Below are positions 1 through 64,000 of a DNA stretch of 64,000 bases, in pieces; the first letter of the stretch is position 1; each line of letters begins with the position of its first letter. The translations under genes and the position numbers were made by a program. Location of the stretch: assembly GCA_038087875.1 (NCBI GenBank), contig CM075996.1, forward strand, positions 2,978,001-3,042,000, given 5' to 3'. The notes beneath the pieces were generated by a model. That model was not told the origin of the DNA. It did no database searches and saw nothing but the letters and a program-made list of their open reading frames with translations. Source of the stretch: Malacoraja senta (taxonomy: Eukaryota).

Positions 1-130
1 GGAAATATAACAACGTTGATCTCACACTGTCCTTTAAGGTTAGTTTCAGCTTTAAAGAGGCAGGGCGGAAACACGGCCTTCGTACCCACCGAGTCCGCGC
101 CCCGCCCAGCGATCCCCGCACACCAACGCT

Positions 131-308
<178 letters not shown>

Positions 309-421
309 GTACAAACTCCGTGCAGACAAATACCCGTGGTCAGGATCGAACCCGGGTCTCTGGCGCTTTAATCACTGTAAAGCAGCAACTCCACTGCTGC
401 GTCACCCTATGTGTCACTTGC

Positions 422-570
422 CTCCCAAGGATGATCAACTTTCTTGTACCTGACTTGATACTCCAAGTCATTATTATTATTATATCCACTTTTGATGGAT
501 TCCCAGTGCAGTTGCAATCTTCCATCAGGTAACTTCTCCATGGTCAAGTTGGATGGAGGGTATGGTTTAA
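422..570 (-). CDS. csf2rb: csf2rb exon, D4 first half ([49 protein letters not shown])
   Basis: Acceptor ttgttcgttag|, 149 nt, phase 1 to 0, ending at a GC donor GAG|GCAAGT. Confidence 0.88.
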
Positions 571-3500
571 CTAACGAACAAAAGAAAACAAAAATATATA
601 AGCAGGAGGCACAAGAATGCACACTGATGCAGAATTAGTCATAGAGGCACAGTGGTGGTGAATCTGTGGAATTCATGGCCGCAGAAGGCTGTGGAGGCCA
701 GTCAATGGGTATTGTTAAGGCAGAGACAGATAGATTCTTGATTATTACGGGTGTCAGGGGTTAAGGGGGAGAGGGCAGGAGAATGGGGTTAGGATGGAGA
801 GATAAATCAGCCATGATTGAATGGCGGAGTAGACTTGATGAGCCGAATGGTCTAATTCTGCTCCTATCGCTTATGAACTCATGAGTCACACAGCATCGGA
901 AACTGGGCCCCTGACCCGTCTTGCCCATGCTGACCAAGGTGCCAGGTGCTCAATTGTCCTAGTGTCAGATAGTGTTGATGTGCAGGTATCACTGGTCGGT
1001 GCGGACCCGGTGGGCTGAAGGGCCTGTGTCCGCGCTGTATCACTAAACTACACTAAACTCAACTAATCTCAAGGACGTGCGGGTTTGTAGGTTAATTGTT
1101 CCTCTGTAAAATTGCCCCGGGTAGTCGGGAGAAGATGAGAAAGTGGGACAACATAGAGCTAGGGTGAACGGGTGATCGATGGTCAGCTCGATGGGCCAAA
1201 GGGCCTGTTTCCAGGTTGTATCTCTAAACCAAACTAAAGGTTGGGAGTTAGCCATTCTTGATATCCCTGCTAATGACCAGAAGTATTATAGGAATATAAC
1301 ACTTGCAATAGTGTAATAGAAATCTGAGGGGTAACCTTTTCACACAGAGGGTGGTGGGTGTTTGGAACGAGCTGCCAGAGGAGGTAGTTGAGGCAGGGAC
1401 TATCCCAACATTTAAGAAACAGTTGGACAGGTACACGGATAGCACAGGTTTGGAGGGACACGGACCAAACGCAGGCAGGTGGGACTAGTGTAGATGGGAC
1501 ATGTTGGCCGGTGTGGGCAAGTTGGGCCGAAGGGCCTGTTTCCACGCTCTGTCACTCTATGACTCTGAGTGGATCGAAGAACAGAACTCACTATTTCTGT
1601 AAGGGTGAAATGGCAGCGATGGTTTCACGAGTTGGAGGGACACCTCGTACTCCTCAAACTCCGCTCGGTCGCGGACATGTATGTTGCACCCATGAACCGT
1701 GAAGTTTGGGTATTCACGGGGTATCACGGTCGAATTGCACACCTGGGTCCTGGTAAAGAGAAAGGATTTCAAACATACGTTCAACTTTCATGCAAAGGTT
1801 CAAAAGGCACTAAACTAAAAAGATTGAAAAGACTAGGCTTGTATTCACCGGAGTTTGGAAGGATGAAGGGGTAACTTATAGAAACATATAAAATTATAAA
1901 AGGACTGGATAAGCTAGATGCAGGAAAAATGGTCCCAATGTTGGGCGAGTCCAGAACCAGGGGCCACAGTTTTAGAATAAAGGGGAGGCCATTTAGGACT
2001 GAGGTGAGAAAAAACTTTTTCACCCAGAGAGTTGTGAATTTGTGGAATTCCCTGCCACAGAGGGCAGTGGAGGCCAAGTCAATGGATGGATTTAAGAGAG
2101 AGTTAGATAGAGCTCTAGGGGCTAGTGGAATCAAGGGATATGGGGAGAAGGCAGGCATGGGTTATTGATTTGGGACGATCAGCCATGATCGCAATGAATG
2201 GCGGTGCTGGCTCGAAGGGCCGAATGGCCTCCTCCTGCACATATCTTCTATGTTTCTAAACTAATGGGCCTGTCCCACTTAGGCGACACTTTAGGTGCCT
2301 GCCAGGGACTAGTTTTAATGGGATTCACCCACGACACCTGGCGACAACCCACGACAACACAAATGTCAACCTACGACAACCTACGACAGCAAAAATGATC
2401 GCCACTGCCACCGAAAATTTTTCAACATGTTGAAAATTTTGCGGTAGTCGCCCCCAAAAATCGCCTGATTGGGACAGGCCCATTAGCTAAAGTCCAAGGA
2501 GGGAGAAGTTTATTTAGCTTCAATTCGCTGTATCTCTAAACTAAACACCGTACACACTGCAACCGCAGTCGGGACAGAACCCGGGTGTCCACCATGCCGC
2601 TGCAATGTGGTGATATTCCTCATTCCTCATTCCTCGGCCCACCTGCCCAACCGATCAAGTACCGATCATTCAGGCAAAGTGTCTGTGCTGGGATTGAGGA
2701 CACAACCCTGTGGTCCCGATGGGAAGACGTTTACTTACTCAGAACCGTAGATAGTCACATAAGAAATGCTGGAGTAACTCAGCGGGACAGGCAGCATCTC
2801 TGGAGGGAAGGAATGGGCGACGTTTCAGGTCGAAGCCCATTCTTCTGCCTTCCCCCCCCATAACCTCTGACACCCGTACTAATCAACCATTTCCAGTTAA
2901 TGAGAGACTAGGAAACGTCACCTATTCCTTTTTCTCCAGCGATGCCTCCTGTCCCGCTGAGTTACTCCAGCTTTTTGTGTCTATCTTCGGTTTAAACCAG
3001 CATCTGCAGTTCCTTGTGTATGAAGGAAATGCAGATGCTGGTTGTATCTAAGATAGACACAAAATGCTGGAGTAACTCAGCGGGACGGGCAGCATCTATG
3101 GAGGGAAGGAATGGGTGACGTTTTGGATCGAGAACCCTTCTTCAGAAACGTCTCCCATTCCTTCTCTCCAGAGATGCTGCCTGTCCCGCTGAGATAGTCC
3201 AGCATTTTGTGTCTTTCTGCAGTTCCTTCCTACACCTACTTACTCGGAGCTGTTGGCCTTTCCATAGTGCAGGTTGAAGGTGAAAAGATCACTGGACGTT
3301 CTGGTTACTTCCCAAGTGCATCCGATCTCCTGGAGGCCATCGTAGAAACACTGCAGGTTTCGAGGCATCACCTCTGCCTCAGCTGTGGAGGAACAGGCCG
3401 GATTGTTAGCCTGGAATCAGCCTTGCTTGAGTTTGAAGATAGACGCAAAATGCTGGACTAACTCGGCGGGTCGGACACTAGGCTTAAGGTTAGATGCTGC

Positions 3501-6500
3501 TTGACCCGCTGAGTTACTCCAGCATTTTTTGTCTGTCTTCACTTTAAACCAGGGTCTACAGTTCCTAACTACTCACTTGCAGTTCAGTTTAGTTTATTGT
3601 CACGTGTACCGAGATGCAGTGAAAAGCTTTTTGTCGCGTACTGTACTATCCAGTCAGCGGGAAGATTATACATGATTTTAATCGAGCCATCCACAGTGTA
3701 CAGAAACATGATAAGGGGATAACATTTACTGCAAGTAGAGCCCAGTGAAGTCCGATTAAAGATAGTCTGAGGGTCACCAAAGAGGTAGATAGTAGTTCAG
3801 CACTGCTCTCTGGTTGTGGTAGGATGGTTCAGTTGTCTGATAACAGCTGGGAAGAAACTGTCCCTGAATCTGGAGGTGTGTGCGTTCGTTTTCACACTTC
3901 TGTACCTTTTTCCCGATGGGAGAGGGGAGAAGAGGGAGTGGCCGGGGTGAGACTGGTCCTTGATGATGCTGCTGGCCTTGCCGAGGCAGCGTGAGGTGTA
4001 GATGGAGTCGATGGAAGGGAGGTTGGTTTGTGTGTGACGGTCTGGGCTGCGTCCACAATTCTCTGCGATTTCTCGTGGGTCTTGGATGGAGCTGTTCCCA
4101 AACCGTGCTGTGATGCGTCCCGAGAAAATGCTTTCTCCGGCGCACCGGTAGAAGTTGGCGAGAGTTGTTGGGGACATGCCGAACTTCCTAAGGCATTGGT
4201 GTAACTTTCTTGGTCGTTGCTTCCATAACACTAGAGGTGTAAACCGAAGTTTAGACACAAAATGCTGGAGTAACTCAGTGAGACAGGCTGCATCTCTGGA
4301 GAGAAGGAATGGGTGACGTTTCGGGTCGAGACCCTTCGAGATGCTGCCTGTCCCGCTGAGTTACTCCAGCTTTTTGTGTCTATCTTCGGTTTAAACCAGC
4401 ATCTGCAGTTCCTTCTTACACAGCACTCAGGCTGTTATTCATCGATTACAGCTCGGCATTTAATACAATCATCCCCTCCAAGCTGGTTACCAAACTCGCA
4501 GAACTGGGTCTCTGCGCATCCCTCTGCAATTGGATCCTCGACTTCCTCACTCTCAGACCACAGTCTGTTCGTATTGGTGGAAATGTGTCAGACTCTATAA
4601 CAATTAGCACGGGAGCACCTCAAGGCTGTGTGCTCAGCCCCCTGCTGTACTCACTCTATACTCATGACTGCGTAGCCGGACATAGTGCGAACTCCATCAT
4701 CAAGTTCGCTGATGACACCACTGTTGTGGGACGTATCACTGATGGGGATGAGTCAGAGTATAGAAGAGAGATCGAGCAACTGTCCATATGGTGCCAGCAC
4801 AATAACCTGGCCCTCAACACCAGCAAAACCAAGGAACTGATTGTGGACTTTGGAAGGAGTAGGATGGGGACCCACAGTCCCGTTTATATCAACGGGTCGA
4901 TGGTTGAAAGGGTCAAGAGCTTCAAATTCCTGGGCGTGCACATCTCTGAAGATCTTTCCTGGTCCGAGAACAATGATGCCATTATTAAGAAAGCACATCA
5001 GCGCCTCTACTTCCTGAGAAGATTACGGAGAGTCGGTTTGTCAAGGAGGACTCTCTCTAACTTCTACAGGTGCACAGTAGAGAGCATGCTGACCGGTTGC
5101 ATCGTGGCTTGGTTCGGCAACTTGAGTGCCCTGGAGAGGAAAAGACTACAAAAAGTAGTAAACATTGCCCAGTCCATCATTGGCTCTGACCTCCCTTCCA
5201 TCGAGGGGATCGATCGCAGTCGCTGCCTCAAAAAGGCTGGCAGCATCATCAAGGACCCACACCATCCTGGGCACACACTCATCTCCCTACTACCTTCAGG
5301 TAGAAGGTACAGGAGCATGAAGACTGCAATGACCAGGTTCAGGAATAGCTACTTCCCCACAGCCATCAGGCTATTAAACCTGGCTCGGACATAACACTGA
5401 ACTTTACTAGCCAATACTGTTATTTGCACTTTATCAGTATATTGACCATTGTGTATATATTTATAGAATGCCTTGTAGTCAATGCCTACTATGTTCTGTT
5501 GTGCTCAAGCAAAGCAAGAATTTCATTGTCCTACCAGGGACACATGACAATAAACTCACTTGACTTGACTTGACTTAGAGATGTGCTCATTGAGGCTGCT
5601 TTCCCTCTGCAGCCCACAGTTAAGAATTGAGGTCTGCCAGCAGAGGGCAGAAGTGAGTGGTGCTGTGTTTTTTTTTTAGAGTTTTAGACATTCAGCATGA
5701 GAACAGGCCCATGGAACCATTGATGGCATTGATATGCTGGCCACAGGTCAGGTCTTCAGGCGCAGCCAGGGAGTTGCTGCCTTACAGCGCCAGAGACCCA
5801 GGTACTATCGCAAGGGTGTCAGGGGTAACGGGGAGAAGGCAGGAGAATGGGGTTGAGTGGGAGAGATAGATCAGCCATGATTGAATGGCGGAGTAGACTT
5901 GATGGGCCGAATGGCCTAATTCTGCTCTGAAAACGTATGAAGAAAACCTCCAATGGAAGTTGAAGATAGACAGAAGTTTTAGATGATCAGCCATGAGGAG
6001 CTCCGGTATGCGCTGACTGCCGACAACAACACCGACACCTCCGGGCTGCGGGTCTGCGGAGCGACCAGCCGCGGGCGGCGGCGCCGACTTTAACATCGGG
6101 AGCCTCGTGGCTCCAACTCGGCGCGGCCCTGTCGGCTTCAGCTGCCATCGACTCCGCTGGGAAACCGGCCGTTCCAGCCGCTGCGAGGACTCTCCCGATG
6201 GCCAGGAACATCGGGCCTCCGTAGAGGCAACTGTGGAGGCCTCATTGGGCCTGACTCTGGGGAGAACTGGGTTGGGGACTGGACATTGTGCCTTCCCCCA
6301 CAGTGGTGGTCATTGTGGGGGGATGATTTTTGTGTGCTGTGCCTGTTAGTCCGTGTACAAGATGGCGGTCGGAGGGGAGAGTGGACGCTGGCGCGAATTG
6401 GTCGCCACTGCTCTCTCCTCAAATTGTGTTTCTTATTTTCTTTTGGTGCTTTTGAAATTGAATTCTGTCCTTGATTTGTGTATTGTGGTGTTTTTATATT

Positions 6501-9500
6501 TAATTTATTCCGATTATGTGTTTTGTGTTTTTTTTGTGATTCTATGCATTGTAAGGTGTCCTTGGGTTTTAGAAAGGCGCCAGTAAATAAAATGATTATT
6601 ATTATTATTATAATTATATTGGTTGACTCAAAGGGCCAAATGGCCTACTCCTGCACCCATTTTTCTATGTTTCTATGTCTGGTCCACGTCCACAATCCCC
6701 TGATATTTTGTGTTGGAAGAAACTGCACAGATGCTGGTTTAAATTGAAGATAGACACAAAATGCTGGAGTAACTCAGCGGGACGGGCAGCATCTCTGGAG
6801 AGAAGGAATGGGTGACGTTTCGGACCGAGACTGATGAAGGGTCCCGACTGAAGAATCGTCACCCACTCCTTCTCTCCGGAGACGCTGCCTGTCCCGCTGA
6901 GTTACTCCAGCATTTTGTGTCTTATCTTCAGTTTAAACCGGCACCTGCAGTTCCTTCCAGCGCGTTACCTCCAATGGGCGTTACCTGCTTGCGAGTTGGG
7001 CTGACTTCTCTTCACGCTCCAGGGGACCTCGGCGCTCCACGCACTCCAGATGCAACGAGAGCTGCAACGCTGCGGTCTCGCCCGCACACGTGCTGCGTAG
7101 GTGCCGGCCGTGACCAGCCCTGAGCCACGGATTTCAAGATGGCGGCTGCCGTCCGCCACGGTCTCGCTCAACCAACCCTGCAGAAGAGAAAGCATGCGGT
7201 CAGTCAGGAGCCGTGAAAGGGTCTCGACCCGAAACGTCACCCATTCCTTCTCTCCAGAGATGCTGCCTGCCCCGCTGAGTTACCCCCAGGGGATCTCATT
7301 GAAACATATAAGATTGTTAAGGGGTTGGACACGCTAGAGGCAGGAAACATGTTCCCGATGTTGGGGGAGTCCAGAACCAGGGGCCACAGTTTAAGAATAA
7401 GGAGTAAACCATTTAGAACGGAGACGAGGAAACACTTTTTCTCAGAGAGAGTGGTGGGTCTGTGGAATTCTCTGCCTCAGAGGGCGGTGGAGGCAGGTTC
7501 TCTGGATGCTTTCAAGAGAGAGCTAGATAGGGCTCTTAAAAATAGCGGAGTCAGGGGATATGGGGAGAAGGCAGGAATGGGGTACTGATTGGGGATGATC
7601 AGCCATGATCAGCCATGATCACAATGAATGGCGGTGCTGGCTCAAAGGGCCAAATGGCCTGATCCTGCACCTAATGTCTATTGTCTATTGACCTGAAACG
7701 TCACCCATTCCTTCTATCCAGAGATGCTGCCCGACCCGCTGGGTTACTCCCGCACTCTGTGTCTACAGCCAGTCACAGCATCCACTGCTTGATAGTGGTA
7801 CAGCACGGAAACAGGCCCTTCTGCCCAACCTGTCCACATTCATAAGTCATCCATGCAGAATTAGGCCGTTCGTCCCATCAAGTCTATTCCACCATTGAAT
7901 CACGGCTGATCTATCTGGGATGGCAGAGTAGACTTGATGGGCTGAATGGCCTAATTATACTCCTATTCCTCACGACCTTATTTTTGTCCATAAACAACGG
8001 GTAGACACGCTCCTTACCTCCCAGGACTCCCAAGATTGCTTGTAGTTCACTTCATACTGTAATGTTCCAAGGAGCACATTGGAGGTGTTGTCCATGTACC
8101 TTGTCTTCCAGGACAGCTCATAGTCACCTGTCTCCGTGACATTAACCATCAGGTTGAAGGGAGCTTGAAGCTTGACTGAAGGTTGAAAGGGGACAAAGGG
8201 TTAACTCTGGCCGACAGGAAAAGCCCAGCCTCCCCTTCCACAAGGCGAGAGATTCTTAAGGGATTGGACAGGCTAGATGCCCTGGTGAGACCGCACCTGG
8301 AATATTGTGTGCAAATTTGGTAATTCCCTAATTTGAGGAAGGACATTCTTGCTATTGAGAGAGTGCAGCGTAGGTTCACCAGGTTAATTCCCGGGCTGGT
8401 GGGACTGACATATGATGAAAGAACGGGTCGACTGGTCTTGTATTCACTGGAATGTTAAAGGATGAGAGGGGCTCTTACAGAAACATATAAAATTCTTAAA
8501 GGATTGGCCAGGCTAGATGCAGGAAAAATGTTCCTGGTGTTGGGGGAGTCCAGAACTATGGGTCACACAGTTTAAGAATAAGGGGTAGGCCATTTAGGAC
8601 TGAGATTAGGAAAAACTTTCTCTCCCAAAGAGTTGTGAATTTGTGGAATTCTCTGCCACAGAATAAGGAGCATTTAGGTTGATATGTGGAGAAGCAGGGA
8701 ATTGACATTGCCTTATACTTTGGAGATACAGTGTGGATACATGCCCTTCAGCCCACCGAGTCTGTGCTGCCCAGCGATCACCCCATACACTAATGCACTA
8801 TCCTACACACTAGAGACAACTAACAGAAGCCAGTTAACCTGCAAACCTGCGTGGTCACAGGGGAGAAAGTACAAACTCCGTACAGACAGCACCCGTAGTC
8901 GGGATCGAACCCGGGACTCTGGCGCTGTGAGGCAGCAACTCTACCGCTGCGACACTTTGCCGCGATTTGAACAAAGTGCTGAAGTAACTCAGCGGCTCAA
9001 GCAGCATCTGTGGAGACGATGGACAGTGGGCCCTTCTCTGTTCTCCTCCACACATGCTGCCTGACCCGCTGAGTTCCTCCAGCGCTTTGTGCGTTTTGAT
9101 CGAAATTCCAGCATCTGCGGTTCCTGGTCTCCAAAACTGTAGGAACAGCATCTCATATTTTGCCCGGACAGCGTACAACCCAGCGATATGATGATTGATT
9201 TTTCTAACTTCAAGTAACCCCTGCATTCCCCCTCTCCCCACCGGAATCGCACCAGCTTCTTGTTCTCACCCAGCAAACAGCTAACAATGGCCTGTTTCCT
9301 TGATCATCATTACTTTTTTGCATGTCTTTCATTCATTTGTTCGATATCTCTCTACATCACTGTCTATATCTCTTTTCCCATTCCCGTGACTTGTCGGTCT
9401 GAAGAAGGGTCTCGACCGGAAGTGTCACCCATTCCTTCTCTCCAGAGATGCTGCCTGACCCGCTGAGTTACTCCAGCGTTTTGTATCCATCTCCCAAACC

Positions 9501-12500
9501 ACTTACTGTTATCCAATAAGTTGAAGGATTTTCTCAGGTTTACGGGTTTCTTTGGTTCAAGAATGAGTAAACAATTCATTCCGATGCCAAAGTGGGATTC
9601 CTTAATGATGCAATGATTGCCTGAGGTTGGCTTGGTTGACTCTGTCCTGTTGCACAAATGGTGACTAAATGGTGAAAAGAAAAGCAGAAAAATAAAGAGC
9701 ATTTAATTCTTCTTTCCGATTTAATGGTGGCACCAACAAACTCAACTCAACACGACTCACTTGCACCTAAAGTTTTTTATCGAAGATAGACTCAAAATGT
9801 TTCGGGTCGAGACCCTTCTTCAGACTCGACCCCAAACGTCACCAATTCCTTCTCTCCAGAGATGCTGCCTGTCCCGCTGAGTTACTCCAGCATTTTGTGT
9901 CTATCTGACTCTAATGAGGAAAGACATTCTTGCCATAGAGCGAGTACAGAGAAGGTTCACCAGACTGATTCCTGGGATGGCAGGACTTTCATATGAAGAA
10001 AGACTGGATAGACTCGGCTTTTACACGCTAGAATTTAGGAGATTGAGGGGGGATCTTATAGAAACTTACAGAATTCTTAAGGGGTTGGACAGGCTAGATG
10101 CAGGAAGATTGTTCCCGATGTTGGGGAAGTCCAGAACAAGGGGTCACAGTTTAAGGATGAAGGGCGAAGTCTTTTAGGACCGAGATGAGAAAAACAGAGA
10201 GTGGTGAATCTCTGGAACTCTCTGCCACAGAAGGTAGTTGAGGCCAGTTCATTGGCTAAATTTAAGAGGGAGTTAGATGTGGCCCTTGTGGCTAAAGGGA
10301 TCAGGGGGTATGGAGAGAAGGCAGGTACGGGATACTGAGTTGGATGATCAGCCATGATCATATTGAATGGCGGTGCAGGCTCGAAGGGCCGAATGGCCTA
10401 CTCCTGCACCTATTTTCTATGTTTCTATTTTTCTATGAGTAGTACTTTTGTAACTTTGTCAGCAACAGATACATGGCGACTCTTTTGTGCACTTTGTGTG
10501 TACTGTATGCAGAAACTGTACCTATTTCGCTTGGGCAGCTTACAACCCAGCGGTATGAATCTGATTATCTAACTTCAAGTAACCCTTCGGAAGAAGGGTT
10601 TCGGCCCGAAACGTTGCCTATTTCCTTCGCTCCATAGATGCTGCCGCACCCGCTGAGTTTCTCCAGCATTTTTGTCTACCTTCAAGCAACCCTTGCTTTC
10701 CCTCTCCCTCCGACCCTCCCCACCCTAGTTCTCCGACTAGTTTCATTGTCTAGTTCTCTGACTAGTTTTACTGCTTGTATGCCTCGTTGTCATCTTCCCC
10801 TCAGCCAACAATGAATCGTTGTACATTTCCTTATGGTCATCTGCTTTGATCTGCCCTTTTCACACCTTGCCCTTCTGTATCTCTAGGCTCCCTGTCCCCT
10901 GACTCTCGGTTCTGAAGAAGGGCCTCGGCCTGAAACGTCGCCCATTCCTTCTCTCCGGAGATGCTGCCTGTCCCGCTGAGTTACTCCAGCATTTTGTGTC
11001 TATCTTCAGTGTAAACCAGCACCTGCAGTTCCTTCCTTCACTCTGCACCTAGGTAACATGCGACAACAATGTATCATTAAATTGAAAGCCAGCAGCATTG
11101 GTCTTGGAATTATGTAGAATGGTCAACCTTGGGAAATGCACCTCAGAACAAAACAGGTGGAAACAGGATGATATCAGCTGTTTAAGAAGGAACTGCAGAT
11201 GCTGGAAAATCAAAGGTAGACAAAAGTGCTGGAGAAACTCAGCGGGTGAGGCAGCATCTATGGAGCGAAGGAAGGAATATAGGCAACGTTTCAGGCCGAA
11301 ACCCTTCTACAGACTGATGTAGGGTGGGGAGAGGAAATGAAAAAGGAAGAGGAGGAGCCCGAGGGCTGGGGGAGAGCTGAGAAGGGAAGGAGACAGCAAG
11401 GGCTACCGGATATTGGAGAAGTCAATGTTTATGCCGCTGGGGTGCAGACTGTTATCAGGCAACTGAATCATCCTACCACAACTAGAGAGCAGTGCTGAAC
11501 TACTGTCTACCTCTTTGGTGACCTTCGGACTATCCTTGATCGGACTTTGCTGGCTTTACCTTGCACTAAACCTTATCCCCTTATCATGTATCTATACACT
11601 GTAAATGGCTCGATTGTAATCATGTATTGTCTCTCTGCTGACTGGATAGCACGCAACAAAAAGCTTTTCACTACACCTCGGTACATAGAGTCATAGAGTG
11701 GTACAGGCCCTTCGCCCCACCTCGCCCACACCGCCCAACATGTCCCAGCTACACTAGTCCCACCTGCCCGGGTTTGCCCCATATCCCTCCACACCTGTCC
11801 TACCCATGTACCTGTCTAGCTGTCTAACGTAAACGCTGGGATAGTCCCAGCCTCAACCACCTCCTCCGGCAACACGTTCCATGCACCCACCACCCTTCTG
11901 TGTGAAAATGTTACCCCTCAGATTCCTGTTAAATCTTTTCCCCTTCACCGTAGACCTTTGGAACACGGGACAATAAACTGAGCTGATACAATAGACAATA
12001 GAAAATAGACGTTCAATTATTTTGAGGAACATGAACCTTGGTGCTCCGGTGACGAAAGTCCTCTGATAATACAGATCCATGGGGATGTAGCGCATAGCCA
12101 TGGCATTTTCTGTCCACTGGCAGTCGATTTTAGTCATGTAATCGGTGTAGCAACTCAGATTGCTCATCAAGTCTCGCACTAAAGTATGGAGGAAAAGCAG
12201 GCATCAAAACCGGGCATGGATCAAATCCTTTCTCTGTGCTTTTATCTGAATGAGATGGTGAAAGCGAAAAAGAACAAAAGAATCTCTGGATAGATAGACA
12301 TTAATATAATAAGGTAATCTGCCGAATTCTCTGCCACAGAAAGTAGTTGAGGCCAGTTCATTGGCTATATTTAAGAGGGAGTTAGATGTGGCCCTTGTGG
12401 CTAAAGGGATCAGGGGGTATGGAGAGAAGGCAGGTACGGGATACTGAGTTGGATGATCAGCCATGATCATATTGAATGGCGGTGCAGGCTCGAAGGGCCG

Positions 12501-14016
12501 AATGGCCTCATCCTGCACCTATTTTCTATGTTTCTATGTTTTTAATAAAATATAAACTAAAGGTGCAGCGTGGAAACAGGCCCTTCTGTCCATCGATTAC
12601 CCGTTCATGCTAGTTTCTACCTTATCCCATTTTCTCATCCACTCACTCCCTGCGCACTTGGGGGCGGTTTACAGAGGGGCCGATTAACCTACGTTGCCGC
12701 ATGTCTTTGGGACGTGGGAGGAAACCGGAGAGCCCGGAGGAAGCCCACGCGGTCACGGGGAGAACGTGCAAATCTCCGCACGCGGACAGCACCCGAGGTC
12801 GGGATCGAACCCGGGTCTCTGGCGCTGCGAGGCAGTGGCACTACCCGCTGTGCCACCGGGCCCGCACGTTCTGGCCTGTGTCTGAACAGGAGGGATAAGA
12901 GCGCTGGAACAAAGCCGTGCTCTTTGGAGGTGAGGGCGGCACGATGGCGCAGCGGTAGAGACCCAGGTTCGATCCTGACTACGGGTTCTGTCTGTACGGA
13001 CTTTGTGCGATCTCCCGCTGACCGTGTGGGTTTTCTCCGAGATCTTCGGTTTCGTCCCGCACTCCAAAGACGTTTAGGTTTGTAGGTTAATTGGCTTTGG
13101 TATAAATGCAAAATTGTCCCTGGTGTGTGCAATTGTCCTTAGTGTTCAGTGATCACTGGTCCATGTGGACTTGATGGGCCGAAGGGCCTGTTTCCACGCT
13201 GTATCTTCCATTACATTAATCTTCCATTACATTAGCCCTTAGAGCTTCTCCTTCTTCTTGCGTATGGCGTGCACAGCCTAAAGTTGTAGGATAACTTGTT
13301 CTATTTGATCTTATTTGATTGTGCATGATTGCATATGTCGAAACAGGGTGGACCACGTGAAGGTTGCAATCTCCCAACATGCCCTTAGGGCTAAAGGAAT
13401 CAAGGGAAAAACTGGGCTTGTATAGACTGGAATTTAGAAGGATGTGAGTGGACCTTATTTAAACATATAAGATTATTAAGGGATTGGACACGCTAGAGGC
13501 AGGAAACATGTTGCTGATGTTGGAGGAGTCCAGAACCAAGGGGCCACAGTTTAAGAAAAAGGGGTAAGCCATTTAGAACGGAGATGAGGAAAAACGATTT
13601 CACCCAGAGAGTTGCGAATCTGTGGAATTCTCTGCCTCAGAAGGCAGTGGAGGCCAATTCTCTGGATGCTTTCAAGAGAGAGTTAGATAGAGCTCTTAAA
13701 GTTAGTGGATATGGGGAGAAGGCAGGAACGGGGTACTGATTGTTGATGATCAGGCATGATCACAGTGAATGGCGGTGCTGGCTCGAAGGGCTGAATGGCC
13801 TATTCCTGCACCTATTTTTCTATTTCTATAAGAGAGATTAATTAATCCCTGACTCAAACGAGCTTGAACAATACAGCACAGGAACAGTGCTTTATAAGTG
13901 GCATAGCGTTGATAGGTGTGAACAAGGACAGTCTTACCCTCCTCTGTCTGGTGGACAAGGCTGAGGACGAGAGCGGAATATATCCCAACGTAGACAGCTC
14001 TTCCTTTAGCAAACAT
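422..14016 (-). CDS. csf2rb: Cytokine receptor common subunit beta (IL-3/IL-5/GM-CSF receptor beta c), 5' part; 8 coding exons: 14016-13938, 12178-12037, 9664-9507, 8175-8018, 7177-6985, 3382-3244, 1749-1592, 570-422; continues beyond the left edge
   Basis: Exons join in frame (1176 nt = 392 codons) with intron phases 1,2,1,0,1,2,1,0, the class I cytokine receptor pattern repeated twice. Two tandem cytokine-receptor homology modules: D1 '[15 protein letters not shown]', D2 '[14 protein letters not shown]', D3 '[20 protein letters not shown]', D4 '[20 protein letters not shown]'. These resemble human beta c ([35 protein letters not shown]). Confidence 0.9.
1300..1566 (+). mobile_element. HER1/CR1-type LINE 3' end
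   Basis: [19 protein letters not shown] tail followed by GGGCCGAAGGGCCTGTTTCC, the tail shared with the SINEs. Confidence 0.75.
1592..1749 (-). CDS. csf2rb: csf2rb exon, D3 second half (TQVCNSTV...HGCNIHV...YEVSLQ...PYRN)
   Basis: Acceptor ctctttaccag|, donor A|GTGAGT, 158 nt, phase 2 to 1. Confidence 0.88.
1818..2257 (+). mobile_element. CR1 LINE 3' fragment
   Basis: C-terminal ORF2 peptide ([14 protein letters not shown]...GYGEKAG) and TTCTATG tail. Confidence 0.9.
2265..2482. mobile_element. PIF/Harbinger-type MITE (~218 bp)
   Basis: TIR TGGGCCTGTCCCACTTAGGCGA / TCGCCTGATTGGGACAGGCCCA, flanked by TAA and TTA; TIR related to the 34351 element. Confidence 0.75.
3244..3382 (-). CDS. csf2rb: csf2rb exon, D3 first half ([25 protein letters not shown]...[11 protein letters not shown])
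   Basis: Acceptor ttcctccacag|, donor GA|GTAAGT, 139 nt, phase 1 to 2; not in the ORF track. Confidence 0.92.
3580..4225 (-). mobile_element. Rex1/Babar LINE 3' fragment
   Basis: Degenerate [17 protein letters not shown]...[18 protein letters not shown]...[11 protein letters not shown] plus 3'UTR with AATAAACTAAAC tail. Confidence 0.85.
4425..5576 (+). mobile_element. Rex1/Babar LINE, 5'-truncated, with open RT C-terminal part (ORF 4585-5394)
   Basis: [24 protein letters not shown] motifs; 3'UTR ending AATAAA plus (TTGAC)n. Confidence 0.92.
5990..6618 (+). mobile_element. Unclassified GC-rich non-autonomous retroposon with L2-like 3' tail
   Basis: CpG-rich body, T-rich spacer, tail GTAAGGTGTCCTTGGG...GAAAGGCGCC..AAATAAAAT(ATT)n. 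Confidence 0.5.
6985..7177 (-). CDS. csf2rb: csf2rb exon, D2 second half with WSAWS motif
   Basis: Acceptor tcttctgcag|, donor G|GTAACG, 193 nt, phase 0 to 1; YAARVRARP...[10 protein letters not shown]. Confidence 0.9.
8018..8175 (-). CDS. csf2rb: csf2rb exon, D2 first half ([22 protein letters not shown]...[13 protein letters not shown])
   Basis: Acceptor caaccttcag|, donor GAG|GTAAGG, 158 nt, phase 1 to 0; FN3 pattern; not in the ORF track. Confidence 0.9.
9135..9495 (+). mobile_element. Penelope-like element 3' terminal fragment (pLTR)
   Basis: Encodes EQHLIF...[11 protein letters not shown] (GIY-YIG C-terminus-like), pyrimidine tract, then CTGAAGAAGGGTCTCGACC hammerhead-like motif. Confidence 0.75.
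9507..9664 (-). CDS. csf2rb: csf2rb exon, D1 second half (HHLCNRTES...[13 protein letters not shown]...FNLLDN)
   Basis: Acceptor caccatttag|, donor A|GTAAGT, 158 nt, phase 2 to 1. Confidence 0.85.
9913..10436 (+). mobile_element. CR1 LINE 3' fragment (young subfamily)
   Basis: [21 protein letters not shown]... and TTTCTATG tail; near-identical to 15873-16410. Confidence 0.9.
10515..11040 (+). mobile_element. Penelope-like pLTR with a nested second hammerhead-bearing unit
   Basis: [13 protein letters not shown] peptide; motifs at about 10587-10617 and 10912-10940. Confidence 0.7.
12037..12178 (-). CDS. csf2rb: csf2rb exon, D1 first half ([24 protein letters not shown]...FVTGAP)
   Basis: Acceptor catactttag|, donor AG|GTTCAT (weak), 142 nt, phase 1 to 2, C-x9-CxW motif. 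Confidence 0.85.
12560..13205. mobile_element. Head-to-head pair of HE1/V-SINE-type SINEs (minus 12560-12860, plus 12933-13205)
   Basis: tRNA-like head (A box TGGCGCAGCGG, B box GGTTCGATCC), V-domain TCCGGTTTCCTCCCACA, LINE-shared tail. Confidence 0.8.
13247..13380 (-). mobile_element. Short non-autonomous Ingi/Vingi-like retroposon with HDV-like ribozyme fold at its 5' end
   Basis: 12-bp TSD GCCCTTAG(A/G)GCT (13235-13246 / 13381-13392); 3' end ...GCCATACGCAAGAAGAAG; 5' P2/P3/P1 pairing pattern (see findings). Confidence 0.7.
13938..14016 (-). CDS. csf2rb: csf2rb first coding exon (signal peptide [26 protein letters not shown])
   Basis: ATG at 14016, hydrophobic stretch, phase-1 donor G|GTAAGA at 13937; candidate acceptor upstream at 14089 (tgttgttgcag|). 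Confidence 0.8.
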
Positions 14017-14179
14017 CCTGAATGGTGCTGGGAAACTCCTTCGCTCGCAAGGCAGCAGAGAGGGAGGTGCAGGCTCCAGCGCTCACATCTGCAACAACAG
14101 ACACAAGGGCACAGAGATTCCATCAGCTTGAGTAATGAGCGTGTGACTCACTGCCGTTGTACAAACAGGCTGAAAACAA

Positions 14180-15430
14180 CTGTGTGTGTGAGAGTGCGAC
14201 TGTAAGTGTGTGTGAGTGTGAGTGGGCGCGAGAGTGTGTGAGTGCGAATCTAAGTGTGTGTGTGTGAGTGGGCAAGTGGCTGCGTGTGAGAGTGGGCGCG
14301 TGCGTGAGTATGCGAGTGTAAGTGTGTGAGTGGGCGAGTGTGTGAGTGTGTATGTGTGTGAGTGTAAGTGTGTGTGTATGTGTGTGTGTGAGTGGGTGAG
14401 TGTGAGTGGGCGCGAGAGTGTGTGAGTGTGAGTGGGTGCGTGTGAGAGTGGGTGAGTGTGTGAGTATGCGAGTGTGTGTGTGAGTGGGCGAGTGTGTGAG
14501 TGTGTATGTGTGTGTGTGTGTGAGTGTGTGTAAGTGTCTGTGTATGTGTGTGTGTGTGTGAGTGGGTGAGTGTGTATGTGTGGGTACGTGTGAGTGGGTG
14601 AGTGTGTATGTGTGGGTGCGTGTGAGAGCGGGTGAGTGTGTGAGTATGCGAGTGTAAGTGTAAGTGTGTGAGTGGGCGAGTGTGTGAGTGTGTATGAGTG
14701 TGTGTGAGTGTGGACGAGTGTGTGAGTATGCGAGTGTGAATGTGTGTGCGTGAGTGTGTGAGTGTGTATGTGTGTGTGTGAGTGTGAGTGGGCGCGAGAG
14801 TGTGTGAGTGTGAGTGGGTGCGTGTGAGAGTGGGTGAGCGTGTGAGTATGCGAGTGTAAGTGTATGTGTGAGTGTGTGTGCGTGTGAGAGTGGACGAGTG
14901 TGTGAGTATGCGAGTGTGAGTGTGTGTGCGTGAGTGTGTGAGTGTCTGTGAGTATGCGAGTGTGTGCGTGAGTGTGAGTGTGTGTGTGTGCGTGGACGAG
15001 TGTGTGAGTGTGCGAGTGTAAGTGTGTGAATGGGCGAGTGTGCTTATGTGTGTGTGAGTGGGTGTGAGTGGGTGTGAGTGTGTGTGAGTGTGAATTTGTG
15101 TGTGAGTGTGTGTGTGTATGTGTGAGTAAGTACAAGAGTGTGTGTGAGTGAGTGCAATATTGTGTGAGTGCTTACGCATGCAATCATTGTGACGATAAGT
15201 GCATGGGTACATGTGTGTGAGAGTGTGCATGTGAGTGTGTCTGTGAGGGTGTGTCAGCGAGTGCATGAGTGTGTGTGATTGTATGTGAGTGTGCGCATGC
15301 ATCAATGTGACAATAAGTGCATGGATACATGTGTGCATGTGCGAGTGTGAGTGTGTGCGCACGCGTGCATCAATGTGACTGGGTGCTTGGGAGTGTGTGT
15401 GAGTGTGTGTGAGTGTGTGTGAGTGTGTGT
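14180..15430. repeat. Complex (TG)n/(GAGTGT)n low-complexity array
   Basis: ~1.25 kb degenerate dinucleotide/hexamer repeat; source of the His/Thr pseudo-ORFs. Confidence 0.95.
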
Positions 15431-15872
15431 AAGAGTGATTCTGTGCGGCTGTGACTCCAAAACTGCAGGAGCTGTAAACCTGAAATAAAACCCGGAGAGG
15501 CAGCATCTGGAGGCAGAAACAATGAACACTTCATGTGTGGACACTCGATGAGTGTGCAAGTTTGCACGCCCGTGTGCATAGTGTGTACAAGATAGAGAAA
15601 CCGTCTGTGTGTATCTTCGCAAACCTGCAGGGAATATTTCAGCTGCATTTGGATGCATTCTGTACACTATTGACACCACAATAATTAATCTTAGTTTTTT
15701 TGTGTTTAGTTTAGAGATACAGCGCGGAAACAGGCCTTCCGGCCCACCGAGTCCGCACCGACCAGCGATCCCCGCACACTAACACTATCCTGCACACACT
15801 AGGGACAATTTACATTTATTACAAGCCAATCCTGTACGTCTTCGGAGTGTGGGAGTTAGTCGTAAGGTCATA

Positions 15873-18800
15873 GAAACATAGAAACATAGAAACATAGAAA
15901 TTAGGTGCAGGAGTAGGCCATTCGGCCCTTCGAGCCTGCACCGCCATTCAATATGATCATGGCTGATCATCCAACTCAGTATCCCGTACCTGCCTTCTCT
16001 CCATACCCTCTGATCCCTTTAGCCACAAGGGCCACATCTAACTCCCTCTTAAATATAGCCAATGAACTGGCCTCGACTACCCTCTGTGGCAGAGAGTTCC
16101 AGAGATTCACCACTCTCTGTGTGAAAAAAGTTCTTCTCATCTCGGTTTTAAAGGATTTCCCCCTTATCCTTAAGCTGTGACCCCTTGTCCTGGACTTCCC
16201 CAACATCGGGAGCAATCTTCCTGCATCTAGCCTGTCCAACCCCTTAAGAATTTTGTAAGTTTCTATAAGATCCCCTCTCAATCTCCTAAATTCTATAGAG
16301 TATAAACCAAGTCTATCCAGTCTTTCTTCATAAGACAGTCCTGACATCCCAGGAATCAGTCTGGTGAACCTTCTCTGCACTCCCTCTATGGCAATAATGT
16401 CCTTCCTCAGATTTGGAGACCAAAACTGTACGCAATACTCCAGGTGTGGTCTCACCAAGACCCTGTACAACTGCAGTAGAACCTCCCTGCTCCTATACTC
16501 AAATCCTTTTGCTATGAAAGCTAACATACCATTCGCTTTCTTCACTGCCTGCTGCACCTGCATGCCTACTTTCAATGACTGGTGTACCATGACACCCAGG
16601 TCTCGCTGCATCTCCCCTTTTCCTAGTCGGCCACCATTTAGATAATAGTCTGCTTTCCTGTTTTTGCCACCAAAATGGATAACCTCACATTTATCCACAT
16701 TATACTGCATCTGCCAAACATTTGCCCACTCACCCAGCCTATCCAAGTCACCTTGCAGTCTCCTAGCATCCTCCTCACAGCTAACACTGCCCCCCAGCTT
16801 AGTGTCATCCGCAAACTTGGAGATATTGCCTTCAATTCCCTCATCCAGGTCATTAATATATATTGTAAATAGCTGGGGTCCCAGCACTGAGCCTTGCGGT
16901 ACCCCGCTAGTCACTGCCTGCCATTGTGAAAAGGACCCGTTTACTCCTACTCTTTGCTTCCTGTTTGCCAGCCAGTTCTCTATCCACATCAATACTGAAC
17001 CCCCAATGCCATGTGCTTTAAATTTGTATACTAATCTCTTATGTGGGACCTTGTCGAAAGCCTTCTGGAAGTCCAGATACACCACATCCACTGGTTCTCC
17101 CCTATCCACGCTACTAGTTACATCCTCGAAAAATTCTATAAGATTCGTCAGACATGATTTACCTTTCGTAAATCCATGCTGACTTTGTCCAATGATTTCA
17201 CCAGTTTCCAAATGTGCTGCTATCCCATCTTTAATAACTGACTCTAGCAGTTTCCCCACTACCGATGTTAGACTAACTGGTCTGTAATTCCCGTTTTCTC
17301 TCTCCCTCCATTCTTAAAATGTGGGGTTACGTTTGCTACCCGCCAATCCTCAGGAACTACTCCAGAATCTAAAGAGTTTTGAAAGATTATTACTAATGCA
17401 TCCACTATTTCTGGAGCTACTTCCTTAAGTACTCTGGGATGCAGCCTATCTGGCCCTGGGGATTTATCGGCCTTTAATCCATTCAATTTACCCAAAACCA
17501 CTTCCCGACTAACCTGGATTTCACTCAATTCCTCCAACTCCTTTGACCCGCGGTCCCCTGCTATTTCCCGGCAGATTATTTATGTCTTCCTTAGTGAAGA
17601 TGGAACCAAAGTAGTTATTCAATTGGTCCGCCATATCCTTGTTCCCCATGATCAACTCACCTGTTTCTGACTGCAAGGGACCTACATTTGTTTTAACTAA
17701 TCTCTTTCTTTTTACATATCTATAAAAACTTTTGCAGTCAGTTTTATGTTCCCTGCCAGTTTTCTTTCATAATCTATTTTTCCTTTCCTAATTACGCCCT
17801 TTGTCCTCCTCTGCTGGTCTCTGAATTTCTCCCAGTCCTCCGGTATGCTGCTTTTCTGGCTAATTTGTACGCATCATCCTTCGCTTTAGATACCATCCCT
17901 GATTTCCCTTGTTATCCACGGATGCACTACCTTCCCCGATTTATTCTTTTGCCAAACTGGATGAACAATTTTTGTAGTTCATCCATGCAGTCTTTAAATG
18001 TCTTCCATTGCATGTCCACCGTCAACCCTTTTAGAATTAATTGCCAGTCAATCTTGGCCAATTCACGTCTCATACCCTCAAAGTTACCTTTCTTTAAGTT
18101 CAGAACCATTGTTTCTGAATTAACAATGTCACTCTCCATCCTAATGAAGAACTCAACCATATTATGGTCACTCTTGCCCAAGGGGGCACGTACAACAAGA
18201 CTGCTAACTAACCCTTCCTCATTACTCAATACCCAGTCTAAAATAGCCTGCTCTCTCGTTGGTTCCTCTACATGTTGATTTAGATAACTATCCCGCATAC
18301 ATTCCAAGAAATCCTCTTCCTCAGCACCCCTGCCAATTTGATTCACCCAATCTATATGTAGATTGAAGTCACCCATTATAACTGTTTTGCCTTTGTCGCA
18401 CGCATTTCTAATTTCCTGTTTGATACCATCTCCAACTTCACTACTACTGTTAGGTGGCCTGTACACAACACCCACCAGCGTTTTCTGCCCCTTAGTGTTT
18501 CGCAGCTCTACCCATACCGATTCCACATCCTCGAACCTAATGTCCTTCCTTTCCATTGCGTTAATGTCCTCTCTAATCAGCAACGCTACCCCACCTCCTT
18601 TTCCTTTCTCTCTATCCCTCCTGAATATTGAATATCCTGGATGTTCAGCTCCCAGCCTTGGTCACCCTGGAGCCATGTCTCCGTGGTCCCAACTATATCA
18701 TAGTCATTAATAGCTATCTGCACATTCAACTCATCCACCTTATTACGAATGCTCCTTGCATTGAGACACAAAGCCTTCAGGCTTGTTTTTACAACACTCT

Positions 18801-19265
18801 TACCCCTTATACAATTATGTTGAAAAGTGGCCCTTTTTGATTTTTGCCCTGGTTTTGTCTGTCTTCCACTTTTACTTTTCACCTTGCTACCTATTGCTTC
18901 TACCCTCATTTTACACTCCTCTGTCTCTACGCTCACACATTTAAGAAACCCTTTCCCTTTAACTCCATCCTCCACTATCCCATTCGACACCCCACCCCCC
19001 TTATTCAGTTTAAAACCACCCGTGTAGCAGTGGCCAAACCTGCCTGCCAGAATGCTGGTCCAACCTGTTAAGATGCAATCCGTCCCTTTTGTACAGTTCC
19101 CCCTTACCCCAAAACAGATCCCAGTGATCTAAGAATCTAAATCCCTGCCCCGTGCACCAGTTCCTGAGCCACACGTTCAGGTCCCGTATCTCCCTGTTCC
19201 TGCTCTCGCCAGCACGAGGAACTGGAAGCAAACCGGAGATAACAACCCTGGAGGTCCTGCTTTTC
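15873..19265 (-). mobile_element. CR1 LINE, ~3.4 kb, 5'-truncated in ORF1, frameshifted ORF2
   Basis: ORF1 SGNH-esterase end (VISGLLP...DGLHLN), APE (CLNARSI, ETW, YRPP, GDFN, SDH), RT (GVPQGSVLGP, FADD), (TTTCTATG)n tail, apparent TSD AGGTCATA at 15865-15872 / 19266-19273. Confidence 0.95.
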
Positions 19266-19459
19266 AGGTCATACGCGAAAGACAGAATAATACCATTCGG
19301 CCCATCAAGTCTACTCTGCCATTCAATCATGGCTGATCTATCTTCCCTACAAACTCCATTCTCCTGCCTTCTCCCCGTAACCCCTGACACCCGCACTAAT
19401 CAAGAATCTATCTATCTCTGCCTTAAAAATATCACTGACTTGCCCTCCACAGCCTTCTG

Positions 19460-19770
19460 TGACACTGCGGCAAAGCGGTAGAGTTGCTGCCTTACAGCGC
19501 TCGCAGTGCCAGAGACCCGGGTTCGATCCCGACTACGGGTGCTGTCTGTACGGAGTTTGCACGTTCTCCCCGTGACCCGCGTGGTTTTTTTTTTCCCCGA
19601 GATCTCCGGTTTCCTCCCACACTCCGAACACCTACAGGTAGGTCGATAAATTAGGCTTGGTAAAAAACGTAAAAATTGTCCCTAGTGTGTGTAGGATGGT
19701 GCGGGCGAGCGGGGATCGCTGCTAGGCGCGGACTCGGTGGGCCGAAGGGCCTGTTTCCGCGCTGTATCCC
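19460..19770 (+). mobile_element. HE1/V-SINE-type SINE
   Basis: tRNA head, V-domain and GGGCCGAAGGGCCTGTTTCCGCGCTGTATC tail. Confidence 0.85.
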
Positions 19771-20099
19771 TCAAGTAAACTATGCAAGTTACCGAAGGTG
19801 GGAGAGCGAGTAGGTACCTGGACATGAATGCTGGCAAAAAAAACAGGCTGCCCATTATGGCAATCATGAGGAAAAAGCTGCCTCATACCACCAAACAACA
19901 ACCATGGGTGTCGGCTATCACAGGAAAAGTGTGGATGGAAAGGAAGGCTGGTAGCCTCTGTTCCTGTTGACAGGGTTATATTTATTGTGCTGTGAGCAGA
20001 TTGACGGGGAGATAGGTTTCTGTGGCGAGGATGAGATCCCGCAGAGGCCCAGCACCAGACAGAGATAGAAAGTTGAAGCCTCATGGTGGTTTTGTGTGT

Positions 20100-20310
20100 T
20101 GAATATCTCACCATCTCCCCCGAGGCTCGGGTTTCCTGCTTGTACGCGAACAGGACACAGCAGCACATGAGATAAGGTGTGGCTTTCTCACGACCCCTGC
20201 CCTTGCAGCTTCGCAACCAGCCTCGAGAAACCCACTTCTGGAGTAGGGAGCCAGGCCCTTCTGCCCTTCGAGACTAGCCCATCAAGATGAAAGGGGGAAC
20301 TATTCACATC
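20100..20310 (-). promoter_or_regulatory. Candidate csf2rb proximal promoter and non-coding first exon
   Basis: Unique island ~6 kb upstream of the ATG exon; PU.1-like AAAGGGGGAACT (20290-20301), AGATAA (20170-20175), ETS TTTCCTG (20132-20138), minus-strand donor ATG|GTGAGA at 20111. Confidence 0.4.
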
Positions 20311-20599
20311 ACAAGGTACACAAAAATGGTGGAGAAACTCAGCGGGTGCAGCAGCATCTATGGAGCGAAGGAAATAGGCAACTGTTCGGAGGCCGAAACC
20401 CTTCTTCAGACATTCCAGGGACCAATTTTACTGTTGTGTTGTGTTGTGTCTTTTTAAAATTGTTTTTTTTTCTAATAAGTAAATACTGACTTCTCGTTCT
20501 ATTCTAAGAAGGGTTTCGGCCCGAAACGTTACCCATTTCCTTCGCTCCATAGATGCTGCTGCACCCGCTGAGTTTCTCCAGCATTTTTGTGTACATTCC

Positions 20600-21072
20600 A
20601 CATCACAATCTGGTTGGGAACTGCTCTGCCCAGGACAAGAAGGCTCTGCAGAGAGTAGTGCGTTCGGCCGAACGCACCATGGGAACTACACTCGCCCCCT
20701 CCCTGCAGGACCTCTACACCAGGAGGGGCAGATCCAGAGCCAGCAACATTATGGGGGACCTCTACCACCCCAGCAACGGACAGCTGCTACGGTCAGGCAA
20801 ACGCCTCGCTGTCACGCTGTGTAAACAGAGAGGATGAGACGGAGTTTCTTCCCACAGGCCATCAGGACTGTAAAGTCCTATCTCACCAGGGACCAATTTA
20901 CTGTTGTGTTTGTGTTGTGTCTTTTTAAAATTGCTGTTTTTTTCTAATATGTAAATACTGATTCTGTTCTATTCTGTTCTGTAGTTTTTGCACAATCCGC
21001 AGGCATTGCCACTGTCATTTCACTGTACATCTTGTATGTATGTGTATGTGACAAATAAACTTGACTTGATTT
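20600..21072 (+). mobile_element. Rex1/Babar LINE 3' fragment
   Basis: GNCSAQDKKALQRVVRSAER... plus 3'UTR and (TTGAC)n tail; same subfamily as 59940-61222. Confidence 0.85.
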
Positions 21073-21607
21073 GACCAGGACTATGATTGCACCGCAAAAG
21101 TACTGGAGTAACCCAGTGTGGGTCAGGCAGCATCTCTTAGAGATTTAGACGGGGAGAGATACAGCGCGGAAACAGGCCTTCGCCCACCAGCGACCCCCCC
21201 CCTACACTCACACTACCCTACACACACTTCGGACAGTTTTACAATTTTAACCGAAAACCCAAATAATCTACAAACCCGTACGTAGACAAATGTCTGAAGA
21301 AGGGTCTCGGCCAGAAACGTTGCCTATTTCCTTCGCTCCATAGATGCTGCCTCACCCGCCGAGCTTCCCCGGCACTTTTGTCTACCTTCGATTTTCCAGC
21401 ATCTGCAGTTCCTTCTTAAACACAAACCCGCACGTCTTTGGAGTTTGGCAGGAAACCGGAGCACCCGGAGAAACCCCACGCAGGTCACGGGAGGGGAACC
21501 GTACAAACTCCGTACAGACAGCACCCGTAGTCAGGATCGAACCCGGGTCTCCGGCACTCTGTGCCGCCCCATATCATACCTTTTCCCCACCTTCCCTAGC
21601 CACGAGT

Positions 21608-21807
21608 NNNNNNNNNNNNNNNNNNNNNNNNNNNNNNNNNNNNNNNNNNNNNNNNNNNNNNNNNNNNNNNNNNNNNNNNNNNNNNNNNNNNNNNNNNNNN
21701 NNNNNNNNNNNNNNNNNNNNNNNNNNNNNNNNNNNNNNNNNNNNNNNNNNNNNNNNNNNNNNNNNNNNNNNNNNNNNNNNNNNNNNNNNNNNNNNNNNNN
21801 NNNNNNN
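21608..21807. other. Assembly gap (200 N)
   Basis: Run of exactly 200 N, a placeholder of unknown true size. Confidence 1.
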
Positions 21808-21876
21808 GATCCATTACTCCAGATACCGCAAGCTCTCAGGCTGAGAGCGGTGGGTCTGTAGACGTGTTCCACTGGA

Positions 21877-22092
21877 ATGGGAGGTGTGAGATGGATATTG
21901 GAGCTGCCCCCTCTTCAATGGTTGCGTTGCCTGGACCTGCCCACCTTCCTTGTCTTCCTGGTGGTCTTCCTTGGGCTGGCGGCCCTGTGGAAGCGCTGGG
22001 TGGTCCGTCATCTCCCCCCTGGTCCGCCCATGTGGACCCTGGCCTCTAACGTGTTCCTCGGGTCCAAGGCGCCCCATCTGGCCTTGACAGAG
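21877..22092 (+). CDS. CYP2 exon 1 (membrane anchor, PPGP)
   Basis: [14 protein letters not shown]...[17 protein letters not shown]...LPPGPP...PHLALTE, donor GAG|GTAAGC. Confidence 0.88.
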
Positions 22093-25000
22093 GTAAGCAA
22101 ACATCACCTTCTCCTTTGTAAACCTTAAACTAGGCTCTCCTCGTTTTGCCTCGACAGATAGACACAAAACCCTGGAGTAACTCCAAAGACGTCCGGGTTT
22201 GCAGGTAAATAGAAACACAGAAAATAGGTGCAGTAGTAGGCCATTCGGCCCTTTGAGCCAGCACCGCCATTCAATATGATCATGGCTGATCATCCAAAAT
22301 CAGTACCCCGTTCCTGCTTTCTCCCCATAGCCCTTGATTCCGTTAGCCCTAAGAGTCATATCTAACTCACTCGTGAATACATCCAGTGAATTGGCCTCCA
22401 CTGTCTTCTGTGGCTGAACTACCTCATTGGTGACCCTCGGACTATCCTTGACCAGGCTGCGCTGGCTTTACCTTGCACTGAAAGTCATTCCCTTATCATG
22501 TGTCTGTACACTGTGGACGGCTCGATTGTAATCATGTATTGTCTTTCCGCTGGCTGGTTAGCACGCAACAAAAAGCTTTTCACTGTACCTCGGTACACGT
22601 GACCTTAAACTAAATAAAACGCGACTAAACTCAACTCAATAAAGGCGGTACATGCACTTCCCCCATTTGGGAATGATGAGGGGTGGTGATTTTGATTTTG
22701 AGGGGGATCTAGGCTTAGTACAAAACTAAAAAGCTTCTGAGGATGTATGAGGAAAGAAAGTTGGCACTGGAACAGGTCACAAAGATGGAGACAAAATGCT
22801 GGAGTAACTCGGCGGGACAGGCAGCTTCTCTGGATAGAAGGAATAGGTGACTTCGGGTGGAGACCCTTCTTCCGATTGAGAGTCGGGGGGGAAAGGGAAA
22901 CAAGAGATACATACGATGATGTGGAGAGATAAAGAACAATGAATGAAAGATATGTAAAAAAGTAACGTTGATAAAGGAAACTGGCCATTGTTGGCTGTTT
23001 GTTGGGTGATAACGAGAAGCTGGTGCGACTTGGGTGGGTGGGGGGAGGGAGGGAGGGGGAGGGAGGGGGAGAGGGGGGGATGGGGGGACGGGGGGACGGG
23101 GGGGACAGGGGGGGACAGGTGGGGACAGGGGGGGACAGGGGGACAGGGGGACAGGGGGACAGGGGGACAGGGGGACAGTGGGACAGGGGGGACAGGGGGG
23201 ACAGGAGGGACAGGGGGGACAGGGGGACAGGGGGGACAGGGGGGACAGGGGGTGAGAGACAATGCCAAGGTTACTTGGATTACGGACATCAATATTCATA
23301 CCGCTGGGTTGTAACATTGACTTCTCTAACTTCAGGCAACCCTTGCTTTCCCTCTCTCCCCATCCCTCCCCCTTCCCAGTTCTCCTCTCCCCATCCCTCC
23401 CCCTTCCCAGTTCTCCGACCAGTCTTGCTGCCTCCGACTACATTTTATCTCGGTTTGCTTTGAGCAGAGATTTAAAAAACAGCTAACTCCCAGCTAACAA
23501 TGATCTATTCTACATTTCCCTTGATCTCCATTCCCTTTGTCCCATTCTCACACCTTACACTTCCTTATCTACGTATCTCCCTCTCCCCTGACATCAGTCT
23601 GAAGAAGGGTCTCGAGCCGAAAACGCCGCCCATTCCTTCTCTCCAGAGATGCTGCCCGTCCCGCTGAGTTACTCCGGCATTTTGTGTCTATTCACTGGGT
23701 TTTAAGCTGCCCAAGCGAAATATGAGATGCTGCTCCTTTCAGTTTGTACTTGGTTGCAGGGATAATTGCCGTCCCTTGTTCTGGGTGTAACACTACAAGA
23801 ATCTAGTTACACCAGCGTGGGTGCAGGGGACGTTCACCAGATGTTGCTGGGATAAAGTGCTTCAGTTTAGAGATACAGCTCGGAAACAGGCCCTTCGGCC
23901 CACGCTGACCTGTGATCGCCCATTCACACTAGTTCTGTTAGGCCACTTTCTCATCCACTCCCTATACACCAAGAGACATTCACCGAGGGCCAACTAACCC
24001 CCACGTCTTTTGGGATGGGGGGAGGAAACCGGAGCACCCGGAGGAACCCCACGCAGGTCACGGGGAGAACGTACAAACTCCACACAGACAGCACACGGCC
24101 CCCGGGGTCAGGATCAAACCCGGGTCTCCGGTGCTGTGAAGCAGCACCCCTACCTCAAGGGTTACGGGGAGAAGGCAGGAGAATGGAGTTGGGAGGGAAA
24201 GATACAACAGCCATGATTGAATGGCAGAGTAGAATTGATGGGCCGAATGGCCTAATTCTGCTCCTAGAACACTATCCTACACACACACTAGAGATAATTC
24301 ACATTTACACCAAGCCAATTAACCTACAAACCTGCACGTCTTTGGAGTGTGGGAGGAAACCGAAGATCTCGGAGAAACCCCACGCAGGTCACGGGGAGAG
24401 CGTGCAAACTCCGTAGACAGCGCCCGTGGTCAGGATCAAACCCGGGACACTGGCGTGACGCCACCATGTTTCCAGCATTATTCTTTTCATGTTTGAATTA
24501 AATATAATTGTGACTCAGTTTATGTTATCCCACTCACATAGAACTGGCTGTTTAACAGGTTCCACAACCTTACACTTAATAATAGGTTGCACACGAGCAA
24601 GAAGCTAAACATGCTGGTAATTGCTATCGCAGAACCATTCCAATGCATCCATTCACAGTCATTCCCATTGTTCACAGAGGGCCAATCCCTTCTTCTCACT
24701 GACTGACAACCAACTGGGGCGGCACGGTGGCGCAGCAGTAGAGTTGCTGCCTCACAGGCACGGGTTCGATCCCGACTACGGGTGCTTGTCTGTACGGAGT
24801 TTGTACGTGCTCCCCGTGACCAGTGTGGGTTTTCTCTGGGATAGCCCTTTATCTGTCATTTGCACTTTATCAGTTTATTTATTCATGTGTGTATATATTT
24901 ATATAATGACATATGGACACAGATCTGTTTTGTGGTCAATGCCTACTATGTTCTAAAGAGTTAAAGAAGGAACTGCAGATGCTGGAAAATCGAAGGTACA

Positions 25001-28000
25001 CAAAAATGCTGGAGAAACTCAGCGGGTGCAGCAGCATCTATGGAGCGAAGGAAATAGGTAACGTTTCGGGCCGAAAGAAGGGTTTTGGCCCGAAACGTTG
25101 CCTATTTCCTTCGCTCCATAGATGCTGCCTGTCCCGCTGAGTTTCTCCAGCATTTTTGTGTACCTTAAGCTAAACCATAGATAGACACAAAATGTTGGAG
25201 TACCTCAGCGGGACAGGCAGCATCTTTGGAGAGAAGGAATGGGTGACGTTTCGGGTCGAGACCCTTCTTCAGACTAAGGTAAAGTCAGATTCATGACATA
25301 GTGACATTTATTTATTTATTTTTTTAAATATTGAGATAACAGGCCATTCGGCCCACGGAGTCCACACTGACGGTGCAATTTTACATTGATACATTTATAC
25401 CAAGCCAATCAACCTACAAGCCTGTAGGTCTTGGGAGTGTGGGAGGAAACCGAAGGGTCTCGGGGTAAACCCACGGAGGTCACGAGGAGAACGTACAAAC
25501 TCCGTACAGACAGCACCCGTAGTCAGAATCCAGCTTTCTAGCACTGTAGGGCAGTTACTCTACCGCTGCCCCACCGTGCCACCCTTTTACTTTCAGCCTC
25601 GGTTCAGGTCGTACCGTAGAAAGCATTTTATCGGGATGCGTCACAGCGCGGTTTGTGAACAGCTCCATCCAGGACCAGAAGAAATTGCAGCGAATTGTGG
25701 ACGCAGCCCAGACCATCACACAAACCAACCTCCCCTCTATTGACTCCATCTACACCTCACGCTGCCTCGGCAAGGGTCGAGGCGTAATCAAGGACCAGAC
25801 TCCTTGATTATTTTACATTGCTCCTGATGTTGGGGAAGTCCAGGACAAGGGGTCACAGCTTAAGGATAAGGGGGAAATCCTTTAAAACCGAGATGAGAAG
25901 AACTTATTTTTCACACAGAGAGTGGTGAATCTCTGGAACTCTCTGCCACAGAGGGTAGTCGAGGCCAGTTCATTGGCTATATTTAAGAGGGAGTTAGATG
26001 TGGCCCTTGTGGCTAAAGGGATCAGAGGGTATGGAGAGAAGGCAGGTACGGGATACTGAGTTGGATGATCAGCCATGATCATATTGAATGGCAGTGCAGG
26101 CTCGAAGGGCCGAATGGCCTACTGCACCTAATTTCTATGTTTCTATGTTTCTATGTTTCTCACCCTGGCCACTCCCTCTTCTCCCCTCTCCCATCGGGCA
26201 AAAGGTACAGAAGTGTGAAAATGAATGCACACCTCCAGATTCAGGGACAGTTTCTTCCCAGCTGTTCTGAGGCAAGTGAACCATCCTACCACAACCAGAG
26301 AACAGTGACTATCTACCTCATTGATGACCCTCGGACTATCCTTGACCGGACTTTGCTGGCTTTACCTTGCACTAAACATTATTCCCTTTGTCATGTATCT
26401 GTACACTGTAAATGGATCAAATGTAATCATGTATTGTCTTTCTGCTGACTGGGTAGCACGCAGCAAAATAGCTTTTCACTGTACCTCGTTACACGTGACA
26501 ATAAACTGGACTGCAACTAAACTGAACTGAGGCAGCTTGCAGGAGCCTTTGCAGAATTCCACACTCATTCTCTTCCCTTTCTCGATCCCTGTTTAAGCTT
26601 TCCCAACAGTACGGGAACATTCTGACCTGTTACATCTTCGGCATGCCTATGGTTGTACTCAACGGATTCCAGATCATTCAAGAGGCCCTGGTCCAACATG
26701 GAAGAGAATTTGCTGATCGCCCCTATATTCCGCTCCTGGAGGACATCTCGAAAGGCCAAGGTAATAAGCTCTGAGTTTTATTCCACTTCCTGATTTACAT
26801 CTCCAAGTTTGCGGATGACACAAAGCTTGGTGGCAGTGTGAGCTGCGATGAGGATTATATGAGGCTGTAGGGTGACTTGGACAGGTTGGGCGAGTGGCAG
26901 ATGCAGTATAATGTGGATAAATGTGAGGTTATCCACTTTGGTGGCAAGAACAGGAAGGCAGATTATTATCTGAATGGTGTCAAATTAGGAGAAGGGGAGG
27001 TGCAACGAGACCTGGGTGTCCTTGTACATCAGTCACTGAAAGTAAGCATGCAGGCACAGCAGGCAGTGAAGAAAGCTAATGGCATGTTGGTCTTCATTGC
27101 GAGAGGATTTGAGTTTAGGAGCAAAGAGGTCCTACTGCAGTTGTACAGGGCCCTGGTGAGACCGCACCTGGAGTGTTGTGTGCAATTTTGGTCTCCTAAT
27201 TTGAGGAAGGACATTCTTGCTATTGAGGGAGTGCAGCGTAGGTTCACCCGGTTAATTCCCGGGATGGCTGGACTGACATATGATGAAAGAATGGGTTTTC
27301 TTCAAACTGAGAGTCAGGGGAGAGGGAACCTAGAGGTATGTAAATGTACAAAGAACAAAGGTATGAAAAGAGCAAACCAAAGCCAGCACTGATGATCAAG
27401 GAAAAGGAACTGACCAAGAAAAAACAATGTCATCCTTGATTATCATTGCTGGCTTTGATTTGTTCTACTTAATTCCACAGATTCACCACCCTCTAGCTAT
27501 TGTGTTAATTGGTCTCTCTAAATTGCCTCTAGTGCTTCGGGAGTGGATGCGAAAGTGGGACAACATAGAATTAGTGTGTTCAAGAAGGAACTGCAGATGC
27601 TGGAAAATCGAAGGTAGACAAAAATGCTGGAGAAACTCAGCGGGTGAGGCAGCATCTATGGAGCGAAGGAAATAGGCAACGTTTCGGGCCGAAACGTTGC
27701 CTATTTCCTTCGCTCCATAGATGCTGCCTCATGCGCTGAGTTTCTCCAGCACTTTTGTCCACCATAGAATTGGTGTGAATCGGTGATCGATGGTTAGCAT
27801 GGACTTGGCAGGCCGAAGGGCCCCTTTCCACGCTGCAGGTCTAAAAAACACGGTCAACACAATTCTTCGGTCTCCACCCGAAACACCTCCAGAGATGCTG
27901 CCCGACCCACTGGATTACTCCAGCACTGTGTCCGTATTTAGAGATACAGCGCAGTAACAGGCTCTTCAGATCACCGAGTCCACGCCAACTCGCGGTCACC

Positions 28001-31000
28001 CCGTACACTAGTTCTATCCTACGCACTTGGGGGACAATTTACAGAGGGCCAATTAACCTACAAACCTGTACGTCTTCGTAATGTGGGAGGAAACCGGAGC
28101 ACCCAGGAAAAACCCACGTGGTCACAGGTGAAAAACATACAAACTCCGTACAGACAGCACCCGTAGTCAGGATCGAACCTGGGTCTCTGTCGCTGTGAGG
28201 CAGCAACTCTACCGCTGTGCCACGGTGCCACCCCTGGTCTATCTTCGGTATCAACCAGCAGCTGCAGTTCTTCGTTTCTACATTTTGGGCAACAGCCTGA
28301 AGATGGTTTCCAACCCAAAGCATCGCTTGTCCATCCATGTTCTCCAGCGATGCCGTCTCTGACCCTCTAAGTTACTCCAGCACCTTTTTGCCTGGCAGGC
28401 GACATATCAGATGCTGGAATCTTGACCCCCAAAAACAATGCGCTGCAGGAACGCGGCTGGTCAGGCAGCATCTACAGTGACCGAAGAAGGGCCACGACCC
28501 AAAATGTCGTCCGTCCGTTCCCTCCACAGTTCCTCCAGCACTTTGTGTTTTGCTCAAGATTTCCCTGCGCCAGTATTGATATTGATATTGAGACCCTGAT
28601 TTTCCTTTTCCTCTTCGCTATCAGGCATCATTTTGGCCCACTACGGGAGGTCCTGGAAGCAGCAGCGTAGGTTTGTACTGACCGTACTGAGAAATTTTGG
28701 TTTGGGCAAAATCGCCTTTGAAGAGAAAATTCTGGAAGAGGTCCAGTATTTGACTAAAGTCTTCAAAGCATCAGAAGGTAAGTGCTTGAGAACGAGTAGG
28801 CGGCGCGGTGGCAGAGCTGCTACGCCAGGGACCCGCGTTCGATCCCAACTACGGGTGCTGCGATGCTGCCTGTCCTGCTGAGTTACTCCAGCATCTTGTG
28901 TCTGTCTTCAACATATTCTCATGCTTCTTAACCCGGGGGGGGGGGGGGGGGTGGGGGGAGGAAGGATGTAGATTAACCCTTATTCAAGATTCAAGAGAGT
29001 TTATTGTCATGTGTCCCAGATAGGACAATGAAATTCTTGCTTTGCTTCAGCACAACAGAACATAGTAGGCATGAATACAGAACAGATCAGTGTGTCCATT
29101 TACCAATGAATATATATATATATACTAGATTAAGTGGGACCCGTTGGGTCCCATGTTCACACGGGAGGGCTGGCCCCCGACGCTATATTCCACCTCTCCA
29201 CCAATTCCAATATTGGTGGCCAGTGGGGGGGGGGGGGGCTTTCTAGACCGCTGGTATGGGTGCTGTTGGCTGCAGGGACTACTGGTCTCCAGAGGGCTAG
29301 TATGGACATTGTGGGCCAAATGGATTCTTGGGGTGGCAGCTCAGTCCCTCAAGCCTGATGTGCTGGCAGCTCACTCACGGCTGGTGGACTGGCAGTTGAC
29401 ACGGCTATTCCTTGAAATTCCATTTCAAGCAGAGTGCAAGGCCACCAAATTCAAATCCATTTCCCTACCATTTCAAGCAGGGTGCAAGGCCACCAAATTC
29501 AAGTGCAGTTTCTTACCTCTTCGAGCAGGGTGCAAGGCCACAAAATTCAAGTGCAGTTTCATACCACCAAGCAGGGTGCAAGGCCACCAAATTCAGGTTC
29601 AGTTTCCGACCACTTCAAGCAGGGTGCAAGGCCACCGAATTCAATTGCAGTTTCCAACCACTTCAAGCAGGGTGCAAGGCCACCAAATTCAAGTGCAGTT
29701 TCATACCACTTCAGGCAGGGTGCAAGGCCACCAAATTCAACTGCAGTTTCATACCATTTCAAGGAGGGTGCAAGGCCACCAAATTCAAATGCAGTTTCAT
29801 ACCATTTCATGCAGGGTGCAACGACACCACATTCAATTGCAGTTTCATACCATTTCATGCAGGGTGCAAGGCCACCACATTCAAATGCAGTTTCATACCA
29901 TTTCAAGCAGGGTAAAACCACCATAAAACCACACAAAACACCACACTCACAGTTCAGTAGACATTCAGTGTGTTCAGTTGATTCACAGCTCAGACAGAGT
30001 CATGACCTCTCCCTCCCCCATCATGCAGAGACTGAGCCACACCCACACTTCCGGGTTTTATAATCCCTCCCCCCCGGAAAAGGTGTGGCCTTCATGGCGT
30101 GATTCACAGGAGAGAGATTCTCAACATTTTTTAAACACTAATAACACTTTTATTATTCATTGATGGAAAGAATCCTCCGCACCTGATGAGCGGAGGGGGA
30201 CTGGGTAAGATGCCCAAAAATCACAGCCGTAAGTGGTAGCGTTTTATCTAAAATCAATATAGTGCAAACAGGAAGTTGTCAAGTTTAGCCAAACAGCCAT
30301 TTGCAGTGCATTTCCACTTCAACCCAACCCCCCACCCCCCCCCCCCAAAACAGCCATTTGCAGTGCATTTCCACTTCAACCCAAAAAAAACCAAATAGCC
30401 ATTTGCAGTGCATTTCCACTTCAACCCAAACAACCATTAACAGTGCATTTTTACTTCAACCCAACCATATTTTCATTTTCAAACCACATTAAGGGCACTC
30501 ACAGTTGAGTAGACATGTGTTCAGTGTTATTCAGAGCTCAGAGAGACAGAACTCTCTGGCTTCCTCCATCTTCCAGAGACTGAGTGAGGCACGCCACTTC
30601 CTTGTTTTATAATCCCTCCCCCTCCCTCCAGCAGGGGCAGCAGAGAGAATGGCAAATTATTTAAAAACATTAATATCTCTCTGATTTTTCATCGATGGGA
30701 ACAAAAACTCTGGTCCAGGAAGGCGGAGGGGGGCTCTGAGCGAGGTGGCCAAAAATGACGGCCGTAGGTGGCGGCGTTCTCTCGGAAATCACACCACAGC
30801 GAGCCAAAAGCGGTCAAGATCAGACTTTTAGTAATATAGATACACACACACACACATAAATAAGCAGATAAAGTGCAATGGGCTATTAATTATCAGAGTT
30901 TTGTTTGAGTTGAGTTTAATAGCCTGATGGCTGTGGGGAAGCAGCTATTCCTGAACCTGGATGTTGCAGATTTCAGGCTCCTGTACCTTCTACCTGAAGG

Positions 31001-34000
31001 CAGCGGGGAGATGAGTGAGTAGCCAGGATGGTGTGGGTCCTTGATGATGCTGGCAGCCTTTTTGAGGCAGCGATTCATCCATGCCATTTATAACCTCCTC
31101 TACAGACATGCGTGCCACCCATTACATGGTATTACAGTACTACACAGCTTTACACTAGCAAGGTCAGCCGGCTCTCACACAAGCCACGCCCGAACTGGAT
31201 GTGAATGGCTGGCAGTTTAAATGTTCCTGTTTGCTTATGGAATAAAGACTGATCTTTCACTATGTGTGTTGTTGTGGATCATTCACAAACAGGAGGGGGG
31301 AAAAACAAAGGAGGACGCAGCGTGGGATACTTTATAACTTTCTCACTGTCCTTTATGTGGCCACTCTTTGCATACCTCGGGTGTGCAAAACCAAGAATAT
31401 CATCGTGACTAGTCACGTGTGACAATGAAGCGTTCATTCATTCATTCATTCAACCTCTCTCCTTGGCACAGGTCGACCTTTCAACCCGGGTTCCAAGATC
31501 ACCAGCGCCGTTTCCAACGTGATCTGCTCCATTGTCATGGGCAAACGCTTCCACTACGAAGATAAGACGTTCACGAGGCTGGTGGAACTGTTTGAGGAGA
31601 ACCTGGTGCTTCAGACTACCGTCTGGGCGATGGTGAGAAGGTGCCTAGACACGGGGACCTGAACGGGCCCCGATTAAATTGGTGGTCTATAGTTTTAGTT
31701 TACAGATACGACGTGGAAATCAGGTCCCGAGGCCCGTGCCAGCCAACGATCATCCCGTACACTAGTTCGATCCTACACACACTAGGCATGGTGGCGCAGT
31801 AGTAGAACTGCTGGCCTTACAGCGACAGAGACCCGGGTTCGATCCTGACTACGGGTGCTGTCTGTACGTTCTCCCTGTGACCCGCGCGGATTTTCCCCGG
31901 GTGCTCCGGTTTCCTCCAACATTCCAGAGACGTGCAGGTTTGTAGGCTGATTGGCTCGGTACAGTTGTAAATCGCCCCTCGTGTGTGTCGGATAACGTTA
32001 GCGCACGGGGTGATCGCTGGTTGGAGTGGGCTTCGTTTCCACGCTGTATCTCAGAAGCCTAAAGTCTAAAGACAATTTACCAGAGACAATTAACCCACAA
32101 ACCAGCCGTCTTCGGGACTTGGCAGAAAACCGGAGCACCCGGAGGAAACCCACGCGGTTACAGGGAGAAGGGACAAACTCCGTACAGACGGCACCCGTAG
32201 TCGGGATCGAACCCGGGTCTCTGGCGCTGTGAGGCAGCAACTCTACCGCTGCGCCACCACGCCGCTCCTGTGGATGTAGATGTTCTGTAAAATATGTTCT
32301 GTAAGATGCAGAGCCATCCGTCTGGATATTGATTTCTCCAACTACAAATAACTCTTTCATCCCCTCTCTCTCCCTCCACCTCTCCCTCACCCTAGTCGTG
32401 GTAACAGTTACACCGATGTCCCGTTGAGTTCCATTATCTTTGTGACTCGTTATCACCTATCCCACAGTCAACAATGGACCGTTGTGGGCTCCACCTTTCC
32501 TTGATCATCGCCGCTTCTTTTGCATATCTTCCATTCATTTCTCCCTTTACCACCTATATCTCTTGTTCCCCTCTCTCCTGACTCTCAGTCCGAAGAAGGG
32601 TGAATAAATGAATGAATACTTTATAGTCTCATTTGACAAGTTGCAGTGAAATTCTTTGCTTGCACAATAAACAATAGGTGCAGGAGTAGGCCATTCGGCC
32701 CTTCGAGCCAGCACCGCCATTCAATGTGATCATGGCTGATCATCCCCAATCAGTACCCCGTTCCTGCCTTCTCCCCATATCCTCTGACTCCGCTATCTTT
32801 AAGAGCCCTATCTAGCTCTCTCTTGAAAGCATCCAGAGAACCTGCCTCCACCGCCCTCCGAGGCAGAGAATTCCACAGACTCACAACTCTCTGTGAAAAT
32901 GTTTCCTCATGTCCGTTCTAAATGGCTTACCCCATATTCTTAAACTGTGTGTGGCCCCTGGTTCTGGACTCCCCCAACATCGGGAACATGTTTCCTGCCT
33001 CTGGGGTGTCTAACCCCTTAATAATCTTATATGTTTCAATAAGATACCCTCTCATCCTTCTAAACTCCAGAGTGTACAAGCCCAGCCGCTCCATTCTCTC
33101 AGCCTACCCAAGGTATGCAAATAGTGACAACATAAAGGGCGATAACAAAGTTTCAAAGTACCCCGCGGGCCAGGTCCCCCTTTGTCCCCCCCCCCCCTTC
33201 ACGGCAGCCCCCCACGCCGGCTCCCCATTGTCCATTGTTCCTCCCCATCCCTCACGGCCGTCCCCCCCCCACGCAGTGACGTCCCCCCGGCAGCGACGTC
33301 CTCACTTCCACGTGGTCCGTCCACGTCTGTCGGTCGGTGTCATCATCGACCGCCGCGCCGACCTCTCCACTATCTCTGCGCTGGTTGAAGGTGAGAGGGG
33401 AAAGATTTAATAGGGATAGAAACATAGAAACATAGAAATTAGGTGCAAGAGTAGGCCAATCGGCCCTTCGAGCCTGCACCGCCATTCAATATGATCATGG
33501 CTGATCATCCAACTCAGTATCCCGTACCTGCCTTCTCTCCATACCCCCTGATCCCTTAGCCACAAGGGCCACATCTAACTCCCTCTTAAATATAGCCAAA
33601 TGAACTGGCCTCAACTACCCTCTGTGGCAGAGAGTTCCAGAGATTCACCACTCTCTGTGTGAAAAAAGTTCTTCTCATCTCGGTTTTAAAGGATTTCCCC
33701 CTTATCCTTAAGCTGTGACCCCTTGTCCTGGACTTCCCCAACATCGGGAGCAATCTTCCTGCATCTAGCCTGTCCAACCCCTTAAGAATTTTGTAAGTTT
33801 CTATAAGATCCCCTCTCAATCTCCTAAATTCTAGAGAGTATAAACCAAGTCTATCCAGTCTTTCTTCATAAGACAGTCCTGACATCCCAGGAATCAGTCT
33901 GGTGAACCTTCTCTGTACTCCCTCTATGGCAATAATGTCCTTCCTCAGATTTGGAGACCAAAACTGTACGCAATACTCCAGGTGTGGTCTCACCAAGACC

Positions 34001-37000
34001 CTGTACAACTGCAGTAGAACCTCCCTGCTCCTATACTCAAATCCTTTTGCTATGAAAGCTAACATACCATTCGCTTTCTTCCCTGCCTGCTGCACCTCCA
34101 TGCCTACTTTCAATGACTGGTGTACCATGACACCCAGGTCTCGCTGCATCTCCCCTTTTCCTAGTCGGCCACCATTTAGATAATAGTCTGCTTTCCTGTT
34201 TTTGCCACCAAAATGGATAACCTCACATTTATCCACATTATACTGCATCTGCCAAACATTTGCCCACTCACCCAGCCTATCCATTAAATCCGACCCGAAA
34301 CGTCACCTGTTCCTTTCCCCCCCAGAGACACTGCCTGACCCGCAGAGTTATGCCCCTGTCCCACTTAGGAAACCTGAACGGAAACCTCTGGAGACTTTGT
34401 GCCCCACCCAAGGTTTCCGTGCGGTTCCAGGAGGTTCCGGTTGCGATGCTAGTTGAAGGAGGTTGCAGGTGGTTGCCGGAGGTTGCCGGAGGTTGCAGGT
34501 ATTGGAAGGTCTTACCTTCCACTACCTGCAACCTCCGGCAACCACCTTCAACTAGCATCGCAACGGGCTTCGACTAAAAAATTACAGATTTTTAAAACGG
34601 CAACATATTTTTAGTCGCGGCCGGTTTTGAATTTTTTGAAATATTCGCCTGAACGTAGAAGAAGCGGAAACCACTTTCGACCATTAGGGAGACGGACAAA
34701 AACCTCCGGGAATCACATGGAAACCTTGGGTGGGGCGCAAAGTCTCCAGAGGTTTCCGTTCAGGTTTCCTAAGTGGGACAGGGGCATTACTCCAGCTTTT
34801 TGTGTCTGTCTTCGATTTAACCCTGCATTTCCAGTTCCTTCCTACACACGCACGTCGGGTAATCGCCTTGTTCTTTCTGCCAGTTGTACTCCGTAGTGCC
34901 CTTCTTCCGACATTTTCCTGGACCCCACCAGAAGATATTCCGGAACCAGCGCTCCATTGAAGCCATCCTTCAGGTCTTCATCAACCAACACCGGGAGACT
35001 TTGAGCGGTGAAACCATCCGAGATTTTATTGACGCTTATCTACTGGAGATGGAAAAGGTGGGCCCAGAAATTGAATTATTCCACCTTGTTGGCAAGTATC
35101 TGCACGTGACAATTCCGGCGTGAATAATATGCTGACTTCTCTCAGGTGGGATACCCTAGAGCTCCGCACAATCAGGCTAAGACGGATAAATGTGAGGTTA
35201 TCCACTTTGGTAGCAAAAACAGGAAGGCAGATTACTATCTAAATGGCGTCAAGTTGGGAAAAGGGGAAGTACAACGGGATCTGGGGGTCCTTGTACATCA
35301 GTCTATGAAAGTAAGCATGCAGGTACAGCAGGCAGTGAAAAAACGAATGGCATGTTGGCCTTTATAACAAGAGGAATCGAATATGGGAGCAAAGAGGTCC
35401 TTCTGCAGTTGTACAGAGCCCTAGTGAGACCACACCTGGAGTATTGTGTGCGGTTTTGATCCCCTAATTTGAGGAAGGACATTCTTGCTATTGAGGGAGT
35501 GCAGCGTAGGTTTACGAGGTTAATTCCCGGGATGGCAGGACTGTCATATGCTGAGAGAATGGAGCAGCTGGGCTTGGCCACGTTAGAAGCAGGAAACATG
35601 TTCCCGATGTTGGGGGAGTCCAGAACCAGGGGCCACAGTTAAAGAATAAGGAGTAAGCCATTTAGAACGGAGACGAGCAAACACTTTTTCTCACAGAGAG
35701 TGGTGAGTCTGTGGAATTCTCTGCCTCAGAGGGCGGTGGAGGCAGGTTCTCTGGATGCTTTCAAGAGAGAGCTAGATAGGGCTCTTAAAAATAGCGGAGT
35801 CAGGAGATATGGGGAGAAGGCAGGAAGGGGGTACTGATTGGGGATGATCAGCCATTTTCACATTGAATGGCTGATCGAAGGGCCAAATGGCCTACTCCTG
35901 CACCTATTGTCTATTGTCTATTGACTGATTGCAATTTACAAGGAGATTCACAAAATCACGCCATCAAATCTCCCGTCATCCCAGAGCACCAACTGCCATG
36001 AAACAAGACAAATAACGGTCCCTACATCATCAACTCGCTAAATTTCAATAAACTTTGCTACCAATATTCCCTTTACCCAAGGACGATAAGGGAATGGAAT
36101 ATGTTACCACCCAACACACACGCTGCCCCCCATGTTAAGTCACTTAAAAAGGGGATTGAGTAACTAGATCTCCTCAATTTGGTCTCCTCAACTATGGTTA
36201 TATGGTTAAATGGTCAAAAAGGCCCACTTCAAAATTTCATCGCTACTCTACTCCCTCCGACCTGCTCGTGATAACCACTGATGAGGTGTTTGCACAAGAA
36301 TCAACCAGAACCAGTTTTTTGTTTCATTTAGAGATACAGCGCGGAAACAGGCCCTCAGGCCCACCGAGTCCGTGCCAACCAGCGAACCCTACACACCAGC
36401 ACTATCCTACACACAATAGGGACAATTCTACAATTCTACCAAGCCAATTAACCTACAAACCTGCACGTCTCTGGAGTGTGGGAGGAAACCCGGGGCACCC
36501 AGAGAAAACCCACTCGGGTCACGGGGAGAACGTACAGGCAGCACCCGTAGTCGGGATCGATCCTGGGTCTCTGGCGCTGTGAGGCAGCAACTCTACCGCT
36601 GCGCCACCGTGAAATTACCATCTAAATGTGAATGTGAAAGAGGGACGATGGCCTTCTTCTAACTTTCAGTCTGAAGAAGGGTCTCGACCCGAAACGTCAC
36701 CCACCCCTTCTCTCCAGAGAGGCTGCCCGTCCCACTCAGTTACTCCAGCATTCTGTGTCTATCTTCGGTGTAAAGCAGCATCTGGGGTTCCTTCCTACCC
36801 GGTTTTTGTTGTGTTTGCAGGACCAGGGGTCTCAGACGTCCTGCATGACGGAGGGGAACCTACTCCATAACGTTGTTGACCTGTTCCTCGCTGGCACTGA
36901 AACGACCACAAACACTCTCCAGTGGGGTCTGCTAATCATGATGGCTCACCCCGACATACAAGGTAAAAGGGCGGCACGGTGGCACAGCGGGTAGAGTCGC

Positions 37001-40000
37001 TGCCTCACAGCGCCAGAGACCCCGGTTCGATCCCGACCACGGGTGCTGTCCGTACGGAGTTTGTACCTTCTCCCCGTGACCTGCGTTGGTTTCCTCCGAG
37101 ATCTTCAGTTTCCTTCTTTACTCCAAAGACGTACAGGTTTGCTGGTTGATTGGCTTGGTGTAATTGTAACGTATCCCGAGGGTGTGTAGGATAGTGCTAG
37201 TGTACGGGGATCACTGGGAAACACGGAGTCAGTGGGCCGAAGGGCCTGTTTCTGTATCTCTAATCTAAACTCAGCTCACTGGCCCGGGAAACAAATTGAA
37301 AATTGTCCCTAAAGTGTGAGTAGGATAGTGGGGTGATCACGAGTCGACGTGAACCCGGTGGGCCAAAGGGCCTGTTTATACACCATCTCTAAAGTCTAAA
37401 GCATAGGTAAACGGGGGCAGCCAGCATCTTAAATGAAGGCTTTTTCTGGATAGAGTGGATGTTTTCACTAGTGGGAGAATCTACAAGCAGTACAGAGGTG
37501 CAGTGAAAAGCTTTTCCTGTGGGCTAACCAGTCAGCGGAAGGACAATACATGTTTACAATTGAGTCATACACAGTGTATAGACACGTGACAAAGGGATTA
37601 GCATTCAGTGCAAGGTAAAGCCAGCAAAGTCCAATCAAAGATAGTCCGAATGAAGTAGATAGTAGTTCAGGACTGCTCCCTAGTTGTGGTAGGATGATTT
37701 GACGGCACTGGGGCTGTGCTCGCTGGAGTTTAGAAGGATAGAAAATAGACAGTAGACAATAGACAATAGATGCAGGTGTAGGTCATTCGGCCCTTCGAGC
37801 CAGCACCGCCATTCAATGTGATCATGGCTGATCATCCCCAATCATGAGGATGAGGGGAGACCTCATTGAAACTTATCGATTAGGCCTGTATAGAGTGAAT
37901 GTGGAGAGGTGGTTTCCACTAGTGGGAGAGTCTAGGACCAGAGGCCATAGTCTCAGAAAAGCAGGACAAGTCAATGGATATTTTTAAGGTGGTTGACGGA
38001 TTCTTGATGAGTACGGGTATCAGGGGTGATGGGGGAGAGGGCAGGAGAATGGGGATGAGAGGGGCACTTGGATCAGCCATGATTGAATGGCGGAGTAGAC
38101 TTGATGGGCCGAATGGCCTAATTCTGCTCCTAGAATTTATGACTTCCCAAAGGCAGCTAGGAATGGGCAATAAAAGCTGGACCCCATGAAGACAAAATGA
38201 GGGCACTAGCCAATTGGCAGGGTGGACTTGATGGGCCGAATGGCCTAATTCTGCTCCTATCACTTATGAAATATTGCTGCCGGAGGGACAGGTTGTGCAT
38301 GGGGAATGGGTTGTTCTGTAATCAATGGCTTCCCTGTCCACAGAGAGGTGCCAGTGGGAGATAGCCGAGGTGATCGGGTGGTCCCGTGCCCCGAGCATGG
38401 AGGACGGACCCAACATGCCGTACCTCAGCGCTGTCATCCACGAGCTCCAGAGGTTTGGCAACATCGTGCCGTTAGCCGCAGGGCACACGACCCTCGAGGA
38501 CGTTACCTTCCGGGGATACCGGCTGAAGAAGGTGACCCTTGCTTTCCTGACCACCCCTTTCCCCCAGTCCCACTTCAGTTCTCAACCAAGCAAGGATCAG
38601 GGGAGTGTTGTAGAGCAGAGGGATCTAGGAGCACAGGGTACATACATAGCGCCCTGAAAGTGGCATCATAGGTAGATAGGAAGTGTTGCAGGGCAGAGGG
38701 ATGTAGGAGTCTATATACCAGCATCTGCATTTCCTTTCTACACTTGACCAATTTCCTTAATCTTCTAAGGACGTTGGTGTTATTTCTTGGTCAATTAACA
38801 TGAGCGGCACGGTGGGGCAGCGGGTAGAGCTGCTGCCTCACAGCGCCAGAGACCCAGGTTCCATCCTGACTACGGGCGCTGTCTGTACGGAGTTTGTACC
38901 TTCTCCCCGTGACCTGCGTGGGTTTTCTCCGAGCTCTTCGGTTTCCTCCCACACTCCAAAGACGTGCAGGTTTGTAGGTTAATTGGCTTGGCGTAAATGT
39001 CAACTCAAGTCACTTTTATTTCTATAGCACATTTAAAATACAACTATCGTTGACCAAAGTGCTTTACATTGGTGGAGATACTAACATTACACAACAGTGG
39101 TTCACAGATTAAGTACATACATAAATACATACATATAGCCCTCCCTCAGAGGACGTCAAGAAAGGCTTGAGAGTAAAGATGAGTTTTAAGTCTCGACTTA
39201 AAGGAGTCGATGGAGGGGGCAGTTCTGATGGGAAGGGGGATGCTGTTCCACAGTCTAGGAGCTGCAACCGCAAAGGCGCGGTCGCCCCTGAGATGCCTGG
39301 ACCGCGGGATGGTCAGTAATCCCGTCGGCCGATCTGAGGGACCTGGAGGTGGAGTGGTGGGTAAGCAGACTTTTTATGTAGGTGGGGGCAAGCCCGTTGA
39401 GGGCTTTGTAGATATCAAGAAGGATCTTGAAGTTTATACGGAACCGCACAGGGAGCCAGTGGAGAGAGGCCAGGATCAGGGTGATGTGGTCCCTTTTTCG
39501 GGTGCCCATCAGGAGTCTCACTGCGGCGTTTTGGACCAGTTGCAGGCGGGACAGGGAAGATTGGCTGATGCCAGTGTAAAGGGAGTTGCAGTAATCGAGG
39601 CGGGAGGAGATGAATGTGTGGATGATCTTTTCCAGGTCATCAAACTGGAGGAATTGTTTTATTTTAGCTATCGTCCGAAGCTGAAAGAAGCTAGCTTTTA
39701 CCACGGCATTGACTTGTTTGTCAAATTTCAGTGCTGAGTCAAATATCACGCCAAGGTTTTTGACGTGGGGTTTGAGTAGTGGCGTAAGGCTTCCAAGGCT
39801 GCCTGCTATCGTTTTGATTGAGTCCGAGGGGCCGAGAAGGATGACCTCAGACTTACTTTTGTTTAGTTGGAGGAAGTTCTGGGCCATCCAACACTTTATA
39901 TCCTCGAGGCAGAGGATAAGGTTAAGTAGATTTGTATATGTCCCTAGTATGTGTAGGATGGTGTTAGTGTGCAGGGATCGCTGGTCGGTGCGGACTCGGT

Positions 40001-40512
40001 GGGCCGAAGGGCCTGTTTCCGCGCTGTATCTCTAAACATGTACATTGGGTAAAACTTCATAATAACACAGATATTTGATGCTGCTTTCTATTTGTAGAAA
40101 ACAATGGTCATCATAAACCTGTCATCAGTTTTAATGGATGAAACACAGTGGAAGTACCCAAAAGAATTCAATCCAGAGAACTTTCTGAACGAGAAGGGGG
40201 AATTCTTCAAGCCGGACGCATTTGTTCCATTTTCAATGGGTGAGTAACCAAACCATTGTGTTGGAATTAGAGGTTCCACCCAGTGTTAAATTAATGTAAC
40301 CTTCATTCAGGGGCGGCGCGGTGGCGCAGCGGGTAGAGCTGCTGCCTCACAGCGCCAGAGACCCAGGTTTGATCCTGACTACGGGTGCTGTCTGTACGGA
40401 GTTTGTACCTTCTCCCCTGCGTGGGTTTTCTCCGAGATCCTCGGCATCCTCCCACACTCCCACACAAAGCACACAGATTTGTAGGTTCATCGGCTTGGTA
40501 TGAATGAAAAGT

Positions 40513-40553
<41 letters not shown>

Positions 40554-40586
40554 TGTGTGTGTGTCTGTGTGTGTGTGTGTGTGTGT

Positions 40587-40643
<57 letters not shown>

Positions 40644-41469
40644 TGTGTGTCTGTGTGTCTGTGTGTCTGTGTGTCCCTGTGTGTGCCTGTGTGTGCCTGT
40701 GTGTGCCTGTGTGTGCCTGTGTGTGCCTGTGTGTGCCTGTGTGTGCCTGTGTGTGCCTGTGTGTGCCTGTGTGTGCCTGTGTGTGCCTGTGTGTGCCTGT
40801 GTGTGCCTGTGTGTGCCTGTGTGTGCCTGTGTGTGCCTGTGTGTGCCTGTGTGTGCCTTTGTGCCTGTGTGTGCCTTTGTGCCTGTGTGTGCCTTTGTGC
40901 CTGTGTGTGCCTTTGTGCCTTTGTGTGCCTGTGTGTCTTTGTGTGCCTGTGTGTCTTTGTGTGCCTGTGTGTCTTTGTGTGCCTGTGTGTCTTTGTGTGC
41001 CTGTGTGTCTTTGTGTGCCTGTGTGTCTTTGTGTGCCTGTGTGTCTTTGTGTGCCTGTGTGTGCCTGTGTGTGTCTGTGTGTGTCTGTGTGTGTCTGTGT
41101 GTGTCTGTGTGTGTCTGTGTGTGTCTGTGTGTGTCTGTGTGTGTCTGTGTGTGTCTGTGTGTGTCTGTGTGTGTGTCCCTCCTGGGATAAATAAAGTTCT
41201 ATCGTATCGTAACGTATGGTAATTCTCACGCCCTCGTGAAATTGACTCCTCCAGGTCTGCGAGCCTGCCCAGGTGAGAAGCTGGCCAAGATGGAGCTCTT
41301 CCTGTTCTTCACCTCTCTGCTTCGTGACTTTGAGTTTTACTGGCCCGACCCGGCCACCACTCCCAGCCTGCAGGCCGTGTACAAGATCACGCTCGGCCCA
41401 CGGCCCTACAAGCTGGGGATAAGGTGCAGAAAGGCTCCCGGTGATGGAGAGACACTTCCAACGGACTGA
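21877..41469 (+). CDS. Cytochrome P450 family 2 (CYP2D-like), complete; 9 exons: 21877-22092, 26598-26760, 28625-28777, 31472-31632, 34884-35057, 36821-36962, 38344-38531, 40098-40239, 41255-41469; 517 aa
   Basis: Exon sizes 216/163/153/161/174/142/188/142/215 sum to 1554 nt in one frame and follow the conserved CYP2 9-exon layout; all introns GT-AG. Motifs: N-terminal TM + PPGP, C-helix WKQQR, I-helix AGTETT, K-helix ELQR, PENF, haem loop FSMGLRACPG. Subfamily not determinable without phylogeny. Confidence 0.95.
22785..23750. mobile_element. Inverted Penelope-like pLTR pair (minus ~22785-23312, plus ~23312-23690, minus ~23695-23750)
   Basis: QPSGMNID peptide on minus, NIDFSNFR on plus, [11 protein letters not shown] on minus; hammerhead-like motif 23599-23628. 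Confidence 0.7.
23030..23252 (+). repeat. G-rich (GGGGGACA)n array
   Basis: About 25 G-runs separated mostly by ACA. Confidence 0.95.
25825..26160 (+). mobile_element. CR1 3' fragment nested in a Rex1 fragment (~25615-26530)
   Basis: Young CR1 tail with (TTTCTATG)3 interrupts the KDQ..HPGH Rex1 sequence. Confidence 0.85.
26598..26760 (+). CDS. CYP2 exon 2
   Basis: [54 protein letters not shown]; 163 nt, donor G|GTAATA. Confidence 0.93.
26798..27295 (+). mobile_element. CR1 RT fragment
   Basis: [12 protein letters not shown]...[10 protein letters not shown]. Confidence 0.9.
27940..28232 (-). mobile_element. HE1/V-SINE-type SINE
   Basis: Complete head, V-domain and tail on minus strand. Confidence 0.85.
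28625..28777 (+). CDS. CYP2 exon 3
   Basis: [29 protein letters not shown]...; 153 nt, donor G|GTAAGT. Confidence 0.95.
29125..30840 (-). mobile_element. Non-autonomous Helitron (1716 bp)
   Basis: Minus strand begins TCTATATTACTAAAAG, ends with hairpin TGGGACCC-AAC-GGGTCCCA followed by CTTAATCTAG; sits between A and T with no TSD; splits a Rex1 3'UTR (28983-29124 | 30841-31075). Confidence 0.85.
29413..29912. repeat. 48-bp minisatellite (~10 copies) inside the Helitron
   Basis: Unit TTCAAGCAGGGTGCAAGGCCACCAAATTCAAGTGCAGTTTCATACCA(C/T); 16-aa periodicity in ORFs. Confidence 0.95.
31472..31632 (+). CDS. CYP2 exon 4
   Basis: [34 protein letters not shown]...; 161 nt, donor ATG|GTGAGA. Confidence 0.95.
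32670..33103 (-). mobile_element. CR1 3' fragment ((CTATTGT)n-tail subfamily)
   Basis: Matches 46050-46575 and 53005-53425 copies. Confidence 0.88.
33417..34283 (-). mobile_element. CR1 3' fragment (young subfamily)
   Basis: 232-aa ORF nearly identical to that of the 15873-19265 element. Confidence 0.93.
34351..34786. mobile_element. PIF/Harbinger MITE (436 bp)
   Basis: ~70-bp TIRs starting TGCCCCTGTCCCACTTAGGAAACC; TTA TSD; splits the Penelope-derived motif GAGTTA|CTCCAGC. Confidence 0.9.
34884..35057 (+). CDS. CYP2 exon 5
   Basis: [19 protein letters not shown]...[14 protein letters not shown]; 174 nt. Confidence 0.95.
35183..35922 (+). mobile_element. CR1 3' fragment
   Basis: DKCEVIHFG... 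to (CTATTGT)n tail. Confidence 0.9.
35935..36235 (+). mobile_element. Old degenerate LINE 3' end (CR1-group, distinct family)
   Basis: [18 protein letters not shown] peptide at about 36056-36110, typical of a LINE ORF2 terminus. Confidence 0.55.
36325..36611 (-). mobile_element. HE1/V-SINE-type SINE
   Basis: Head, V-domain and tail on minus strand. Confidence 0.85.
36665..36800 (+). ncRNA. Minimal hammerhead ribozyme-like motif in a Penelope-derived short repeat (best-preserved copy)
   Basis: CTGAAGA(36671-36677)-A-GGGTC TC GACCC-GAAAC-GTC(36696-36698). Confidence 0.55.
36821..36962 (+). CDS. CYP2 exon 6 (I-helix)
   Basis: ...[35 protein letters not shown]; 142 nt. Confidence 0.96.
36968..37270 (+). 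mobile_element. HE1/V-SINE-type SINE starting ~6 nt into CYP intron 6
   Basis: GGGCGGCACGGTGGCACAGCGG head, B box GGTTCGATCCC. Confidence 0.88.
38344..38531 (+). CDS. CYP2 exon 7 (K-helix)
   Basis: [12 protein letters not shown]...[20 protein letters not shown]...FRGYRLKK; 188 nt. Confidence 0.96.
39001..39925 (-). mobile_element. L2-clade LINE 3' fragment nested in an HE1 SINE (38803-39000 | 39930-40035)
   Basis: [31 protein letters not shown] motifs; L2 tail ...AAATGTGCTATAGAAATAAAAGTGACTTGAG. Confidence 0.9.
40098..40239 (+). CDS. CYP2 exon 8
   Basis: [47 protein letters not shown]; 142 nt, donor G|GTGAGT. Confidence 0.96.
40514..41176. repeat. Compound (TG)n/(GTGTGCCTGT)n microsatellite-minisatellite in CYP intron 8
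   Basis: Successive 2-, 10-, 18- and 10-bp periodicities. Confidence 0.97.
41255..41469 (+). CDS. CYP2 exon 9 (haem cysteine, stop)
   Basis: [28 protein letters not shown]...[11 protein letters not shown]...TGA. Confidence 0.95.
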
Positions 41470-41879
41470 CACTCAAGATGGCTTCCAGGAATCCGGGACC
41501 ATGCTGGATTGGAATAGAGACTTCTCTAGTCTACCTGTCCCAGCCGTTCCAGTAGACTGTCTAGACAAATCTCGGACAGATTCTCTACCTTTCCTTCACA
41601 ATGCCTTGCAAGATAATCATGTCGCTTGGTCGGTAAATTGTCCCGAATGAGTAGGATAGAACTAGTGTACGAGTGATCATGGTCAGCATGGCCTCGGTGG
41701 GCCGAAGGGCCAGTTTCCATGCTGTAAAGCCAAACTCAAACTACCTGCCCCACCTGTCTTGGCCAAGCCTTGGACTAATTCTCTATCTTACCTTCAGTGT
41801 GCGACTGGTGTGCTGGCTCGAAGGGCCGAATGGCCTACTCCTGCACCTGTTGTCTATTGACTTGTCAAAGACTTGCAAC

Positions 41880-42412
41880 ACAGTGGTGGAGCTGCTGCCT
41901 TGCAATGCCAGAGACCCAGGTTCCATCCTGACCGCAGACCTCGGGTGGCTGTCTGTGTGGAGTTTGCACGCTCTCCCCGTGACCTGCGTGGGTTTTCTCC
42001 GGTTCCTCCGGTTCCCTCCCACACTCCAAAGACGCACGGGTTTGTAGGTTAATTGGCTTCTGTAAATTGTCCCGAGTGTGTGTAGGACAGTGCTTGTGAA
42101 GGGGGTGATCGCTGGTCGGTGCGGACACGGTGGGCCGAAGGGCCAGTTTCCACACTGCATCTCCAAGCTAAAACTAATCGGGCGCAGCGGTAGAGTTGCT
42201 GCCTTTACAGCACTTGGAGCGCCGGAGTCCCGGGTTCGATCCTGACCACGAGTGCTGTCTGTACGGAGTTTTGTACGTTCTTCCCATGACCAGCTAAGGT
42301 TTTCTCCGAGATCTTCAGTTTCCTCCCACGCACCAAATAGTGTTAATGTGCGGGGATCGCTGGTCGGGGCAGATGCGGTGGGCCGAAGGGCCTGTATCCG
42401 CACTGTATCTCT
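41880..42412 (+). mobile_element. Two tandem HE1-type SINEs downstream of the CYP stop
   Basis: Two head/V-domain/tail units. Confidence 0.8.
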
Positions 42413-43289
42413 GAACCAGACGTCAATCGATAGATAAGTTTCCCCTGTGATATTCTCCAGCATTTTGCATCTTTCTTTGGTATAAACCAGCATCTGCAGT
42501 TCCTGGCTATTTCATTTAAGTTGTCCTTTTAGAATAATTTTCATGAGGAAATGGTACATTTGCAAATAAATTCTTGCAGGATGATAAGTGCATGGACTGA
42601 GAGGTGTTGGGGTCATTTCTTCCTGCGTTGCGAGTAAGAAAGGTTTAATGATTGAAGCGAGTTGTCGCTGATTTAAATGTGACTCCAATGAGTGGTTGAA
42701 ATTCCACATCTTGCCCGGTGGTGGCGGTGTTGAGCCATTAAAGCACAGCCATTCACAAGGTCCTGATGCAAGGTCTCGACCCAAAACTCTGCCTCCACAG
42801 ATGCTGCATCGTCCCACTGAGTTCTTCCAGCAATTTTTATCGTTTCTGCACCATTCACATAGTGCCCGTTTTTATCATTTCTGCACCATCGCGCAATTAC
42901 AACAGGTAATTACAAAGGCAAAAATGCCCGAGTGCAGAATATAGTGTTACAGAGCTTTACAATTGCAGAGAGAAAATTGCAAGGTGTGCAATGAGATAGG
43001 TTGGAAGATCGGGACTACATCATTAGCTTATGGGGGACCATTCAATACCCACAGAAAGAATCCTACCAGGATGAGTCACCTATTCCTTTTCTCCAGAGAA
43101 GCTGCCTGACCATCTGAGTTACCACCGTCATGTCTATCTTCGGTTTAAACCAACATCTGCAGATCCTCCCTGCACAGGACGCACCACAGCTGAGATAGGA
43201 GACATTTCGGTCAGGACTCTTCTTACTGGAGGGCTCGACCCCAAACGTTACCTTTCCATGTTCTCCAGAGATGTTCTCTCAGATAATAG

Positions 43290-44068
43290 TCAACAGGAAA
43301 GTAGACTATTATATGAATGGTGGCCGATTAGGAAAAGGGGAGATGCAACGAGACCTGGTTGTCATGGTACACCAGTCATTGAAAGTAGGCATGCAGGTGC
43401 AGCAGGCAGTGAAGAAGGCGAATGGTATGTTAGCATTCATAGCAAAAGGATTTGAGTATAGGAGCAGGGAGGTTCTACTGCAGTTATACAGGGTCTTCGT
43501 GAGACCACACCTGGAGTATTGCGTACAGTTTTGGTCTCCTAATCTGAGGAAAGACATTCTTGCCATAGAGGGAGTACAGAGAAGGTTCACCAGACTGATT
43601 CCTGGGATGGCAGGACTTTCATATGAAGAAAGACTGGATAGACTCGGCTTGTACTCGCTAGAATTTAGAAGATTGAGGGGGGATCTTATAGAAATTTACA
43701 AAATTCTTAAGGGGTTGGACAGGCTAGATGCAGGAAGATTGTTCCCGATGTTGGGGAAGTCCAGAACAAGGGGTCACAGCTTAAGGATAAGGGGGAAATC
43801 TTTTAGGACCGAGATGAGGAAAACATTTTTCACACAGAGCGTGGTGAATCTCTGGAATTCTCTGCCACAGAAGGTAGTTGAGGCCAGTTCATTGGCTATA
43901 TTTAAGAGGGAGTTAGATGTGGCCCTTGTGGCTAAAGGGATCAGGGGGTATGGAGAGAAGGCAGGTACAGGATACTGAGTTGGATGATCAGCCATGATCA
44001 TATTGAATGGCGGTGCAGGCTCGAAGGGCCGAATGGCCTACTCCTGCACCTATTTTCTATGTTTCTAT
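43290..44068 (+). mobile_element. CR1 3' fragment (young subfamily)
   Basis: Open 235-aa ORF2 C-terminus and tail. Confidence 0.93.
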
Positions 44069-44967
44069 GCTGTCTGACTCCTTGAGTTACTCCAGCACTT
44101 TGTGTCCTACACAAGATTCCAGCATCTGCAGTTCCTCATGTCTGATAACAGATGGGAAGAGGCTGTTCTCGAGTCCGGTGGTACGTGTGTTTAGAAGCGT
44201 TTGCATCTTCTGCCTGACAGGACAGGCGAGAAGTGGGAAGGCCCAGGGTGATTATGCTGGCTGCTTTCCCGAGGCAGCGTGAAGTATAGATGGAGTCGAT
44301 GGAAATGGGGGAGGGAGGCTGGTGTGTGTGTGTGTGACCGACCCACCACGACATCCACAACTATGCAATATCCTTAGACTTTAGAGATATGCAGTGCAGA
44401 AACACCACACTAGGGACAATTTACAATTTTTTTTTGACTGAAGCCAATTAACCCATAAACCTGCGCGTCTTTGGAGTGTGGGAGGAAACCATAGCACCCA
44501 GAGAAAACCCACGCAGTCGCCGGGAGAAAGTGCAAACTCCACATAGACAGCACCCGTAGTCAGGTGCTGCAAGGCAGCAACTCTACCGCTGCGCCACAGA
44601 GCCGCCTTCAAAAAACTATTAAATGTTTGTTTTAATTAAAAAAATATTTGGACAGGTCCATGGATAGGATAGGTTGAGGGATATGGGCCAAGCGCGGGCA
44701 GGTGGGACTAGTGGAGATGGGACATGTTGGTCGGAGTGGGCAAGTTGAGTGGAGGGTCCTGTTTCCATGCTTAGTTCCCAGAGACAGTTTCTCCCCCACT
44801 GCTCCATCTAAGACCGCAAGACTTTGCAGAGAGCGGTGGACGCAGCCCAGACCAGCACGCAAACCAACCTCCCTTCCATGGATTCCATCCACACTTCATG
44901 TTGCCTAAATGACCCTATCATGAGATGGTGCCTGTCCTGTTGAGTTACTCCACCACTTTTTGCGTCG

Positions 44968-45018
<51 letters not shown>

Positions 45019-45972
45019 AAGCCAGCATCTGCAGTTCCTCGCTTCCACCACGGCCAAGTGCTTTGTGAACCACTGCCGAGGTACTGTAGGCAGGAGAGGC
45101 TTCCACTCACCAACCCCCACCTCCCCATCAATGATCAGCACACAAGACATCTCCGCTGCTCAACCGCAGCCGGTGTTATCCTCTCGATCCACAACCGCTC
45201 CCCCCACTCTGTCATAAAGCGAGCAGCACTCCAACCAGACGCACCACAAACCAGGCGCACAAACTCTGAAGGACATCCTCGGCTCTGCCTGTGCATCCAC
45301 GACTCGCCCACCGCCCCATCTCTGCTGGACACCCCCCACCCACCCCCTCCAACGAGGTGACTATGCTTTTCTTCCTCGTTCTGCTTTGGCTCAGTGTGTG
45401 CGCTCGCTGCCCGCTGTATCTCCGACAGTCCGATCCCGACCCACACCAGATGGAACAAAATGCTGGAGTAACTCAGCGGGACCCGGCAGCAGCTCTGGAG
45501 AGGGCGTTTCGGGTCGAGACCCTTCTCTCCAGAGACGCTGCCTGTCCCGCTGAGTTACTCCAGTTTTTCGTGTCTATCCTCGGTTTAGACCAGCATCTGC
45601 AGTTCCTTCCTACACAAAGATGTAATTAACTGAGTCATCCGTATTGAATCTCAGTGTAATTAATAGACGGGGCACAGAACATTGTTTGTGTTGATGATAT
45701 AGATATGATGCAGTTTAGTTTATTGTCACTTGTACCGAGCTACAGTGAAAAACTTTTGTTGCGTGCTATCCATTCAGCGGAAAGAGAAGAAATGATTGCA
45801 ATTGCCGTCCACAGTGTACAGATACATGATAAGGGAATAACATTTAGTGCAATGTAAAGCCAGCAAAGTCCGGGCAAAGATAGGCCGAGGGTCTCACAAA
45901 CTGCTGGAGGAACACAGCATGCCAGGCAGCACCTGTGGAAGGGGACGTTTCTGGTCAGGACTGAAATAGTGT

Positions 45973-46575
45973 CAATAGACAATAGACAATAGACAATAGA
46001 CAATAGACAATAGACAATAGACAATAGACAATAGACAATAGACAATAGACAATAGACAATAGGTGCAGGAGTAGGCCATTTGGCCCTTCCAGCCAGCACC
46101 GCCATTCAATGTGATCATGGCTGATCATCCCCAATCAGTACCCCGTTCCTGCCTTCTCCCCATATCCCCTGACTCCGCTATTTTTAAGAGCCCTATCTAG
46201 CTCTCTCTTGAAAGCATCCAGAGAACCTGCCTCCACCGCCCTCTGAGGCAGAGAATTCCACACACTCACCACTCTCTGTGAGAAAAAGTGTTTCCTCGTC
46301 TCCGTTCTAAATGGCTTACTCCTTATTCTTAAACTGTGGCCCCTGGTTCTGGACTCCCCCAACATCGGGAACATATTTCCTGCCTCTAGCGTGTCCAAGC
46401 CCTTAACAATCTTATATGTTTCAATGAGATACCCTCTCATCCTTCTAGACTCCAGAGTGTACAAGCCCAGCCGCTCCATTCTCTCAGCATATGACAGTTC
46501 CGCCACCCCGGGAATTAACCTTGTAAACCTACGCTGCACTCCCTCAATAGCAAGAATGTCCTTCCTCAAATTAGG
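45973..46575 (-). mobile_element. CR1 3' fragment with expanded (CTATTGT)n tail (~13 units)
   Basis: (CAATAGA)n 45973-46062 then ORF2 C-terminus. Confidence 0.92.
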
Positions 46576-49500
46576 ACCTGAAACATCGTCTGCCCATTTC
46601 CCTCCACGGATGCTGCCTGACCCGCTGAGTTCCTCCAGCACTGTCCTTCGCTCAAGATTCCTGCACCTGCAGTCATATCTGCAGTCACTTCTGCTCCTCT
46701 GTCTTACGATCTGATTTTATTTGCAATTTAGAGTCACAGTCACACAGCATGGACCAACTTGCCCCATCTATACCAGTCGCACCTGCCTGCGTTTGGCCCA
46801 TATCCCTCTAAACGTGCCCTATCCATGCACAATGTTTCTTAAACACTGTGATAGTCCCAGCCTCAACTACCTCTTCTGGCAGCTCGTTCCGTTCACCCAC
46901 CACCCTTTGAGTGAAAAAAAAAGATGCTCCTCAGGTTCCTATTAAATCTTTCCCCCCTCACCTTAACCCAATGTCCCCTGGCTCTCGGTCCCCCTACTCT
47001 GGGCAACAGGTTCCCCTGCTCTTGGTAACAGCCTCTTGAGTCTCTGCTCAAAGTTTATACTCTGTGCCTAGCTACAGCTATGAGAACAATTGGATTCTTG
47101 CACTCTAATGAATCACTATTGTACACCCACACACACGCTCTGTGAACCTTACGAATCTGAGATGTAATTACAGGGTAAATGCTTAGAGGGCATTCTACCT
47201 AGTGGGGGTATCTAGAACAGGGAGGGATACATTTGGGATAAGGAGAACCCAACGCCTGGATAGAGTGGATGTGGAGAGCATGTTTCCACTAGTGGGAGAG
47301 TCTAGGTCCAGAGGTCATAGCCTCAGAATTAAAGGACATTCCTTTAGGAAAGAGATAAGGACTAATTTATTTAGTCAGAGGGTGGTGAATCTGTGGAATT
47401 CTTTGTCACAGAAGGCTGTGGAGGCCAAGTCAGTGGATATTTTTAAGGCAGAGATAGATAGGTTCTTGACTAGTACGGGTGTCAGGGGTTATGGGGAGAA
47501 TGGGGTTAGGAGGGAGTGATAAATCAGCCATAATTGAAAGGTGGAATAGACTTGATGGGCCGAATGGCCCAATTCTGCTCCTATCATTTATGAACTTATA
47601 AGGTGGTAACAGCGACAAGGAAGATTATCTGCTCTCAAGTTATAATGAGAGCTGAGGAGACAGATCATTAGATATGTTGGATATCATTAGTCTGAAGAAG
47701 GGTTTTGGCCCGAAACATTGCCATTTCCTTCGCTCCATAGATGCTGCCGCACCCGCTGAGTTTCTCCAGCACTTTTGTCTACATTAGATATGATCAATGT
47801 GGATGTCAATGCAGATGATAATGGATGTCAATGTATGAATCTAATGCATGGTGGAGGAGGCTCAAGAGGCTGAGTTTAATGTTCATAAGAGATCGGAGCA
47901 GAATTAGGCCATTCGGCCCATCAAGTCCACTCCATCATTTAATCACGACTGATCTATCTCTCCCTCCTAACCCCATTCTCCTGCCTTCTCCCCATAACCC
48001 AACACCCATACTAATCAATAATGTATCTATCTCTGCCTTAAAAATATCCACTGACTGAGCCTCCACAGCCTTCTGTGGCAACGAATCACACAGATTCAAA
48101 GATTGGCTAACTCTTGACTCCAATTCTTAAAAACTACATTAAATAAGGCACTCTTACCTGAAATTGGTTCCTGTTTTTCCTTCTGGTTTTATTTCCCCAA
48201 ACGATCCTTGCAATAAAGTTAATCGGCACTCTACTCATATGAAGAGATGAGTTGACCCAAGCACAGAGAAGATACAGGAGTAACTTAAATTCCATTAAAA
48301 AAAGGCTTTTAATAGATGAATCACGATTTTACAAGCATCTAAAGCGTAGCATGCAAAAAAAATACAAGGCTGAGAAAAGAGATGGACAAACATCAGAATT
48401 TAAATAGGGAACTCAATAAGCCACACAAATGATAATGACACACAGGTGAACCGAGTTTAATATAGCGCCCCCTGTGCTCAGGTGAAAGATCAGCAGGCAC
48501 CCCAACAGGTACAGGTAAAGACCAAGTCTCTTAACTTTAGATTTTACTTTAGATTTTTAGACTTGAGAGATACTGCGTGGAAACAGGCCATTCGGCCCAC
48601 TGTGCCTGCACCAGCGAGCCTTCACCCCACACACAATCACTATCCTACACACACGAGGGACATTTTACCATTTTTAGCAGTAAAGCCAATTAACGTACAA
48701 ACATGCACGTCTTTGTAGTGTGGAGGGAACCGGAGCACCCAGAGAAAACCCACGCGGGTCACGGGGAGAACGTACAGACCCCGTACAGACTCACTCGGGA
48801 GAGGGGGGATAGCAGTGAGTGGGCAGACAGGCCTGTGGTAAGAAAATGCCGCAGATGTTGGAAAGCTGAAATAAAAAAACAGGAATCAATGGAAACTCTC
48901 AGCAGATCAGGCTGCATCTGCGGATGGGGTCAACATTTCATAAGTTCGTAAGTTCTAGGAGCAGAATTAGCCCATTCGGCCCATCGAGTCTACTCTGCCA
49001 TTCAATCATGGTTGACCTATCTTTCCCTCTCAACCCCATTCTCCTGCCTTCTCCCCATGACCCCTGACGCCATGAATTTCATCCTGAAATTTCAAATTCA
49101 CAGTAGTTTTAACATCACCACTGACCCTATCTGAAACATGCATGAACCATCCTACTACGACTAGAGAGCAGTCCTGAACTACTATCTATCTACATCATTG
49201 GAGACCCTCGGACTATCTGTGGTCGGACTTTATCTTGCACTCAACGTTATTAACATTATTCCCTTTATCATGTATCTGTAGAGTGTGGACAGCTCGATTG
49301 AAATCACGTGTAGTCCTTCTGCTGACTGCCTTAAAAATATCCATTGACTTGGCCTCCACAGCCTCTGCAGCAATGAATCCCACAGATTCACCATCCTCTG
49401 ACTAAAGAAATTCCTCCTCATCTCCTTCCTAAAGGAAGGTCCTTTAATTCTGAGGCTGTGGCCTCTGGTCCCCGACTCTCCCACCAGTGGAAGCGATCCT

Positions 49501-49879
49501 CTCCACCATCCACTTTTCTCTTTTTCCTCGGGATTCCAGCACCTGCAGTTCCTTGGGACGATTCTCCCATTGATAAAAACCCAGCCGTTCACTGTCTGGG
49601 ACTGAGGGAAGAAACTAGTTTCCAAGAGGGATTAGATTTAGCTCTTAGGGCTAACGGAATCCAGGGATATGGGGAGAAAGCAGGAACGGGGTACTGATTC
49701 TGGATAATCAGCCATGATCATATTGAATGGTGGTTCTCGCTCGAAGTGACGAACGGCCTACACTTGCACCTATTTTCTATGTCTCTATGATTCTAGTTGG
49801 TGCGTTTCAGCTGACGAGGCATACCATAGCTGATGCAGAATATTTCATGTTGTGAAATATTAAAATATAATTGTAAAAA

Positions 49880-50050
49880 GCCCCATCGGGAGAAACTGAA
49901 ACCACAACACATGCCCCGATGAACCACAATGAACACCAGCAGATCCGGTAAATTCGTAGTTTTCTTCTAAATTAGATGAAGCGGCTTTACAAGTGTTTAA
50001 CACTTTGTCGGTTGGATGGCGTTCTGACTCAGTTCTGATTTCTTACCTCA
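49880..50050. promoter_or_regulatory. Candidate immune-cell enhancer (ISRE/IRF + 2 RUNX + AP-1)
   Basis: GAAACTGAAA 49892-49901, AACCACA 49900-49906 and 49922-49928, TGACTCA 50025-50031 in a non-repeat island. Confidence 0.4.
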
Positions 50051-53000
50051 ACTTCATTCTCCAGACATTAATGTATCACGAACATTTGAAGGCACTGGGC
50101 CTGTAGTTTGGTTTAGTTTAGAGATTCAGCCGTGGAGGCAGGCCCTTCGGCCCACCGAGTCCGAGCCGACCAGCGGCACGCACCAGTGACAATTTACAAT
50201 TGTACCAAAGCCACTTAGCCTATAAACCCGCATGCCTTTGTAGTGTGGGAGGAAACCGGAGCACCTGGAGAAAACCCACCCAGGTCACGGGGAAAAGGTA
50301 CAAACTCCGTACAGACAGCACCCGGAGTCACGATCGAACCCGGGTCTCTGGTGCTGTAAGGCACCAGCTATACCCGCTGCGCCACCATGCCGCCACTAAT
50401 AATTTACTCAAGTCAAGTCAAGTCAAGTCAAGAGAATTTATTGTTATGTGTCCCAGATAGGACAATGTGTCCCAGATAGGATAAGCTCACTGGAGATTAG
50501 AAGGGAGGATGGGTGAGTTTAGAAGGAACTCATTGAAACTTATCAAATAGTGAAAGGCCTGGATAGAAAACATAGAAAATAGGTGTAGGAGGAGGCCATT
50601 CGGCCCTTCGAGCCAGCACCGAAGGAGTGGATGAGGACAGGATGTTTCCACTAGTGGGAGAGTTTAGGACCAGAGGGCACAGCCCCAGAATAAAAGGAGG
50701 TATCTTTAAAAAGGAGATGAGGAGGAATTTCTTTACTTAGATGGTGGTGAATCTGTGGAATTCGTTGCTACAGACGGCTGTGGAAGCTAAGTCTTTTGGG
50801 TATTCTTTAGACAATTGACAGGTTTTTGATTGTTAAAGGTGTCAGAGTTTATGGGGAGAAGGCGGGAGAATGTGGCAACAGGGTGGTAGAACCTACAGGG
50901 TGAATGCTACAGCTCTGGGGAGTGTTGTAGAGCAAAGGGATCTAGGACATTGGGACATTGTTCCTTGAAGGTGGCATCACAGGTAGATGGGCTGGTCAAA
51001 AAGGCTTTTGGCGCATTGGCCTTCATCAGTCAGAGTATTGAGTATAGAAGATAGACACAAAATGCTGGAGTAACTCAGCGGGACATGCAGCAACTCTGGA
51101 GAGAAGGAACGGGCGGCGTTTCGGGTCGAGACCCTTCCTCAGTCTGACCGGAAACGTCGCCCGTTCCTTCTCTCCAGAGATGCTGCCTGTCCCGCTGAGT
51201 TACTCCAGCATTTTGTGTCTATCGTCGATTTAAACTGGCATCTGCAGTCCTTTCCTACACATGTAGAGGATAGAAGTCGGGAGGTCATGTTGCAGTTATA
51301 TACGACGTTGGCGAGGCCGAATTTATAGAGTATTGTGTTCAGTTCTGGGCACCATGTCATGGGAAAGATGTTGTCAAGCTGGAAAGGGTGCAGAGAAGAT
51401 TTACAAGGATGTTGCCGGGACTCGAGGGTCTGAGCTATAGGGAGAGGTTGAGCAAGCTGGGACTGGAGCGCAGGAGCTGAGTTACTCCACCATTCTGTGT
51501 CTATCTTCAGTGTGAGCCAGCATCTGCAGTTCCTACACACTCTCTGTCAGGTCTCCAATGTAGAGCTCTCTCACACCATCCACATCAATGATCAGATTTT
51601 TTGCGATCGACCTTTCAGAGTGGAAATTGCTCTGTGATACTCGAACAAAAACAGCCACATCCGCCCTCAAATTGCGTAAATTCTGACGCAGTCGCTTGCC
51701 AGTTCCCTAAAATCTCTTCAGCATCACATACCCGGTAGAAGGGGGGAATCTGTGGTCCGCTGTTCCAGCGAGAGGTTTCGATGGAAACTTGGTTCAGATG
51801 TGTGAAGATTCCCATCCACTGTCACCGCGCTGGTCTCGTCTCCTGGAGACCTTGTGTCAATCTTTCGCATCTGAAGAAGGGTGTCTGACCTGTTCACGAC
51901 CCCCCCACCCCCACCACCCACACCCAGTCTGTCCATTCCCCTCCATAGACGCTGACCGACCCCCCCCCCCCCGAGTTCCTCCAGCACTTTGTGTTTTTCT
52001 CAAAATTCCAGCATCTGCTGTTCGTCTCTCGCTTAGATCCTCCAGGACTTTGTACTTTAACAATAAGGGGTAAGCCGTTTAGAACGGAGACGAGGAAACA
52101 CTTTTTCTCACAGAGAGTGGTGAGTCTGTGGAATTCTCTGCCTCAGAGGGCGGTGGAGGCAGGTTCTCTGGATGCTTTCAAGAGAGAGCTAGATAGGGCT
52201 CTTAAAAATAGCGCAGGGGATATGAGGAGAAGGCAGGAACGGGGTACTGATTGGGGATGATCAGCCATGATCACGTTGAATGGCGGTGCTGGCTCGAAGG
52301 GCCGAATGGCCTACTCCTGCGCCTATTGTCTATTGTCTATTTTCTCAAGATCCCAGCATTTGCAGTTCCCGTCTCTCGCCGAGTTCCTCCAGCACTTTGT
52401 ACTTTTCTCATTATCCTAGCACCTGCGGTTCCTTTTGCCCCGCCGAGTTCCTCCAGCATTTGTGTGTCCATCTGCAGTTCCTTGACCCTCCAGCCTTCCT
52501 GCGCTGGTTTTGACCGGTAACCCCGTGGAAAATACGGACCAGCCAGAGAAAAAGACCGCGCCATTAGCTCTGCTCAGCTTCTCAGCTTCCCCGGATAGTT
52601 TTGGTTTGTTAAACTATATAATATGTTTTCACTAATTTACAATGACCCTGGACTGGAGACAGGGCGAGCGAGCCGTTGTCTACAGCCGCTGTATATTATG
52701 TGTTGAAGTTGTCCCCGTCTATCTCCAGCAAGGAATACTCCAGGACCCCCCCCCCTTCAAGCCTTCTTTCCCCCAATCGATGTGATCATTGATTTTGTCC
52801 ACAGTGGTTAGTGCGACTGCCTCAGTCCGTGGTTCGATCCTGCCCTCGAGGGCTCCCTGTGCCGGCCTTATTGTCATTTTACCCGGCGATATATATGACA
52901 ATATTGTTCAGAAACACCGTTTAGTCATTGAATTGGTTGAATTGAATTCCTTTATTTATTATTCCCAAAAAAAGTTTGAAAGAAATTTCGTTACCATGCA

Positions 53001-54424
53001 GTCAACAGACAATAGACAATAGGTGCAGGAGTAGGCCATTCGGCCCTTCGAGCCAGCACCGCCATTCAATGTGATCATGGCTGATCATCCCCAATCAGTA
53101 CCCCGTTCCTGCCTTCTCCCCATAATCCCCTGACTCCGCTATTTTTAAGAGCCCTATCTAGCTCTCTCTTGAAAGCATCCAGAGAACCTGCCTCCACCGC
53201 CCTCTGAGGCAGAGAATTCCACAGACTCACCACTCTCTGTGAGAAAAAGTGTTTCCTCGTCTCCGTTCTAAATGGCTTACCCCTTATTCTTAAACTGTGT
53301 GTGGCCCCTGGTTCTGGACTCCCCCCAACATCGGGAACATGTTTCCTGCCTCTAGCGTGTCCAAGCCCTTAACAATCTTATACGTTTCAATGAGATCCCC
53401 TCTCATCTTTCTAAACACCAGAGTGTAGAAACTCCAGTCAACAGTTTTAAAAAAAGCAACAAAGCACACAATTTTAAACACAATTTAACACAAACATCCA
53501 TCACAGTGATTCCCCTCCAGGCACCTGCTGCTCACTGTGATGGAAGGTAAAAAAAAGTTGTATCTCTTCCATGTAATGTGCATGGCAGTGCAAGACATGG
53601 CCTGCAGTGATCAGATTGGAGGTAGGTATCTCTTAATGACTTTATTAGCCTCTATAAGGTTACACCTCAATCTCCAACACCCTGTAAGTTATAGGATTAC
53701 CCCTCAACCTTGTACACTCCGGTGAAAAAAGGTCCTGCCTATCCAGTCTCTATAGTTTAGTTCAGTTTAGTTTATTGTCACATGGGTTAGGGTTAAGTGA
53801 AAAGCTTTTGTTATCTGCTAACCAGTCGGTGGAAAGACAATACATGATTACAATCGAGCCGTACAGATATAGGATAAAGGGAATAACGTTTTCGTGCAAA
53901 ATATAGTCCAGTAAAGTCCAATTAAAGATAGTCCGAGGGTCTCCAACAAGGTAGATGGGAGGTCAGGACTGCTCTCTAGATGAAGGTAGGATGATTTAGT
54001 TGCCTGATAACAGCTGGGAAGAAACTGTCCCTGAATCTGGAGGTGTGCGTTTTCGCAAGGACTCGGTAGGCCGAAGTGCCCGTTTCCTTGCTGCATCTCA
54101 CAAAACTAAACTAAGCTAAGCTAAGCTCTCTGATGTTGAGGTGTGGTCAACACATGAATATAAGGCAGCAGTGTTGTGCAGAGCAACACAGAGTTTGGTG
54201 GCGGCGACCATGGGGAGGGGCCGAGGATCAAGTCTACTCTGCTGTTGGGTAGACACAGAAAGCTGGAGTAACTCCGCTGGTGAGGCAGCATCTATGGAGA
54301 GAAGGAACGGGCAACGTTTCAGGTCGAGACCCTTCTTCAGTCTACTCTGCCATTCAATCATGGCTGATCTATCTTTCCCTCTCAATCCCATTCTCCTGCC
54401 TTCGCCCCATAACCCCTGACACCC

Positions 54425-55856
54425 ATAGAAACATAGAAACATAGAAAATAGGTGCAGGAGGAGGCCATTCGGCTCTTCGAGCCAGCACCGCCATTCATTG
54501 CGATCATGGCTGATCGTCCCCAATCAATAACCCGTGCCTGCCTTCTCCCCATATCCCTTGATTCCACTAGCCCCTAGAGCTCTATCTAACTCTCTCTTAA
54601 ATCCATCCAGTGATTTGGCCTCCACTGCCCTCTGTGGCAGAGAATTCCACAAATTCACAACTCTCTGGGTGAATTTTTTTTTTCTCACCTCAGTCCTAAA
54701 TGGCCTTCCCTTTATTCTAAGACTGTGGCCCCTGGTTCTGGACTCACCCAACATTGGGAACATTTTTCCTGCATCTAGCTTGTCCAGTCCTTTTATAATT
54801 TTATATGTTTCTATAAGATACCCCCTCATCCTTCTAAACTCCAGTGAATACAAGCCTAGTCTTTTCAATCTTTCCTCATATGGCAGTCCCGCCATCCCAG
54901 GGATCAATCTCGTGAACCTACGCTGCACTGCCTCAATCACAAGGATGTCCTTCCTCAAATTAGGAGACCAAAACTGTACGCAATACTCCAGATGTGGTCT
55001 TACCAGAGCCCTATGCAACTGCAGGAGAACCTCTCTACTCCTATACTGAAATCCTCTTGTTATGAAGGCCAACATTCCATTAGCTTTCTTCACTGCCTGC
55101 TGTACCTGCATGCCAACTTTCAGTGACCGGTGTACAAGGACACCCAGGTCTCGCTGTACCTCCCCCTTACCTAACCTAACCCCATTGAGATCATAATCTG
55201 CCCCCTTGTTTTTGCCACCAAAGTGGATAACCTCACATTTATCTATATTATACTGCATCTGCCACGCATCTGCCCACTCACTCAACCTGTCCAGGTCCCT
55301 CTGCAACCTCCTAACATCCTCTTCACAGTTCACACTGCCACCCAGCTTTGTGTCATCCACAAACCTGCTGGTGTTGCTCCTAATTCCCTCTTCCAAATCA
55401 TTAATATATATGGTAAACAGTTGCGGCCCCAACACCAAGCCTTGCGGCACTCCACTCGCCACTGCCTGCCATTCTGAAACGGACCCGTTCACTCCTACTC
55501 TTTGCCTCCTGTCTGCCAACCAATTTTCTATCCACGTCAACACCCGACCCCCAATACCATGTGCTCTAATTTTAGTCACCAGTCTCCCGTGCGGGACCTT
55601 ATCAAAGGCTTTCTGAAAGTCTAGATACACTACATCCACTGGCTCCCCTTCATCCATTTTACTTGTCACATCCTCAAAAAATTCCAGAAGATTAGTTAAG
55701 CATGATTTTCCTTTCATAAATCCATGCTGACTTGGACTAATCCTTTTCCTGCTATCCAAATGCCCCATTATTACCTCTTTAATAATTGACCCCAGCATCT
55801 TTCCCACCACCGAAGTCAGGCTAACTGGTCTGTAATTCCCCGTTTTCTCTCTCGCT
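54425..55856 (-). mobile_element. CR1 LINE 3' part with open 428-aa RT ORF
   Basis: QHGF, DFQKAFD, GVPQG, FVDD variant, tail (TTTCTATG)n. Confidence 0.95.
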
Positions 55857-57526
55857 CCATTCTTTTACCCGTACTACACAAGAATCCTTCTATTTCCACC
55901 TTCAAAATATCCATTGACTTGGCCTCCACGTCTGTCTGTGGCAATGAATTCCACAGATTCACCACCCTCTGACTAAAGAAATTCCTCCTCATCTCCTTCC
56001 CAAAGGAACGTCCTTTAATTCTGAGTCTGGTCCTGGATCCTCCCACTAGTGAAAACATCCTCTCCACATCCACTCTATCCAGGCCTTTTACGATTCGGTA
56101 AGTTTCAATGAGGTCCGCCCCCCCTCACCCTTCTAAACTCCAGCGAGTACAGGCCCAGTGCCGTCAAACGCTCATCATATGTTAACCCACTCATTCCTGG
56201 GATCATTCTCGTAAACCTCCTCAGGACTCTCTCCAGAGCCAGCACATCCTTCCTCAGATATGGGGTCCATAACTGCTCACAATACTCCAAATGTCACCTT
56301 GTAGTATCAGCATCACATCCCTGTTTTTTTTGTATCCTAGTCCTCATTGGCATTGCGTTTGCCTTCTTTACTACCGATATGACTTACGGATTAACTTCTT
56401 GCGAATCCTGCACCAGCGCTCCCAAGTCCCTTTGCACCTCTTATTCTGAGTGTTGGCTGCCGAAAGAATCCATAAAGAATGGGTCGACTGGGCTTATATT
56501 CACTGGAATTTTAGAAGGATGAGAGGGTATCTTATTGAATCATGTAAAATTATTAAGGGATTGGACAGGCTAGATGCAGGAAAAATGTTCCCCATGTTGG
56601 GAGAGTCCAGAACCAGGGGTCACAGTTTGAGAATAAGGGGTAGGTTCAAGGTATTTTTTTTTTTTAAATTAGTCACATTCACATACACCCAGGTGTAGTG
56701 AAGTGAAATGCTTTTTGCATTTAGGACTGAGTAGACCATGGTAGACCATTTAGGACTGAGACGAGGAAAAACCTTTTCACCCTGAGAGTAGTGAATCTGT
56801 GGAATTCTCTGCCACAGGAGGCCAATACACTGGATGTATTCAAGAGAGAGTTGGATGTAGCTCTTAGGACTAACGGAATCAAGGGATATGGAGAGAAAGC
56901 AGGAACGGGTTACTGATTCTGGATGATCAGCCATGGTCATATTGAATGGCTCGAAGTGGCCTACTCCTGCACCTATTTTCAATGTTTCCATGACTCTGCT
57001 GCCTGGTTTCCAGGAAGCCAGCATCCAGCATGGTTCTGCAAGCTACAGGCGATCTCTCCAAGGCTGCAGCATATGCTGGTCCGCAGGTCCACTGTAAAAA
57101 TAGAAGCGGTGGTCTTGTTTCTTCCATTGTGTAAGCGCAGTGGAGAAAAGTAAAACTTAAAGGTCAACTACCCACAAGAGAGCCACCTAGCACATTCTCA
57201 GCCGTTTGCTAACTTAATGCCACACACTTACAAAAACATGCGTGCATTCGTGTTAGTATGTATAAACGTGTGCAGAGAGAAGGGGGCAGATTATGTGATA
57301 GACACAAAATGCTGGAGTAACTCAGCGGGACAGGCAGCATCTCTGGAGAGAAGGAATGGGTGACGTTTCGGGTCGAGACCTTTCACCAGACTGAGTCCAC
57401 CTTTCCTTGATCATCGTTGCCTTTTGCATAGCTTTCATTCATTTGTTCTAGTTGCCTTCTATATCTCTCGTACCCCTTTCACCTGACCCTCAGTCTGAAG
57501 AAGGGTTCTCGACCCAAAACATCGGC

Positions 57527-57900
57527 CATCCCTTTTCTTCAGAGATGCTGCCTGACCCGCTGAGTTGCACCAGGTTTTTGAGTCTATCTCCCATTTTCCA
57601 GTTTGCTTTCCCCCCCCCCCCCCCACCACACACATACACACAAAAGCAGTCTGAAAAACGTCACCTATCCATGTTCTCCAGAGATGCTGCCTGACCCGCT
57701 GAGTTGCACCAGGTTTTTGAGTCTATCTCCCATTTTCCAGTTTGCTTCCCCCCCCCCCCCCCACCACCACACACATACACACAAAAGCAGTCTGAAAAAC
57801 GTCACCTATCCATGTTCTTCAGAGATTCTGCCTGACCAGCTGAGTTACACCAGCATGTTGTGTGTCTATCTTCGGTGTAAATCTCCAATTCCTTCCTACA
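57527..57900 (+). repeat. ~140-bp head-to-tail tandem repeat (about 2.3 units) built from Penelope-derived terminal sequence
   Basis: AGAGAT(G/T)CTGCCTGACC recurs at 57541, 57680 and 57821. Confidence 0.85.
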
Positions 57901-59168
57901 CACTGTGAATGAGCTGCTGTTTTCAATGAAAAGACAGAAGTAATTAATTGGTTGCAATGGGCTCCATCTTGCTGAAAAGCCTCGGTAGAGATACAAGATT
58001 CTATCTGTGGTTCCATTAACTGCAGTCGAGTCAAACCTGATGCTGTCCGACCACTTCCTGCTCTTTCAGCCGCTCAGTGTTTGAGTTGTGAATCTTTATA
58101 GAGTCAATGCATGCAACAGACAACACCTCGATATGGAGGCATCAGACAGTGCTTCTTATTTATATCTGCTTACCCCATATAGCTGTGGTCTGACATATTC
58201 GACTCTTGGACTAAACATAGCATCAAACAGCAAACAGCGCCTTCTCAACTTCCAACACTGACAGCTAACGTTACTCTTAGCTTCTGGCCCTGCACTAACG
58301 AGGGAGGTACGGTGAGGGGCCTCTGTGAGAAATGGCGCAGGAGTGCGGCGACTCTTTGCGTGCGGGCCCCAGGCCGACCCTGCTTGCAGCGACTTTGAGT
58401 CCTGAAAAGCGCTATATAAATAAAATCTATTATTATTATTATTATTATTATCTATTACGATATTTTGAATTTCGACATTGCCTCTTTCAGCCGTAACACC
58501 ATATTCCGCATCCGTATCAGCCATGATCACATTGAATGGCGGTGCTGGCTCGAAGGGCCGAATGGCCTACTCCTTCGCCCATTGTCTATTGTCTATATCC
58601 TGTTTATTTTCTCTCTTGCACTGCCGAGCACCACGTCGAGATTATTGTCACAAACGCAAGACTTATCCCCAACCACGGCCGTTCCTTCCCTTCCATCGAC
58701 TCCATCTACCCCCCGGCTAGGCCGGCAGCATAATCAAGGACCAGTCGTATCCCTCTTCTCCCCTCTCCCATCGGGCAAAATGTACAGAAGTGTGAAAACG
58801 CACACCTCCAGATTCAGGGACAGATTTCTTCCCAGCTGTTATCAGGCAACTAAACCATCCTACCACAGAAGGCAGCGGAGGCCAATACACTGGATGCATT
58901 CAAGAGCGAGTTGGATGTAGGGCTAATGGAATCAAGGGATATGGGGAGAAAGCAACAACGGAGTACTGATTCTGGATGATCAGCCATGATCATATTGAAG
59001 AAAGGGCCGAATGGCCTACTCCTGCACCTATTTGCTATGCTTCTATGTTTCTAACCAGAGAGCAGTGCTGAACTACTATCTACCTCATTGGTGGCCCTTG
59101 GACTATCCTTGATCGGACTTTGCTGGCTTTACCTTGCACTAAACGTTATTCCCTTACATTGTATCCAT

Positions 59169-59557
59169 CAAAGATCCTATAGCGGAGCAAGATAGACCAC
59201 TCCTTCTAAATGCAATGGGCTGACGTGTAGTACGCAATGGAGCAGAACATGGGCCTTTTTTTCATCCATTTCAGTAACCGACCCGACTCGCAGTGTAATC
59301 AACGTTGCGGGGGAACAGTTTGTGTTAATAAATTAAAACTCTGAAAATGAGGAGAAGATTTTTACCAAAGAACTTTTATGTTTATGAGGATGTTTCCGTA
59401 ACCGGCTTCCGTCTCCGCACTATTATCCTGTGGGATCTTTGGTGCGGAGACGGAAGCCGGTTATGGAAATGGGGCCGAAAATTACCCATGAATCTGCCCA
59501 TGACCGTACTACGTCTTTTTCGTCGAGTGGACCAGCTCGCTCGCTAAAGGATCTTTG
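59169..59557. mobile_element. TIR MITE with 8-bp TSD, P-element-like (389 bp)
   Basis: TIR CAAAGATCCT(A/T)TAGCG; TSD GTATCCAT at 59161-59168 / 59558-59565; interrupts a Rex1 3'UTR. Confidence 0.8.
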
Positions 59558-59939
59558 GTATCCATACAATGTAAATGGCTCGATTGTAATCATGTATTGT
59601 CTTTCCACTGACTGGATAGCACGCAACGAAAGCTTTTCACTGTACCTCGGTACACGTGACAATAAACTAAACTAAACTTAACTGAACTTCTGCGCACTGT
59701 TCCCTTCAGGCTGAAGGTGCAGAAGCTTGAAAGCGCGCACTGCCGGACTCAGGAACAGCTTCTGAACGGTCCTTCCATAAGCAGGGGTTGGTGTTAGCAA
59801 TGAAAGGCAAGCCCAGCAGTAAGAGTGTAGATGGGAGAGACATCACTAAGTTCAGTTAGATGCACAGAGTCTCTTGCCCAGAGTAGGGGAAGATCAACTG
59901 GTAGAGCCACTGCCTCACTGCACCAGAGAGCTGGGTTCG

Positions 59940-61222
59940 ATCAAGTCAAGTCAAGTTTATTTGTCACATACACATACAAGCAAGAGCGGAACTCGCTATC
60001 AAAACATGGAGGGGACGGGGGACACAATTTTTTTGGCAGCCGCGCGCATGCTCACACTCACACACACACGCGGCTCAATTCAGCGCTAAATGCAGCTCAA
60101 CTCTGCCTGTCTCGCCGGGTTAACTACAGCCCTGACTGGACTGACGGGACACCAGCGCTGCTTCTCTGCGCTGGCCATATTTCCCGCAAGCCCAGGCAGG
60201 ACAGGCAGAGTTGAGTTGCGTTTAGTGCTGCTTCTCTGCGCTGGCTGTGGCCCTGGGGGCACAGCTCGCTTCTGACTCCCGACCTCTCTGGCCACCCGTG
60301 GGAGGGGGGAGGGGGGCATTCGGGTGCGGACGGGACAGCGCCGGAGACCCGGCCGGGATCGATCCCGCCTGCCCCCTCTCAAATCTCAAAACATGGGGGG
60401 GACGTGTCCCCTCTGGCCCCCCCCCCCCGGGTTTTCCGCCCCTGCATACAAGATGTGCAGTGAAATGAAAGTGGCAATGCCTGCGGATTGTGCAAAAAAC
60501 TACAGAACAGAATAGAACAGAATCAGTATTTACATATTAGAAAAAAAAACAGCAATTTTAAAAAGACATAACACAACACAACAGTAAATTGGTCCCTGGT
60601 GAAGATAAGAGTTTACAGTCCTGATGGCCTGTGGGAAGAAACTCCATCTCATCCTCTCTGTTTACACAGCGTGACAGCGGAGGCGTTTGCCTGACCGTAG
60701 CAGCTGGAACAGTCCGTTGCTGGGGTGGTAGGGGTCCCCCATAATGTTGCTGGCTCTGGATCTGCCCCTCCTGGTGTATAGGTCCTGCAGGGGGGCGAGT
60801 GTAGTTCCCATGGTGCGTTCGGCTGAACACACTACTCTCTGCAGAGCTTTCCTGTCCTGGGCAGAGCAGTTCCCAAACCAGTTTGTGATGTTGCCGGACA
60901 AGATGCTTTCTACAGCCCCAGAGTAGAAGCACTGGAGGATCCTCAGAGAGACTCTGAATTTCCTCAGCTGCCTGCCTTACTCACCGGTGCGGCAGCGTGT
61001 GATGTCCATGTCAGATCCTCTGTGATGTGGACTCCCAGGTATTTAAAGCAGCTCACCCTGTCCACAGTATCCCCATTTGTCTTAAGTGGCGTGTACGTCC
61101 TCGGATGTTGTGCCCTTCTGTCCACAATCAGCTCCTTAGTTTTTTTGACATTCAAGAGGAGGCTGTTGTCCTGACACCAGAGTGCCAGATCAGCCACCTC
61201 CTCCCGGTAGGCCTTCTCATTG
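59940..61222 (-). mobile_element. Rex1/Babar LINE 3' part (host of the hAT MITE)
   Basis: [20 protein letters not shown]...FKYLGVHI; (CTTGA)n tail at 59940. Confidence 0.9.
59981..60444. mobile_element. hAT-type MITE (464 bp)
   Basis: Imperfect TIR CAAGAGCGGAA / CAGGGGCGGAA; TSD CATACAAG at 59973-59980 / 60445-60452; interrupts a Rex1 3'UTR. Confidence 0.85.
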
Positions 61223-61223
61223 T

Positions 61224-61464
61224 TAGTGTGAGTGTGAGTGTGAGTGTGAGTGTGAGCGTGTGTGTGTGTGTGTGTGTGTGTGAGTGTGTGTATGTGAGTG
61301 TGTGTGTGTGTGTGTATGTGTGTGTGTGTGTATGTGTGTGTGTGTGTGTGTGTATGTGAGTGTGTGTGTGTGTGTGTATGTGTGTGTGCGTGTGTGTGTA
61401 TGTGTGTGCGCGTGTGTGTGTGTGTGAGTGTGTGTATGTGAGTTAGAGTGAGAGTAAGAGTGTG

Positions 61465-61548
<84 letters not shown>

Positions 61549-61565
61549 TGTGTGTGAGAGTGAGT

Positions 61566-61661
<96 letters not shown>
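61224..61661. repeat. (TG)n microsatellite complex
   Basis: Direct observation. Confidence 0.97.
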
Positions 61662-61664
<3 letters not shown>

Positions 61665-61959
61665 GAGTTTCTGTGTACACATTCTCCCCGTGATCGCGTG
61701 GGTTTCCTTCAGGTGCTCCGGTTACCCCTCCAGCATCCCAAAGACGCGCGGGTTTGTCGGTGTAAGTGGCCCTCTGCAAACTTGCCACAGGTGTGTCGGG
61801 AGCGGATAACAAAACGCCAGGGTTTGCAGGTTAATTGGACTTTGTAAATTGTAGAGAGTGGATGAGAAAGTGGACAGGTCGGCGTGGGCTCGGCGGACTG
61901 AAGAGACCATTTCCGTGCTGTATCTCTGAGCTAAAACCAAACACCTACATCACCAAAAC

Positions 61960-62160
61960 CTGCCGATGTTTCTCAGAAACTCGGCGATGAACTCTTACCA
62001 TCAACATCTTCTGAGGAGACGTCTGGTCTGCACTGAGACCACAGTGTTCCCACACACTATTTGGGCCAGTGTTGGTTGGGCTTACCCTGAATTATTGGAC
62101 CTACTTTAAGGAGATGACGTGGAGCTTTCCTTCCAGAGGAAGTGCCTTATCTCCAGGCTC
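61960..62160. promoter_or_regulatory. Candidate haematopoietic promoter/enhancer (PU.1 + GATA + STAT + RUNX)
   Basis: AGAGGAAGTG 62135-62144 adjacent to CTTATCT 62146-62152; TTCTCAGAA 61970-61978; GACCACA 62037-62043; TGACGT 62115-62120. Confidence 0.45.
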
Positions 62161-63852
62161 TTTGATCACCTTAAGTATGTCAGTAAAATCTCAGTTTTCG
62201 TTGGATAGCTGTTATGCTAGCAGTGGGCATGAATGACTAACACACAGTTAGAACATTGCAAAGTCCCAGTTGTAGAAACTGCAGATTCTGCTTAATACAC
62301 AAAAGGACACAAAGCCTGGAGTAAGTTCATAAGCGATAGGGGTAGAATTAGGCCGTTCGGCCCATCAAGTCTACTCCGCCATTCAGTCATAGCTGATCTA
62401 TCTCTCCCTCCTAACCCCATTCCCCTGCCTTCTCTCCATAACCCCTGACACCCGTACTAATCAAGAATCTATCTATATCTGCTTTAGATTGACTATCCAT
62501 TGACTTGGCCCCCACTCAGCCTTCCGTGGCAATGAATTCCACAGATTCACCACCCTCTGACTAAAGAAATCCATCCTTGTCGAGGCAGCGGGAGGTAAAG
62601 ATGGAGTCAAGGGAAGGGAGGTTGGTTTGTGTAAAGGTAGACAAAAGTGCTGGAGAAACTCAGCGGGTGCAGCAGCATCTATGGAGCGAAGGAAATAGGC
62701 GACGTTTCGGGCCGAAACCCTTCTTCAGTCTGGTTTGTGTGATGGTCTGGGCTGCGTCCACAGTTCGCCGCAGGTCCTTGTCCACTCTCTGTACTTCTGT
62801 GAAACAGTTTCCTTACTTCTAAACTGAACTGGTTCTCTCTAAACACAAGGAGGAAGTAGATAGCGCAATGTCACCCCCCTCTCGCCCCCTGCCCACACAC
62901 CACTCTACCCTGGTCCCCCTGCCTCGAACGTACTCTTTCAGATCCAAATCTCTAACTGTGCTGCTATTTTTAATTTATTTTTTGACTTAATGACGTTGGT
63001 TTATTGTTTCCATTCTGAGAACGGCTGGCAGCAGATAAGGCCAATAAGGTGGCGCAGCGGTAGAGTTGCTGCCTAATAACAGCGCTTGCAGGCAGCGGGA
63101 CAGGCAGCATCTCTGGGGAGAAGGAATGGGTGATGTTTTGGGTCAAGACGTCCAGACCAGTCTGAAGAAGGGTCTTGACCCGAAACGTCGCCCATTCCTT
63201 CTCCCCAGAGATGCTGCCTGTCCCGCTGAGTTACTCCAGCATTTTGTGTATAAATGCAAATGTTTTCATACCCTGTGCTATGAAATGCTTATCTTGGCCA
63301 TTGTTCCTGCTTTCCCCCCTCCGCTACAATCAGGTTGAAGAAAGGGCCCCAACCCAAAACCTCCCTGGTCTATGTTCTCAAGAGTCGGCAGTGTTTTATT
63401 GTCAAAGATAGACACAAAATGCTGGAGTAACTCAGCGGGTCAGACAGCATCTCTGGAGAGAAGGAATGGGTGACGTTTCGGGTGGGGTCTGACACGCTGA
63501 GTTATTCCACAGGCTCGTGTCTATATGCAAGAGTTGCAGGTTTTGAGGATGAGGGGTGATTCCGAAGAGGTGTATAAGATCACGTGAGGACAGATGCATA
63601 GTCTTTTACCCAGAGTAAGGGAATGAAGTACCAGGCGTTTTAGGTTTAAGGTGAGAGGAGGAAGATTGAATAGAAACCTGAGGGGCAACGTTTTCACACG
63701 GATGGTTGGTGCATGGAACGAGCTTCAGGAGGAGGTAGTTGAGGCAGGTGCTATAACAATATTTTAAACACATTCGGGCAGGTACATGGAAAGGAAAAAT
63801 GTAGAGGAAAATTGGGCAAATGTGGGCAGGTGGGACAAGTGTAGATGGGGCA

Positions 63853-64000
63853 TGTTGGTTGGCATGGTCAAGTTGGGCCGAAGGGCCTGTTGGTTGGCAT
63901 GGTCAAGTTGGGCTGAAGGGCATGTTGGTTGGCATGGTCAAGTTGGGCTGAAGGGCCTGTTGGTTGGCATGGTCAAGTTGGGCCGAAGGGCCTGTTGGTT
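63853..64000 (+). repeat. 35-bp tandem repeat derived from a HER1/CR1 LINE tail, runs off the window
   Basis: Unit TGTTGGTTGGCATGGTCAAGTTGGGC(C/T)GAAGGGC(C/A) starting at 63853, 63888, 63923, 63958, 63993. Confidence 0.95.

What the first reader, a model, noticed from the sequence alone, without database searches (positions are those of the whole stretch)
13235..13392. Tiny retroposon whose 5' end folds as an HDV-like self-cleaving ribozyme
A ~134-bp minus-strand insert with a 12-bp TSD (one mismatch) and a GCCATACGCAAGAAGAAG tail. Its 5' part reads ATGTTGG GA GATTGCA ACC TTCACGT GGT CCACCCT G TTTCGA CATA TGCAATC. This parses as P2 (GATTGCA 13371-13365 with TGCAATC 13333-13327, 7/7 pairs), P3 (ACC/GGT) closing a 7-nt L3 (TTCACGT), P1 3' strand CCACCCT, a P1.1 G, a minimal UUCG P4 and a catalytic-position C (13337). 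The ACC-N7-GGT core closely resembles the Pr77 HDV-like ribozyme of trypanosome L1Tc/ingi (ACC UCAACGU GGU). The P1 5' strand is degenerate here (5/7 pairs; GGGGTGG or AGGGTGG would pair fully). The rest could form a stem (TGCACA...TGTGCA). It looks like a ribozyme-headed, promoter-less, internally deleted element of an Ingi/Vingi-type LINE; I know of no description of this in chondrichthyans.
Basis: partly seen in the sequence, partly recalled or inferred. Interest (0 to 1): 0.8.

Follow-up and report, generated by a model that had tools for sequence, protein, structure and literature searches.

The report
Self-cleaving ribozyme heading a tiny retroposon
This is a damaged copy of a 140-base jumping element with at least 9,000 copies, made of the two ends of a Vingi-type retrotransposon; its head is predicted to be a minimal self-cutting RNA, and a sister family's head matches the human CPEB3 ribozyme, which likely came from such an element.

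Summary
Confirmed and extended. It is built from nt 1-84 and the last ~45 nt of a 3.1-kb single-ORF APE-RT LINE without RNase H (Vingi-type), found here. The 54-nt head fits a P4-less HDV-like double pseudoknot. Nine related LINE families carry the same fold in different sequences (15 of 18 pairs change on both sides; rows were pre-selected for the fold). Cleavage is untested. The window copy has a broken P1 and is probably dead. Two further leads: (1) a sister family's head passes Rfam's CPEB3-ribozyme cutoff (57-64 bits), and the published Vingi-2_Gav 5' end matches the CPEB3 consensus at 52 of 54 compared positions, so the mammalian ribozyme is likely a domesticated Vingi head; (2) 10 of 52 LINE copies carry the head inverted, suggesting it sits at the integration site. 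Ribozyme-headed deletion derivatives are known (SIDE, NARTc); my searches found none for Vingi.

The parts
13381..13392 (-). 5' target-site duplication (12 bp)
   Evidence: one mismatch to the 3' copy
13374..13380 (-). P1 5' strand, damaged in this copy (family starts GGGGTGG; predicted cleavage just before its first G)
   Evidence: 5 of 7 pairs
13365..13371 (-). P2 5' strand
   Evidence: 7 of 7 pairs; covaries across families
13352..13364 (-). P3 with 7-nt L3 (UUCACGU, same L3 as the Rfam CPEB3 consensus); C at 13359 is the P1.1 partner
13344..13351 (-). P1 3' strand and P1.1 G (13344)
13338..13343 (-). 6-nt loop in place of P4
   Evidence: sister families have a long P4 region here
13334..13337 (-). 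J4/2 with the predicted catalytic C (13337)
   Evidence: C invariant in 10 of 10 aligned heads; C in 95 of 100 listed copies
13327..13333 (-). P2 3' strand; in the LINE the first AUG overlaps J4/2-P2 and is in frame with the endonuclease ORF
13308..13326 (-). rest of the LINE 5' UTR (to LINE nt 84), with the 5' arm of the end-to-end stem; 8 nt deleted in this copy
13295..13307 (-). 13-nt linker not found in the LINE; looks like a partial duplication of the UTR end
   Evidence: origin inferred
13278..13294 (-). last codons of the LINE ORF (L-D-L-Q-L) and stop TAG (13280-13278)
13260..13277 (-). LINE 3' UTR with the 3' arm of the end-to-end stem (13275-13270)
13247..13259 (-). (GAA)n tail
13235..13246 (-). 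3' target-site duplication (12 bp)

Best explanation
The insert is a decayed copy of a ~140-bp element made of the two ends of a Vingi-type LINE, and its 54-nt head likely folds as a minimal HDV-like ribozyme that would cut the RNA just before its first G. Shown: copy number, fixed 5' start, variable duplications, both ends shared with a 3.1-kb APE-RT LINE, and the same fold at the 5' end of related LINE families. Inferred mechanism: a host transcript reads through the element; the head cuts it free at G1; the LINE protein, supplied in trans, binds the 3' end, nicks DNA, primes on the GAA tail and copies the RNA to G1, leaving a 9-15 bp duplication. A short stem between the UTR just behind the ribozyme and the UTR just before the tail likely holds both RNA ends at the integration site, which would explain the repeated birth of two-ended derivatives and the inverted heads. 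The window copy probably cannot cleave.
For: Shared ends: L054 joins the head to the ORF C-terminus; L130 is a near-full LINE with head, tail and an 11-bp duplication. Domains: APE + RT, no RNase H in the family-A pieces or in 6 of 6 long relatives. Fold: my descriptor hit 12 of 49 regions upstream of an APE start, 0 times in 416,201 control bases and in 1 of 4,900 shuffles. A sequence-only alignment of 10 heads puts P1 to P1.1 in one register in 9 rows and nearly so in the tenth; 96% of cells pair, 15 of 18 pairs change on both sides, P1.1 C-G becomes U-A in family D, 0 of 500 shuffles reach this, slid controls pair 39-48%. Independent of my descriptor: Rfam CPEB3 model 64.2, 63.8, 57.1 bits on family C heads and 55.6 on L191, cutoff 35. 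The three positions that differ between subfamilies (8, 32, 45) are unpaired or swap U-A for U-G. At least three more short types with other junctions keep the whole head and both stem arms (25 of 30 loci). End-to-end pairing beats shuffles in 5 of 7 families. P4-less HDV-like ribozymes are active (PMC10879173, section 7 and passages).
Against: No cleavage data; the public runs are contigs and cannot show RNA ends. The family-A head itself scores only 14 bits (E 1.1-1.5) on an Rfam HDV model and is not listed under the CPEB3 model. The 10 aligned heads were chosen by a descriptor that demands pairing, so the pairing rate is partly circular. 37 of 49 upstream regions had no hit; many are visibly truncated or damaged, but L165 and L169 have over 600 nt upstream and no hit. 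Only 12 of 30 unbiased copies keep perfect P1 and P2; 13 fail. For the full 140-nt RNA the pseudoknot-free minimum-energy fold keeps P2 but not P1. The loop replacing P4 could pair the P1.1 G with the catalytic C (by eye). End-to-end pairing is not above shuffles in family B (179/500) or the L191 family (62/500), and family A's 5' window pairs as well with a foreign 3' end. No named Vingi protein was in the tree.
Confidence: 0.8

Rival explanations
1. The head keeps the HDV-like fold but, having lost P4, no longer cleaves; it serves as a protein-binding site, exonuclease shield or internal promoter, and the fixed 5' end comes from transcription start.
For: Pr77 of L1Tc is a promoter that starts at +1 (PMC3185411 passages); the R2 5' pseudoknot binds protein apart from cleavage (PMC6765202 passages); family A has the weakest Rfam match and no P4; within-family C-to-T loss is not clearly under-represented (4 TGAA vs 10 CAAA, and the neighbouring CpG shows a similar 8 vs 15 skew, hand count).
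Against: The catalytic-position C, G1-U wobble and C-G P1.1 are all kept in the LINE and in every amplified short type; P4-less ribozymes cleave. The two roles are not exclusive.
Confidence: 0.13
2. The partner LINE belongs to another single-ORF clade such as RTE, which is already known to carry HDV-like ribozymes and two-ended derivatives.
For: RTE is listed with both traits (PMC5786205 section 23). No named Vingi or RTE protein was available for the tree.
Against: Family A sits in one RNase H-less group (support 0.999) whose nearest fetched outsiders carry RNase H; family C in that group has a head nearly the same as the named Vingi-2_Gav 5' end (by eye); the C-terminus has a CDCG..H..C motif.
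Confidence: 0.05
3. The fold is a chance parse of an ordinary LINE 5' UTR.
For: The window copy alone fails my descriptor and Rfam.
Against: Background of 0 in 416 kb and 1 in 4,900 shuffles, the same position and register in unrelated sequences, and a curated Rfam family passed by sister heads.
Confidence: 0.02

Closest known systems
NARTc, RIME and SIDER of trypanosomatids (L1Tc/ingi clade, Pr77 head)
   Same: Short non-coding derivative of an APE-RT LINE, keeping both ends, headed by an HDV-like ribozyme with a one-pair P1.1 (PMC3185411, PMC4035085 passages).
   Different: Partner lacks RNase H; head is 54 nt without P4 against 77 nt with P4; at least 9,000 copies in a 1.94-Gb genome; activity not assayed here.
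R2 SIDEs of Drosophila
   Same: Ribozyme plus LINE 3' end joined by internal deletion, moved in trans (PMC3414825 abstract).
   Different: R2 is site-specific with a restriction-like nuclease; this element is dispersed, APE-driven, with 9-15 bp duplications.
Non-autonomous Vingi derivatives (Vingi-1_EE) and SINE2-1_AMi / Vingi-2_Gav
   Same: Internal-deletion derivatives of Vingi are described (PMC5786205 passages).
   Different: That paper lists six ribozyme-bearing clades without Vingi and prints the Vingi-2_Gav 5' end without calling it a ribozyme in the passages I saw. The original Vingi paper was not available.
Mammalian CPEB3 ribozyme (Rfam RF00622)
   Same: Same topology, L3 UUCACGU, single C-G P1.1 followed by U; family C and L191 heads pass its cutoff.
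   Different: The family-A head has other helix sequences, no P4, and does not reach that model; CPEB3 is a single intronic copy under host selection.
Minimal HDV-like and theta ribozymes
   Same: No P4, short J1/2, C first in J4/2 (PMC10879173).
   Different: Reported almost only from gut phages and metagenomes; that search covered few eukaryote genomes. Here the motif heads a eukaryotic retrotransposon.

Membership tests
HDV-like ribozyme | Nested double pseudoknot P1, P2, P3, P1.1 in the right order | tested here: met
   21 of 30 best-matching and 12 of 30 unbiased copies perfect; cross-family covariation. Not met by the window copy (P1 5 of 7).
HDV-like ribozyme | Catalytic C at the start of J4/2; G1 wobble at the cut site | tested here: met
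   C in 10 of 10 heads, 95 of 100 copies; first pair G-U in 6 and G-C in 2 of 10
HDV-like ribozyme | Score above an Rfam HDV-type cutoff | tested here: inconclusive
   Family-A head 14 bits against cutoff 44; sister heads pass RF00622; no Rfam hit to a P4-less model was seen
HDV-like ribozyme | Mg2+-dependent self-cleavage lost with C-to-U | not testable with these tools
   needs an assay
Two-ended non-autonomous LINE (SIDE/NARTc type) | 5' and 3' ends shared with an autonomous LINE, no ORF, variable duplications, many copies | tested here: met
tRNA-derived SINE | tRNA-like head with Pol III boxes | tested here: not met
   no tRNA match on the element at E<=10; the head is the LINE 5' end
Vingi clade (partner LINE) | Compact single ORF with APE and RT, no RNase H (definition from PMC13708176 passage) | tested here: met
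   family-A copies are all broken, the intact 1,019-aa relative P0001 is 72% identical
Vingi clade (partner LINE) | RT groups with named Vingi elements, sister to Ingi | tested here: inconclusive
   RNase H-less group 0.999 against RNase H-bearing and window RTs, but no named Vingi, Ingi or RTE protein in the tree; the link to Vingi-2_Gav rests on the head sequence
Pr77-type dual promoter-ribozyme | Internal promoter activity of the head | not testable with these tools
   needs reporter or cap mapping

The most novel reading that the evidence does not exclude
Vingi retrotransposons as a clade start with HDV-like ribozymes, held near the integration site by end-to-end pairing; one lineage shrank to a 54-nt P4-less form that drove about ten thousand tiny copies, and another lineage's head, inserted into a CPEB3 intron of an early mammal, became the human CPEB3 ribozyme.
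Probability: 0.65. Interest if true: 0.88.

Novelty: new variant of a known kind. Interest (0 to 1): 0.74.

Why it matters
It adds a clade to those with ribozyme heads and gives a P4-less HDV-like ribozyme a eukaryotic home with thousands of copies. It offers a testable origin for the CPEB3 ribozyme, studied for its role in memory; the main text of the paper on its ancestry holds none of the strings 'transpos', 'retro' or 'origin' (PMC8233481), and no paper in the library holds both 'Vingi' and 'CPEB3'. Vingi-1 is used as an RNA gene-writing platform with its native 5' UTR kept, and that review mentions ribozymes only for R2; if that UTR also self-cleaves (sequence not seen here) it bears on capping, stability and truncation of such RNAs.

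Tried and rejected
Rfam on the window copy: no ribozyme family. CpG asymmetry as a test of selection on the catalytic C: 10 CAAA vs 4 TGAA, but the adjacent CpG is skewed alike (15 vs 8), so no evidence. Within-family covariation: copies differ by about 5% from the majority, too little to test. Expression: no RNA holder listed; all runs are contigs, so no evidence either way on RNA ends. PDB holds no close relative; best hits are L1 ORF2p and R2. Cluster members gave no element names. Papers not held: Kojima 2011, Ruminski 2011, Webb 2009, and an id guessed for Webb and Luptak 2011; any of them may already link such ribozymes to Vingi-like elements. No short derivative of family C among 10 further head loci. 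Earlier scan findings: none. L002 shares the window copy's target sequence but not its wider flanks, so I read it as a second insertion into the same host repeat.

Full report
Observation. Its neighbours are common repeats of the window, one at 12948-13205 and one at 13405-13829. Every helix coordinate given is right. P1 pairs at 5 of 7 positions in this copy, and Rfam finds no ribozyme on it at E<=10.

A large family. A DNA search of the genome (1.94 Gb) gave 1,323 candidates, 40 scored; a 19-base body motif with one mismatch allowed gives 9,267 hits against 0 for the reversed control. The 29 best other copies start at GGGGTGG or a one-base variant of it and end in (GAA)n; 28 of the 30 have a duplication of 9 bp or more. 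In 30 copies taken by position, 29 reach the G-run, 22 have such a duplication, and mean distance to the majority is 5.5%. Four public runs from four coded organisms hold the element with the same two boundaries (contigs only).

The partner. A pattern asking for the head followed by other sequence gave 41 hits; among the 30 fetched, L054 joins the head to the C-terminal 440 bp of a LINE ORF. Walking upstream (500 candidates for the 3' end; 47 for the mid-ORF) led to near-full copies of about 3.1 kb (L124; L130 with head, tail, an internal gap and an 11-bp duplication). The ORF holds APE and RT domains and no RNase H. All family-A copies I read are broken, about 90% alike; an intact 1,019-aa relative is 72% identical. 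The short element is LINE nt 1-84, a 13-nt linker, then the last five codons, stop, 3' UTR and tail. Of 30 loci picked for the LINE-type UTR (215 hits), 14, 10 and 1 are three further short types with other junctions and 5 are longer LINE pieces. Five of the 14 are near-identical neighbours on one contig. So deletion derivatives arose at least four times and all kept the head.

Clade. The genome holds several related families, some with open frames of 986-1,014 aa. Six long ORFs tested have APE and RT only; five more distant metagenome ORFs have RNase H. In an RT tree of 40 rows the 32 RNase H-less rows form one group (FastTree support 0.999) against those five and three RTs from the window. 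A compact single ORF without RNase H, sister to Ingi, is the definition of Vingi given in PMC13708176 (passage). No named Vingi, Ingi or RTE protein was in the tree.

The fold. A compact descriptor (P1, P2, P3, 7-nt L3, P1.1, C..A junction) hit 12 of 49 regions upstream of an APE start, 150-230 nt before it, and never in 416,201 control bases; 1 of 4,900 shuffles hit. The misses include truncated and damaged copies, but also L165 and L169, which have long upstream regions. Ten heads (two of family A, four other families of this genome, four metagenome loci) aligned by sequence alone share one register from P1 to P1.1, one row shifted at its start. On the named structure 96% of cells pair, 15 of 18 pairs change on both sides, and P1.1 C-G is U-A in family D; none of 500 shuffles reaches this and slid structures pair at 39-48%. 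The rows were chosen for pairing, so the independent support is their position, the low background, and Rfam: family C heads score 64.2, 63.8 and 57.1 bits and L191 55.6 on the CPEB3 ribozyme model (cutoff 35), L243 25.2; the B, D, E, L180, L187 and family-A heads were not listed (11 loci scanned). The family-A head alone gives 14 bits on another HDV model. It is the smallest, 54 nt, with six bases where the others have a P4 region. P4-less HDV-like ribozymes are active and were found almost only in phages (PMC10879173: section 7 and passages).

Mechanism. Shown: shared ends, fixed start at the base where an HDV-like ribozyme would cut, duplications, tail. From established work: such ribozymes free L1Tc, NARTc and R2 SIDE RNAs from co-transcripts (PMC3185411 and PMC4035085 passages, PMC3414825 abstract, PMC6765202 passages). 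Inferred: read-through transcription, cleavage at G1, copying by the LINE protein in trans. A promoter role is not excluded. P1 of CPEB3 is the most mutation-sensitive helix (PMC9901934 passage), so the window copy is probably inactive.

The head at the integration site. Of 60 LINE loci, 52 are distinct elements once the query and seven repeats of a locus are dropped; 10 carry the head inverted at their 5' junction. The inverted piece begins at RNA nt 72-87 in 8 of the 10 and runs back to nt 5-18; in 9 of the 10 the sense part starts hundreds of bases further on. Six of nine checked have a duplication of 8 bp or more, five overlapping the inverted piece by 2-8 bases, as expected if the second DNA strand primed on the RNA there (twin priming, recalled from L1). 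Four more were seen among the 30 head loci. Just upstream of that priming zone lies an 8-base arm complementary to the 3' UTR, 10 bp in the main short subfamily. Own-family 5'-3' pairing beats shuffles in 5 of 7 families, with perfect 9- and 10-bp stems of unrelated sequence in two, but not in family B or the L191 family. I rate this stem as likely, not shown.

The CPEB3 lead. The supplement of PMC5786205 prints nt 2-74 of Vingi-2_Gav. By eye it matches the Rfam CPEB3 consensus at 38 of 40 positions from P1 into P4 and 14 of 14 from the end of P4 through P2; the Vingi-derived part of SINE2-1_AMi has the same P4 stem as that consensus. Helix sequences vary freely among Vingi-type heads, so this likeness is hard to explain by convergence. 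The CPEB3 ribozyme is described as conserved in mammals (PMC8233481, abstract start), while CPEB3-type heads occur on LINEs of this genome, a crocodilian and a metagenome contig, which favours element-to-gene direction. Human DNA holds an old Vingi remnant (PMC5753468 passages). I did not examine the mammalian locus.

What is in print. Searches: Vingi + ribozyme, 6 papers, the two relevant ones read in passages and neither assigning a ribozyme to Vingi; Vingi + CPEB3, 0; twin priming + HDV-like + non-LTR, 0; further listings. The library lacks most subscription papers, patents and Repbase reports, and four key papers could not be read. HDV-like ribozymes from lamprey, lancelet and sea urchin are known (PMC8256844 passage) and may be such heads. 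The supplement of the 2026 bioRxiv survey (main text searched) was not seen and could hold such ribozymes.

Verdict. A real feature and a new variant of a known kind. The wider leads raise the interest.

Noticed in passing
L153:486-569, L155:471-554, L158:3507-3590, L191:3264-3347: Heads of a sister LINE family (C) and of a metagenome element pass Rfam's CPEB3 ribozyme cutoff; family C is young (96-98% between copies) with open frames over 1,000 aa.
   Followed up: partly
L284 and L292, around position 1490-1580: Another CPEB3-type head with its own P4 and downstream sequence, probably a further family.
   Followed up: no
L152 and L154, about 160-260 nt before the APE start: Tandem 26-nt repeats of the ribozyme's 5' half at the start of two family C copies, suggesting repeated template jumps at the 5' end.
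   Followed up: no
L080, L081, L085, L087, L088, L091, L093, L099, L112, L119, L295, L299, L301, L313: LINE copies with the ribozyme head inverted at the 5' junction.
   Followed up: yes
L124 and L130, first 200 nt of the LINE: The first AUG lies inside J4/2-P2 and is in frame with the endonuclease ORF; ribozyme folding and translation start may compete.
   Followed up: no
L123 (L066): Head plus 109 nt joined to the LINE 3' part through about 70 foreign bases that end in the reverse complement of the short element's linker.
   Followed up: no
L001-L030, L244-L273: The base before G1 is T in 15 of 30 and 16 of 28 copies; target choice or cleavage preference.
   Followed up: no
window 13377-13380: The four altered 5' bases are the reverse complement of bases 43-46 of the same copy and allow a 9-bp hairpin; possibly a fold-back event, possibly chance.
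   Followed up: no
L131-L148, L160: Family B ends in a (TAAA)n tail with almost no 3' UTR, unlike the (GAA)n of the other families.
   Followed up: no
L037-L043; L317-L321: Short copies repeated with their flanks in tandem segmental duplications, so hit counts overstate insertions slightly.
   Followed up: no
window 4360-5391 (+), 15979-17313 (-), 54527-55864 (-): Open frames with reverse-transcriptase fragments of other LINE types, used as outgroups.
   Followed up: partly
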